Positions 1 to 64,000 of a stretch of 64,000 bases of DNA are shown here, one piece after another. The stretch lies in the NCBI GenBank assembly GCA_951406725.2, contig OX597822.1, forward strand, positions 103,850,001-103,914,000. Reading direction: 5' to 3'. Source of the stretch: Octopus vulgaris. Its lineage: Eukaryota. Both the position numbers and the translations under genes were made by a program. Within the stretch, counting starts at the first letter, position 1; each line of letters opens with the position of its first letter. A model generated the notes under the pieces. That model worked only from the letters and a program-made list of their open reading frames with translations. It was not told the DNA's origin and made no database searches.

Positions 1-335
1 TCTGCGAAGACGCATTAGAAAACTTTGAAGTTCAATGTCTCCTAATATGTCATAAGATATATTTGTAATCCGGAAGTCATACCAGTGTAGAAATGGACTT
101 TACATAGTATTTCTAGAATCGAACAAAAGAAAATAGTTCTCTTTACTATCTTCTCCATATTTACAGAATGTGTTAAACAATGATCTATTTATCATTTCTC
201 AATTAACCGTTAACAAATAATACTAAGCCAGTGTTGTGTTATGGCTATATATATAACGCAGTCTTGACAGTAGAACATAGAATGCAGACACATTTAATAA
301 ATGAGAAAAAAATGAATAGCAAAATTAAAATAATA

Positions 336-1958
336 CGAGGTGGTATCAAAATGTTCCCGGACTATTTCTGTAGCACGACAACAGATGGCAGCACACGGTT
401 ACGTGTGCAGTGAGCTTCATGAGGCAGTGTATTTTTGTTTGTTTGCTTGTTCTTTCTCGAGCTATGCCTGGCTCATAAGGGCCGGTTTGCAGGTTTCTTT
501 GGCGTATAGGTTCCCCACCTGGACGGGACGCCAGTCCGTCGCAGGTGAGCTGCAAGATGCAGGAGGAAAGAGTGAGAGAAAGTTGTGGCGAAAGAGTCAG
601 CAGAAGTTCGCCATTACCTTCTGCCGGAGCAGCGTGGAGCTTAGGTAATTCGCTCATAAACACACACATCGCCCGGTCTGAGATTCGAACCCGTGATCCC
701 TCGACCGCGAGTCCGCTGCTCTAACCACTAGGCCATATGCCTCCACATGAGGCAGTGTATCGAGTCATATAGCTGTGCTTACATAGCAAGTTATGAAATT
801 TGTGGATTTTGTGATCACGTGTATGCTGTAGTCTGTGATTTCGTAATGGACAGGAAGTTTGAACAAAGAGCCAACGTGAAATTTTGCATTAAACTCGGGA
901 GGTCTCCTACGGAGGCATTGAGCATGCTTCAGCAAGCTTACGACGACGAGGTAATGGGTCGTACGTAATGATTCGGGTGGCACCGGCGCTTTAAAAGCGG
1001 AAGGACGAGCCTGGAAGACGACGAGCGATCTGGAAGACCTGCGACGAGCGGCACACCCAGAAATGTGAAGAAAATTCATCATCTTGTTCATAAGGATCGT
1101 CGGAGGAAAATCAGAGTCATTGCTGATGTTGTTGGTCTGTCATATGGGTCCGGCCAAGCGATCCTAATGTCTGAATTAAACAAGCGGCGTGTCTCTGCCA
1201 ATTTTGTTCCCCGCCTGCTGACCACTGAGCAGAAAGTACAACACGTAAAGGTCTCTCAAGATCTCCGTCAGCTTGCCGCTGTTGACCCGTACTTCATGTC
1301 GAGGACCATCACCGGTGACGGGAGTTGAGTCTACGAGTTCAACCCTGAGACGAACCTGCAGTCGTTACAATAGAAGAACCATTCATCTCTACAACTGAAG
1401 AAGGCACGACAGAGCCGCAGCTCGGTTAAGAGCATGCTCATTGATATTTTTCGACGTCCGCAATATTGTGCATCGAGAATTCGTTCCGTCAGGGTCAGAC
1501 CGTCAATCAAGAGTTCTACTACGACAGGGAGGACATGTGGCGAAAGCGACTGGATCTGTGGAGCAGGAAGAATTGGATTTTTCACGATGATAATGTGCCC
1601 TGTCACAGAATTCTTCTCACTCGTGAGTTTCTCGCCAAAAACAACATGGTATCACTTACGCACCCGCCCTAATTCTCAGTTTTAGCTCCAGCAGACTTCC
1701 ATCTGTTCCACGAGATGGAAAAATGCAGCTCAAAGGTCACTGTTTTAACACCGTTGTCGAGGGAACCGCAAAAGATCCTTGACTCGCTTACGGAAAACGA
1801 CTTCCAGGCCGGGTTCCAAAAGCAGCAGGACCGCTAGGACCGGTGTATAAATGCGCAACGTAGCTATTTCGAAGCAGATGGTGTCAAAACTTGAGTAGAT
1901 AAATCTTTTTTGTTTAATTAAAAACAACTAGTACGGGAAGGTTTTTGATACCATCTCG
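336..1958 (+). mobile_element. Full-length but decayed Tc1/mariner (DD34D-type) DNA transposon
   Basis: TIRs CGAGGTGGTATCAAAATGTTCCCGGACTA (336-) and its near reverse complement ending at 1958, flanked by TA at 334-335 and 1959-1960. Broken transposase from ~846: MDRKFEQRANVKFCIKLG, VPRLLT, TITGD, FHDDNVPCH, HPP..LAPADFHLF. Confidence 0.95.
433..745 (-). mobile_element. tRNA-derived SINE (head A, tail 2) nested in the mariner 5' region
   Basis: Minus-strand A/B-box head (TGGCCTAGTGG...GGTTCGAATC); 15-bp TSD CATGAGGCAGTGTAT at 418-432 and 746-760. Confidence 0.9.
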
Positions 1959-2146
1959 TACAAGTAAAAAGAATATATTCATTAGTGGAAAATTAAAACG
2001 TATCAGATTTCAAGTATTCTTTCCAATAGAATTTATGTTTTCACAGAAGATTTTTAAGTGAAGATTTTCATTAAGCAGATGTTACTGATCATTATCGAAT
2101 GGAAGACATGCGATAACTACACCAATAATAAGCTACTAGTTGATGA

Positions 2147-2472
2147 GTGAGGGCGCGTGGCTTAGTGGTTAGGGCATTCGGCTCATGATCGTAAGGTTGT
2201 GAGTTCGATTCCCGGCGACGCGTTGTGTCCTTGAGCAAGACACTTTATTTCACGTTGCTCCAGTCCACTCAGCTGGCAAAAATGAGTTGTACTTGTATTT
2301 CAAAGGGTCAGCCTTGTCACTCTCTGTGTCACGCTGAATATCCCCGAGAACTACGTTAAGGGTACACGTGTCTGTGGAATGCTCAGCCATTTGCACGTTA
2401 ATTTCACGAGCAAGCTGTTCCGTTGATCGTATCAGCTGGGACCCTCGTCGTCGAAACCGACGGAGTCTTTAA
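2147..2472 (+). mobile_element. tRNA-derived SINE (head B, tail 1)
   Basis: Head GGCGCGTGGCTTAGTGGTTAG...GAGTTCGATTCC; TSD AGTTGATGA on both sides; tail shared with the copies at 19887, 20806 and 57366. Confidence 0.9.
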
Positions 2473-2625
2473 AGTTGATGAATATGATATCACGAAAAGA
2501 TCTATAAAAGCATAAATAGAACTAGAAAGTAAACGCGAAATCTTGTACGCTTTTATTTTCCAATAATGAGTGTGTTCATTCTTTGTAGAATAGTTCAGGA
2601 AGTGGAGAGTTGGGGGTAAGCGGGA

Positions 2626-2853
2626 GGCGAGCTGGCAGAATCGTTAGCATGCCGGGCGAAATGCTTTGCGATATTTCGTCTGCCATTACGTTGTGAGTTC
2701 AAATTCCGCCGAGGTTGACTTTGCCTTTCATCCTTTCGGGGTCAATAAATTAAGTACCAGTTACGCACTGGGGTCGATGTAATCGACTTAATCCCTTTGT
2801 CTGTCATTGTTTGTCCCTTCTGTGTTTAGCCCCTTGTGGGTAGTAAAGAAATA
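2626..2853 (+). mobile_element. SINE group C (Tx1-like tail)
   Basis: GGCGAGCTGGCAGAA...GAGTTCAAATTCCGCCGAGG...CCCCTTGTGGGTAGTAAAGAAATA; many copies in the window; degenerate TSD GGT(A/G)AG(C/T)GGGA. Confidence 0.9.
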
Positions 2854-3177
2854 GGTGAGTGGGAGGGTTGGGATAGATAGTACTTGAAGGGCGGTCAGTT
2901 GTTATTGGGTTTGTGTATAGGTGTCAAAGTTTAGGGAAATAGCTCTCGAATTATTCGGAGTTGAGATAGTGAGAAAAGGGATGGAAATTATTTCAGGGAG
3001 GGAAGGTGTCTAATTCGGCGTCGGAGGCAGAGTACTAATGTATGTAGAAAAGTATGAGAGAAGATAGAGGGATGTAGACTGAGTGGGGGTGAGTCGGTGG
3101 TCAAGGTAGCAGTGGTTAGTACTATAATGGAGGTAGGTTAGTTGTAGAGGGGGAGTGCTGATGTGTTCACTACCTTA

Positions 3178-3410
3178 CTTTGAAGTAAGGTAGCAGAATC
3201 GTCAACGCACCGCAAGAAGAAAAGAAAACGTTTAGTGACATTTCTTAAATGCTGCCGAGGTTGACTTAGCCTTTCATCCTTCGGGGTTGATGAAATAAGT
3301 ACAAATTGAGCCCTAGAATCGATGTAATCAGCTTGCTCTCTCCCCTGAACTTGTTGTTCTTGTGCCAAATTTTAAAACCAATATTATTTTCAAGTTACAT
3401 GCCATCAAAG
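3178..3410 (+). mobile_element. Diverged SINE C variant, near copy of 6259-6516
   Basis: Shares its body and flanks (TTGAAGTAAGGTAG ... TCAAGTTACATGCCATC) with 6259-6516. Confidence 0.75.
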
Positions 3411-3763
3411 GAAGGGGGAAATGGGGAAAGAATACTTGTGAGGACGGGGGAGCCGTGAGGGAGGTGGGATCTGGTAGGTAAGAGAAATTTGCAAAGGTAA
3501 TCATGAGAAGGAATAATTTAGTAGAAAGGGTGGTATTAGTGAAGGGCATAAATTACTAGGCCAATGTAGTTGTAACACAAGATTAATTATAATTAAGAGC
3601 AATCATAGTTATGGGATTCCATAGATTTAATAAAGTGGGTAAATGATGACTAGAACCCTTGTTTACAGGAGAGTTTTATAACTGAGAATCTATCAAGTAT
3701 CAGTTTTACACCAGAAAATCTATTAAGTAATGGTGTTGTTGCGAAGGCAGGTTAACGGTTCCC

Positions 3764-4185
3764 TTACTCTTTACTCTTTACTCTTTTACTTGCTTCAGTC
3801 TTTGACTGCGGCCATGCTGGAGCATTGCCTTTAGTCGAGCAAATCGACCCCGGGACTTATTCTTTGTAAGCCCAGTACTTATTCTATCGGTCTCTTTTGC
3901 CGAACCGCTAAGTGACGGGGACGTAAACACACCAGCATCGGTTGTCAAGCAATGCTAGAGGGACAAACACAGACACACAAACATATACACACACACACTT
4001 ATATATATATATACATATATACGACAGGCTTCTTTCAGTTTCCGTCTACCAAATACACTCACAAGGCATTGGTCGGCCCGGGGCTATAGCAGAAGACACT
4101 TGCCCAAGATGCCACGCAGTGGAACTGAACCCGGACCATGTAGTTGGTTAGCAAGCTACTTACCACACAGCCACTCCTGCGCCTA
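3764..4185 (-). mobile_element. tRNA-derived SINE group D (~420 bp, internal CA/TA microsatellite)
   Basis: Head TAGGCGCAGGAGTGGCTGTGTGGTAAG on the minus strand, (AAGAGTA)n-type tail; about 11 copies in the window. Confidence 0.9.
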
Positions 4186-5072
4186 TTTAAGCACAATTTA
4201 CAAATGCCAAGCTTTGTGTTGTATGCGGTGTGGCGAGCTCACTTACTATGGACCAGGATAGAGTATGGGGAACATTTCGGGATTTGAGTTTGTGTATATA
4301 AGTTGTTAAAGAGTTAGATAATTTAGAATTTAGATTGGGGAAAAGTAAAGGATAAACTAATACTTCAAGTAAAGAAACGAATGAGAAATTTTTTAATTAA
4401 ATTATTGCAGCAATATATGCCAGTTCTAATTTATCACTCTTGACAGTTGTCATCTTTTAAATTTATTGTACAAAACTCTTCAGCTAATTAGTCACTTTTT
4501 TCTGTATTTCAGGTAGTAAATTAACCAAATTCTACTTAAATATGTATAGTGTTACTTGTAACCTATAATGAAATATTTTTTAATATTCACATTTTAATTT
4601 TAGCTGCAATATTTAAAGTAAAATGTCTCTTATTATTTACTTTACTTGAAGTAATAGCTTGTTCTACACTTTTATACGTGTAGTAACTTGTTCTGTACTT
4701 TACTAGGTTTATAATCTTAAGAATATTACTTTCCATGCTCGTATTTTTCCATGTAATCCATGATTTTTCCAATCATTGCTGTTTTAAGATAATAATGTGT
4801 CAATTAAAAATTTAGGATTTTACTGGGTAAAGATTTACGTTGGGTGCTATTTTTAGCGTGTCGAGCGACCAGGTGGAGGCTTTTTCATTGGTTTGATTGC
4901 GTGATGAGATTTTTTTTTACACATATATGTATAATATGCATATATATCATGGGCAGAAGTTAGAGAGTAAGTCAAAAACTGAGAGTTTCGTGTATTGGCA
5001 CTTATCAAACACGAATTTGTCCATTATCTCTCTCTCCCTCTCTCTCTCACACACACACACACACACCACACA

Positions 5073-5122
<50 letters not shown>

Positions 5123-5140
5123 CACCTCTATATCTACATT

Positions 5141-5596
<456 letters not shown>

Positions 5597-5610
5597 TTTT
5601 AATTGACACA

Positions 5611-5777
5611 TAGGCGCAGGAGTGGCTGTGTGGTAAGTAGCTTGTTTACCAACCACATGGTTCCGGGTTCAGTCCCACTGCGTGGCACCTTGGGCAAGTG
5701 TCTTCTACTATAGCCTCGGGCCGACCATAGCCTTGTGAGTGGATTTGGTAGACGGAAACTGAAAGAAGCCCGTCGTA

Positions 5778-5840
<63 letters not shown>
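5611..5840 (+). mobile_element. SINE D 5' half ending in (TA)n
   Basis: Same head as the other D copies; the 3' half is missing. Confidence 0.85.
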
Positions 5841-5841
<1 letters not shown>

Positions 5842-6258
5842 TACATCCGACAAGTAATGAATATTTTACTCATTAGTAATTTTAAATTAAATGAAATATT
5901 AGAATAATTCTTTTTCGCAGTTTTTGAAAGAAATATTCAAATTAAGCTGGATTAGAAATATGCATGATCCCATTTTTGCCAATCCCCTCCCAAAAATTAA
6001 CTTGCAACAGAAATTCTTCGAAATCGTATAGAACAATACAACTGAGAATAAAAACTGAGTCAATGAAAACCTTCCTTATTTTGCCTATTTGCACTTAACG
6101 CAAAATTCCAAGATTTAATTTAGAAAGAAATGTTATTTTCTATTCGTGGTCGGTGTGTTCGTAAAGGGATTAACTGACCAAGTATACGTTCAAACATACT
6201 GGAAGCACCCAGAGTTGTTTAACTTCCATCTTATCATAATATTTAGTTTCCAATACTG

Positions 6259-6516
6259 CTTTGAAGTAAGGTAGTGAGATAGCAGAATCGTTAACGCACC
6301 GTAAAAAGAAAAAAAAATGTTTAGTGACATTTTTTCCGGCTTTACATTATGAGTTCAAATGCTGCCGAAGTTGACTTTGCCTTTCATCCTTCGGGGTCGA
6401 TAAAATAGGTACCAATTGAGCACTTGAATCAATGTAATCAACTTACCCTCGCCCCTGAACTTATTGTCCTTGTGTCAAATTTTAAAACCAATATTATTCT
6501 CAAGTTACATGCCATC
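6259..6516 (+). mobile_element. Diverged SINE C variant
   Basis: GCAGAATCGTTAACGC...GAGTTCAAATGCTGCCG...CCTTTCATCCTTCGGGGTCG. Confidence 0.75.
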
Positions 6517-6522
6517 TAAGTG

Positions 6523-6811
6523 TGTAGGCGCAATGACCCAGTGTCAGGGCCGCGGACTCGCGGTTTCGATTCCCAGATCGGGCGCTGTGTGTGTTTATTG
6601 AGCGAAAACACCTAAAGCTCCAAGAAGCTCCAGCAGGGAATGGTGGCGACCCCTGTTGTACTCTTTCGCCCCAACTATCTCTCACTGTTTCTTAGGTAAC
6701 GCTACGATGGATTAGCGTCCCGTCCAACTGGGGGGAACTCGTACGCCACAGAAACCGGGAAACCGGGCCAATGAGCCTGGCTAGGCTTGAAAAGTGCGCA
6801 TAAAATAATAA
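6523..6811 (+). mobile_element. SINE (head A, tail 2)
   Basis: GGCGCAATGACCCAGTG head; TSD ACATGCCATC on both sides. Confidence 0.85.
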
Positions 6812-7636
6812 ACATGCCATCAAAAGTGGCAGAAATATCGGAGTTTTAAACCATAATTCTTTGCAAAATTCAGTTCCATCCCCTTACGCTTTGATATTCA
6901 AATTTTACTAGATTCAATTTCGCCGTCCTTCTTGCTGTCTTCTCCTGTAATTTCAGGTCGATATCGAATACAAGAGAGTAAATTTAATTACTTAAACATT
7001 CCTCAAGAAATATATGGCATTTTAGTAAAATATAAAACCGGAAGTGCTATTAGGTTTTGGATAATGTTCGAATGCCTTAGAAGAAATAAATTCACGGAAA
7101 CGTCTTTAATTACAAAACAGAATTAATTACCAAATTGAAGAAATTTGACTTCCATCACTGTTGTGTGTGTGTGTGTGTATGTGTGCTTGTCTAACATACA
7201 AACACACACAAGCGGTTATGCACAAGCATGCACATATTTATGTATGCAATTTATCATTCATCATTCATATTGCAAGAGAAATGATTCGAATTTATGACAC
7301 TTTTTGAATTCCAAGACGACATATATCACCTGCTTCTTTTTTGTTAATTTATTTATAATTCATATTCTACCGATTTTACTACTTCAAATTCCGGATAAGT
7401 AAATAAATCTCTCACAAGCGAAAACTTATATATAGATCGAAGTGCTTCTGTTAATGGCTAATGTTGGTTTGTTAAAAGATAATATTTATATCCAAGTTAA
7501 CGTTGATGTTTTGTTAGAGCGCGGAATATTGCAGTATTTTCCTTGAAAGGACCTCTTATATATTCGCATGGTGCATAAAAACAAATATACCTATATCGTG
7601 GGCAGACGGGAACCGTCATCTACGGGCTCTGGAACG

Positions 7637-7680
7637 TCCAGATCACGCGATTTCGACGTACTGTGTCTCCTCAGTGAGAG
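7637..7680 (-). ncRNA. Hammerhead ribozyme-like motif (type I, weak stem I)
   Basis: Minus strand: UCA-CUGAGGA-GAC[ACAGUAC]GUC-GAAA-UC[GCGU]GA-UC-UGG. Confidence 0.55.
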
Positions 7681-8499
7681 CTGTCAGCTAGCCGCATACC
7701 AGCCAACTCTCACTGCCAACGATAGAATTCTAGTGACCTTTCAGTTACCGATGTAAATAGACTGTAGGATTATTAGAAAAATAATTATTCGCAACTGAAG
7801 CAGTATTAATCCAAAATACTGCTATTGATACTGCTATTTAAATACTGCAGTAATAATAGCAGTATTAATACTTTATTAGTTTAGAACAAGGCACCAAATA
7901 CAAACATACTTCAAATTCCAATGGAACGAAAGTAAATATTAATTGCTCATTTAATATGATGCAGTTCTTGATAAACTAAGACTGGAATAAATGGGAAGGT
8001 CATGGCTAGAACTAAAGTTCTTATAGACCTGCTCAATAAGGGCAAACCACCACCACCAACAACAACAATTTGAACTACGAGTCGACGGGAGACTTTCTAC
8101 TGAGTCGTTCAAATTAGAGCTAAAAATATAACCGACTGCCTTGAAATTAAATAGAACTCTAAAAGAGAAACAGTATTGGGTATATTATAACTGAAAACAA
8201 GACGGAATTATCAGGCAGATTCGTAAAAAAGCAACTGCAGCAACAACGAAAATAATAACAACGAAATAATATCTGGGACAGGTGATATAGATCAGTGCTC
8301 CCTAACTGCAATATTCTCTCCTTTCATGTACATTTTACTGTAAAAAAAAGTGGTCACCGTTTGGACGACCATTTTAGATAAGACTTGTTCGATGTATGAC
8401 GCAACAATATCAGTCCATTCAGACCAGTGGTCCATGACTCCAAATCTGTCGGCTTCTCCCACCTGCGTCTTGTTGTTTTGGAGATTAATATATCATATA

Positions 8500-8866
8500 C
8501 TAGTAGTATATGTTTCGACCCTTTAGAATTAGAATTTTGAAAAGTAAAACTTTTGCATTATGTAGCTTGTTATTCTCTTTAAGTGAACAATTTTTTGGTT
8601 GAAATACACCGAAAAATGGTGACACAGCAGTCAAAAAATCGAAAATAAATAAGGATTTTCATAGAAAAAAAGTACCTTTTTGATATAAATAAGTTTTTGT
8701 GTTAACATGGTCCGATTTGAATTTTTTCTTCTACGGAATGAAGAGCAAGCCTTCTTCCATCATACTCTCAATTTTGGTCAACTTGCGCCGCAGGGTCTTG
8801 GAGGAGATAGTGTTAGTTGAAGGCTACCAAACCTGCCATACACAGACAAGTTCAGCTTTATATATA
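8500..8866 (-). mobile_element. Non-autonomous Helitron, degraded (terminal hairpin deleted)
   Basis: Highly similar to 18395-18787; CTAG terminus at 8500-8503. Confidence 0.75.
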
Positions 8867-9032
8867 TCATATATTATGTCATTCCTATTTGCTTGTTTCA
8901 GCGTGAATAACAGCTTATATTCTGTTTAAGCAGCTATCTCTACTGGCCTCAATCGATTTCGTATTTTCTAAAAGACAAATATTCCCCCTCGCACACCTTA
9001 TGCGTCCTTCCACTTTCAGCACACATGTATAC

Positions 9033-10566
9033 TAGGGTGGAGCGAAACGGGTACTTTTTACACAGATTTTCGAAATATGTTTTCAAGAATATATTTTGCA
9101 TTGCGAAATTCTTTAGAAACAACTGTGTTAAAATCTGAAGTTCTTAAATTTACAACTCTGCATTCCTCCCTTTATTTTTGCCATTCCTCCCTTTATGTTT
9201 TACACTCATTACGAATCGATTTTCCGTTGCAAAACTCTTTAAAAACAATAGTATTAAAATCTCAAGCTCTAAAATTTATATCTTCAAGGTCCGCAACGCA
9301 CTTGATATTTCGAAATTATGTGAAATAAATACACTTTACGACTTTGTTTTCTTTATTATTTTTAATACTTGGTCACCGAATAGAAGTGTTATATGAACAA
9401 ATGTTTTTGCTGAGGTCTTTTCGTTTCATGGAAAATGGAATTGGAAAATGTTCATGTTCGCCTGCTGATCCCTTTCCAGATTCATTGCTTGAATCAATTC
9501 AGAATCTGCTGACGTAGAAGGGTGACTGTGATCTGGGCGATTCTTTCTAATCAACCTCTGAGTGTTCTGCTTAGATACTGCTTGATCTGTTCTGTCAATG
9601 ATCATTTTCCGATTTGTCCGTTGATCGTGTAAAAAATCTTGTTTTCTCTCTTATACCTTTTTTGTCTATTACAACTGCAGTTTCTAAAGGTGTTGCACTT
9701 GCAACTAGAAATGTCAAATAAATCTTTTGTTGCATTGTTTTTAAACACTTTTCACTTTGCTTGAAACGATGGCACATTTTTTTTTCTATTTTTCACAGAT
9801 TTTAGTAATGCTTTGAACTTTAGACAAAAGTTTAAGATTTTCGGTTTAACTGACTCAGTTGTAACACAAAGGATGGATGCCTTTTTCTGCCAAAGAAGAA
9901 TTATCTTTTCTGCTACAATCTTGACAATTTTCTTAATTCAAGGATTTTTCTTAACTACATTCTTTTCTTTTTCTCGTTCAAATAAAACACATTTTAGTGC
10001 GTTCTTGTAATTTAGCAAAACTAGCTCGCTAAGATCACATGAGTCAGCAAAAACTGGGCATTCACTATCATGACACGTTATTGGCTTATGAGTCGTCACT
10101 AAATGTAAACAACACTAAATTTAACACGATCATTAATTTTAATACAATGGCCTGAAATCAAGGTACAAAGCAGAAAACTTCACACACTTACGACACATAT
10201 CCACACGCAACAACCGTTACAGCAGCACTGGAGAGAAGGTCACGCTACCGTTCTATTTACAGCCAATGCAGAACCTTAAGCTATTAAAAAATTGTACTGA
10301 AAATTGGTATGCAACCTCTTAAGAATACTGTATTCACTTTTATGCATTCTGCTATGTAGAAATATGTATTCGTTGCGACTTATAATCTGTGAAATACAAA
10401 ATTCGACCCCAAATAGTAATTTAAAAAATTTTCAATTGCGTAGCGGAGCTTGAAAAAATATTGAACCACAAAGTTCTTTATACACCTTTCTTTTAACCCT
10501 GATTCGCAATAAAATATCGATTCTTGGTTACCAATTTCGAAAGTTGCATTTTTCGATCCTCCTTAA
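9033..10566 (-). mobile_element. Internally deleted DNA transposon with a Cys-rich transposase N-terminal remnant
   Basis: Degenerate TIRs TAGGGTGGAGCGAAA / TTTCGATCCTCCTTA. Minus strand 9590-9760 reads KDLFDISSCKCNTFRNCSC...FLHDQRTNRKMII with one frameshift. Confidence 0.6.
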
Positions 10567-10613
10567 TGCACACTCCATCACTTTATTCACATAAGACTAT
10601 TTCTTAACTTTTA

Positions 10614-11050
10614 TAGGCGCAGGCGTAGCTGTGTGGAAAGAAGTTTGCATCCCAACCACATGGTTCCAGGTTCAGTCCCACTGCGTGGCACCTTGGGCAA
10701 GTGTCTTCTACTATAGCCTCGGGCTGACCAAAGCCTTATGAGTGAATTTGATAGACGGAAACTGAAAGAATCCCTTCGTGTATATGCGTGTGTGTGTGTA
10801 TATGTATATGTATATGTGAGTGTATGCGTGTGTTTTCCTTGTTCCCAGCCACCGTTTGACAACCAGTGTTGGTGTGTTTACGTCCCCATAACTTAGCGTT
10901 TTGGTAAAAGACCCGATAGAATAAGTGCCCGACTTAACAATTATCAAAAGAACAAGTACTGGGGTTGATTCGTTGAACTAAAAATTCTTCAAGGCGGTGC
11001 CCCAGCAGGGCCGTAGTCTAATGACTGAAACAAGTACAAGATAAAAGATA
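10614..11050 (+). mobile_element. SINE D
   Basis: Full head, internal microsatellite and tail. Confidence 0.9.
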
Positions 11051-11125
11051 CACATCTTACCTAATAACATTCAGCTAAAAATATCTTACAAATATTTTAT
11101 CCCGTTACCTTACTTTTATACTACA

Positions 11126-11534
11126 CTAGCAGCATAGCCCGGCGTTGCCTGGGTATATAAGAGCCCCTAGTAGGCAACGACTAATCCCAATCTAGTTCTT
11201 TCCCTCTAGGGAACGAAGGCGCATGTGTAGGTTGCAATGTCTTCTCTTCATTCGAATACTTCTATGTATACGATGTTCCTAGCTGTCTCCCGACAGAATA
11301 TGTGTTGCATATAAAAAGCTTAGATTCTCGACCCATGTCGAATTCATCGATTTTTTTCAGAACTGGGGGAACTTTTCAAACTTTTCGCTGCGTTAGTTTT
11401 GAATTGTGACATTGAGCTATGTGTGTGTCAAGTTTCATCAGAATCGGTTGAAAGCCGTGGTCAGGGTGAGGGTACAACCTGACAGCCACACTGACACATA
11501 GACAGACAAACTGCCGTTTATATATATAGAGAGA
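11126..11534 (-). mobile_element. Non-autonomous Helitron
   Basis: Minus strand runs 5'-TC(TCTCTATATA)... to hairpin CCCAGGCAACGCCGGG then CTAG-3'; no TSD; 5' part shared with 30519-30880. Confidence 0.85.
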
Positions 11535-12007
11535 TACACGCATGCATACACATTATCATACTTCACGCACACTTTTCTTCACCAACTTCTATCATATCCG
11601 CTTCTAAAGCTTACTTCCATTAATCTCTGTTAAAAACATCACTATTTCTTACCTATTGTTCGAGCTTGATGCATCGTTGAATAACTAAATTCACTGTTTC
11701 CTTTTTTTTCATGTCCATTCCTTTTCCCTCTACTTCTTGCTGTGATAAAAGACCATCGTCCGAGACATGGATTTTAACCTCTTTTAAAGCTTTCAGTACA
11801 TTGACGTCTCACGTTATTCGCAAGTTTTTCTTTAGCTTGTGTCCTAATTTAAGTACTGCTTACCTGGAAACCATGCTAAGACAACTTAACAGGGATTAGC
11901 TCCGGATTCATATATTCCTTTTCTTCTCTTTTACATTCTCTTTTAATTTTATATTATCCCTTGAATACATCATACACATTAATCTGGTCTTTCTTTCTTC
12001 GATCCTT

Positions 12008-12076
<69 letters not shown>

Positions 12077-12077
<1 letters not shown>

Positions 12078-13042
12078 AATCGAGGAGTACCTGACCCGCC
12101 TGTTCAGGACGACTTTCGGGCCAGGGCCATGGACAACTTCCAGAGATCCCTGGCCTGGCAGTGCTACCGAGAAGCGCTACCCGTTCGGGATAAGCTCTAC
12201 AGACACGGCTCGAGAAACACGGGGCCGACCTGCCCGAGATGCGGTCAGAGCGACGAAACCGTTCTGCACGCACTCGTGCAGTGTCCAACAATTTCCGACC
12301 TGTGGGCTTATGTCGAACAACTGCTGTCACGTGTGGGACGAGTCGGTTTATCAGCTCAGTCTATCGTCAATATTGTCACGCCTCCTTCCTTCAAACGGGA
12401 AGGAAGAGCTATTTTCATCATCCTTGTGGCTATGGCGAAAGAATGTATCTGGTGGACGCGTCTGAAAGGATTGGAGACAAACACTTTCCTCTCTGGTCAA
12501 TCTCTCATCAACGTCTTCAAGTACCACTTGAAAAGGAAAGTGAGAGTAGAGAGGCAAGTTTTGTCTAGCGAATGTTTTAAAAAAGATGGGTGAATGTAGC
12601 ATGAATGGCACGTATGAATGACGAAGCCACCTTGAGCATAATCCTATGAACCCAGAAATTGAAAACAGAGAGTTGCTTATTCGCAAAAAAAAAAAAAAAG
12701 AAATATAACATGTGACTCCATTGACCGAGGTTACCGTGGTCTTTTCCGTAGGCTTTTCTTTCCACGGGTAAACCTCACCTGTCCTCCCCTTTACACTTCA
12801 TATTGACATTTCTGTGATAACGATCCCTATTGATCAAATTTTATTTTATTTTTATTTTTATTTTTTTTTCCTCTCCCCCTTTTTCTTTAACCCCCCTTTT
12901 TTGTCCTCTTTCTCTCCTTTTACGATCCCTTTTGATCGAAACTCCCCCCATCCTTTTTTTTTTTTTTAAACCTTCAAAAGAAAAGCTCTACCTTGTAATT
13001 TGTTCTATCTGTGTGCAGCCCTGTGTGGCTAATAAAGAAACA
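12077..13042 (+). mobile_element. 5'-truncated L1/Tx1-clade LINE (zf-RVT C-terminus and 3' UTR) inside a (TATC)n array
   Basis: ORF segment AWQCYREALPVRDKL...TCPRCGQSDETVLHALVQCP..LW..VE..IWWTR (CCHC zf-RVT type), T-rich UTR, ends AATAAAGAAA; (TATC)n on both sides. Confidence 0.85.
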
Positions 13043-13320
<278 letters not shown>

Positions 13321-14087
13321 GGTAGCTTGCTATTTTCTCTCTCCCACATACTTTCATTTGTTTTCTTCTTTCTATTTTTCTATCGTTTTTCCTTTCTATC
13401 TTTCTTTCTTTTTTTTTCCTTTCTTCAATGAGTTCAAATTTCATGCCTTCATACTCAACTTCTACACACCTAAAACATTTTATTGATCATAAATGTCAAT
13501 GTATACAGAAATAAGCTGTACCTTAAACACATTTCCTTTATATTTATACATGTTCTTTAGCAATACTTCAAATATTTTAAGGCATAAATTTAAGACTAAA
13601 AACCAATAAATAGCAAATATAAAACGAAATTGTTCACTTAGATCTTTATTATATTCTTTTACACTTCTATCGGTCCCGGTCAGCGCACTGGATCGATAAT
13701 GAAACACTGCATCCAAGGGGTGATTCGATTATATTAACTCTTACTTGTAGTTTAGTTTCATATTAAATTACAGATCTCTACTTGACAAACAACTACTTTA
13801 AGGAAAATAAACAGACACAACTTGAACACAGTAACGGTTTTAAGGAGTAAATAATGAACAGCCACAGGCACACACACACACGAACACAGACACACACACA
13901 TACACTCACACACACAAACGTTTGTCCATATAAGAGCCTATGTTTCGCTACACACATACGTGCGCGCATTAAGCACACAGACACACACTCTCAGAAACAC
14001 ATCAGTAATCTATAAAGGTGACTTGATGGCCCTCGTCGGTCCGACAAACATGTCACACATACGCAAACACGTGTGTGTGTATACGCG

Positions 14088-14153
<66 letters not shown>

Positions 14154-14344
14154 GCTTCTGCACGCATTTTTTTTGTCTCCTTGTTTCTCTCCGTGTTTCT
14201 TTTCTGTGTATCTTTCTGTTGAAGAGCGTAGGCTCGAAACGTAAAAGACTTGTTTTATTTATATTCCTGAGCGCCATACTAATACAATTGTTTGTTTGTA
14301 CTCCACCTGCCTTCGTCTTTTGTTTATTTTCATAAAGCTTCCCG

Positions 14345-14346
<2 letters not shown>
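14154..14346 (+). mobile_element. Penelope-like pseudo-LTR fragment between (TA)n tracts
   Basis: ~190-bp insert flanked by (TA)n and carrying a minimal hammerhead motif. Confidence 0.55.
14211..14248 (+). ncRNA. Minimal hammerhead-like motif (variant core)
   Basis: UCUUU-CUGUUGA-A-GAGC[GUAG]GCUC-GAAACGUA-AAAGA; stems I and II pair perfectly; stem III reduced to palindromic ACGU. Confidence 0.6.
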
Positions 14347-14395
<49 letters not shown>

Positions 14396-14689
14396 CATGC
14401 ATATATATTAGAAGGTTTGGAGATGACGTACAGTTATTATATATTAGAAGAAATAAGGTACTCAGAAATCTGGATTGTTTTATATTTACAGATATATATT
14501 AATATGTAACATGTTTTTATAAGTCATATATTTGCTCTTGCGTCCACTCTAGTAGAGTCTTTGGATTGAATCTTTTCAGGAGAATTGCCTCTTTTCATAG
14601 TATTATTGAGTGTGTGGGGGTGGAGAGTGATATACGATAGTAGAAGAGGGTGAGGAATGGGGAGAAAGTGAGAGAGAGAGAGAGAGAGA

Positions 14690-15124
14690 GTGTGTGTGTG
14701 TGTGTGTGTGTGTGTGCCTTCGTATCTGAAAGAGGTGTCAATGGAATAGAGAAGGAAAGGAAGAAGGAAGAGAGAAAGAAGAAAAAAAATCTGTTTGCAG
14801 CTGGTCAGTTCTTTCAATAGAAAGTGATTCTTGGCTTTTAGAAATGGCAAAACCAGGTGGCTACTCCAAGCGGGGTAAATGTTATTTTTAAAAAATTGTC
14901 TGGATTTCTTTTTATCATTGTCTTGTGAGAATTGTGTGTGTGTGTGTGTATGTGTGCGTGTCTGTGTATCTGAAAGGAGCGTCAATGGAAAAGAGAAAGA
15001 AAGAAAGAAGGAAGGGAGAAAGAAGAAAAAATATGTTGACATCTTTGCAGCTGGTCAGTTCTTTCAATAGAAAGTGATTCTTGTCCTTTAAAAATGGTAA
15101 AATCAGGTGCCTACTCCAATGGGG
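14690..15124. repeat. Diverged tandem duplication, ~250-bp period
   Basis: TTTGCAGCTGGTCAGTTCTTTCAATAGAAAGTGATTCTTG occurs at ~14794 and ~15044. Confidence 0.85.
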
Positions 15125-15435
15125 TCTCTAGATGGATAAAGCGATGTATATGTGGGCGTGCCTGTGGACACTACTTTGATGAGTAAGAAGTTCACAAGTT
15201 CTAACCTATTTAAACTGTTTCACATTGAATGTAACTGTGTATTACGTTAAGAGTACATGTATATGTGGACTATTCGACACTTTGAAAGTTAATTCAATAA
15301 GTAGGTTGTCCTGTTGAGCGAAATAATGGACGCTCTGCAATCGATTGAAAAGTTCGTCGCATTCACATACACATGCATTTGTATGTATGCGTATCCACAT
15401 ATACGTATGAATTCATATATATTCATATATATAAT

Positions 15436-15499
<64 letters not shown>

Positions 15500-15621
15500 T
15501 TTACATATTTATAGATATGTATGTATACGTACCTGTATATACTCATAATACACTTATACATGTATGTATATACACATTCATACAAATATGTGCGTGTGAG
15601 CGTGTTTGTGTGCTCTGTGCT

Positions 15622-15663
<42 letters not shown>

Positions 15664-16792
15664 AACACACACACACACATATATATTTTTTGTTTATAAT
15701 CATACCACATTATTTTATGGTTAATACCATATAGTTTTCTGGTGCATCTAAGTTAAGTACCGCATTCAAGTGAATTCAATAGAACTCACTTGAATCTTAA
15801 TTGCTTTTACTTAAATATATATATAATAAATAGATGAGTGTATTTTTACCTTGTTAACAATTAACACGGAAAAATAAATAAATAGTTACCAGGGCAGCAA
15901 AAATCTCACAAGTAAAGGTGTTGTAACTCCTTGAGTAAAAAATGGAGATATAATTTATATCTTCTCATAATAACAAACTGTTAAATGTTAATACATTTAC
16001 TAATACTAACATTAATTTACCTAATACCATCCAACCCTCTAGAAATATTAATAACAAGGTTATTGTATCTGAAGTCAATTCCAATAGAATTAAGTTTATG
16101 TCAAGTAACTCTAAGATTAAAAATTCTATATACCAGTGTATAATCAGTACTCGTAATAAAGTACGATTTTACATTGGAAGCACATCGTTAGAGTTATCTA
16201 AAAGAATTTCTATCCATTACTCAACATTTTCTACTATAGTTAAGATCTATAGTCTCCTTAACGTGCAAGCATAATCTACCCACCTGTAGCAGTACAAGCA
16301 ACTTGTGTTAATAGATTACGTAAACCAATCATTAGCGGACGACGCTAAAGACAGTGAAGGATAAATCACATATGTACTACAGAGAAAGTATTAATCAAAG
16401 TTATTTTCGCTCTTTCTATGGAAAATTTATCTGCAGCTGTATTACATATAAGCTCCAAAAAATTTTCAATGGTAATGTTTGTTCTATATTTAATCTTCTT
16501 ACTGTGTTTGCATTTACGTCCTCTCTATTCAGATATCTCTAATGCTGTACATTGTCTTAATTAAGTACCGTCAATTATATAAGTTAATTGCGAAAACAGG
16601 AAAAAAGAATGCTTCATCCATAAAGTATTGATTAAGAAAATTGATATTACTAATGACTTAGACGCCGCAACATATCTGGAGAAAGTCATACATTTTATTC
16701 AAAGAGATCCTAATTGTATGGAGGTTTGACGATATTATATGAATGCATTTTTAAGCATCGAAATTGTTTTTTAATATGTATGCCATTGTTAA

Positions 16793-18050
16793 AGCGGCGA
16801 GCTGGTAGAAACGTTAGAACGCCGGGTGAAGTGCTTAGAGGTATTTCGTCTGCCGTTACGTTCTGAGTTCAAATTCCGCCGAGGTCGACTTTGCCTTTCA
16901 TCCTTTCAGGGTCGATAAATTAAGTACCAGTTACGCACTGGGGTCGATGTAATCGACTTAATCCGCTTGTCTGTCCTTGTTTGTCCTCTCTGTGTTTAGC
17001 CCCTTGTGGGTAGTAAAGAAATAGGTATTTCGTCTCTCTCTATGTTCTGAGTTCAAATTCCGCCGAGGTCGACTTTGCCTGTTATCCTTTCGGTGTCGAT
17101 AAATTAAGAACCAGTAACGCACTGGGGTAGATATAATCGATTTAATCCGTTTGTCTGTCCTTGTTTGTCCCCTATGTGTGTAGCCCCTTGTGGGTAGTAA
17201 AAAAATAAGAAATGTTAGCAAGCCGGGCGAAATTCTTAGCGATATTTCGTCTGCCGCTACGTTCTGAGTTCAAATGCTGCCGAGGTCGACTTTGCCTGTT
17301 ATCATTTCGGGGTCGATAAATTAAGTACCAGTTACGCATTGGGGTCGATGTAATCAACTTAATCCGCTTGTCTGTCTTTGTTTGTCTTCTCTGTGTTTAG
17401 CCCCTTGTGGGTAGTAAAGAAATAAGTATTTCGTCTCTCTCTATGTTCTGAGCTCAAATTCCGCCGAGGTCGACTTTGCCTTTCATCCTTTCGGGCTCGA
17501 CAGATTAAGTACCAGTTGCGTATTGAGGTTGATCTAATCGACTGGTACCCTATCCCAAAATTTCGGGCTTTGTGCCTAGAGTAGAAAAGAACATTTATGC
17601 CATTCTTAAGGCGGCGAACTGGCAGAAACATTAGATGCCGGGCGAAATGATTAGTAGCATTTCGTCCGTCTTCAAGTTCTGAGTTCACATTCCGCCCAGG
17701 TCGACTATGCTTTTTCACCCTAACAGGGTCGATAAAATAAGTACCTGTTGATTGCTGGGGTCGATGTAATAGACTTAGCTCCTCCTCGAAATTGCTTGCC
17801 TTGTGTCAAAATTTGAAATCAATATGTGTGCCATTCTTGAAGACAGGGAGCTCGCAGAGTCGTTAGCACACTGGGCAAAATGCTTAGCGGAATTTCGTCC
17901 GTACTTACGTTCTGAGATCAAATTCCACCGAGGTCGACTTTGCTTTTCATCCTTCTGGGGTCGATAAAATAAGTAATAGTTGAACACTGAAGTCGATGTA
18001 ATCGACTTATCCATCCCTCAAAATTCTTGGCCTTGTGCCAAAATAAAAAA
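16793..18050 (+). mobile_element. Head-to-tail cluster of ~6 SINE C units
   Basis: GTTCTGAGTTCAAATTCCGCCGAGGTCGAC core recurs near 16860, 17045, 17260, 17445, 17680 and 17910. Confidence 0.9.
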
Positions 18051-18394
18051 CAAAGCAATATTTATACCATTCTTGAATCCTATATGTTACAGTTGTGTCG
18101 AAGGAGTTATAATGATATACCTAACGAAGACCCTACATTCGTAACTTGGTATCAAATATAAATCTTGTATCATCTTATATAAAAATACAATGACTACGTT
18201 AAATGTTAGAAAGATAATTGACGCGTATAAATATAAACATACAAATACATACACAAGATACATAAATATATGCATGCGACATATATACTTATACAAAAAG
18301 ATTACTATTTTCTCTGAAGATTATGATTACATAGTTTACAACAAGTATTGGTTTCCCTGTTTAGACGAGTAGCGGAAAATGTGATTATCATATA

Positions 18395-18787
18395 CTAGCA
18401 GTACCGCCCGGCGTTGCTCGGGTTTGTTTCGACCCTTTAGAATTGGAATTTTTGATAAGTAAAAATTTTGCATTATGTAGCTTGTTATTCTTTTTAAGTG
18501 AACATTTTTCTGGTTAAAATACACCAAAACATGGCGACACAGCAGTCAAAAAATCGTAAAAAAATAGGGATTTTCATTTAAAAAAAGCACCTTTTTGATG
18601 TAAATAATTTTTGGTGTTAACATGGTCCAATTTGAATATTTTCTTCTACGGAATAAAGAGCAAGCCTTCTTCTATCATACCCTCAATTTTGGTCAACTTG
18701 CACCACAGGGTCTCGGAGGAGATAGTGTTAGTTGAAGGCTACCAAACCTGCCATACACAGACAGATTCAGCTTCATATATAGAGAGA
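18395..18787 (-). mobile_element. Non-autonomous Helitron
   Basis: CTAGCAGTACCGCCCGGCGTTGCTCGGG terminus (3' hairpin and CTAG on the minus strand); TC start. Confidence 0.85.
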
Positions 18788-19886
18788 TTATAATAATCAT
18801 GATAATCATGATAATAATGCAATAATGTTATGAACATTTATACTTTATGCATGAAATAAAAATTTACAACACACCAAATTTTCACAGATTTCGCTTGAAT
18901 CATTTTGCCAAATGTTGACAAATTGAAGGAAATATGGTGATGATAGCATTCCAGTTTGTTGTTAGATGATATTTTCTTTTATAATCTTTTTATACTTCCG
19001 CATTTCTTTTTCTTTTGCTTTAAAAATTTCCTTCTCAGTTCACATTTCACCAAACTGAAGTATGAAACGAAATATTAAACAAGAAGGAGTGGAGTGTCTT
19101 CCAAAGGGAAACAACCCCCTTTGAGCCGTTTTGGCATTTTACACGCCTGTAAATTTTCTTGCTCTAAAATTATATTATTCCTTCGTATCTAAATGATGTT
19201 AATTATAGCAGGAAATAGAAGACTTGAAGTAATGAGCAAAACTCAGCAAATAAGAGCAAGCTTAACTGAAAAAGAATTTGCAGGGTAATTATAAAATAGA
19301 AACTCAACAGATAGGAAGAGTGAACATGAATAGTTAACACTCAACTGATTATTTGAAGTACATCGAGAAAAAGAACAAATGTGACGAAATAATGAGAAGA
19401 AAGAAGTGTTTACAAAATAACTGAAAAGACTTTGTGAAAAGTATAAAATACAATGAGAGGCCTTGAACGAAAAATAATTGGTTAAATTGAAAGATGTGAA
19501 AATGGAAATGACAACGTCGGAGATATTTAATTTCCCTATGATGCAATGGGAAAACGAAAACGTTGAGGCCAAACCCTTCATGACGACTTCGGATTAAAAA
19601 GTTAACTTCAAAAGTGTTTCCAAGGCGATAAAGTGCGAGATCCTACTCTGCAGTTTTATTATGATGAAGTCAAACTAACCTTTCAGGCGGAAATTATGAA
19701 GAAGCTAATTATTTCAAGGAAAATACCTGAATGAACATAATTTTTTGTAAACATCCTAATCATTATTTTCAGTGAAAGGGAAAAGAATTAAACGCCAGGG
19801 TGGAATCACGCTAACGTCATGTATACAGTAGGTCCGTTAGACCCAGAAATATTTCACTTTTGCATGCTGTTGCTCCCTACAGTAAA

Positions 19887-20281
19887 GGAGGAGGAGGAAG
19901 CACTCCGTCGGTTACGACGACGAGGGTTCCGGTTGATCCGAATCAACGGAACAGCCTGCTCGTGAAATTAACGTGTAAGTGGCTGAGCACTCCACAGACA
20001 CGTGCACCCTTAACGTAGTTCTCGGGGATATTCAGCGTGACACAGAGAGTGACAAGGCCGGCCCCTTGAAATATAGGTACAACAGAAACAGGAAGTAAGA
20101 GTGAGAGAAAGTTGTAGTGAAAGAGTACAGCAGGGATCACCACCATCCCCTGCCGGAGCCTCGTGGAGCTTTTTTAGGTGTTTTCGCTCAATAAACACTC
20201 ACAACGCCCGGTCTGGGAATCGAAACCGCAATGCTATGACCGCGAGTCCGCTGCCCTAACCACTGGGCCATTGCGCCTCTA
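19887..20281 (-). mobile_element. SINE (head A, tail 1, ~390 bp)
   Basis: TSD CCCTACAGTAAA at 19875-19886 and 20282-20293; tRNA-like head on the minus strand. Confidence 0.92.
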
Positions 20282-20805
20282 CCCTACAGTAAAAAGCTAT
20301 TATAAATCTGAAATCCGTTGAAGGAGAAACTATGGCAACTTTCAAAAACTATTAGAAAGAGGTAAAAATTTGAAAAAGTATGTTTCCATCTTCAGAATTC
20401 CGGTTCAACTGCAAATAGTATTTATCGTCATCTGTGCATCACATTGCCATCCCTTAAGTATAATGCAGCTGCAAAAAAAAAAAATAATAATAATTGGATG
20501 TCGGAGTTAAAAGTTAAGCAGATTTAACTGGTAAGAAAAAGGATGCTGCTGCAATAGACAGTGAGGGTCTTTGTTGTATATATTTTAACCGGTGAAGCTG
20601 AAACAAAACGCTTGATACTAAATAAATATAGAGTAGGTTATCACATATTTAAAGATTTTAAATTTTGGTAAAAGGTCAGAAATTTTGGGTGAGAGAATAA
20701 GTCGATTACATCGACCCCAATGTTCGACTGGTACTCATTTTACTGACCCTAAATGGATGAAAGGGGGAAAGACAATTCAACCTCGGCGGTGGACTAACAT
20801 ATATG

Positions 20806-21190
20806 TGGAAGCACTCCGTCGGTTACGACGACTAGGGTTCCGGTTGATCCGAATAAACGGAACAGCCTGCTCGTGAAATTAACGTGTAAGTGGCTGAGCA
20901 CTCCACAGACACGTGTACCCTTAACGTAGTTCTCGGGGATATTCAGCGTGACACAGAGAGTGACAAGGCCGGCCCTTTGAAATACAGGTACAACAGAAAC
21001 AGGAAGTAAGAGTGAGAGAAAGTTGTGGTGAAAGAGTACAGCAGGGGTCACCACCATCCCCTGCCGGAGCCTCGTGGAGCTTTAGGTGTTTTCGCTCAAT
21101 AAACACTCACAACGTCCGGTCTGGGAATCGAAACCGCGATCCTATGACCGCGAGTCCGCTACCCTAACCACTGGGCCATTGCGCCTCCAC
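20806..21190 (-). mobile_element. SINE (head A, tail 1)
   Basis: Near-identical to 19887-20281 and 57366-57750. Confidence 0.92.
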
Positions 21191-21611
21191 TTATCATATA
21201 ATAGAATTGAAAACTTCAACTGATATTATCCAAACGATTAGAAGAGAAAACTCTCCCTAAAAACAAGAAGCAACTCAAGTTATATCATTGAATTGATATT
21301 GGCGTAGATGATGTCACCCAAATATTATTGTGCTAGATTGTTACCTATCATATGACAGATTATATGGAAGTGTCATACGACAGGTAACGATGGAGCAGCA
21401 AAAGCTGCTCTGGGTGATATCAGAAAAGTATGGCATACATATAATAATTACAATTTAACTCTTATCAAATTTGTTGGCGCTTGTGCAGTATGATAAAATG
21501 TATTCAAGTTTCCAAATGAGAATATTTATCATAAAATAAAATTCGATAAAACAATAATTATAATGTAAGAAAAGAGATCAAAAGAACTACTTGTTTAGTT
21601 TATATGGAAAT

Positions 21612-21647
21612 TCACACATACATACACGCTCTCTCTCTCTCTCCCTT

Positions 21648-21717
<70 letters not shown>

Positions 21718-21828
21718 CACATATATATATATACACACATATATATATACACATATATATATATACACATATATATATATACACATATATATATATACAT
21801 ATATATATATACACATATATATATATAC

Positions 21829-21896
<68 letters not shown>
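21612..21896. repeat. (TA)n/(CATATA)n microsatellite
   Basis: Directly visible. Confidence 0.98.
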
Positions 21897-22146
21897 AGCG
21901 CGTATACACACACATGCTCCCTTTCCTCCACCCCTTTTCCTTCCACCTCCTCCTCCTCCATCTCTTCCTTTCTCTATCTCTGCGTGTGCAACGTTCTTTT
22001 TTGCCTATCAACAAGCTTAGTTTGCACCTCTTATATTAAATCTCTCTCTCCCCTTCTCTCTTTATACAATGTACAGCGACTGGTAATATCAACCAACCAA
22101 CAAACCACCCATCAACCAACCAACATTTGCATCTGCTATCTTTAAT

Positions 22147-22546
22147 TATTTCTACTCCAAGCGCAAGGCTTCGAATTTTGAGGGAGGGGTGTCAGTCGAT
22201 TAGATCGACCTTAGTACGCAACTGGTACTTACTTAATCGACCCAGAAAGGATGAAAGGCAAAGTCGACCTCGGCGGAATTTGAACTCAGAACGTAGCGGC
22301 AGACGAAATATCTGTTTCTTTATTACCCACAAGGGGCTAAACACAGAGGGGACAAACAAGGACAGACAAACGGATTAAGTCGATTACATCGACCCCAGTG
22401 CGTAACTGGTGCTTATTTAATCGACCCCGAAAGGATGAAAGGCAAAGTCGACCTCGGCGGAATTTGAACTCAGAACGTAACGGCAGACGAAATACGGCTA
22501 CGCATTTCGCCTGGCGTGCTAACGACGGTGCCAGCGCCGCCTTATG
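22147..22546 (-). mobile_element. SINE C dimer flanked by one TSD
   Basis: 16-bp TSD ATCTGCTATCTTTAAT at 22131-22146 and 22547-22562; internal tail/body junction at ~22312. Confidence 0.9.
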
Positions 22547-22754
22547 ATCTGCTATCTTTAATAAAGCCACAATGAGGCTTATCGGCTAAATATCAACATT
22601 TCCTTGTTTCATTATGAGATTTTCAAATATTTTGGGATGATATCAAGAGAGATGTGCTTAATATTCATTGTATTGTAGCAATCACTATGTTTTACCTAAA
22701 TCAGATTCAGTCATTCATTTGTAAATCACACTATCATAATAAAGTTTAATATTA

Positions 22755-22956
22755 CAGTAATCCCTCGACTATCGCGGGTGCTACGTTCCAACATCACCCC
22801 ACGCGATAGGTGAAAACTCGCGATGTAGAAACAGTACTGTACTGTATATTTTTTATTATTTTTATTTATATATATTTTATTACAAATGTAAAACAACAGC
22901 ACAGAGGAATCGACGTAAGCTTAAATAATAAACCGCGAAATGGTGAGGGATTACAG
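22755..22956. mobile_element. pogo/Tigger-type MITE
   Basis: TA|CAGTAATCCCTC ... GAGGGATTACAG|TA inverted termini with TA duplication. Confidence 0.8.
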
Positions 22957-22964
22957 TAGTTTCA

Positions 22965-23876
22965 AATTTTAGGACAAGGCTAACAATTTCATGAAGGGGT
23001 AAGTCGTTTACATCGGTCTTAGTGCTCAACTGGTAATTTCTTTATTGATTCCGAAAGGACGAGAAGGCCAAGTCGACCTCGGCGGAATTTGAACTCAGAA
23101 CGTTAAGACGAACGAAATACCTATTTCTTTACTACCCACAAGGGGCTAAACACAGATGACAAACAAGGACAGACAAACGGATTAAGTCGATTATATAGAC
23201 CCCAGTGCGTAACTGGTACTTATTTAAGCGACCCCGAAAGGATGAAAAGCAAAGTTGGCCTCGGCGGAATTTGAACTCAGAACGTTAAGACGGACGAAAT
23301 ACCTATTTCTTTACTACCCACAAGGGGCTAAACACAGAGGACAAACAAGGACAGACAAACGGATTAAGTCGATTATATCGACCCCAGGTGCGTAACTGGT
23401 ACTTATTTAAGCGACCCCGAAAGGATGAAAAGCAAAGTTGGCCTCGGCGGAATTTGAACTCAGAACATAAAAAGAGACGAAATACCTATTTCTTTACTAC
23501 CCTCAAGGGGCTAAACACAAAGAGGAGAAACAAGGACTCAGAACGTAACGGCAGACGAAATACCTATTTCTTTTTTACCCACTAGGGGCTAAACACAGAG
23601 GGGACAAACAAGGACAGACATATGTATTAAGTCGATTATATCGACCCCAGTGCGTAACTGGTACTTAATTTATCGACCCCGAAAGGATGAAAAGCAAAGT
23701 TGGCCTCGGCGGAATTTGAACTCAGAACATAAAAAGAGACGAAATACCTATTTCTTTACTACCCTCAAGGGGCTAAACACAGAGAGGACAAACAAGGACT
23801 CAGAACGTAACGGCAGACGAAATACCGCAAAGCATTTCACCCGGCGTGCTAACGTTTCTGCCAGCTCGCCGCCTTA
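22965..23876 (-). mobile_element. Tandem array of ~6 SINE C units
   Basis: Junction CGAAATACC|TATTTCTTT recurs at 23121, 23303, 23486, 23564 and 23748; single head at ~23820-23876. Confidence 0.9.
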
Positions 23877-25481
23877 TAAGAACCTTTAATATTTTTATGA
23901 TTAAAAAAATTTCCTTCGGCATCGATAAAATAAGAATCAGAAGGATCATTGTCATCGACTCGGTCGTCCTAGAAATACTGGCCGTGTGCCAAAATTTTAA
24001 ATGAATATCGTATGATTTATATTACTATCTATAAAAATTTATGACGAAATATACATATTTTGTATCAAGAAAAATATTTGAGAAAAATTATAAAATGTGG
24101 AGTCGATACGAATGCAGGGTTATAGGGAATCTTTAGAACATCTATCAAAGTGCCATTCGGTATTTTTACCGGCTGTTTCGGTTGTGAGTTCAAATCCTAC
24201 AGTGACCAGCTTTGCCTTTCATTCATCTGCAATCAATATAATAATGGAAAATCCACGTACGCAGATTAATATAACCAACTATACCACTTGCTCACTAAAT
24301 TTGAGATTTAGCGCCTATATCAGAAACCTCTCGCAGCTCTCTCTCTCCAATCTTCAGGTGCATGCTCCGAGCAGGCCCCTTCACTCGGATCATGTTCGTT
24401 ACTCACATCTACCTTTCAGCAAATTTTCTGGGAGGCAGCACTTTCTCCTCTAAATCTCACTTTCTCTCCAAGTGAAACTTGACAAAAATTGATGAGGGTT
24501 TGATCAAATAAAGCGCCTGTCTACAACTCTTTTGGTCTCATTCACCAAACATCCTCTTTTTCTCAGTGAGACATTAATATTGCCTGTCCTCCCTGGCCCA
24601 AAGAAGGTAGCAAGACAATCTTCACAATGGATTCAGTTATTAGTCGGGATCATCCTAAACGCGAGAGCGGCTGTTCGACATAACTCTGCAATGTATTGAC
24701 CGAGTGCATGTGCAGTGGTTTCGTTGCATAATTTTCACACATCTTGGTGGGATTTTGGATAAGAACTGTAGAATTTTACCTCAAAACGTAAAGAGCCGGA
24801 TCAATTACCAAAAGGCACTTTGATAGATGTTCTAAAGATTCCCCATAGCCCTGCACTCCTAATGACTCCACTTATAAATTTTCTAAAAATTTTACTCTGA
24901 TACAAAATATGTATAAATCACCATGAATTTGTTTGAACGATCGTAACAAAAATTATATCAGCTTGAAAGTTAGGCACAAGGCCAGCAACTTTTAGGGGAG
25001 ACGGAAGTCGATTACATTGATGCCGGTGTTCAAATGGATTTATTTCATCGACTCCAAAAGGATTTAAAAAAAAAAAACATAATACAAGCTGAATATATTT
25101 AGCTAAATGATTTTCATTATATTTATTTTAAGTACTTGGTGATGTAATTAAATCTAGAACAGAGAGAGGTAAATTTCTTATACTATTGACTCATTCATGG
25201 AGTCGTTGATAACTTATTGACCCTGACCACGTAATTTCTATTTAAAAAATCAAAAAGTTTATTTAATAAAAAAAAAATGCTTTTTAATATTAAAACAATA
25301 ATTTCTTTAATTATTTTGTCATTACGATTTTTAATAAGAAATATTTAAAGACATTAATGAAACCACGCGTATGATAAAGAACAATAAAACTTCAGTCGTG
25401 TTATATTAAAGAATTTAGAATATTTAAAGCGAAGTTTGTGTTCGGTAAACACTAATTATTGCATCTATATTTAATTGGATA

Positions 25482-25896
25482 TTACTCTTTTACTCTTTTA
25501 CTTGTTTCAGTCATTTGACTGTGGCCATGCTGGAGCACTGCCTTTAGTCAAGCAAATCGACCCCAGGACTTATTCTTTAGAAGCCTAGTACTTATTCTAT
25601 TGGTCTCTTTTGCCGAACCGCAAATTTACGGGGATGTAAACACACCAGCATCGGTTGTCAAGCAATGCTAGAGGGACAAATACAGACATACAAACAAATA
25701 CACACACACATAATACATATATACATATATACGACGGGCTTCTTTCAGTTTCCGCCTACCAAACTCACTTACAAGGCTTTGGTCGGCCCGAGGCTATAGT
25801 AGAAGACACTTGCCCAAAGTGCCACGCAATGGGAATGAACCCGGAAACATGTGGTTGGTAAGCAAGCTACTTACCACACAGCCACTCCTATGCCTA
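25482..25896 (-). mobile_element. SINE D
   Basis: Full-length match to 3764-4185. Confidence 0.9.
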
Positions 25897-28800
25897 TTAG
25901 TAAGTTTTAATCTTAAATTTCAGCATTCTTCCAGATTCAATACTCTGATAAATCAGCCTCCATAATGTTCACACTCGTTTCAGGTGTTCATCAACTCCTT
26001 AGTTAGCTACATGGAATCCCGCCCCCAGAGATGAATACTAACTATTTTGCACACTCTTGACCTAGGATATATCTTAATGCAAAAGTACTTGATGTTTTGC
26101 TATCAATAGTTGATATGCCTTTCTTTCTTAACTTCCATATTTTTAGTACATACACTGTGTTAACTTTGTAGTAGTATTCGGGTAAACTTAAATTTATAAA
26201 GTACTGGGACCTGTTCGGCGCAACTTTATAACGGCATAGCGTTATTTAATGAATCTTGTTTCACGAAAATAAGATCCCTTTTTGTTGAGGTGATTACATT
26301 CATTTATTTATTAGGTTTGCTGTCCTTTTAATAAAATGCAAATTTTACTATTTTAAAATTCCATTTCATACCTTGGAAACTTTTGGTCCTTTTTTGCGCT
26401 TCTGGAATCTCGATAACACTCGACTTCCTACACCCAGAATCAGAGACTTGTTTTTCATGGAGAAAGCTTTTACAGCTTTTAAAAGTAGATTTGAATCTTT
26501 CTGTCGTCGTTGGAAAAAAAATTGGAGAAAATAGAGATCTTATTCTCTTGGTTTGCAATGATTGATTTATTCAAATTTTTTACACTGATGTAGACTTGCA
26601 TAGTGATTAGGAAAATCAGATCCATTAATTTTTATACAAATTAATAACTAAAAGTTAAACGTCTAAAATTTTGGTTAATTTCAGCCAATAAGAAATTTCC
26701 AAATTGTAACTTTCGGCATGTCGATTCAAAAGCTTCTGATTAGCTAAAAGAAAAAAACACGAACGAGTAAAACTTTCAGACTTAAAGTGCTTTTTGTGTG
26801 AAAATGTGTGTGACTTTCATAATTAGCATGCAATGTTATATTCGTAGAAAAAAACGTGAACTAGATTGAACACTGAGAACGTTCAATTTCAAAGATAAAT
26901 TCTAATTCAGGGATGTCTTAAATGAAATTATGAATTCTATGTAATTTACAGAAACATTAATACAATAATTAGTTAAATGTTATTGTCGCCTTCATTATTA
27001 CATATCCTACATTACTTAATCACATAATCCTCGAATATATTTAAATTTAATAAAAATACTAACATGACTTAAGATGCTGAAGTTAAAATATTATAAATTC
27101 TATGTAATTTACGAAAATATTAATTACGCTGGCAGAAGTATGAAAATTTACAGAATGTATAATTAACATTCATTATATGATTAAAACTGTATATTTTTTA
27201 TCAATGGCAGATAAGATAAATGAAAAGCATCGAAGTCGACTTTGATGTTGCATCTATATGCTGTAAACTATTTGGGTCGGCACTCTGCCAATTCGGACAC
27301 CTACTGCTTTTAGTTTACTGGAAAACTAACGATTCTATATGAAAGAGACATCAAAACAATAACCATAAACAACATGCATCTATGATTATATCTTATAAAT
27401 TACATCTAACTATACAAAAATTACATATAATTATATATAAATTATTTGGATAGTCATCTACATGTACTTCACGTATAAACACTAATGACAGGCAAAATAC
27501 TGTGGTTTTCGTCCGCGATAAAATCTCAGAGACATGCTACATTAAAAATATAATGTTTTATAACAGAGAGACAAAAAATCGTCTGCTAGTGAGAACGTTG
27601 GATACATTTCAACCTTTTGAGCTTTGTCAATGGCGTCTTTTCGCACCTATATCACTAAAAGAGGTTTGACCCGATTTATGGGAAACAATGAACAATACAT
27701 TCACTGATATTGCGAATAGTTACCGGGTTGAATAAAAACTCGGCGTTCAGAATTGAAGCAGTATTATTCGTGGTTTCCGATATATCGAGAAGACAATCTT
27801 CGTGTAGATATATGGCGGCGAGTACAAGCCATTGACAAGGACTAAAAGGCCGAAACGCATCTGGCGTTCCTGGTAGCTGCAGCCAGGACGATTTTTTGTC
27901 TCCCTCTGTTCTAAACTGTGTCCGCAAGCGATGGTCTTTTTGGGGGCGAAAGCCATAATATCGTGCATGTCAACAGTGTTTATAATTTAAATATACATAG
28001 ACGGCTATCTTAATTTAATGCTGTTTAATTTTCGTACACTGGAAATTAGTTGGAGCTTCTTGTAATTCATTAAAATAACGCCTAAAAGGACTACATCAAG
28101 GAGTGATTATTCGTTTATTTTCCTGACTTCCATACACAGACTGGTGTTTGAAATGCATCTATCTTAAAAATATCAGCTTTCACTTCAGAATGCACCTGCT
28201 TGTTGTTTATGCATTGCAGATACTTCAGTACTCCAAGGAATTAATAATTCCTTAAGAAATTCCTTATTGAACTTTATTTAGAAATATAACTCATCTGTCT
28301 TAGATAATGCTATTTTTAATTTTTATACTTATCTCGGTGCAGCTACGTTCTTAGAGCAAACACAGCACAAGATGTTATGAAGATAGTTAAACCGATTTTG
28401 TTTTGTATTGAGAATATCGAAGGGTGTTAAAATGCTGTAGATTCATGAATATAGTCACTATTAAAGTTTAATATCTATGAAAAGTGTTTCTTTCATATTT
28501 TGTTAATCAATATTCATTCTTTCATTTTGGATGAACTGAATAAACTTATTAAAGACAAAAGTTTGTCAAGTTGTGTTTTATTAGAAAGAGAACAAAATCA
28601 AAAATTGAAAAGGTGAACTTTCGGTCTAAATATTTACAAGCTTCTTGACGATAATTAACTTATGTAATGATAAATGTATTGTAAAAATGAAATAACAACT
28701 ACACCCGCACGTAATGAACAGGCGTGAAGTGGTAGATTTAGAGGTAGATATCTACAGTAAGCTACTGAAAAGTTACTCAGAGGATTCTGCACTTATCGAT

Positions 28801-29959
28801 TCTTCGTGTAGCTTACTATTATTTTAATCTTATGGAAATCTACAAAGAAGATATCCGTTACAGCAGAAGACATTTTAATCTCAGGATGTAGATGAAAGAA
28901 GATATAATGTATTTTGTACTGCATCACAATTTCGGCCAAAAGCTGCATCATAGGCTTAGGAATTTGTTTGTGTTGAATGAAAACCAAAATATACGTTGAA
29001 TATAGAGTGGAAAATATGTTAGTGACAAAAGGAATCGGCATTAGTCAGAAAATAAAATCCTGCCACGTCATCAGTTTACAGGGAAACTACAGCTTCTGTA
29101 TAACAGCAATATTGCATTGATAAGATCCTATACAAAACATGTATATATATATGATATATTTCAATTATATAGATGTGAGAGAAAATACTAAAATAAAATA
29201 CAGGGTGTGAAAGATATTCAAAATATAGATTGATAACAAATGGAAATTTGAGAACGTGTAGGTGGAATATTATATCTTTTTTGCAAATGATTCTATGGTT
29301 TATATTTCGTGTTAGATATTATCAGCAATTTTAATCTTTCAGCATCAGCGAATGATATAATCAAATAATAGCTTTCATACTTAACCTAAAATATGTAACC
29401 CTAAGAAATAAGCTAAGTTCAAAATATTTTAGTTTCACCTATGAATACATACCTTGATATCGTTACTAAGTATATAATATATTGTAAAGGTAACCTATAG
29501 TTTATTCTATTGTTCACTTTACCATTCTTTCTTACTTTGATTCTTTATTTTAGTTCGCATGTAAACCCGTTACAAAGACATTAATTAGTATGAAATTAAT
29601 AATAATGTACATATTGTCTGTTTATTGATACAAAAATAATGAATCAGATTAGGAGTCGAAAATAATTAATTCCTTCGTAGTGGAAGATCATATAATCAGC
29701 TATAAATAATGTGTTTCTTTTTACTACGTTAAGGACATCGGGTTTTGTTCGAACTGTCGTGTTTTAAAAGATAATTAAAGTTTCAAATGAGAATTATTTC
29801 TAAAATGTAATACGTTTCAAATGACAATTGGTCTTTGTTCCTTTTAAAAGATGAGGATAAAAGAGATAAAAAGCTTTCACATCTCTGAGAATAAGTATAA
29901 AATTTATGATCAAACTCTAGATTATGGTTTCTAAGACAAAACATCTCGAGGATTGAGTC

Positions 29960-30502
29960 ACCCCAGAGGGCACTCACTAAACGAATTGAAGGCATGGCTG
30001 CTCTCGATTATTGGGATCGCCTTAAAACCTTGAAACTTTACTCTCTCCAGCGTCGCCGTGAGCGGTACATCATTTGTACGATGTGGAGAATATACCGCCA
30101 ACTTTGCCCAAACGACCTGAACATTAGCTTCAAGGTTCATCCAAGACTGGGACCACGGGCCATACGTCCCCTGTCCAATTCAAGATCACAGCATACATGT
30201 ACACTGCAACATAATTTCTTTTCCTCAACAGGCCCTGCCCTATTTAACATTGTCCCGAAAGAGATCAAAGAGGAAAAGGATCCCATCAACTTTAAACAGA
30301 GTCTGGATCGATTCCTTCAGAGAATACCAGATAATCCACCCATAATTGGATACAACTCACCCAACAAGAACTCACTACTTGAATGGACCATAAACAAAAC
30401 TTGACTTAAACAGGATTCGAATAATCCTATCAGGTGGTGCTATTAAGTTAGACATGGCCTGGACCAATCTTTGGTCGAAACATATCTAAGTTTATCTAAG
30501 TT
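29960..30502 (+). mobile_element. 5'-truncated CR1-type LINE (ORF2 C-terminus and 3' UTR)
   Basis: LDYWDRLKTLKLYSLQRRRERYII..W....GPALFN..P...FKQSLDRFL..IPD; 3' stem-loop and (ATCTAAGTTT)2 tail. Confidence 0.9.
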
Positions 30503-30518
30503 TATATATATATATATA

Positions 30519-30880
30519 TCTCTATATAAACGGCAGTTTGTCTGTGCGTGTTTCTGTGTGTCTGTTTGCTTGTACCCTCACCCTGACCACGGCTTTCAAC
30601 CGATTCTGATGAAACTTGACACACACATAGCCCAATGTCATAATTCAAAACTAACGCAGCGAAAATTTTGAAAAGTTCACCCAGTTCTGAAAAATATCGC
30701 TAAATTCGACATGGGGTCGAGAATCAGAAACACAAACCACAAACTGTCTAGGGGACGCAACTCCACCTTTTTTAACTCTCAAAACTTCCATTTTTTTGCT
30801 ATTTTTTGGCTATAACTCTCTACAAATGCTTTATAGTTATTTCCCTTACAAACCTGAGCAACGCCGGGCGATACTGCTAG
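30519..30880 (+). mobile_element. Non-autonomous Helitron
   Basis: A|TCTCTATATAAACGG ... CCTGAGCAACGCCGGG CGATACTGCTAG|T. Confidence 0.88.
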
Positions 30881-31389
30881 TATATATATATAGAGATAGA
30901 TATATATATAGATATATAGATAGATATATAGATATATAGATATAGATGTATAGATATATAGATATAATTACTATTATTATTATTTAAACTGGTCGTGTGC
31001 ACAGTGCATATATAAGTATGAGGTATATGTGCATTCATGTGTGTGCACGTGCGTGTATGTGTGCGCGTGTGTATATATATATGTACGTGTGTGTATGTAT
31101 GTTTGCGTGTATACAGAAATAAAATAAAATGTAAAATAAGATTGAAAAATAGGGAAAGAACGGAGGGAAGCGTGCACGATGAAAAAATAGCAGATACAAG
31201 ATAAAAAATAAAAAATAAATAAATAAATAATTGGTGGGCGTATGCATTTGTACATAAATACATACATAGAAGACTATCCTGTTGACGTTGTCTAAAATCC
31301 AATGAATGCATGAAAGATGTTTCTAGGTTAAAAGCTAGTATTTTCTCCGTTGATGATAAATTCGGAAAATAAGACTAAGAAAACATACA

Positions 31390-31555
31390 TAGGCGTAGGA
31401 GTGGCCGTGTGGTAAGTAGCTTGTTTACCAACCACATGGTTTCCAGGTTCAGTCCCACTGCGTGGCACCTTCGCCAAGTGTCTTCTACTATAGCATCGAG
31501 TCGACCAAAGCCTTGTGAGTGGATTTGGTAGACGGAAACTGAAAGAAGCCCGTCG

Positions 31556-31586
<31 letters not shown>

Positions 31587-31806
31587 GTGTGTGTGTGTGT
31601 ATGTTTGTGTGTCTGTGTTTTTTTCCCCCCAACATCGCTTGGCAACCGACGCTGGTGTGTTTACATCGCTGCAACTTAGCGGTTCGGCAAAAGAGACCGA
31701 TAGAATAAGTACTGGGCTTACAAAGAATAAGTCCTGGGGTCGATTTGCTCGATTAAAGGCGGTGCTCCAGCATGGCCACAGTCAACTGACGGAAACAAGT
31801 AAAAGG
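31390..31806 (+). mobile_element. SINE D
   Basis: Full-length copy. Confidence 0.9.
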
Positions 31807-31996
31807 GTATGGGGATTGCTTCATCTTCACAGATGATTGCCGTCTCCTTGTGCCTCCTTGTGAACGGCATTACTGATATTCTGTCTATGATCTCTCATAT
31901 GACTTCTCCGACCCGCTGCGGATTTGCATAGTTTGAAATTTAGAGACAGACGGAAGTTGCAACTTACCATTCACTTCTAACTGGTTAGGTCTGCAC

Positions 31997-32223
31997 GGTG
32001 AGCTGGCAGAAACGTTAGCACGCCGGGCGAAATGCTTAGCGGTATTTCGTCTGCGTTACGTTGTGAGTTCAAATTCCGCCGAGGTCGACTTTGCCTTTCA
32101 TCCTTTCGGGGTCGATAAATTAAGTACCAGTTACGCACTGGGGTCGATGTAATCGACTTAATACCTATGTCTGTCCTTGTTTGTCCCCTCTGTGTTTAGC
32201 CCCTTGTGGGTAATAAAGAAATA
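31997..32223 (+). mobile_element. SINE C (young, Tx1-like tail)
   Basis: 14-bp TSD GGTTAGGTCTGCAC at 31983-31996 and 32224-32237. Confidence 0.93.
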
Positions 32224-33146
32224 GGTTAGGTCTGCACGTGTTGTCTTTCTTCTGTAACCATTGGACTTTCCGTAGATGGCATGACGAATAAGGATAGCCA
32301 TGAAAAGACATCTGTTCATCATTAGATTATAGGAATAAACGCTTGTACAACACCAGTACCAGTATCGGAGTCTCTGTGATTAGTACCTAGTGACAGGCCT
32401 AAGTGAGATGACAAGTAACCACGTAAAACCGCAGGTTTTATATTAGTGTGTTTCACTCCTCTAAAGAATGCTGTGGTAACAGTCAGGATTCTCGCTTTTA
32501 GTGGTTTTGGTGCGTGCCCTGACATTAACCAAGAGTATTTCTGAGAAGTGGTTCCTTTTAATCCTTATTGTTCCAAGGTCTGTTCTAAGCCGGAGTATTA
32601 GCCTCTGTCAGGGTCCCACCTATTGTTTGATTGACATATGCGATGACACTCCATTTGAGTACCTGGGCACAGAAATACCCTTGATTGGTGTCAGGGTACG
32701 CAGTAAAGTCTCTAGAAGTGTGGGACACCTTGGTGTTGATTATGTCCTGGGTATAACTTTAAACAACATCCCGTAAAGGGACTCTGGTTCGGAAATCCCG
32801 GGGTTTTGAGGAGTGTAGAAAACATACATAAATATATACGTATATGCATGTATTATACATGCAGATATATAAACAGCGGGATTCATAAGCATATATTTTA
32901 ATGATGTCAGGCGCGTAGAAGCAAATACTGTAGCATTAAAATAAAACATAAAAATAAAGATAAAAGAGACAAGTAGCATGAAACCCCAAGAAAAAAAAAC
33001 AGAAACAAATTGTAAATATTCGAGGTAAGTTGAATATCACTAATATACCAAAATAGAAGACATGTTTTAAATAAAAAAAATTGTCTAAGAGTAAAAAGAA
33101 CATGGAGGAAGGAAGAACAAATTATGCCAAATTGAATAATCACCTA

Positions 33147-33892
33147 ATGTATGTATGTATGTATGTATGTATGTATGTATGTATGTATGTATGTATGTAT
33201 GTATGTATGTATGTGTGTATGTATGTATGTATGTATGTATGTATGTATGTATGTATGTATGTATGTATGTATGTATGTATGTGTGTATGTGTGTATGAAT
33301 GTATGTATGTATGTGTGTATGTATGCATGTATGTATGAAGGTATGCATGAATGTATGTATGTATGTGTGTATGTATGTATGTATGTGTGTATGTATGTAT
33401 GTATGTATATATGTATGTATGTATGCATGTATGTATGTGTGTATGTATGTATGTATGTATGTATGTATGTATGTATGTGTTTATGTATGCATGTGTGTAT
33501 GTATGCATGTTTGTATGTATGTATGTGTTTATGTATGCGTGTTTGTATGTATGTATGTATGTGTGTATGAATGTATGTATGTATGTATGTATGTATGTAT
33601 GTATGTACGTATGTATGAATATATGAATGCATGTATGTATGTATGTATGTGTGTGTGTGTGTATGTATGTATGTACGTATGTACGTATGTATGAATGTAT
33701 GAATGCATGTATGTATGTATGTATGTATGTGTGTGTGTATGTATGTATGTATGTACGTATGTATGTATGTATGTATGTATGTATGTATGTATGTATGTAT
33801 GTATGTATGTATGTATGTATGTATGTATACATGCATACATGCACACACGTATGTATTCATACATGAATGTATGTATGTATATCTGTATGTAT
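33147..33892. repeat. Long (TGTA)n microsatellite
   Basis: Directly visible; source of the MYVC and HTYI ORFs. Confidence 0.98.
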
Positions 33893-34579
33893 ATCATATT
33901 ATATTATATTGTATCACAATATATGCGCAAGAGATATGCCTGTCATGTGACAATAATTTTTGGAAGGATATTTTTGCCACCACGAGTATTATCACGAAAT
34001 ATGTTTCAACCGATAATTATATTTAAGATTTTGGCAAATTACTTGGTTCTGATGCAAAATGAAGAAATTGAAAATAATTTCAAAAAAAAAAAAAATACTA
34101 TTATCTTAAAATGAAATAAAATAAAGCACATTTCTCGCTTCTGTATTTGAAACAAAAATATGCTATCATTTCTCTAAATTTTATCTACGTAATATAAATC
34201 TAATCTATCGAAAACCTATATCTGTTAAATTTCATTAAAAAAATGTGAATTTTTCAGAACGGTATAAGCCACTTATCTTGCACCTCTTATGCTTATTCAG
34301 TCTCTTTCTTATATACTAACTCAAAGCGATCTAAAACTTTAGTATGGAAAACAGTCAACCAGCCGACCAGACCAACCAACCAGCCAGCCAGACAGTCAGC
34401 CAGCCAGCCAACCAACCAACCAACCGACCAACCAACAACTGCTTGGCATGCTCTCAGCACATGACATTAATAGTATCACATAACAACATGTATTGTATTA
34501 TTAAATAATATTTATCTCTCAGTAAATGGAATATTTTTTGCTTTCTTACCATCACAGAGCAATACACTATATATATATA

Positions 34580-35548
34580 TCATCATAATCATAATCGTTT
34601 AATGTACGCTTTCCATGCTAGCATGTGTTGGACGATTTGACTGATGTCTGGCGAACCAGATGGCTGCACCAGGCTCCAATCTTGATCTGGTAGAGTTTCT
34701 ACAGATCGATGCCCTTCCTAACGCCAACCACTCCGAGAGTGTAGTGGGTGCTTTTACATGCCATCGGCACGACGGCCAGTCAGGCGGTACTGGCATCGGC
34801 CACGCTCAAATAGTGTTTTTTACGTGCCACCTGCACAAAAGCCAGTCGAGCGGCACTGGCAACGATCTCGCTCGAATGTTTGTTCACGTGCCAGTAACGC
34901 GATGCTGGTAACGATCACGCACGAATGGTGGTTTTTACGTGCCACCGGCATAGAAGCCAGTTAGCTGCCCTGGCGACGATCACGCTCGGATGGTTCTCTT
35001 AGCGCTCCACTAGCACGGATGCTAGTCATCGAATTTTTCGATTTCACTTCCCGCAACAGGTCTTCACAAGTAGAGTTTAGCGTCCAATGAAGGAAAGGTA
35101 CGCATAAGTGGGCTGGTTATACCCCTGGCATAGGCCGCGAGGTTATGGTCTCACTTGGCTTGCCGGGTCTTCTCATGCACAGCACATTTCCAAAGGCCTC
35201 GGTTACTAGTCATTGCCTCGGTGAGGCCTAATATTGGAAGGTCGTGCTTCACCACTTCATCCCAGGTTTTCTTGGGTCTACCTCTTCCACAGGTTCCCTC
35301 AACCGCTAGGGTGTGGCACTATTTTACACAACTATCCTCATCCATTCTCGCCACATGACCATACCAGCGCAGTCGTCTCTCTTGCACACCACATCTGATG
35401 CTTCTTAGATGCAACTTTCCTCTCAAGGTACTTACACTCTGTCGAGTATGTACACTGACATTACACATCCATCGGAGTATACTGGCGTCATTCCTTGAGA
35501 GCTTACGCTTGTCCTCAGCAGTCATGGCCCATGTTTCACTGCATGGCT
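34580..35548 (-). mobile_element. 5'-truncated RTE-clade LINE with internal ~55-65-bp repeats in the 3' UTR
   Basis: SETWAMTAED..KL.RNDASILRWMCNVS...VQERRLRWYGHVARMDEDSCVK; TTTTACGTGCCACC repeats at 34750-34950; (ATG)n-type tail. Confidence 0.88.
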
Positions 35549-35698
35549 GTTCGTACACATGTGTCAAGGAATTAGGCGCTATAGAAAACCATAAAGGAAA
35601 AAATGAATCGTCGTTAATCGTGACTGGGGGTGCTGAATAGCACCTATATTGCAAGAGATATGAGTGAAAACTCTTCGAACTGCATGAAGCACGCAATA

Positions 35699-36202
35699 TC
35701 TATATATATAAAACTGTAGTTGTGTGAGTGTCTGTTCCCTTCGATTTAGATTCCTAACTACTCCCACATTTTGCGGTGCAGTTTAACCAAATTCGGGTAT
35801 CTTATAGTCGTGATTGATATCGAGCCCGTCTGAGTATTAGCGCGCGTCTACGATGAGTCTACGATTTTAAAAATAATTTAACATCATTTTTTATTCCATT
35901 TTAATGCATAATTTTTCGTTTGTCGATGGCGGCGGAGTTGGCGTCCATGGTCACACCTGCACCTGTTTGCTTCTCCCCTCCCTCGTGAAGCTGTGGGGAA
36001 GGGAGTGTAAGGAAATCAACGTCGTAAAGCGTTGTCAAGGAGACCAGCGTTCTTTTAGAACAACGACTTCATGGCTTGAAGACACCAAAACAGAAATGGC
36101 TAAGAAAGCCCGAATTGGCATCTATAAGGGAAGTAACTCACTAAAAATGCTTATATAGTTATTTCCCTTACAAACCCGAGCAACGCCGGGCGATACTGCT
36201 AG
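35699..36202 (+). mobile_element. Non-autonomous Helitron
   Basis: A|TCTATATATATAAAAC ... CCCGAGCAACGCCGGG CGATACTGCTAG|T; related to 57965-58365. Confidence 0.9.
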
Positions 36203-37183
36203 TATCTATATAAACACAGACAGGGGAGATAAGCGCCCCATGAACGAAGAGAGGAGCACTGGACTAGACTTGTAGGATCAGCAGCAGAAATAACCGTGAC
36301 GATTTAATTTTTCCTTTATGGGGTTATATTGCAGCTAGTTGCTTATCTTAACCTTTAATATACACATTAGCATTTCGTTAAATCAGCCATGAATTTATAT
36401 GGTAAATATATATATTGGCAGATCAATTTAGCCAAACCAGCTGAGCGATGGAGTAAGCATTGCTCACGAGTGTACAACTGATAGACGAAACTAGTCAAGT
36501 AAAAGAGTGTTCTGGCTTCGTTCATGGTGTGGTCATCACTCTTTCTGTCAGTGTATATATATTGTGTGCTTCGTGCAGCATTAAAAGTTTTAACACTTAT
36601 TTTTTGCAATAAAGGTATTGTAGAGTACCTTTAGTCACAACTAGTGACGATTAAATTTTTCCTATGTATATATATATAAGTATATATATATATAATATAT
36701 AATATTTTACTATAAAATTGGATTCAATCCTAAATCTGATTTTTCCCTGTAAATTTGGATTTATTCCCTAATATTTATTATCATATATATATATATATAT
36801 ATGTATTTAAAAAAGGAGATGTGGAACACGAGTTGTAATATATAAAAAAAGAAATGAAGAAAATGGTGACAAAATAATTTAAGTAATTTAAGTAATTTAA
36901 TTAGGTGAAAGTTCTTTTTACCGGTTGCGCATTTGTTATGCTTATCAAAAGATGTTTTTTTAAGAGAGATAGAGTTACTTTCTGATAGATTTTTTCCTCT
37001 TATTTCCTCTTATATATATATATATATATATAATATCTATATCTATATCTATATATCTATCTATCTATCTATATATATATATATCAGTAATAATAAAAGG
37101 GTGAAATTAATTAATTAGGGATAATTATCAATTACACCAAGTAGATTTCGGTATGTAAAAGCCCCATTCGGGGAAAATTTAAG

Positions 37184-37432
37184 TAATACTAAGTAATTAA
37201 GGGTTTAGCAACGAATTGCCTCACCAACACACCGAATTTAGAAATAGCAGTCAAAGAGATATAGCTATTCCTTCTACTAAAAGGGGGATCTCAGTAAAAA
37301 CACAGCACTTAAGTGCTGTGTTTTTACTGAGATCCCCCTTTTAGTAGAAGGAATAGCTATATCTCTTTGACTGCTATTTCTAAATTCGGTGTGTTGGTGA
37401 GGCAATTCGTTGCTAAACCCTTAATTACTTAG

Positions 37433-37437
<5 letters not shown>
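37184..37437. repeat. Perfect spacerless palindrome (127-bp arms)
   Basis: Centre CACAGCACTT|AAGTGCTGTG at 37310/37311; arms are the same family as the ends of 37802-38646. Confidence 0.95.
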
Positions 37438-37481
<44 letters not shown>

Positions 37482-37984
37482 TATAAACATATATATTTGC
37501 ACAATAAGCTATGCACCATATGCAAAGCTATTCAAGAAACAGTCTTTATGTATTATAAACAGAGATTTTATGCATTATTTCTTAATCCTTTATTTACTCT
37601 AACAACTCTGCAATTCTGCTTAAATTATGTTCACTCTTGAACCACTTTGCTAGGTAGCTAAAACACCACATTTGTTTTGGTAGTAGTTCAAATGGGAGTT
37701 TTAGTGACCAGCCAACACGAGGACTTATCGTACGTATATATTACATTATGCCATCAGATGGAATACATACACGCACATGTGGCTGCATGTTAAGTAACTT
37801 GGTAATTAAGGGTTTAGCAACGATTTGCCTCACCACACACCGAATTTAGAAATAGCAGTCAAAGAGTTATAGCTATTCTTTCTACTAAAAGCGAGATCTC
37901 AGTAAAACCACAGCACTTGAAAGACAAACACAAACAGGCAAGAGAGGAAGAAATGACGGCAATCTATCAAACAATTTTAAGTCA

Positions 37985-38075
37985 CCTACGGACGTACGTT
38001 TCGAGATTAAGTTTTAGGAAAGCATAAGAATTAGATAATCATGTCTTACCCAACTTCTTCTCTCATCAGCGTAGG
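37985..38075 (-). ncRNA. Type I hammerhead ribozyme
   Basis: Reverse complement of 38390-38480. Confidence 0.85.
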
Positions 38076-38389
38076 ACACTACAATTATGAATAATTGTAT
38101 ATTAAATTTCGAGATACTAGAAGGCATCATCTCAACACAGTATCAGAGCGAGCTAAAACCGTTACCAGTATCACTAAATTCAAACTGATAACCATATTTC
38201 ATCCCAGTAATTGACCGTAACATCTTGTCTTGGCTACACGCGGGTGGGAAGGGGCTGCTGACACAAACTTTCATTCACACTTTGAATTTAGTGATACTGG
38301 TAACGGTTTTAGCTCGCTCTGATACTGAGTTGAGATGATGCCTTCTAGTATCTCGAAATTTAATATACAATTATTCATAATTGTAGTGT

Positions 38390-38480
38390 CCTACGCTGAT
38401 GAGAGAAGAAGTTGGGTAAGACATGATTATCTAATTCTTATGCTTTCCTAAAACTTAATCTCGAAACGTACGTCCGTAGG
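38390..38480 (+). ncRNA. Type I hammerhead ribozyme
   Basis: CCUACG-CUGAUGA-GAGA[52 nt]UCUC-GAAA-CGUACG-UC-CGUAGG: perfect 6-bp stem I, canonical core, GUC cleavage triplet, palindromic stem III. Confidence 0.85.
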
Positions 38481-39138
38481 TGACTTAAAATTGTATGATA
38501 GATTGCTGTCATTTCTTTCTCTCTTGCCTGTTTGTGTTTGCCTTTCAAGTGCTGTGGTTTTACTGAGATCTCCCTTTTAGTAGAAAGAATAGCTATTTCT
38601 AAATTCGGTGTGTGGTGAGGCAAATCGTTGCTAAACCCTTAATTACTTAGTATATGTATGTATATAGCTTTTAGTTGTTTCGGTCATTAGAATGCGGCGA
38701 TGTTGGGGTACAATTGTGTTTTACACATATAGTACGTTTGACAAACTTCTATTGCTGAGATTATATCTTTAAGAAGAACGCAGAATGCATTTAGGGTGGA
38801 TTTTACATAGCACATATAGCGGGTATTTTTGTGTTGAATTTCAAGAATGATATAATTTAATACAAAGTTTTCAACTCACCAAATCTTATATACGTACTTT
38901 CATACGCCACAGACAATTTGATTAGTCGGTGGATAATTTTCGAAAGTATATCATCGATAGAAAGAAAAAAATATATTGTATATAAAGTTTTGTATTAAAA
39001 GAAAATATTATCAAAGGCCTTTGTAAAGATCGAGTTTTAGCTTTACCCTACTGGCTAAAACACGACTCTCACTTGTGCTGGGGATGGGTGACAAATCACA
39101 CAGAAATTCTTGAGTTATATGTGTTGGTTGTTAATTTT

Positions 39139-40327
39139 TATATATATAAAACTGAGAATGTGATCTGTCTGTGTGTCTGTCTGTCTGTCAGTGTGTTTCC
39201 CTAAAACTTGAGAACTACACGACCAATTTCATTCAGATTTTACACATGCCTTACTTAGGGTCCGGGGAGTGTTATCAGCCAAAAACATTTTTAACTTTTT
39301 GCCTAGGGCGAGCCCACAGCAATATCATATCTTCTCCACTACGATTCCCTAAAACTTGAGAACTACACAACCAATTTCATTCAAATTTTACATATGCCTT
39401 ACTTAGGGTCCATGTAGTTTCATGGGCAAAAAAAGAAAATGTTCAACTTCTTGCCTAGAGCGAGCCCATAGCAATATCATATCTTCTCCACTATTTCAGT
39501 ATTACGTGTTAAAAGTGAAACAAAAACATTTCTCTATTTTATGCCAAATACTCTCACTTTAACAATAAAAATAATAATAACAATTGAATTATATGTAGTA
39601 AGTAATAATTAAAATCAAACTAAAGTATAATATAATCGTAACATAAAAAAAGTAAAAATAGCAATTGGTATAAAATTGCATCAATGACTTGAACTTGAAT
39701 AAATGGTTTCACATGAATGGGAATAAATTAAAAATAAAATTAGCGTGCAGAAATGGAATAGTCCAGATGGATAATAAGAAATTAAATTAAAGAAAATACT
39801 ATTGTCTATAAAGTATACAATGTAGAGAAAGAAGAAGATTTGAACACCTGGAGGAAAGCAGCTTCGAAAAGTGTCTTGGTGCGACTATGAAAGGTATCTA
39901 ATCAGAGGCGGTAAATTCGCCACAATAGAAGCAAGATTCGAGTCAACGAATCGTGCAAGGGAGTACTCGACTCGAACTTGCAAAGTGGAAATATTTTATT
40001 TTTACCTTTATATCTGGGACGTAGGACGTCCCGGAAAAAAATTTAAAATGCCCCCCCTCCCCCGAAGTAGAGGTAGGCTGGATTGTAGCCACACTTCTAT
40101 ACAAGAGGGAGGACAAGATACAATTGATCGAAATTACAAGAGATGGGTTAACAATTCCAGTCTGTTATATATTTTGAGTATTGTTATCACTAGCGATATC
40201 AAGATATAACTTTGTACTTTGTATTTTATGTGTAGATGTATATATATATATAGATGTACATGTAATACGTACACATATATACATGCACTAGCACTATGAC
40301 CCGGCAACGACGGGTCTTTAATGCTAG
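39139..40327 (+). mobile_element. Non-autonomous Helitron with an internal ~150-bp tandem duplication
   Basis: TATATATAAAACTGAGAATG start; unit repeated at ~39197 and ~39345; GACCCGGCAACGACGGGTC hairpin then CTAG|T; segments shared (inverted) with 53680-54175. Confidence 0.75.
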
Positions 40328-42076
40328 TAATTGATAAAATTGAGTGAAGGTACTAAGAATGACGCAAATACAGATTTTGCTCTAAAATACAAAGATTTCA
40401 ATAACAAACTAGTACTAAACTGATTTATTACTGTTCAGCATACCAGAATGCTCATTATGCAAGATGTTACTTTTATTAGCATAAACACATTTTTACTCCA
40501 AAAACATTTTACCCAAAAGAGTGATGCATATAAATTCTTATTTGAATACAGTTTACATTTTGGATAAGGGTGATTATTACTTTATTTTATTATCCTTGTA
40601 TTTTATTATCCTTGTATTGTTGGATGTTCAAGTAGAGATTTTTAATCAAATCTCGTGGATTTGGCGAGATTTGAGCTCAGAGTATATAGTAACGTTTTCA
40701 ATATTACCACGGCGCAATACGACCTATGCTCACCCGTTTCTGTCGTAATAAATTGAGTGTGAGTAAATCGATAGATGGAGTATATAGGAGTGAGTATGGT
40801 GATGTAGAGAATACTTACAATACTATGAAAATGTCTATTGTAGCTCTCGAAATCTCTAAGGATATTAAAGAAATATTAACTGTTTTTGTTCAACCTTGTA
40901 ATCTATCAACGGAAACTGGTTCTCCATCCAACAACTTTTACGATGGTTCATTTAATTCATCCGTCAAATGCAGTTAACTAATGGGTGAATCTGTCATGTA
41001 GAATGTTTGTATAAAGAATATATACCCTCGGGCTTTTTTCATCAATGAATGTCAATACAGATTTATAAGTTTTCTGTAATTTCAGCAAGTTTATTGTAGC
41101 TTCTCAAAACGTTTCTATATGAGATATTTATTCATTTATTTATCTATCTATTCATTCAGTGGAAATTTCATGTAAGCCATTATAGACGGATGAAGGTATA
41201 TAATAATACTTATACAAAAGAATAACCAGAGAACATAGCCACAAAAACTAGAGAAAAGAACAAGAAAATGAATTGAAGTAATAATACCTAAGAATGAAAT
41301 ATTTCTATGAAAACCTTTTGTATTATACGTGAATAGGAAAAACTTAGTGTTTCGTTAAATATAATTTCACCTCCATTAAAGCCATTTTCAAAATGTCTTC
41401 TCAGTCGAGTAGTATGATACAAAAAGTGTTCATGTGTTTCTTCGTTACAAAGTTGAACCATGTTCAATAATGTTAGTAAACAACACGCACAATAGAAAAA
41501 ATTGAGACACTTTGATTACTTACTAGATTGCGATGGTATCTGGATCCCTTAAGAAACAATACAGCAGATATAGTGCAGGCAGGTCACAGATATATTACAA
41601 AATATGAAAGGGAGTGTTAGACATGATAACTAGACATGAAAACGATAGTTTGACAAGAAAGCAGAACATGAAAAGGTATTGATTTGAATAAATAACTACC
41701 ATAGGCATTAGTAGAATATGGAGACAATGCTACCTTTAAGTGACAAACGAAACCAGTTTGTAGTCATAGTCCCTTATGAAATTAGTTATCACACAACAGT
41801 GTCCGATTGTGTGCTAGAGAATACAAATGTTTAGAATAGGATTATTTATAAAACATATGTTTTCATTTTGGAATTTTATGAGTTGTTTGGGATGTAAGAA
41901 ACGGTGTCAGATTGGTCATAAATGACCAGTCGGTTCTGATATTGCATATTTTCCTGAATTTTTCAGTTTCGGATTTTCCTTTCAGATTTTTTACGTGCAT
42001 ATTTTACGCAGCATTCATTTGGGTTTCAAAGACAGAATATCACCAATAATCATATTTATATTCAGAATATCACTAA

Positions 42077-42490
42077 TAGGCGCAGGAGTGGCTGTGTGGT
42101 AAGTAGCTTGCTAACCAACCACATGGTTCCGGGTTCAGTCCCACTGCGTGGCACCTTGGGCAAGTGTCTTCTGCTATAGCCTCGGGCCGAGCAAAGCCTT
42201 GTGAGTGGATTTGGTAGACGGAAACTGAAAGAAGCCTGTCGTATATATGTATATATATATATATATGTATATGTTTGTGTGTCTGTGTTTGTCCCCCTAG
42301 CATTGCTTGACAACCGATGCTGGTGTGTTTACGTCCCCGTCACTTAGCGGTTCGGCAAAAGAGAACGATAAAATAAGTACTGGGCTTACAAAGAATAAGT
42401 TCCGGGGTCGAGTTGCTCGACTAAAGGCGGTGCTCCAGCATGGCTGCAGTCAAAATGACTGAAACAAGTAAAAAGAAAAAGAAAAAAGAA
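42077..42490 (+). mobile_element. SINE D
   Basis: Full-length; flanked by an ~30-bp duplication ATCATATTTATATTCAGAATATCACTAATA. Confidence 0.92.
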
Positions 42491-42696
42491 AATGATCATA
42501 TTTATATTCAGAATATCACTAATAATCATATTTATATAGTGACATGCGGTTACATTTTTTGTTTTGGTATAGAGAGAAGAGTCGAAAACATCATCCTTAG
42601 TATTTAACTGGTCAGTAAATTGGGTCAAATGTTTCTTCACAAAGTTTCCGAGTCTAATCGCGCGCATGTCTGTGGGTCAGTGTGTGCGCATACACA

Positions 42697-43012
42697 TGTA
42701 TGTATGTATGTATGTACGTACGTACGTATGTATGTATGTATGTATGTATGTATGTATGTATGTATGTATGTATGTATGTACGTATGTATGTATGTATGTA
42801 AGTACGTATGTATGTATGTATGTATGTATGTACGTATGTATGTATGTATGTATGTATGTATGTATGTATGTATGTATGTATGTATGTATGCATGTATGTA
42901 TGTGTGTGCGTATGTATATATGTATGTGTGTACGTTTGTATGTATGTATACTGCATATACATGCGTTTGCGTGTTTGTGTGTTTTTATGTGTGTGTGTGT
43001 GTGCATGTATGT
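42697..43012. repeat. (TGTA)n/(TG)n microsatellite
   Basis: Directly visible. Confidence 0.97.
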
Positions 43013-44541
43013 GTTTATTTCAATTTTGAAAAATAATAGAAAATAATTTTAAAAAACTGCATTATTTATGGGATGATCGAATATGTACAATGAATAAAAT
43101 CATTCAATATGTATAGCAAATAATAAACTATTTGTAAACTTCCTTGCATTCGAAACATTATGCACAGTTGAATAAATCAAATGAACGTACAGAAAAGTAT
43201 GATGAACAACTGCGTGTGGATTTAGTATCGTTATTAATTCTGGTCGCTGAGCGTTCAATTGTCAATGATTTAGCAAGGCAAAACTTTAACGGACTTCACA
43301 TATATAAGTCAATTTAGAAAAGAAGTTTTTGTTAAGATTCAAACCCATTTCAAGCATGTTTTCAGAGTTGTCCTTTTTATCACATTTCTGATTTGTAGTC
43401 AAGCGAAAATTCTTCGAATATTTCTAATCCAATTTAAGTATAATGGCTTCAGAGTTGTTAGTTCTCTAGTTTGTCATCAAAGAAAAGATCTTAGAACGTC
43501 TTATAAGATGAATTCTTTATAGTTTTACTCCTTCATAAGAGATAAACTTTTTCTTTGGAACAGTATATGTGATGCAATCATTTGGTACCACACTCTCTTT
43601 AATAAAGCTAATACCTTCCTTTTCTCCACTTCAATATCTCCGATTATTATGCCTCTGTCTTCTTGATGCCACCCACTGATGTCTTCTAATTAAAAACTGC
43701 ACGCCAATAACCACCCTTCTACATCTTGTCCATTTTTCTTTATGTTTCTTACTTTACCTCCCATTCTATCTCTCTTAACTTAGTTTTCCATATAAACAAT
43801 GTTTCACATTACGTTAATCGCCAGAATCTTTTGATGAGAATAACATGATGTTGCATCACGGATATCTAAAATCTGTGTTGATCTATGGACATACATTATT
43901 ATTCTACTTATTATTTGGTTATGACACTGGTTATTATTTATCCGAAACAGCTGTAAAGGTAAGACTTGATTGCCTCATTCATATATTCCTATACACATGC
44001 TATCAGGTAAATAGACTCCTTATGCTTAGTTTTGTTTATCGATCTTTTACACTTCTTTACTCTATCGGTGAAGATCCGACTTTCTAAGCGATAAATTTCG
44101 TTGTTACTTAACGGCTTATCTGAAATCTCTAACGTTTCGCTCCTAAGATACTGAGAAATAATAGTGGAAGTCTACACTTTCAAGAGTAAACAAGACCATG
44201 TAAAGTCTCTTATATATAACCCAATTAGTATTTGTTACACTAGCGATTATTACTCTACCTTCTTCCTGACACAACAATGGCTTTTGTTCTTCAGTAATAG
44301 TATGTCGCATGCTGCCCTGCCATCAAACTTATCCCACAGATTTGTTTCTTTTACTCTCTTCACCCGTTGCCGGCTTCAGACTAGCCGCTCTCCCCAGTCT
44401 TTGTTCACCTTAGAATGTCAACAGTTCGGAATTTACTTGCCCTTATTTTTTTCCATACAATTGTTACCTTACATCAATCACTGTAATGTTCCAAGTCCCG
44501 AAGAGCATTAAGTAGCAATGGACACAATTACTTCCTAACAG

Positions 44542-44587
<46 letters not shown>

Positions 44588-44622
44588 TGATGCTGACACC
44601 CTAACCACTAAGCCACGCACCT

Positions 44623-44670
<48 letters not shown>

Positions 44671-44675
44671 TATAT

Positions 44676-44710
<35 letters not shown>

Positions 44711-44711
44711 C

Positions 44712-44968
44712 ATATATTATATTAAATTAGAGATAAAACCACTATTAGGCAAATCATACAATGAAAAACTTAAGCCAATACATAAGATTAATTAATTTAT
44801 ATTATTTTAAATATATATCAAAATTATTAAAAAAGATAATTAATTATCTTTTTTAATAATTTTGATATATATTTAAATAATATAAATTAATTAATCTTAT
44901 GTATTGGCTTAAGTTTTTCATTGTATGATTTGCCTAATATGGTTTTATCTCTAATTTAATATAATATA
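44712..44968. repeat. Near-perfect spacerless palindrome within (TA)n
   Basis: Centre GATAATT|AATTATC at 44841/44842; continues into a segment (44975-45062) also present at 36695-36782. Confidence 0.92.
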
Positions 44969-45082
44969 ATATAATATAATATAATATTTTACTATAAAAT
45001 TGGATTCAATCCTAAATCTGATTTTTCCCTGTAAGTTTGGATTTATTCCCTAATATTTTATTATATATACATATATATATAA

Positions 45083-45324
45083 GGTGGAGGCGCAAGGCTT
45101 AGTGGTTAGGGTGTCACCATCATGATCGTAAGATTGTGGTTTCGGTTCCTGGACCGAGCGACGCGTTGTGTTCTTGAGCAAAACACTTCGTTCCACTCAG
45201 CTGGCAATAAATGAGTAACGGTGTGATGGACTGGTGTCCCATCCAGCTTGGGAACACATACGCCATGAAAACCTGGAAACCAGGACCATGTGCCTGGCTA
45301 GGCTTTAAAAGGGCGCATTTATTA
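45083..45324 (+). mobile_element. SINE (head B, tail 2)
   Basis: Head GCTTAGTGGTTAGGGTGTC..CATGATCG; tail GATGGACTGGTGTCCC...GGCTAGGCTTTAAAAG. Confidence 0.85.
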
Positions 45325-45331
45325 TTGTGTG

Positions 45332-45374
<43 letters not shown>

Positions 45375-45487
45375 ATATATGTATGTATGTATAATCAAAG
45401 TAGCAAGTTGTAAAATCTCAAGAAGAGATCAGAGTAGTAATTATACTAATAGGTAAAGTTAACCGACATATCTGTATACATATATAG

Positions 45488-45782
45488 GTGAAGGCGCATG
45501 GTTATAGATATCTGAGTCACGATCGTAAGCTTATGAGTCAAATTACCGGCGGATCGATGCAAGATGCTTTATTTCACATTACTTCAATTCACTCAGCTGG
45601 CAAAAATGAGTAGTACCTGTAATACAAAGGGTCCAGCCTTGTCCCATTCTGTGTCTCATTGAAGCTCCCTGAGATATACATTAAAGGGACGCGTGTCTGT
45701 GGAGTGCTCAGCCACTTGCAAGTTAATTTCTCGAGCAAGCTGTTGCCTTGATCGGATCGACTGGAACCCTCGACGAAGTGCC
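45488..45782 (+). mobile_element. Diverged SINE (head B, tail 1)
   Basis: Similar to 2147-2472. Confidence 0.75.
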
Positions 45783-45802
45783 GGTAGTTTATGCATGAAT
45801 AT

Positions 45803-46422
45803 CTTCTATCTTTTGCTTGTTTCAGTCATTAGACTGCGGCCATGCTGGGGCGCCGACTTGGAGAATTTTTTTAGTCAAATGTATCAACCCCAGTACTTAT
45901 TCTATCGGTCTTTTGCCTACCGCTAAATTACGGAACATAAACACACCAGCACCGGTTGTCAAACGGTGGTTGAGTCAAACAGACACAGTGACACACCTAC
46001 ATATACACGACGGGTATTTTTAGTTTCCTATTTCTTTACTACCCACAAGGGGCTAAACATAGAGAGAATAAACAAGGACAGACAAACGGATTAAGTCGAT
46101 TACATCGGCCCCAGTGTGAAACTGGTACTTTATTTATCGACCCCGAAAGGATGAAAGACAAAGTCGGCCTCGGCGGAATTTGAACTCAGAACGTAACGGC
46201 AGACGAAATACCGCTAAGAATTTCGCCCAGCGCGCTAAAGTTTCTGCCAGCTCGCTGCCTTAATTTTCAGTTTCCATCAACCAAATCAACTCTAAAAAGC
46301 TGTGGTCTGCCTGAGACTATTGTAGAAGATTCTTGCCCTAAGTACCACGCAGTAAGACTGAACTCGGAACCATGTGATTGGGGGGAAGCAAACTTCTTAC
46401 CACGCTCTCACATCTCTGCCTG
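45803..46422 (-). mobile_element. SINE D split by a SINE C insertion (46029-46262, minus)
   Basis: D tail at 45803-46028, D head at 46263-46422; duplicated TTTT(C/T)AGTTTCC around the inserted C copy. Confidence 0.85.
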
Positions 46423-46439
46423 TATATATGTATAAATAT

Positions 46440-46752
46440 CCATCACCATCACCATCACGTGACCGACCAGACCATCAGATGTTGTTACACATCGCTGGTC
46501 ACAATGCGTTCGCATTGTTTTAGCCTTCGAATGACGCCACCCCGCTGGCTAAGCGAGCAGGCCAACAGAAGAATGAGTGGGAGAAAGAGTGGTGAAAGAG
46601 TACAGCAGGGATCACCACCCCCTGCCGAAGCATCGTGGAGCTTTTAGGTGTTTTCACTCAATAAACACTCACAACGCCCTGTCTGGGAATCGAAACCGCG
46701 ATCCTACGACCGCGAGTCCGCTGCCCTAACCACTGGGCCATTGCGCCTCCAC
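46440..46752 (-). mobile_element. SINE (head A, tail 3)
   Basis: Head A with a different 3' half ending in (TGG/TGA)n; TSD ATATGTATAAATAT. Confidence 0.88.
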
Positions 46753-46972
46753 ATATGTATAAATATATGCGTATGTATATGTGTATGTATATACAAAACG
46801 GAGTGTTAAAAAGTAATTAATACAGATTCACGATATGTTAAGATATCGAATGTTCAAGCGTCATCGGCCTCTGCTTATCGTCTGTTATCAGCTGATCGAA
46901 AATCGCGAATCGCTGTCGCTCTAGTATTATTCATCTTAAATTATGCTTTAATATTATTCATCGTTAATTATG

Positions 46973-47198
46973 CGAGCAGGCAGAATCTTTAGCACACCGG
47001 GCGAAATGCGTAGCCGTATTTTGTCTGCCGCTACGTTCTGAGTTCAAATTCCGCCGAGGTCGACTTTGCCTTTCATCCTTTCGGGTTCGATTAAATAAGT
47101 ACCAGTTGCGCACTGGGGTCGATGTAATCGACTTAATCCATTTGTCTGTCCTTGTTTGTCCTCTCTGTGTTTAGCCCTTTGTGGGTAGTAAAGAAATA
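46973..47198 (+). mobile_element. SINE C (Tx1-like tail)
   Basis: TSD GTTAATTATG. Confidence 0.9.
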
Positions 47199-47866
47199 GT
47201 TAATTATGGATATGTATATAGAGTGTGTTGTAGACCATGGTGATAATTGAACTAAGAATGAAATACACGGGAAATAAATACCGTAATGATTCCGCCAGTT
47301 CACCACTCAAGTCCGGTTTTTATATCTTTACCTAGGGAAGGAGAGAAGGGAAAGTTGACCTGAGCGGGAATTGAACTCACGACATAAATAGTGAAAATAA
47401 ATACAAACAAGGCAGTTAGTTTGAAGTTCTAATACTTCTGCCGGTTCACATTCGTAAGAATTAGCAACATTGTACTACAATGGTTCGTAAACATTTATTT
47501 TATTTATGTTTACGACTGTAGAAATAAGATAAGAAACATCTGCCCTGAATCCTCATCAAACTATAGAAAATATAATCATCATAGATATAAAAAGATATAA
47601 CACACACACAAAAAAAAAAATAATAAATAGTAAACGGTATAACGAAGTATAGATCTTATATAAAGAATACATAATTAAAAAACAAAACACGTATTATTTA
47701 GGAGAAAGTAAATGCTTTATTAAAATAATGGAAACAAGAAAGCGTAGAATTTTATATATTTTTTTGATATAATAGAGGACAAGATAATAAGAAAAAAACT
47801 AAGATGTAAAAACATAAAGCAGCAGGTGGTTTAACTTAGTACAAGAGGTTTCCAAAAAGTCTTTCA

Positions 47867-47869
<3 letters not shown>

Positions 47870-47917
<48 letters not shown>

Positions 47918-48010
47918 CATATGTACATACATATATATATATGTATATATATGTATTTATATATATCTATATGCAATGCTCATATTTATGTGTGTGTATG
48001 TGTGTGTGTA

Positions 48011-48106
<96 letters not shown>

Positions 48107-48190
48107 GATATTCTCTCTCCCTTTCTATCTATCTATCTCTCTCTCTCACTGTGAGTGTGTGTATAATGAAAAAGTAACTTGAAGTACATG

Positions 48191-48268
<78 letters not shown>

Positions 48269-48345
48269 ATATATATATGTGTGTGTGTATGTATGTATGT
48301 ATGTATGTATGTATGTATGTATGTATGTATGTATGTGTGTGTGTA
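47870..48345. repeat. Compound (CA)n/(TA)n/(TGTA)n microsatellites
   Basis: Directly visible. Confidence 0.95.
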
Positions 48346-49321
48346 CCTTTACTACTTATATAGTGTCTGACTTGCAAAAAAATCCTCTTCAATTCCTCTC
48401 AAACAATAGAATCAAAATATTCTGTTTTTTAACATCGGGAAACAAAGGCATGCATACTGTCATTGTAATTGGAAACCCAACGCTTCCGGTAGTGGATCTC
48501 CGTCGTTTGACGATGAGGCTACATTTTTTTTTTCGATCAACTTCATTACCTATTCCTCAATTAAGGTCTAAGCTGATGTATATTCCACACACTTCTGATT
48601 TTTTGAAATTAGTGTGACAAAGTGCGTAACACAGTGTGTCACCAAGCTGTAACTTCTGAATTACAGCAACAATCCACCCGGCAGGCTTCTTTTTAGTTTC
48701 CATCTACTCGATTTCATTCACAAAATACGAATCGATCCGAAGTTATAAAGAATTCCATTAGCGCAAGATCTCGCGTAGTGAGATCGAACCCCGGATTACT
48801 TTCCCATTTAGCCATACCTCGCCTACATAACTCCCTATAAGATCCTAAATCTGCCATAACATTTTCATAGTTGCGTAGGGCCAAGTCAGCCTTGATCAAG
48901 TGGACATTCTAGACCTGGCCATCACATCTGTTTAGACATGTAGTAAATTACCCCATATGTCATTAATTTATTTTACAAAATTATGGTGCAATTTAAGAAA
49001 AGCTGGCTCTGTTTTTCAGCAGATTGAGGCCCGATAGTGAACACGAAGGGTGGAAAGTTATGGAAAATATAAATTCTAAACTGTCACTACTGCTTTGAAA
49101 TAAAGTATCTTTAAAGAATCGTAAGGAAGGAATTAGCGTTATGTGAGTGAAGTATTAAATGGCTTACAGCAACATGTAATTTTGTTTGTTTTTGCTTTAA
49201 CAAGAATACATGCGAAAGTCTTTCAAAGATACTTTAAAGCTATGTATATTCTTATAAACGAATGAGACGGAAGCTGTTTCCGGTTGGGTTAAAGTACAAC
49301 AAAACCACAAAATCAATAAAA

Positions 49322-49403
<82 letters not shown>

Positions 49404-49433
49404 CAAAATAAGCAACAAGGATATCCAAGGTAG

Positions 49434-49517
49434 CGTAGTACAATCGATTCATGCTACTTCATTTTATTAAACACTGTATTACATCAGTTTTCAAATGTCG
49501 GGCAATCTTCAGCCACA
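49434..49517 (-). ncRNA. Degenerate hammerhead motif in an insert between microsatellites
   Basis: Minus: UGUGG-CUGAAGA-UUGC...GCAU-GAAU-CGAUUG-UA-CUACG; GAAA is mutated to GAAU. Confidence 0.4.
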
Positions 49518-49580
49518 TATAGAATTTTTTAATTAAACAGACAATGTACATTTTTATACTTATTTCATTTGCCAACATTA

Positions 49581-49640
<60 letters not shown>

Positions 49641-49644
49641 CATA

Positions 49645-50402
<758 letters not shown>

Positions 50403-50409
50403 AATAATG

Positions 50410-50480
<71 letters not shown>

Positions 50481-50481
<1 letters not shown>

Positions 50482-51212
50482 TTACCAAAAAGAAATTACC
50501 AAAAACATGTAATGAAAAGAAATATTACAAGTAACTGCAGAATATGTGGAGATGGACAAGAAACAATAAATCATATTATCTCTAGCTGCCCAGTCCTGGC
50601 TAAGAAGGAATATATTCACAGACATGACAGAGTTGGAACTTACATACATTGGAAGCTATGCCAACATTATGGAATAACAACAGAAAAAAGATGGTATAGG
50701 CACACACCAGAAAAGGTCACAGAAAACGAGAAAGCAACCATACTCTGGGATATGCCGATACACACAGATAGAGAAATTAAGGCCAATAGACCAGATATAG
50801 TTGTCAGAGACCATGAAGAAAAAAATGCTTTCTAATTGATGTATCAGTACCGGCAGATGACAACGTGTCTCTAAAAGAAATGGAGAAACTCTCAAAATAC
50901 AAAGACCTGGAAATAGAGGTAACCAGAAAGTGGAATGTAAAAACAGAAACAATCCCTATCATAGTAGGTGCATTAGGCATGATAAAAAAATATTCAGACA
51001 AATACATAACAAAAACACCAGGACTTACAAACACATATAACATACAGAAAATTGCACTACTAGGCACTGCACACATCCTACGCAGAACACTTTCCATACA
51101 ATAACCATCAGAGCATCACAACAAATCACAGCACATACCCAAGGCACACAGAGCTGCGCTCGGTAGTGAAGTGAAAGCACGCTATAAAAATAAAAATAAA
51201 ACTACTGAATAA
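50481..51212 (+). mobile_element. 5'-truncated R4/Dong-type RLE retrotransposon in (AAT)n
   Basis: CRICG..QETINHIISSC (CCHC), YIHRHD, NRPDIV..D (PD-D/E nuclease), KLSKYKDL; one frameshift at the A-run near 50820. Confidence 0.9.
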
Positions 51213-51254
51213 TAATGATAATAATAATAACCCAGGTTCGAAATTTCCCTAAGT

Positions 51255-51296
51255 CACCTGATGATGGCTAAAGGGTAAATCAGCTGAAAGGTTGTG
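51255..51296 (+). ncRNA. Degenerate minimal hammerhead motif
   Basis: CAC-CUGAUGA-U-GGCU[AAAGGGUAAAUC]AGCU-GAAAGGUU-GUG. Confidence 0.5.
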
Positions 51297-51455
51297 TTAA
51301 CAACAAACAAGATGAGGACAAATATCCGTCAAATGTAAATAATGTAAATAATGATCATTGTGGGTAGTCTAACAGCTATGATATTGGCTGATGGAACCTC
51401 ATCCGTCAAAGTCAACGGAATCAGTCAATTACACACATACACACATACGCTCACA

Positions 51456-51493
<38 letters not shown>

Positions 51494-51622
51494 CGCACAC
51501 ACACACACATACACACACACACAGAGACTCACATACCGCACACACACACACACACACTCACACACGCACACACACACATGTATGTACATACTGTTTGTAG
51601 TGCTGGACAAATTTTATATACT

Positions 51623-52250
51623 AACAAAAGCACTCAGAGAGCGCAAGCCTCCTCCGCCAAGGCAACACCAACGTCCGCTCAAGGATTAGCCGGAGACGAA
51701 TTTTAAAATGAGAATACCTGAAATAAACTCGACTGCTCTCACAAACGAAAATACTAAAAATGAACTCGACCGCTCTCAAAAATTAGTAAAAGAACCGGGA
51801 AAATAATCCAGAATCCTAGTCCGTTTTAAATGAATAGCATGAGATCTTTTGGGTTTCTCTTAAATTCCGGCCTTCCTTTAATATTCCTATAGTTTTAGAT
51901 CGATGTATAGAATTATGTATATATGTAAGTATATTGTAAAGTGTTAATATGTATGTATATATTATAGGGGAGATAGTATAATATAATATAAGGGAGGTAA
52001 TCAGAGAAAGATTTGAAAGACTTCATCTAAAGTAAAGTAAAGTAAAGTAAATAAAACAAAAAATAATCTAGAATCCTTGTCCGGTATCGGATCGATCCCA
52101 AAATCTAATCGGTTCGTGCCAGCCACGAGACCAAACATTCCTGAAAGTTTCATCCGAATCCATCAAGCGGTTCTTGAGATATCTTGTTCACGGACAAACA
52201 AGCAAACGCGACCGAAAACAGTACCTCCCCTTCGATAGACCCGGAGGTAA
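51623..52250 (+). mobile_element. Helentron/HINE-like non-autonomous element
   Basis: 5' AACAAAAGCACTCAGAGAGCGC..CCTCCGCCAAGG; 3' GACAAACAAGCAAAC..TACCTCC...GGAGGTA hairpin. Confidence 0.55.
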
Positions 52251-52265
52251 TAGTAGAAAAAAAAA

Positions 52266-52401
52266 GGTGGTTAGAATTTGAATATATACCATCCAGTGAG
52301 CGCTATCATCTCCATTCAAGGATTCGTCATAAATCCATAATGAATCCCTGAATGGGAATGAAGGCGCTCACTAAATAGCATTTATCCAAATTCTGACCAC
52401 C
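52266..52401. repeat. Imperfect ~136-nt hairpin (MITE-like)
   Basis: GGTGGTTAGAATTTG/CAAATTCTGACCACC, AGTGAGCGC/GCGCTCACT and CCATTCAAGGATTC/GAATCCCTGAATGG pair. Confidence 0.85.
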
Positions 52402-52454
52402 ATCTTCTTTTTTAATTGTAAATTCCATAGTCTTTTCAAATGGCTAATAATGTG

Positions 52455-52772
52455 TGCGCGCGTGGAGGCGTCATCCAACCAAAGTAGAAATATATGGGAA
52501 ATTACCACCTGTATCATCTCTAGTGAAAGGTAGAAGAGTCCAGTTTGCTGGACATTGTTGTAGAGCTGAAAACGAGGTAATTTATACTCTTTTCACCTGG
52601 AAGCCATCTGCTCGCGATACCAGAGGGCGCACACTCTCCTACCCTGATGTAATCTCCAGAAATACAGGCATCCAGCAACAGGACCTCCGTAATGCTATGA
52701 TGGACCATGAAGTCTGGCGTAACATAGTAAATTCCATTGTCTCGACCGCGGTCCAACAATGAATAAATGAAT
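52455..52772 (+). mobile_element. RTE-group LINE 3' fragment
   Basis: WRRHPTKVEIYGKLPPVS..VKGRRVQFAGHC.R.....LFTWKP...RGR...AMMDHEVWR. Confidence 0.8.
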
Positions 52773-52978
52773 CTTTCTTAATATATCTCATGTGTGTACA
52801 GTTGGACGTATGATGACTACTGTATCTTCGGAATACAATAAAGTTTCCCTTGATGATCCTTTGCAGTTAGACATCCTAATTCACTTGGAACATTCTAACG
52901 CTGAGTTATTAATAACAACAATGTTCAAACGTATGCAAGAACTAAAAATGTATACTTGTGTTTATCTTTGTTAATATA

Positions 52979-54176
52979 CTAGCAGAATTGCCCGGCGATG
53001 CTCGGGGCTGAATTGCTTGAAAGTACTGTTAATGATTGCACTGAATTATGATGATTATTCAGGCAAATATTGATATAGGTTTACGGCGAATGAATGTATT
53101 TGTAAGTGTATAGAAAGCCGTGTAAAGGGGTTCCTACCCCGTCGTAGAATGGTGTAAGAATTGAATGCGAGGTTGCCTTGAAAAGAGCCATGTTATTGTT
53201 CTCATAATTGTAAGAATTTGACAGTCGTGGAAGGCAGTGTAAAACGTTCGCAGGTGAATAGGGTCTCTTCGTTTTCCACGAACGGCAGCGGATGTGCTGT
53301 TACAAAACTTCATGCTGTGTTAAAAGAGAATCGATGCCCTATGTAGGCAAGAGGGGAATGAAGCATGGGTAAGTAAATATGGGTAATTTATAAAATATAG
53401 AACATGCATGTATATATATGTATGTATGCCTGTATATATGTACAAAATCCACTGAGAAGGCTTTTGTTGGTCTGAAGCTACAGCAGAAGACACATGCCAA
53501 GTCACCACACAGTGGGACTGAACCCAGGACCATGTGTTTGGAACGTAGTTTGTTACCACACAGCCACACCTGCCCCTATGTATGTGTGTGTGTGTGTGTG
53601 CGTATGTGTGTATGGGTAGATGTATTATGCATGTATATATGTGTATATATATATGTGTACATATTACATGTACATCTATATATATACATCTACACATAAA
53701 ATACAAAATACAAAGTTATATCTTCATATCGCTAGTGATAACAATACTCAAAATATATAACAGACTGGAATTCTAGGCCCGTTTCTTGCAATTTTGATCA
53801 ATTGGATCTTGTCCCCCCTCTTGTATAGAAGTGTATGGCTGCAGCGAAATTCATTTTTGGACTTTCTTCTATCGAAGGCATTTTAACAAAAATGCTTCCG
53901 TAAAGACGGTGAAAATATTGTCAATTTCCTCAAACAGGGACACAATTCAATTTTTAAACAATAACCAAAGCCCCTTCTCCGAAAGGGGGAGGGTTACGGT
54001 TTACAATTATTTAACAAATGCAACACAACAACGTTTCCCTGGTGAGGAACCAACAAACGTGATTACAATAGTCAAACAGTAATAATAATAATAACAAACC
54101 TTTTTAATTTATCCCCATTTATGTGAAACCACTTATTCAAGTTCAAGTCATTGATGCAATTTTATACGAATTGCTA
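52979..54176 (-). mobile_element. Non-autonomous Helitron carrying a SINE D fragment (53440-53578)
   Basis: CTAGCAGAATTGCCCGGCGATGCTCGGG terminus; 53680-53840 and 54100-54175 are reverse complements of parts of 39660-40250. Confidence 0.65.
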
Positions 54177-54219
<43 letters not shown>

Positions 54220-54719
54220 AGGGTGAAAAATTGAATATTAATTTGATTAATATGAATTGAAAACCAGTGGTATAGCATATAAGACCATAGCGGATCTTCC
54301 TCTAGCAAAAAGGACGACCACTATTAATGGCTCATCCCTGTTATATAATACTTTCACTTTAATAGTTTCACACTTGCAAAGAGAAAGTAGGAGAAAGTGT
54401 GGTGGTAATGGAAGGAGTAAACCACTTGAAATGAGAGAGGCAAATCGTAAAATATTGAGTTTTCTCCAAATTTTGCTTAATTGGGGGTCAAATTGAAAAA
54501 ACTTTACATGCCATGACCCAATCGAATCTACTTGGAAAAATCAAAGGTAAATTCCTATTGAAGAAATTCCATATTGTAGAATTGTATTAAAAAGAAACAT
54601 GGGAACAGGCAGAGAAAATCTGCCTTTTATCATAAGAGATATCATCCTTGAACAGGTTCATTCTACTGATGGACGAAAGCCTTAGTATGTTCTCTCTACC
54701 AACCATAGTTTAATGTTTT

Positions 54720-55015
54720 CCTCATACATGTTTGGGCGTCGAAGAATTGAACATAGTCTTCATTCCAACATCTGCACGGTCTTCCCCTCCCTCTTTATTT
54801 TCTGGATGTGTTGTCCACTCTGTCAGTTTTCTATTCCATCTATTATCCTTTCTTCTAAACACATGTCCCACAAAAGACGATTTTAAGATTTTTATTTTCC
54901 AGGTAATGTCCCTTAAACCTGTTACCACTCTTATCCTACTGTTTCCCCACTTATCCTTCAGCGTTCCCATTTCCATGGCTCTTTGTGTTGGTCTTAATTC
55001 ATTTTCAAAAACTCT
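54720..55015 (-). mobile_element. Old RTE LINE remnant
   Basis: TQRAME...NSRIRVVTGLRDI....LK..FVGHVFRRKDNRWNRKLTEW. Confidence 0.7.
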
Positions 55016-55831
55016 TGTTGGTAGTCCATGTTTCTGAAAACTATGCGTACTATGTCTAATCATGTTTCTGAATGGTAAGCGGCACACACTACTTAAAAAT
55101 CTTTCTCTGTGGTCACATATAAAGTTAAAAGATATTAAAATTCTTGCATAATCCTTGGTGACTTAAATAACACCATTTCAGGTAAATTGCATATATTTTA
55201 TTGAGCCAACCGCCAAATCAATATACATTGTCAGACCAAGCACTCCATACATATTATTCAGACAAATGATCTCTATATTTTCTGCAACTGTTATAAAAAT
55301 CTCTGCTTCGCAACGCTAGCTAAGCCCCTGCCGCATTTAGTCAAGTATTTCTGCCTCATTCGATTTTCTGTCTTCCCTCACCCTTGTTCTTTCCACACAC
55401 CCTCGGTTCTTCGCTAATTACTACGTCCAGTTCTTCCTTTCCAGAACCCTGATTCTCTAATTTCCTCTTTTCCCATATTATTTTGTGCAGTGTTAACCTT
55501 ACAAATGTTCAAAAGGAACATTATGACACCATTTATTGAAGTCACCCTGTTTATGAAATGCACATAATGTGATTCATGCTGAACCTTCTAGAAGCTTCTA
55601 TTTCTCTGAATCATATCTACCGAGGATGGAATTATGTTTAGTACTGATTACAAGAGAACACACGTTAATTATAGAGTGCTCGGTTGTTTACATCGATGAA
55701 CCATTCAAAGTTATCGTAAGAGCCAACGAGGAAGCCTGCGTGTGGTCGATCGATCATCTAAATTTATCAATGGAATTTCCTGCAAATACACGAAGCTGTC
55801 TTAAGAATGGAATAGGAGTAAACATATTGTT

Positions 55832-56020
55832 ATGTATGTATGTATGTATGTATGTATGTATGTATGTATGTATGTATGTATGTATGTATGTATGTATGTA
55901 TGCATGTATGTATGTATGTATGTATGTATGTATGTACGTACGTATGTATGTATGTATGTATGTATGTATGTATGTATGCATGTATGTATGTATGTATGTA
56001 TGTATGTATGTATGTATGCA
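55832..56020. repeat. (TGTA)n microsatellite
   Basis: Directly visible. Confidence 0.98.
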
Positions 56021-56172
56021 TGCCTGCATTGACAGCTATATCTCGATATTTAGATATATCGGTATCCATATATGTACATCGCTGCATCTCTAAATATAGC
56101 TGTATAGATATCGGGGTAGATACGTCGATATATATTTACTGATATACAATATTGATATATACTGCATATCAA

Positions 56173-56209
<37 letters not shown>

Positions 56210-57058
56210 TAGATAGATATATCGATAAACAGTTAATAATTTCGGAAATGTTTATTGCTATATATTCCGATATACAAAGAATTTGAACGATTAAGAACGG
56301 AACATTGATCATAGATCTGATCTATCAGGATTGACCTTGGGCTAAGGTAACAACAACAACAACAACAATATAGAAAAGGTTCATAGGCTTGAGAATTAAT
56401 AGAGATCGGACTGTCGTTCACGAGAAAAAATTTTTCTGCTTCAAGTGAAAACAAACAACCCAACGAATCCGCAATGCAGTTTTCTAATGCACGTCTCCTT
56501 ATAGCAAATTTAATTTTAATCATTTCTTAACTAAGCAACTAAGCTACGTGCTGTCCTTCATAATTTTCTGCTTGTTGATCCTGTTTACTTTTGAAAAAGT
56601 ATTCTTATGTTAAAGCAATATCGAATTCGAACTAAACAACATAAACGTAATTAAAACTTTTTAAAGAAATTATACTCGCTAATATAACTGAAAGTACGTG
56701 ATAATATTTTGATACACCATAAAGCAAATTTATTTCCAGATAATTCAACTATGATATTGTGTGCTATACAAAGTGTTTCGCCGACAGATACATAGAATTG
56801 AAGCCAAATTTGGTTTTCATGTATGGACATTCTATCACTTTTTTCCTGATCATACATGTAGTGTTAATTGAAATAATTGATTAAGAGAAGCCACATGTGA
56901 TTAACTTTGCAGTCAGACTTTAGAAATATTTTATTTTTTATATTGTTACTCGAAATTTTCATAACTGTTTCTATTATAAATTTTTACTTCATATTCTATA
57001 TTTTGGTTTTGTTTAAAAAATAATTATTAAATCATTAGTGTTTTTTTTTTTTTTTCAG

Positions 57059-57168
57059 TTTAAAAATAAATGATGTTTTGCTACAAAAAGAGACAGGAAT
57101 GGTTTAAAGATCATACGGAATCATTAATCATAATTTCTTCTAATATGATTTTCAATGCCCAATACATG
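57059..57168 (+). other. Candidate non-coding (5' UTR) exon of the GPCR gene
   Basis: Strong acceptor (T)15CAG ending at 57058 and consensus donor ATG|GTGAGT at 57168/57169. Confidence 0.4.
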
Positions 57169-57365
57169 GTGAGTTCTCGTCGTGCCTTCTTCATACTTGT
57201 TGATTCTCACAAAATGTTCTTCTGTCTGCAGTTCAGATATACATAGGTTTTAGTTTATTTCAACCTATATTTCCTTTATTTTTATTTTTACTATTATATT
57301 TCTCACACTTTCTTTTGAGATCTTCATCTATGTTAAATCTCGCTTTGATTTTATAAACATCTATA

Positions 57366-57750
57366 GGAAGCACTCCGTCGGTTACGACGACGAGGGTTCC
57401 GGTTGATCCGAATCAACGGAACAGCCTGCTCGTGAAATTAACGTGTAAGTGGCTGAGCACTCCACAGACACGTGTACCCTTAACGTAGTTCTCGGGGATA
57501 TTCAGCGTGACACAGAGAGTGACAAGGCCGGCCCTTTTGAAATACAGGTACAACAAAAACAGGAAGTAAGAGTGAGAGAAAGTCGTGGTGAAAGAGTACA
57601 GCAGGGATCGCCACCATCCCCTGCCGGAGCCTCGTGGAGCTTTAGGTGTTTTCGCTCAATAAACACTTACAATGCCTGGTCTGGGAATCGAAACCGCGAT
57701 CCTATGACCGCGAGTCCGCTGCCCTAACCACTGGGCCATTGCGCCTCCAC
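57366..57750 (-). mobile_element. SINE (head A, tail 1)
   Basis: TSD ATAAACATCTATA at 57353-57365 and 57751-57763. Confidence 0.92.
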
Positions 57751-57964
57751 ATAAACATCTATATAGCAGCAGTGACTGTGCCTCAGCGTGGCCACTATTT
57801 CCAACTGAAACAGGTTAAAGTAATGATAAGAATGAAGATTATAATACGGTTATATTTTTGTGTTGTGGTTTATAATATATTAGTATACTATGCTTTTGTT
57901 TTATTTGTTTTTCTATAGCTTTGTATACAGGCAGAAAAATACTTTGCAAAAGATATATATGTAA

Positions 57965-58365
57965 CTAGCAGTATCGCCCGGCGTTGCTCGGGTTTGTAAG
58001 GGAAATAACTATATAGGCATTTTTAGAGAGTTATAGCCAAAAAATAGCAAAAAAAGTGCATTAAAAATGGAAAAAAAATGATAGTAAATTTTTTTTTAAA
58101 TCGTTGACTCATCGTAGACATTTTTCGAGAGTTACTTCCCTTATATAATAGCGAAAAAGATGCATTAAAATGGAAAAAAATTATGGTAAATTTTTTTTTT
58201 AAATCGTAGACTCATCGTAGACGTGCACTAATACCCAGAAGGGCTCGATATGAATCACGACTATAAGATACCCGGTTTTGGTTAAACTGCACCGCAAAAT
58301 GTGGGAGTAGTTAGGAATCTAAATCGTAGGAGACAGACACACAACTTCTCTTTTATATATACAGA
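57965..58365 (-). mobile_element. Non-autonomous Helitron
   Basis: CTAGCAGTATCGCCCGGCGTTGCTCGGG terminus; related to 35699-36202. Confidence 0.88.
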
Positions 58366-58582
58366 TGTATGTTGCACTAATTGTTTTGATATGATCCTAA
58401 ATTTCCTTATTTAATTTTCCTATTTTCCAGCTAAAATTCAAACTCTATGCTTAATATCGACGTGCAAAAAGTGTGCAATCTTGCTGGAAATATAAACATA
58501 CAACAAGGCAGCGGGAAGTTTGAAATGAAATAACAGCATTAAATACCTTAATGAATAATTATTATATTTCATATATATTACA

Positions 58583-58748
58583 ATGGAAAACCAGCTTAAT
58601 TCAACAGTGGTTATTGACGAATTGAATAATACTCTTAATGGTACAGTTGGTTACAGTTTGGGCACGTTTATAAACCCGTTCAACAAAATACATATCAAAG
58701 TAACATTTTGCTTTTTGTACTCTGTGATATTCATGTGTTGTGTATTTG
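58583..58748 (+). CDS. First coding exon of a class A neuropeptide-type GPCR (trissin receptor-like); exon likely 58431-58748
   Basis: MENQLNSTVVIDELNNTLNGTVGYSLGTFINPFNKIHIKVTFCFLYSVIFMCCVF(G): three N-glycosylation sequons, a TM1 helix, phase-1 donor G|GTAAGT splitting the Gly of the expected GN motif, and acceptor TTTTCCTATTTTCCAG ending at 58430. Confidence 0.8.
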
Positions 58749-58774
58749 GTAAGTGTTTACCATTTTTATAATTC

Positions 58775-59128
58775 GATTGCTTGTTGTGCTCACTTTCCAG
58801 CCATTTGGGTTCGGGTTCAGTCTCACTGTGCGGCACATTGGACAAGTGTCTTTTACTGTAAGTGAATTTATGAGTGAATTTGGTGAGACAGACACTGTGA
58901 AGATTCCCGCCATATGTATCTGTCTTCGAGTTAGTGTTAATCTTCTACCACTGCTCGACAACTGGTGTTGGTTTGTTTACGTCCCTGTAACTTAGCGTTT
59001 CAACAGATAGAGTAAGCATCAAACTTTTAAAATTAGCACTAGGGGGGTCTATCTGTTCGTCTAAACCCTTCAAGGCGTTATCCTTGCATGGCTGCTGTTC
59101 AATGATTGAAACCAGTAAAAGATAAAAG
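58775..59128 (+). mobile_element. Old diverged SINE D
   Basis: GGGTTCAGTCTCACTGTGCGGCAC...GTAACTTAGCG...GATTGAAACCAGTAAAAGATAAAA. Confidence 0.7.
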
Positions 59129-60390
59129 GGTTTATTATCTGTGTAATCCTTCAGCTATTTTATTCTTTGTTAGGCGGAGTTCATTAGATTTTCAAATCGA
59201 TCTTAGAACTTTGTTATCTTTAGCATAAAGTTCCTGGTACATAATTGTTTTAATTGTAAATATGTGTGCATGTGTGGAGAGTGGAAAAAAAAAGTGGTCA
59301 TTCTTTTTATAATATTTTGTTAAATTTCCTAGTCTAATTAAGTTAGAATCTTAAGTTAGAACTAAGACGCCACCGCTTTAACGCCACTTCCTGGTACCTT
59401 GTATGTTTTTAGCGGAGTCTACTCTCTTGCCAGTCCTTCAAGTTAAAGATATCTTCTCTCCACCCCACAGATCTTGGAGGCTCTGCGACGGGTTGTTCGT
59501 GCAACCTTACCTTATGACTTTAAGATAGTAAAAAAAAAGAACGTATCTATACATTTTAAATACGTGCTAGCAAATTTGAATGTGAATATTTGATCGCTGT
59601 TGTTTTTCATCTTCGGCGAATATTTTCTCTCCTTATCCGACAGGTGATCATAACACGTGATTCACCGGTGTAAAGGTTTCAGACGTCAAGGTGTTTCGAT
59701 CTTGTGTGTCTAATCAGTCAACGTTATCCCGCTGGTCTGATGTATCTGACAACAGCACAAGCGTTCGTTTATATGAATCAACAGAAGATAATTATATTTT
59801 TTATACATACTGTTGTCGCCCGAACAAATAATAATCTATGGGGTACAAACTGTACAGCGAATAACTAAACAATACTTATTCATAGTTAAAAGTATCTATT
59901 CATATTTAATACGTTCTGGAAAATAACGAACATATTAAGAATGAATAAATATGTTATCATTTTATTTGATCTAAGTTGAGATTCTCGCTGTTCTGCGGCA
60001 AGCAATGAATCATAATAAAAAAATATTTTATGGAAAAAGGAAGGAGCAATATGCTACGTTGAACTATTCAATAGACACCGCTGAGAATGAAACTATATTT
60101 AAATCTGTGACAATGTTTAATGCTTCCTCAGATATTATTGTATATTGCCTCAGGGGTCACAAGTATCTTTACTCTGTCATGATTGAAAAAAATATGTTTT
60201 AACTCTTAATATGCTTTAATGGCAGACATCATCAAATGACGTTTCAAAATTTTCACGTAGATATCGCCGTCATCAAAAGAAAGTAAAGTGAATATTTTGC
60301 AGGACTTTTCATTGATGACACTAAATTTTAATAAGCGACAGACTAACAATTATTATAGTTTTTGTATTTATCTAAAGTGAAAATAAGTAT

Positions 60391-60813
60391 ACTCTCTTTT
60401 CTTTTAGTCTCTTTTATTTGTTTCAGTCATTTGAATGCGGCCATGCTGGAGCACCGCCTTTAGTCGAGCAAATCGGCTCCAAGACTTATTCTTTGGAAGC
60501 CTTGTACTTATTCCATCGGTCACTTTTGCCAAATCACTAAGTTATGGGGACGTAAACACACCAGCATCGGTTGTCAAGCAATGTTGGGGGGACAAACACA
60601 GATAGACAAACATATACACACACACATATATATATATACATATATACGACAGGCTTCTTTCAGTTTCCGTCTACCAAATCCACTCACAAGATTTTTGGTC
60701 AGCCCGAGGCTATAGTAGAAGACACTTGCCCAAGGTGCCACGCAGTGGGACTGAACCCGGAAACATGTGGTTGGTAAGCAAGCTACTTACCGCACAGCCA
60801 CTCTTGCACCTAG
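60391..60813 (-). mobile_element. SINE D
   Basis: Full-length match to 3764-4185. Confidence 0.9.
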
Positions 60814-61681
60814 ATGAAAATTACTCTTAAGAAAAAGTGATATCTTTTTTGCGTTTTTGGAACATATTCATTCAACCCTTTTTCCGCCTTTTAAGGGCTA
60901 AAGTCACACCAACACGGAGACTTCTGGGTAGTCTTACAACTTGATAAAAATGATAGAAATGCTTCCCTCAAATTCCACCTGCTTGTCTAATGGGGGAGAG
61001 TGAGAGAGAGGGGAGAGTGAGAGCTAGAAAAGGGGATAAAGGGACAGAGGGATTGAGGGGGTATAAGAAAGAGATATGTAGAGAGGAGATAGAGAGGTAG
61101 AGGAGTGTATAGAGAGGGAGAGGGAGAGGAGTGTAGAGAGAGGGAGGTATAATAACGGTTGGAATCATGTAGTGCAGGAGAAATATAATCGCAAAAATAT
61201 AGGGCTTGATTATCATTTTAGCAAGGCTTTTCATCATAGGTCTGCTGGTTCGGGACAGATCTCTCAGGGCTAAACAAAAACAACAGCAACAACAATATAG
61301 ACTTCAATAAACTTATCTTTTGCAAATCGAAATCTTACTTGGTACCAAAAATCGATATGTGCCTGCAGAAAAATCTCTCTTTAGAAATATTAATTACTAC
61401 TGTCAGATGGCAGATAATTTGATGTTTTGTTAACAATGCAAATAACTTCAACAATAGATACTTCCTCACAGGAAAACAAAAATAACATTAAAAAGAGAAA
61501 AAAAAAAGCAAAGAAAAAGAAGGATAGCTCACCAACCGGTTTTTGAGAGGATATTGTTTCGTACATGAAAATCCATGATATCTATATTTGTATGCTCGAA
61601 TATAAACTGTACTAATTGAATCTTTTCTAGAATAATACTGTGATTGATTGCGTATTTAGATATCATCATAATATACCAAAA

Positions 61682-61720
61682 GTATATATACATATGTGTG
61701 TGTGTGTATATATGTATATA

Positions 61721-61778
<58 letters not shown>

Positions 61779-61879
61779 AAGGTAAAGAGAGAGAAAATAG
61801 CAAGCTTCTGACATTTATACATATAATGTTGTATATATGTATACGCACAGACACACACATATATATTTATAGATAAATA

Positions 61880-61934
<55 letters not shown>

Positions 61935-62093
61935 ATATATATATACATGTATATATACGTGTATATATATATATATATATATATATATGCATATGGATAT
62001 AAATATGTATGTATTTATAGTTATATATATGTGTGTGTATGTCTATATGTAAATATATGTATTTACACATATATGTGTGTGTGTGCGTCTGTC

Positions 62094-62165
<72 letters not shown>

Positions 62166-62227
62166 TATCCATATATATGTATATATATGCATATTCACAC
62201 ACACATATATATCCATATATATATATA
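61682..62227. repeat. Compound (TA)n/(TATC)n/(CA)n microsatellites
   Basis: Directly visible. Confidence 0.95.
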
Positions 62228-63435
62228 TTTTAAAATCTTTTAGAAGACCACCAGTTTCTTAATTTGAGATCTAACCGAGCTGTAATTATTTTATAATGGA
62301 TAAATCTTAGGTATTTTAACAAGCATTTACATCCATTGTATCTACCACAAAAGTAAGTTTTAGTGTAGGTTGCTTAGATACATTAGACTAATGTATTGTA
62401 GGTCTTACTCTATCAAAACTTCTGGTATAAGTCAACTGCAGTCGTAACCAAACAATGGAAACTAAATCAATTCTGATTTGGTTCTATATTAAAACACATT
62501 TAAGTAAATAAAGAATGACAAGGAGAAAAAGGAAGGCAAAATTGTGGAACAATGCATATTAATTATATACATTAACAGTAAATTGTCGAGGACAATAGAA
62601 GATAATCGTTTCAATCCGAGGTATAAGGTTACATATTTAGTGGAAAGAAATTAATTCTTCGATTTTGAATTTGTTTTACAATAATTTTTGTCTTGAATGG
62701 TACGTTGAAACCGATATTGTTATATATAAGAATTGTGTGTTTGTGTGTGTTTGCGCGTGTAAATGAGTGCAAATCGTGAAAAGAGATGATATTTCTGTAT
62801 GCGAAGATGCAGCTAATGTTGAGATTATAATAATCTGACAATAACAACCATTTATGACTGCTTTGTGCTATTGACTGGGGGTGGAAACAGAGTATGTCTT
62901 CTTTAAGGAGTGGTCAACAAACAACGAGTCCTTGTATCAGGAGACTCCTTTCATCTTTTTTTCTATACATCAGTAGCATAGAAAAAATGTTTGCGTTTTT
63001 AGTTTACCCATAGTAGGAATTGCAACGTATAAATTTATAATAGTACTTTTGATAATTTCAGAAAAAAAAATCTCATCTTTTGCTAATGAGAAACATTAAG
63101 ACGACTAGCGCTCAAGTATAGCTAAGATAGACAAAAGTCATGATTTATATCACTAATCTTATTCATAAACTCAAAATAATTGGGAAAAGGATATTATAAT
63201 CTTTTGCTAATGAGAATGATTAATATGGCTAGAGCTATAGTACAACTGAAGTACGCAATATGATAATTGGTTATTATTCACCTGCACACAGCAACAGTAA
63301 TTATCAGGCGGCTATATCAGCAAAGAAGGTTAATCACATAGTAATTAACAAATTACTTGCTCACACCATATTGCTGCAACCGCTTAAAACTAAATTATAA
63401 TGCCTACACTAAACTAATGCTTTAGGGAGAGTTTA

Positions 63436-63687
63436 TAAATAAAATAAATGCGTCCTTTTAAAGCCTAACTAGGCTCATGGGCCTGATTTCCCGGTTTCTA
63501 TGGCGTATGTGTTCCCTAGCCGGATGGGACGCCAGTCCATCGCAGCGTTACTCATTTTTGCCAGCTGAGTGGACTGGAGCAACGTGCTTTGTTCAAGAAC
63601 ACAACGCCTTGCCCGGTCCAGGAATCGAAACCACAATCTTACGATTATGATGATGACACTCTAACCACTAAGCCACGCGCCTCCACA
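63436..63687 (-). mobile_element. SINE (head B, tail 2)
   Basis: TSD AGGGAGAGTTTA at 63424-63435 and 63688-63699. Confidence 0.9.
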
Positions 63688-63872
63688 AGGGAGAGTTTAA
63701 GGCATCAAAATTAAAAGGTAAATGAAAAGCGCTATTGATAATTCTCATCAAAGACAGGGTACTGAGGCCTATTGAAAGGTGGAAAGCGTTGGAGAATGAA
63801 TCTAATCTTTGGCGAATTTAATACAGTGAGGACGGTTAAGCTACGGACATATATCGTTCATAGTGAAATTTT

Positions 63873-64000
63873 CGTGGTTGTGTGGTAAGTGACTTGCTTA
63901 CCAACCACATGGTTCCGGGTTCAGTCCCACTGCGTGGTACCTTGGGCAAGTGTCTTCTACTATAGCCTCGGGCCGACTAAAGCCCTGTGAGTGGATTTGG
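63873..64000 (+). mobile_element. SINE D, truncated by the window end
   Basis: GTGTGGTAAG..CCAACCACATGGTTCCGGGTTCAGTCCC. Confidence 0.88.

Follow-up and report, generated by a model that had tools for sequence, protein, structure and literature searches.

Two hammerhead ribozyme motifs on opposite strands lie within one fold-back of the Octopus vulgaris genome, at 37802-38653 of the window (the whole 64,000-nucleotide stretch of DNA analyzed here, AT-rich and rich in repeats), which raises the question of what kind of element left them there and whether their inverted arrangement has a role. We consider it probable that the locus consists of two copies of an abundant hammerhead repeat without an open reading frame (ORF), one direct, the other inverted and 5'-truncated, with a unit of about 585 bases, a predicted circular RNA and insertion of the type known from Penelope-like elements (PLEs). 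The best reading of the repeat itself is that of a retrozyme-like, non-autonomous Penelope parasite, with the fold-back as a by-product of insertion. The ribozyme and its neighborhood comprise the following features.

37985..38075, minus strand: hammerhead in the inverted copy, identical to the plus-strand copy
38366..38385, plus strand: hairpin of 8 bp that precedes the ribozyme and has two compensatory double changes in a subfamily
38390..38480, plus strand: canonical type I hammerhead, from descriptor scan, folding and Rfam, with the predicted cut at 38474/38475
38407..38458, plus strand: stem II extension, 52 bases with a predicted fold of about 16 additional base pairs and a loop of 11 bases, replacing the short loop 2
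38466..38473, plus strand: stem III palindrome ACGUACGU, with 2 bp and a tetraloop in the monomer and an 8-bp duplex in the dimer

Stem I has 6 bp (38390-95 with 38475-80) and leads into CUGAUGA at 38396-402. The first helix of stem II has 4 bp (38403-06 with 38459-62) and encloses 52 bases, GAAA follows at 38463-66, and the predicted cut site lies after C38474. The motif contains CUGANGA, GAAA, NUH and three helices, with helix I open. Both type I hammerheads proposed in the sequence-only reading were thus confirmed as an inverted pair of identical copies, but the two motifs point outward, with their 5' ends central, and do not face each other as that reading had it. Nor do they belong to the minimal class to which they had been assigned. 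Minimal hammerheads of PLEs are described as having a helix II of 7-8 bp, a helix I of 4-5 bp, an unpaired base before stem II and little or no helix III (PMC4209133), while here helix I has 6 bp, the first helix II has 4 bp, G10.1 comes right after A9 with no extra base and helix III has 2 bp. Judged by its sequence, the ribozyme motif is canonical, not minimal.

A second claim, that cleavage would require a dimer, was not supported in that form, since the invertebrate retrozymes for which monomer cleavage has been reported have this type of helix III, 2 bp closed by a tetraloop (PMC7229834, PMC7761336). Yet in the monomer model helix III formed with p = 0.01 and the active fold lay 3.2 kcal/mol above the minimum; the monomer hairpin of stem III was calculated at +2.4 kcal/mol and the duplex at -9.8 kcal/mol. 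Because the energy model disfavors the monomer helix III, dimers may still form within tandem arrays. The two inverted copies can form no dimer in cis, as they lie on opposite strands.

A descriptor scan over both strands of the whole 64-kb window gave two matches, both in the fold-back, and 100 order-1 shuffles gave 0.2 loose and 0.01 strict matches per shuffle. Detection by Rfam, the other route suggested for recognizing the motif, fell short. In a 151-base search, the full Hammerhead_1 model (RF00163) matched 38390-38480 with 23.1 bits, below the gathering score of 34, and the 17 matches listed by a search over 3.5 kb included no hammerhead and none that reached its gathering score, most of them being hairpin families on the second palindrome described below. 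The layout of core, stem I and stem III is like that of the Rfam model, which differs by the stem II insertion, and the low score can be traced to about 56 bases in stem II where the model has 10. In the folding model, the 52 enclosed bases are a helix and not a loop. The pair probabilities of the extension are 0.53-0.98 for the eight pairs tested, stem II runs through a 2x2 internal loop into the long helix, and the contacts of a terminal loop 2 with loop 1 are absent. We found no literature description of a natural hammerhead whose stem II is long or extended, the nearest being an "extended helix III"; a long helix I and no long stem II is mentioned in the available part of PMC6155905. If the fold is correct, the long helix in place of loop 2 hides the hammerhead from Rfam and from short-spacer descriptors, and retrozyme families may be under-counted because this form is missed by standard searches.

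To place the locus within its family, public contigs of four coded runs were aligned to 38140-38670 at 80% likeness. X1 and X3 are DNA runs, while X9 and X14 are RNA by guess only, so that contigs mean presence and not expression. Run X1 (organism A) contributed 1481 contigs to this 531-base stretch and run X3 (organism B) 1088, with summed contig depths of 10^4 to 10^6, which are a sign of abundance and no copy number. The family is abundant under two species labels. Depth peaks at 38608-38643 and drops steeply 5' of 38230, with bins of up to 335,131 (X1) and 582,234 (X3) over 38185-38280. It also dips in the stem II extension, where contigs have loose ends and which is the more variable part of the motif. 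Pattern scans for the family in metagenome contigs and viral contigs gave no match. Against this background, the family members around the ribozymes can be laid out as follows.

37085..37185, minus strand: continuation of the unit, 98 bases beyond the minus copy of the second palindrome, leading back to the unit start at 38185
37184..37437, no single strand: second fold-back of the same family, a perfect 254-bp palindrome (127-bp half, 100%) with (TA)n on both outer sides
37802..38184, minus strand: inverted repeat copy, 5'-truncated and 96 bases shorter than the direct copy
38185..38280, plus strand: "spacer", the 5' part of the unit, with predicted pairing to 38507-38565 beyond the ribozyme
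38185..38653, plus strand: direct repeat copy, including the 96-bp "spacer" and without the last 98 bases of the unit, over which family contigs are continuous

Over 366 aligned bases, 6 substitutions separate the right arm of the main fold-back (38281-38646, plus strand) from the left arm (37802-38184, minus strand), and a deletion of 17 bases at 38591..38592 is found in the right arm only. The 17 bases are present in the left arm, are kept in both arms of the second palindrome and also occur in loose ends of 20 X1 contigs and 16 X3 contigs. The inverted arms are as originally described, but the 96 bases that separate them (38185-38280), taken at first for a spacer, are the 5' part of the repeat and not unique DNA. 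Since these bases stand at family depth and record 9 of X14 spans 38187-38555, the locus can be resolved into a direct copy and a head-to-head inverted copy. That record represents a diverged subfamily, with 44 differing letters and 18 gaps over a length of 387. Weak likeness of the inverted copy extends to about 37790. The arms agree on 11 of the 12 alleles that depart from the majority of both DNA runs, so both most likely derive from one insertion event.

A fold-back might also be produced as an assembly or library artifact, a chimera of a single copy folded back on itself. The junction at 38184/38185 is bridged by none of the 32 contig pieces listed (there are 2687 further pieces), which leaves an inversion at exactly this place unconfirmed by reads, and the neighboring palindrome is 100% perfect and spacer-free. 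The main arms, however, carry the six base differences and the deletion, and at 38507 and at the deletion site it is the left arm that has the family state while the right arm differs. The outer flanks of the two arms are also unlike each other, and contigs from two other runs contain head-to-head joints, one contig in each run, at about 38296/38358 in X1 (short side of 28 letters) and at 38547/38592 in X3. We therefore regard an artifact as scarcely probable. A search for a direct repeat of at least 5 bases across the outer flanks found none, and not one of the four copies in the window begins or stops at the ribozyme cut.

The second palindrome is located 370 bases left of the main fold-back, lacks a spacer and has TTAA at its center. 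It represents the 3' end of the family, each of its halves breaking off at the equivalent of 38547, and is identical to the left arm at 111 of 117 positions and to the right arm at 96 of 100. The head-to-head joint in X3 likewise has one side at 38547, which may be a favored truncation point. Loose ends running past 38653 in 14 X1 contigs, 3 X9 contigs and 1 X14 contig match the 98-base continuation on the far side of this palindrome, and the loose end of X14 record 9 before 38187 corresponds to the minus strand of 37115-37086 (28 of the 30 letters shown, with one gap, compared by eye). Within the window, the minus copy of this palindrome finishes on the 7 letters that open the direct copy. 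As the loose ends behind 38653 and before 38187 both match the 98-base segment, the unit appears to close on itself, the basis for closure being one contig of a diverged subfamily and the 7-base overlap in the window. The length of the closed unit is 469 + 98 bases plus the 17 deleted ones, or about 585, with a GC content of 36% and without a long terminal repeat (LTR). In six frames round the circle there is no ORF, the longest stop-free stretch having 66 codons, in agreement with the non-autonomous, retrozyme-like family first suggested. As to a Pol III promoter, the unit has one mismatched A-box-like site and lacks a B box, and no tRNA was found within the window. The start of the direct copy (38185-38191) and the end of the minus copy (37088-37096) coincide on the unit, and a predicted 6-bp AU-rich hairpin spans the join; this is perhaps a natural boundary or a reverse transcriptase (RT) stop. 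Farther left, at 36875-36900, a 9-base unit is present three times whose reverse complement resembles the repeat at the 3' end of the family, and this may be another decayed end.

Folded as a circle, the joined unit reached a z score of -3.9 and none of 30 shuffles was as stable, compared to -0.6 for the antisense and -2.55 to +2.5 for eight background windows. Stems I and II stay formed in the circular fold (p 0.89-0.95), and long predicted helices of 38205-38263 with 38507-38565 enclose the ribozyme. Windows of 150 bases along the unit had z scores from +2.1 to -2.7, not all of them stable, and in this model the stability signal is long-range.

Variation within the family gave a second view of this fold, as the family alleles are independent of the prediction. 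We considered the 23 sites at which the majority allele differs from the window in at least one DNA run, among 40 variant rows listed (66 further rows exist). Seven of these alleles improve a predicted pair, two keep it, two weaken it and one breaks it; nine fall in loops and two leave a mismatch as it is. Improved or kept pairs (9 of 23) compare to 2.4 expected at random places (P 0.00045), and the single break to 9.5 expected (0 of 20,000 random placements had as few). Compensation is seen directly in four double changes. One is in stem II, at 38405/38460, a G-C pair in the window for which the majority of the family has A-U; two are in the hairpin upstream of the ribozyme, where 38368/38383 goes from C-G to U-A and 38372/38379 from U-A to C-G, with depths equal on both sides in X9 and X14; and the fourth is at 38309/38338. 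In place of G38425, in the stem II extension, the majority of the family has A, so that a G-U pair becomes A-U. Among minor-allele rows, 4 of 16 break a predicted pair, two of these four being explained by a change of the partner or by core position 7. A further pair-breaking row, 38425 to U in X14, was excluded from this count. None of the 40 rows listed falls in stem I or on an invariant core base, although position 7 and loop 3 are touched. The core conservation and stem covariation expected of a type I hammerhead were borne out among these rows, and predicted base pairs are preserved across family variants both inside and outside the ribozyme.

These properties are close to those of animal non-LTR retrozymes, for which a single canonical type I hammerhead in each unit, a helix III of 2 bp closed by a tetraloop, no ORF, a GC content below 45%, a high copy number, proposed mobilization by PLEs and a predicted self-paired circle that leaves the ribozyme free have all been described (Cervera and de la Pena 2020, PMC7229834; Li, Clavereau and Pollet 2026, bioRxiv 10.64898/2026.07.22.740005). 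The length of about 585 bases exceeds the 170-400 bases given in PMC7229834, which speaks against our preferred explanation, and is within the range of 51-972 in bioRxiv 10.64898/2026.07.22.740005. The octopus repeat differs from animal retrozymes by the long helix that replaces loop 2, although mussel retrozymes are also without most loop 1-loop 2 contacts (PMC7229834). It is also known from DNA and contigs alone, and was seen as truncated inverted pairs rather than as the tandem arrays of animal retrozymes. Four further contig joints return to an earlier place of the unit and may be partial tandems, as read from a table without a stated joint kind, and no complete head-to-tail dimer was present among the contigs of the four runs. 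As long as arrays and circular RNA are predictions, we do not file the repeat as a full retrozyme member.

The arrangement of the copies, on the other hand, is that of PLEs. Insertions of endonuclease-bearing (EN+) PLEs share with this locus the 5' truncation, a truncated copy attached in inverted orientation at the 5' end, an extension on one side only, (TA)n targets, a hammerhead upstream of the 3' end and no target-site duplication found (Craig et al. 2021, PMC8557442; Frangieh et al. 2024, PMC11167929). They differ in that the repeat has no RT/GIY-YIG ORF, an extension of 98 bases against 30-40 and a unit that closes on itself. The PLE-style inverted insertion proposed from the sequence therefore matches the published pattern (PMC8557442), and the geometry that first drew attention to the locus is ordinary for Penelope-like insertions. 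Pairs of opposite-strand hammerheads 100-700 bp apart were likewise reported for the Cercyon PLEs of Schistosoma mansoni (Cervera and de la Pena 2014, PMC4209133) and interpreted there as truncated PLEs; the hammerheads of Cercyon are minimal motifs, while the octopus motif is of the canonical type and has a long extension of stem II. The fold-back geometry is already known, and the retrozyme-like family with a long stem II appears to be new. Our literature search found no report of a cephalopod or octopus hammerhead or retrozyme family, although the supplements of PMC7229834 and of the bioRxiv study as well as repeat libraries may list one. A 2026 repeat annotation of Octopus vulgaris describes recently active Penelope-like families, and the words "ribozyme", "hammerhead" and "retrozyme" are absent from its main text as available (PMC13282606).

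The strongest rival holds that the copies derive from an autonomous PLE, perhaps of the Hydra clade, as its truncated ends (pseudo-LTR pieces), that the closed 585-base form arose by internal deletion and is rare, and that a family of circular RNAs does not exist. A bias of depth toward the 3' end, partial tandems, copies that are truncated and inverted, targets of (TA)n and ends located off the ribozyme cut are all PLE traits; the drop in depth 5' of 38230 in particular is as expected for truncated ends of a longer element and counts against our preferred explanation, and the missing head-to-tail dimer fits the rival as well. Hydra-clade elements have canonical hammerheads and (TA)n targets and no CCHH finger (PMC8557442). 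A decayed GIY-YIG endonuclease frame is present in the window at 15954-16271 on the plus strand (Pfam E 0.039), and its short stretch between the GIY-like motif and YIG suggests that it may derive from a Hydra-clade PLE. A profile search of 1.84 billion proteins with this remnant gave six matches, five apparently related, the two best being named Octopus sinensis proteins with 52% and 45% identity; these relatives are misnamed as low-complexity or kinase-like, and a word-based protein search gave no match. Among the rows listed of the PMC8557442 supplement, no octopus member of the Hydra clade was found.

Several observations weigh against autonomous PLE ends. There is no trace of an ORF in the 469 + 98 bases, no RT/GIY-YIG ORF was found in or beside the copies of the window, one contig joins the end of the unit to its start, and pairs are kept over 350 bases on both sides of the cut, as a small self-paired RNA needs. 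In addition, nine short motifs of the unit are absent from the PLE consensus file of PMC8557442, three octopus Naiads included, with the reservation that line breaks and cut runs can hide matches in this file. We consider this rival unlikely on balance. The presence of the GIY-YIG remnant in the window is also in favor of our preferred explanation, against which it counts that this frame is 22 kb off and has no sequence in common with the unit. The two readings are also close kin, as animal retrozymes have been proposed to be derivatives of PLE ends (bioRxiv 10.64898/2026.07.22.740005). Octopus Naiads were considered as a parent and rejected on the same nine motifs and on the 3' end of Naiad_Obim, which is unlike by eye. 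Two cephalopod Naiads are marked in the PMC8557442 supplement as carrying half a hammerhead core.

For a retrozyme-like Penelope parasite, the following course would account for the copies. Head-to-tail source arrays would be transcribed, the hammerhead would cut once per unit at 38474/38475, and a host ligase would close the monomer into a circle. Transcription, cutting and closure by a ligase have been documented for coral, mussel and axolotl retrozymes (PMC7229834), while 8 of 9 predicted frog retrozyme dimers showed no cleavage in vitro (bioRxiv 10.64898/2026.07.22.740005). A Penelope-type protein would then cut TA-rich DNA and prime both strands, with priming sites that lie downstream of the ribozyme cut by about 175 and 275 bases. 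Joining of both cDNAs by their truncated ends would leave the 3' ends on the outside. Priming on both strands followed by cDNA joining would explain outward pairs that end away from the ribozyme cut, and all four copies in the window fit this. The Penelope protein of the anole cuts and extends both strands with a preference for AT-rich sites, and its start points are internal to the RNA, on the downstream side of the hammerhead; it is a predicted dimer and does not require ribozyme cleavage (PMC11167929). Mobilization of retrozymes by PLEs has been argued from co-occurrence and sequence kinship (PMC7229834; bioRxiv 10.64898/2026.07.22.740005), and retrozyme copies that bear the Penelope inverted-insertion mark would give direct structural evidence for it. 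A bolder version goes further, namely, that octopuses carry an undescribed and abundant retrozyme with a circular RNA of about 585 bases, that selection acts on its fold as a whole and that loop 2 of its hammerhead was swapped for a 20-bp helix, with the copies as footprints of a Penelope dimer that primes both strands and their ends at fixed priming sites, the likely partner being an unreported octopus element of the Hydra clade. Taken in full, this is possible but rather doubtful.

Octopuses are animals with heavy RNA editing, and inverted pairs of this repeat would, if transcribed as modeled, add long double-stranded RNA. One may ask whether the fold-back was itself selected as a regulatory device, with an antisense inhibitor of the ribozyme and a long double-stranded RNA for ADAR or Dicer. 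A read-through transcript would silence its own ribozymes. It is predicted to fold into a hairpin of -658 kcal/mol in which stems I and II are lost (p 0.00 in the full fold-back), and the outcome depends on the predicted start, as transcripts starting at or before 38000 lose these stems and those starting at or after 38100 keep them. The sequestration suggested in the sequence-only reading was thus reproduced in the model, but the idea of a built-in design was not, as the arms most likely come from one insertion event and any inverted insertion has the same outcome. Other fold-backs of the family break elsewhere (38547/38547, about 38296/38358 and 38547/38592), some of them without the ribozyme; the arms carry scattered differences and the deletion; and what is conserved is the structure of the single unit, not that of the fold-back. 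No nearby host exon was detected, with 0 convincing Pfam matches beyond repeat remnants in 126 frames, which is a weak test. Changes of A to G were no more frequent than those of G to A in X9 (19 versus 19 in 86 changed places) or X14 (12 versus 13 in 67), as in the DNA runs (10 versus 11 and 9 versus 12), although the lack of an excess is not diagnostic for editing, since the contigs are family-wide. We consider a selected device very improbable, and regulatory-hairpin and artifact readings both have little support.

Other repeats and apparent remnants of mobile elements lie elsewhere in the window. Stretches resembling the end of LINE ORF2, as judged by eye, were found at 11880-12590, 29910-30401, 35322-35699, 50401-50832, 52451-52759 and 54725-55162; two of these had Pfam zf-RVT matches, and a protein search with a LINE remnant gave five unnamed proteins. 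A frame at 972-1325 on the plus strand is like the N terminus of a mariner-type transposase (Pfam HTH_32, E 0.0074). At 39197-39493, 550 bases right of the fold-back, a 148-base unit is repeated as a tandem dimer with 85% likeness. An abundant SINE-like family, probably an octopus SINE, is present at 2629-2936, 16799-18009, 22209-23826, 31999-32306 and 46028-47281, in both orientations and partly as tandem units of 183-262 bases.
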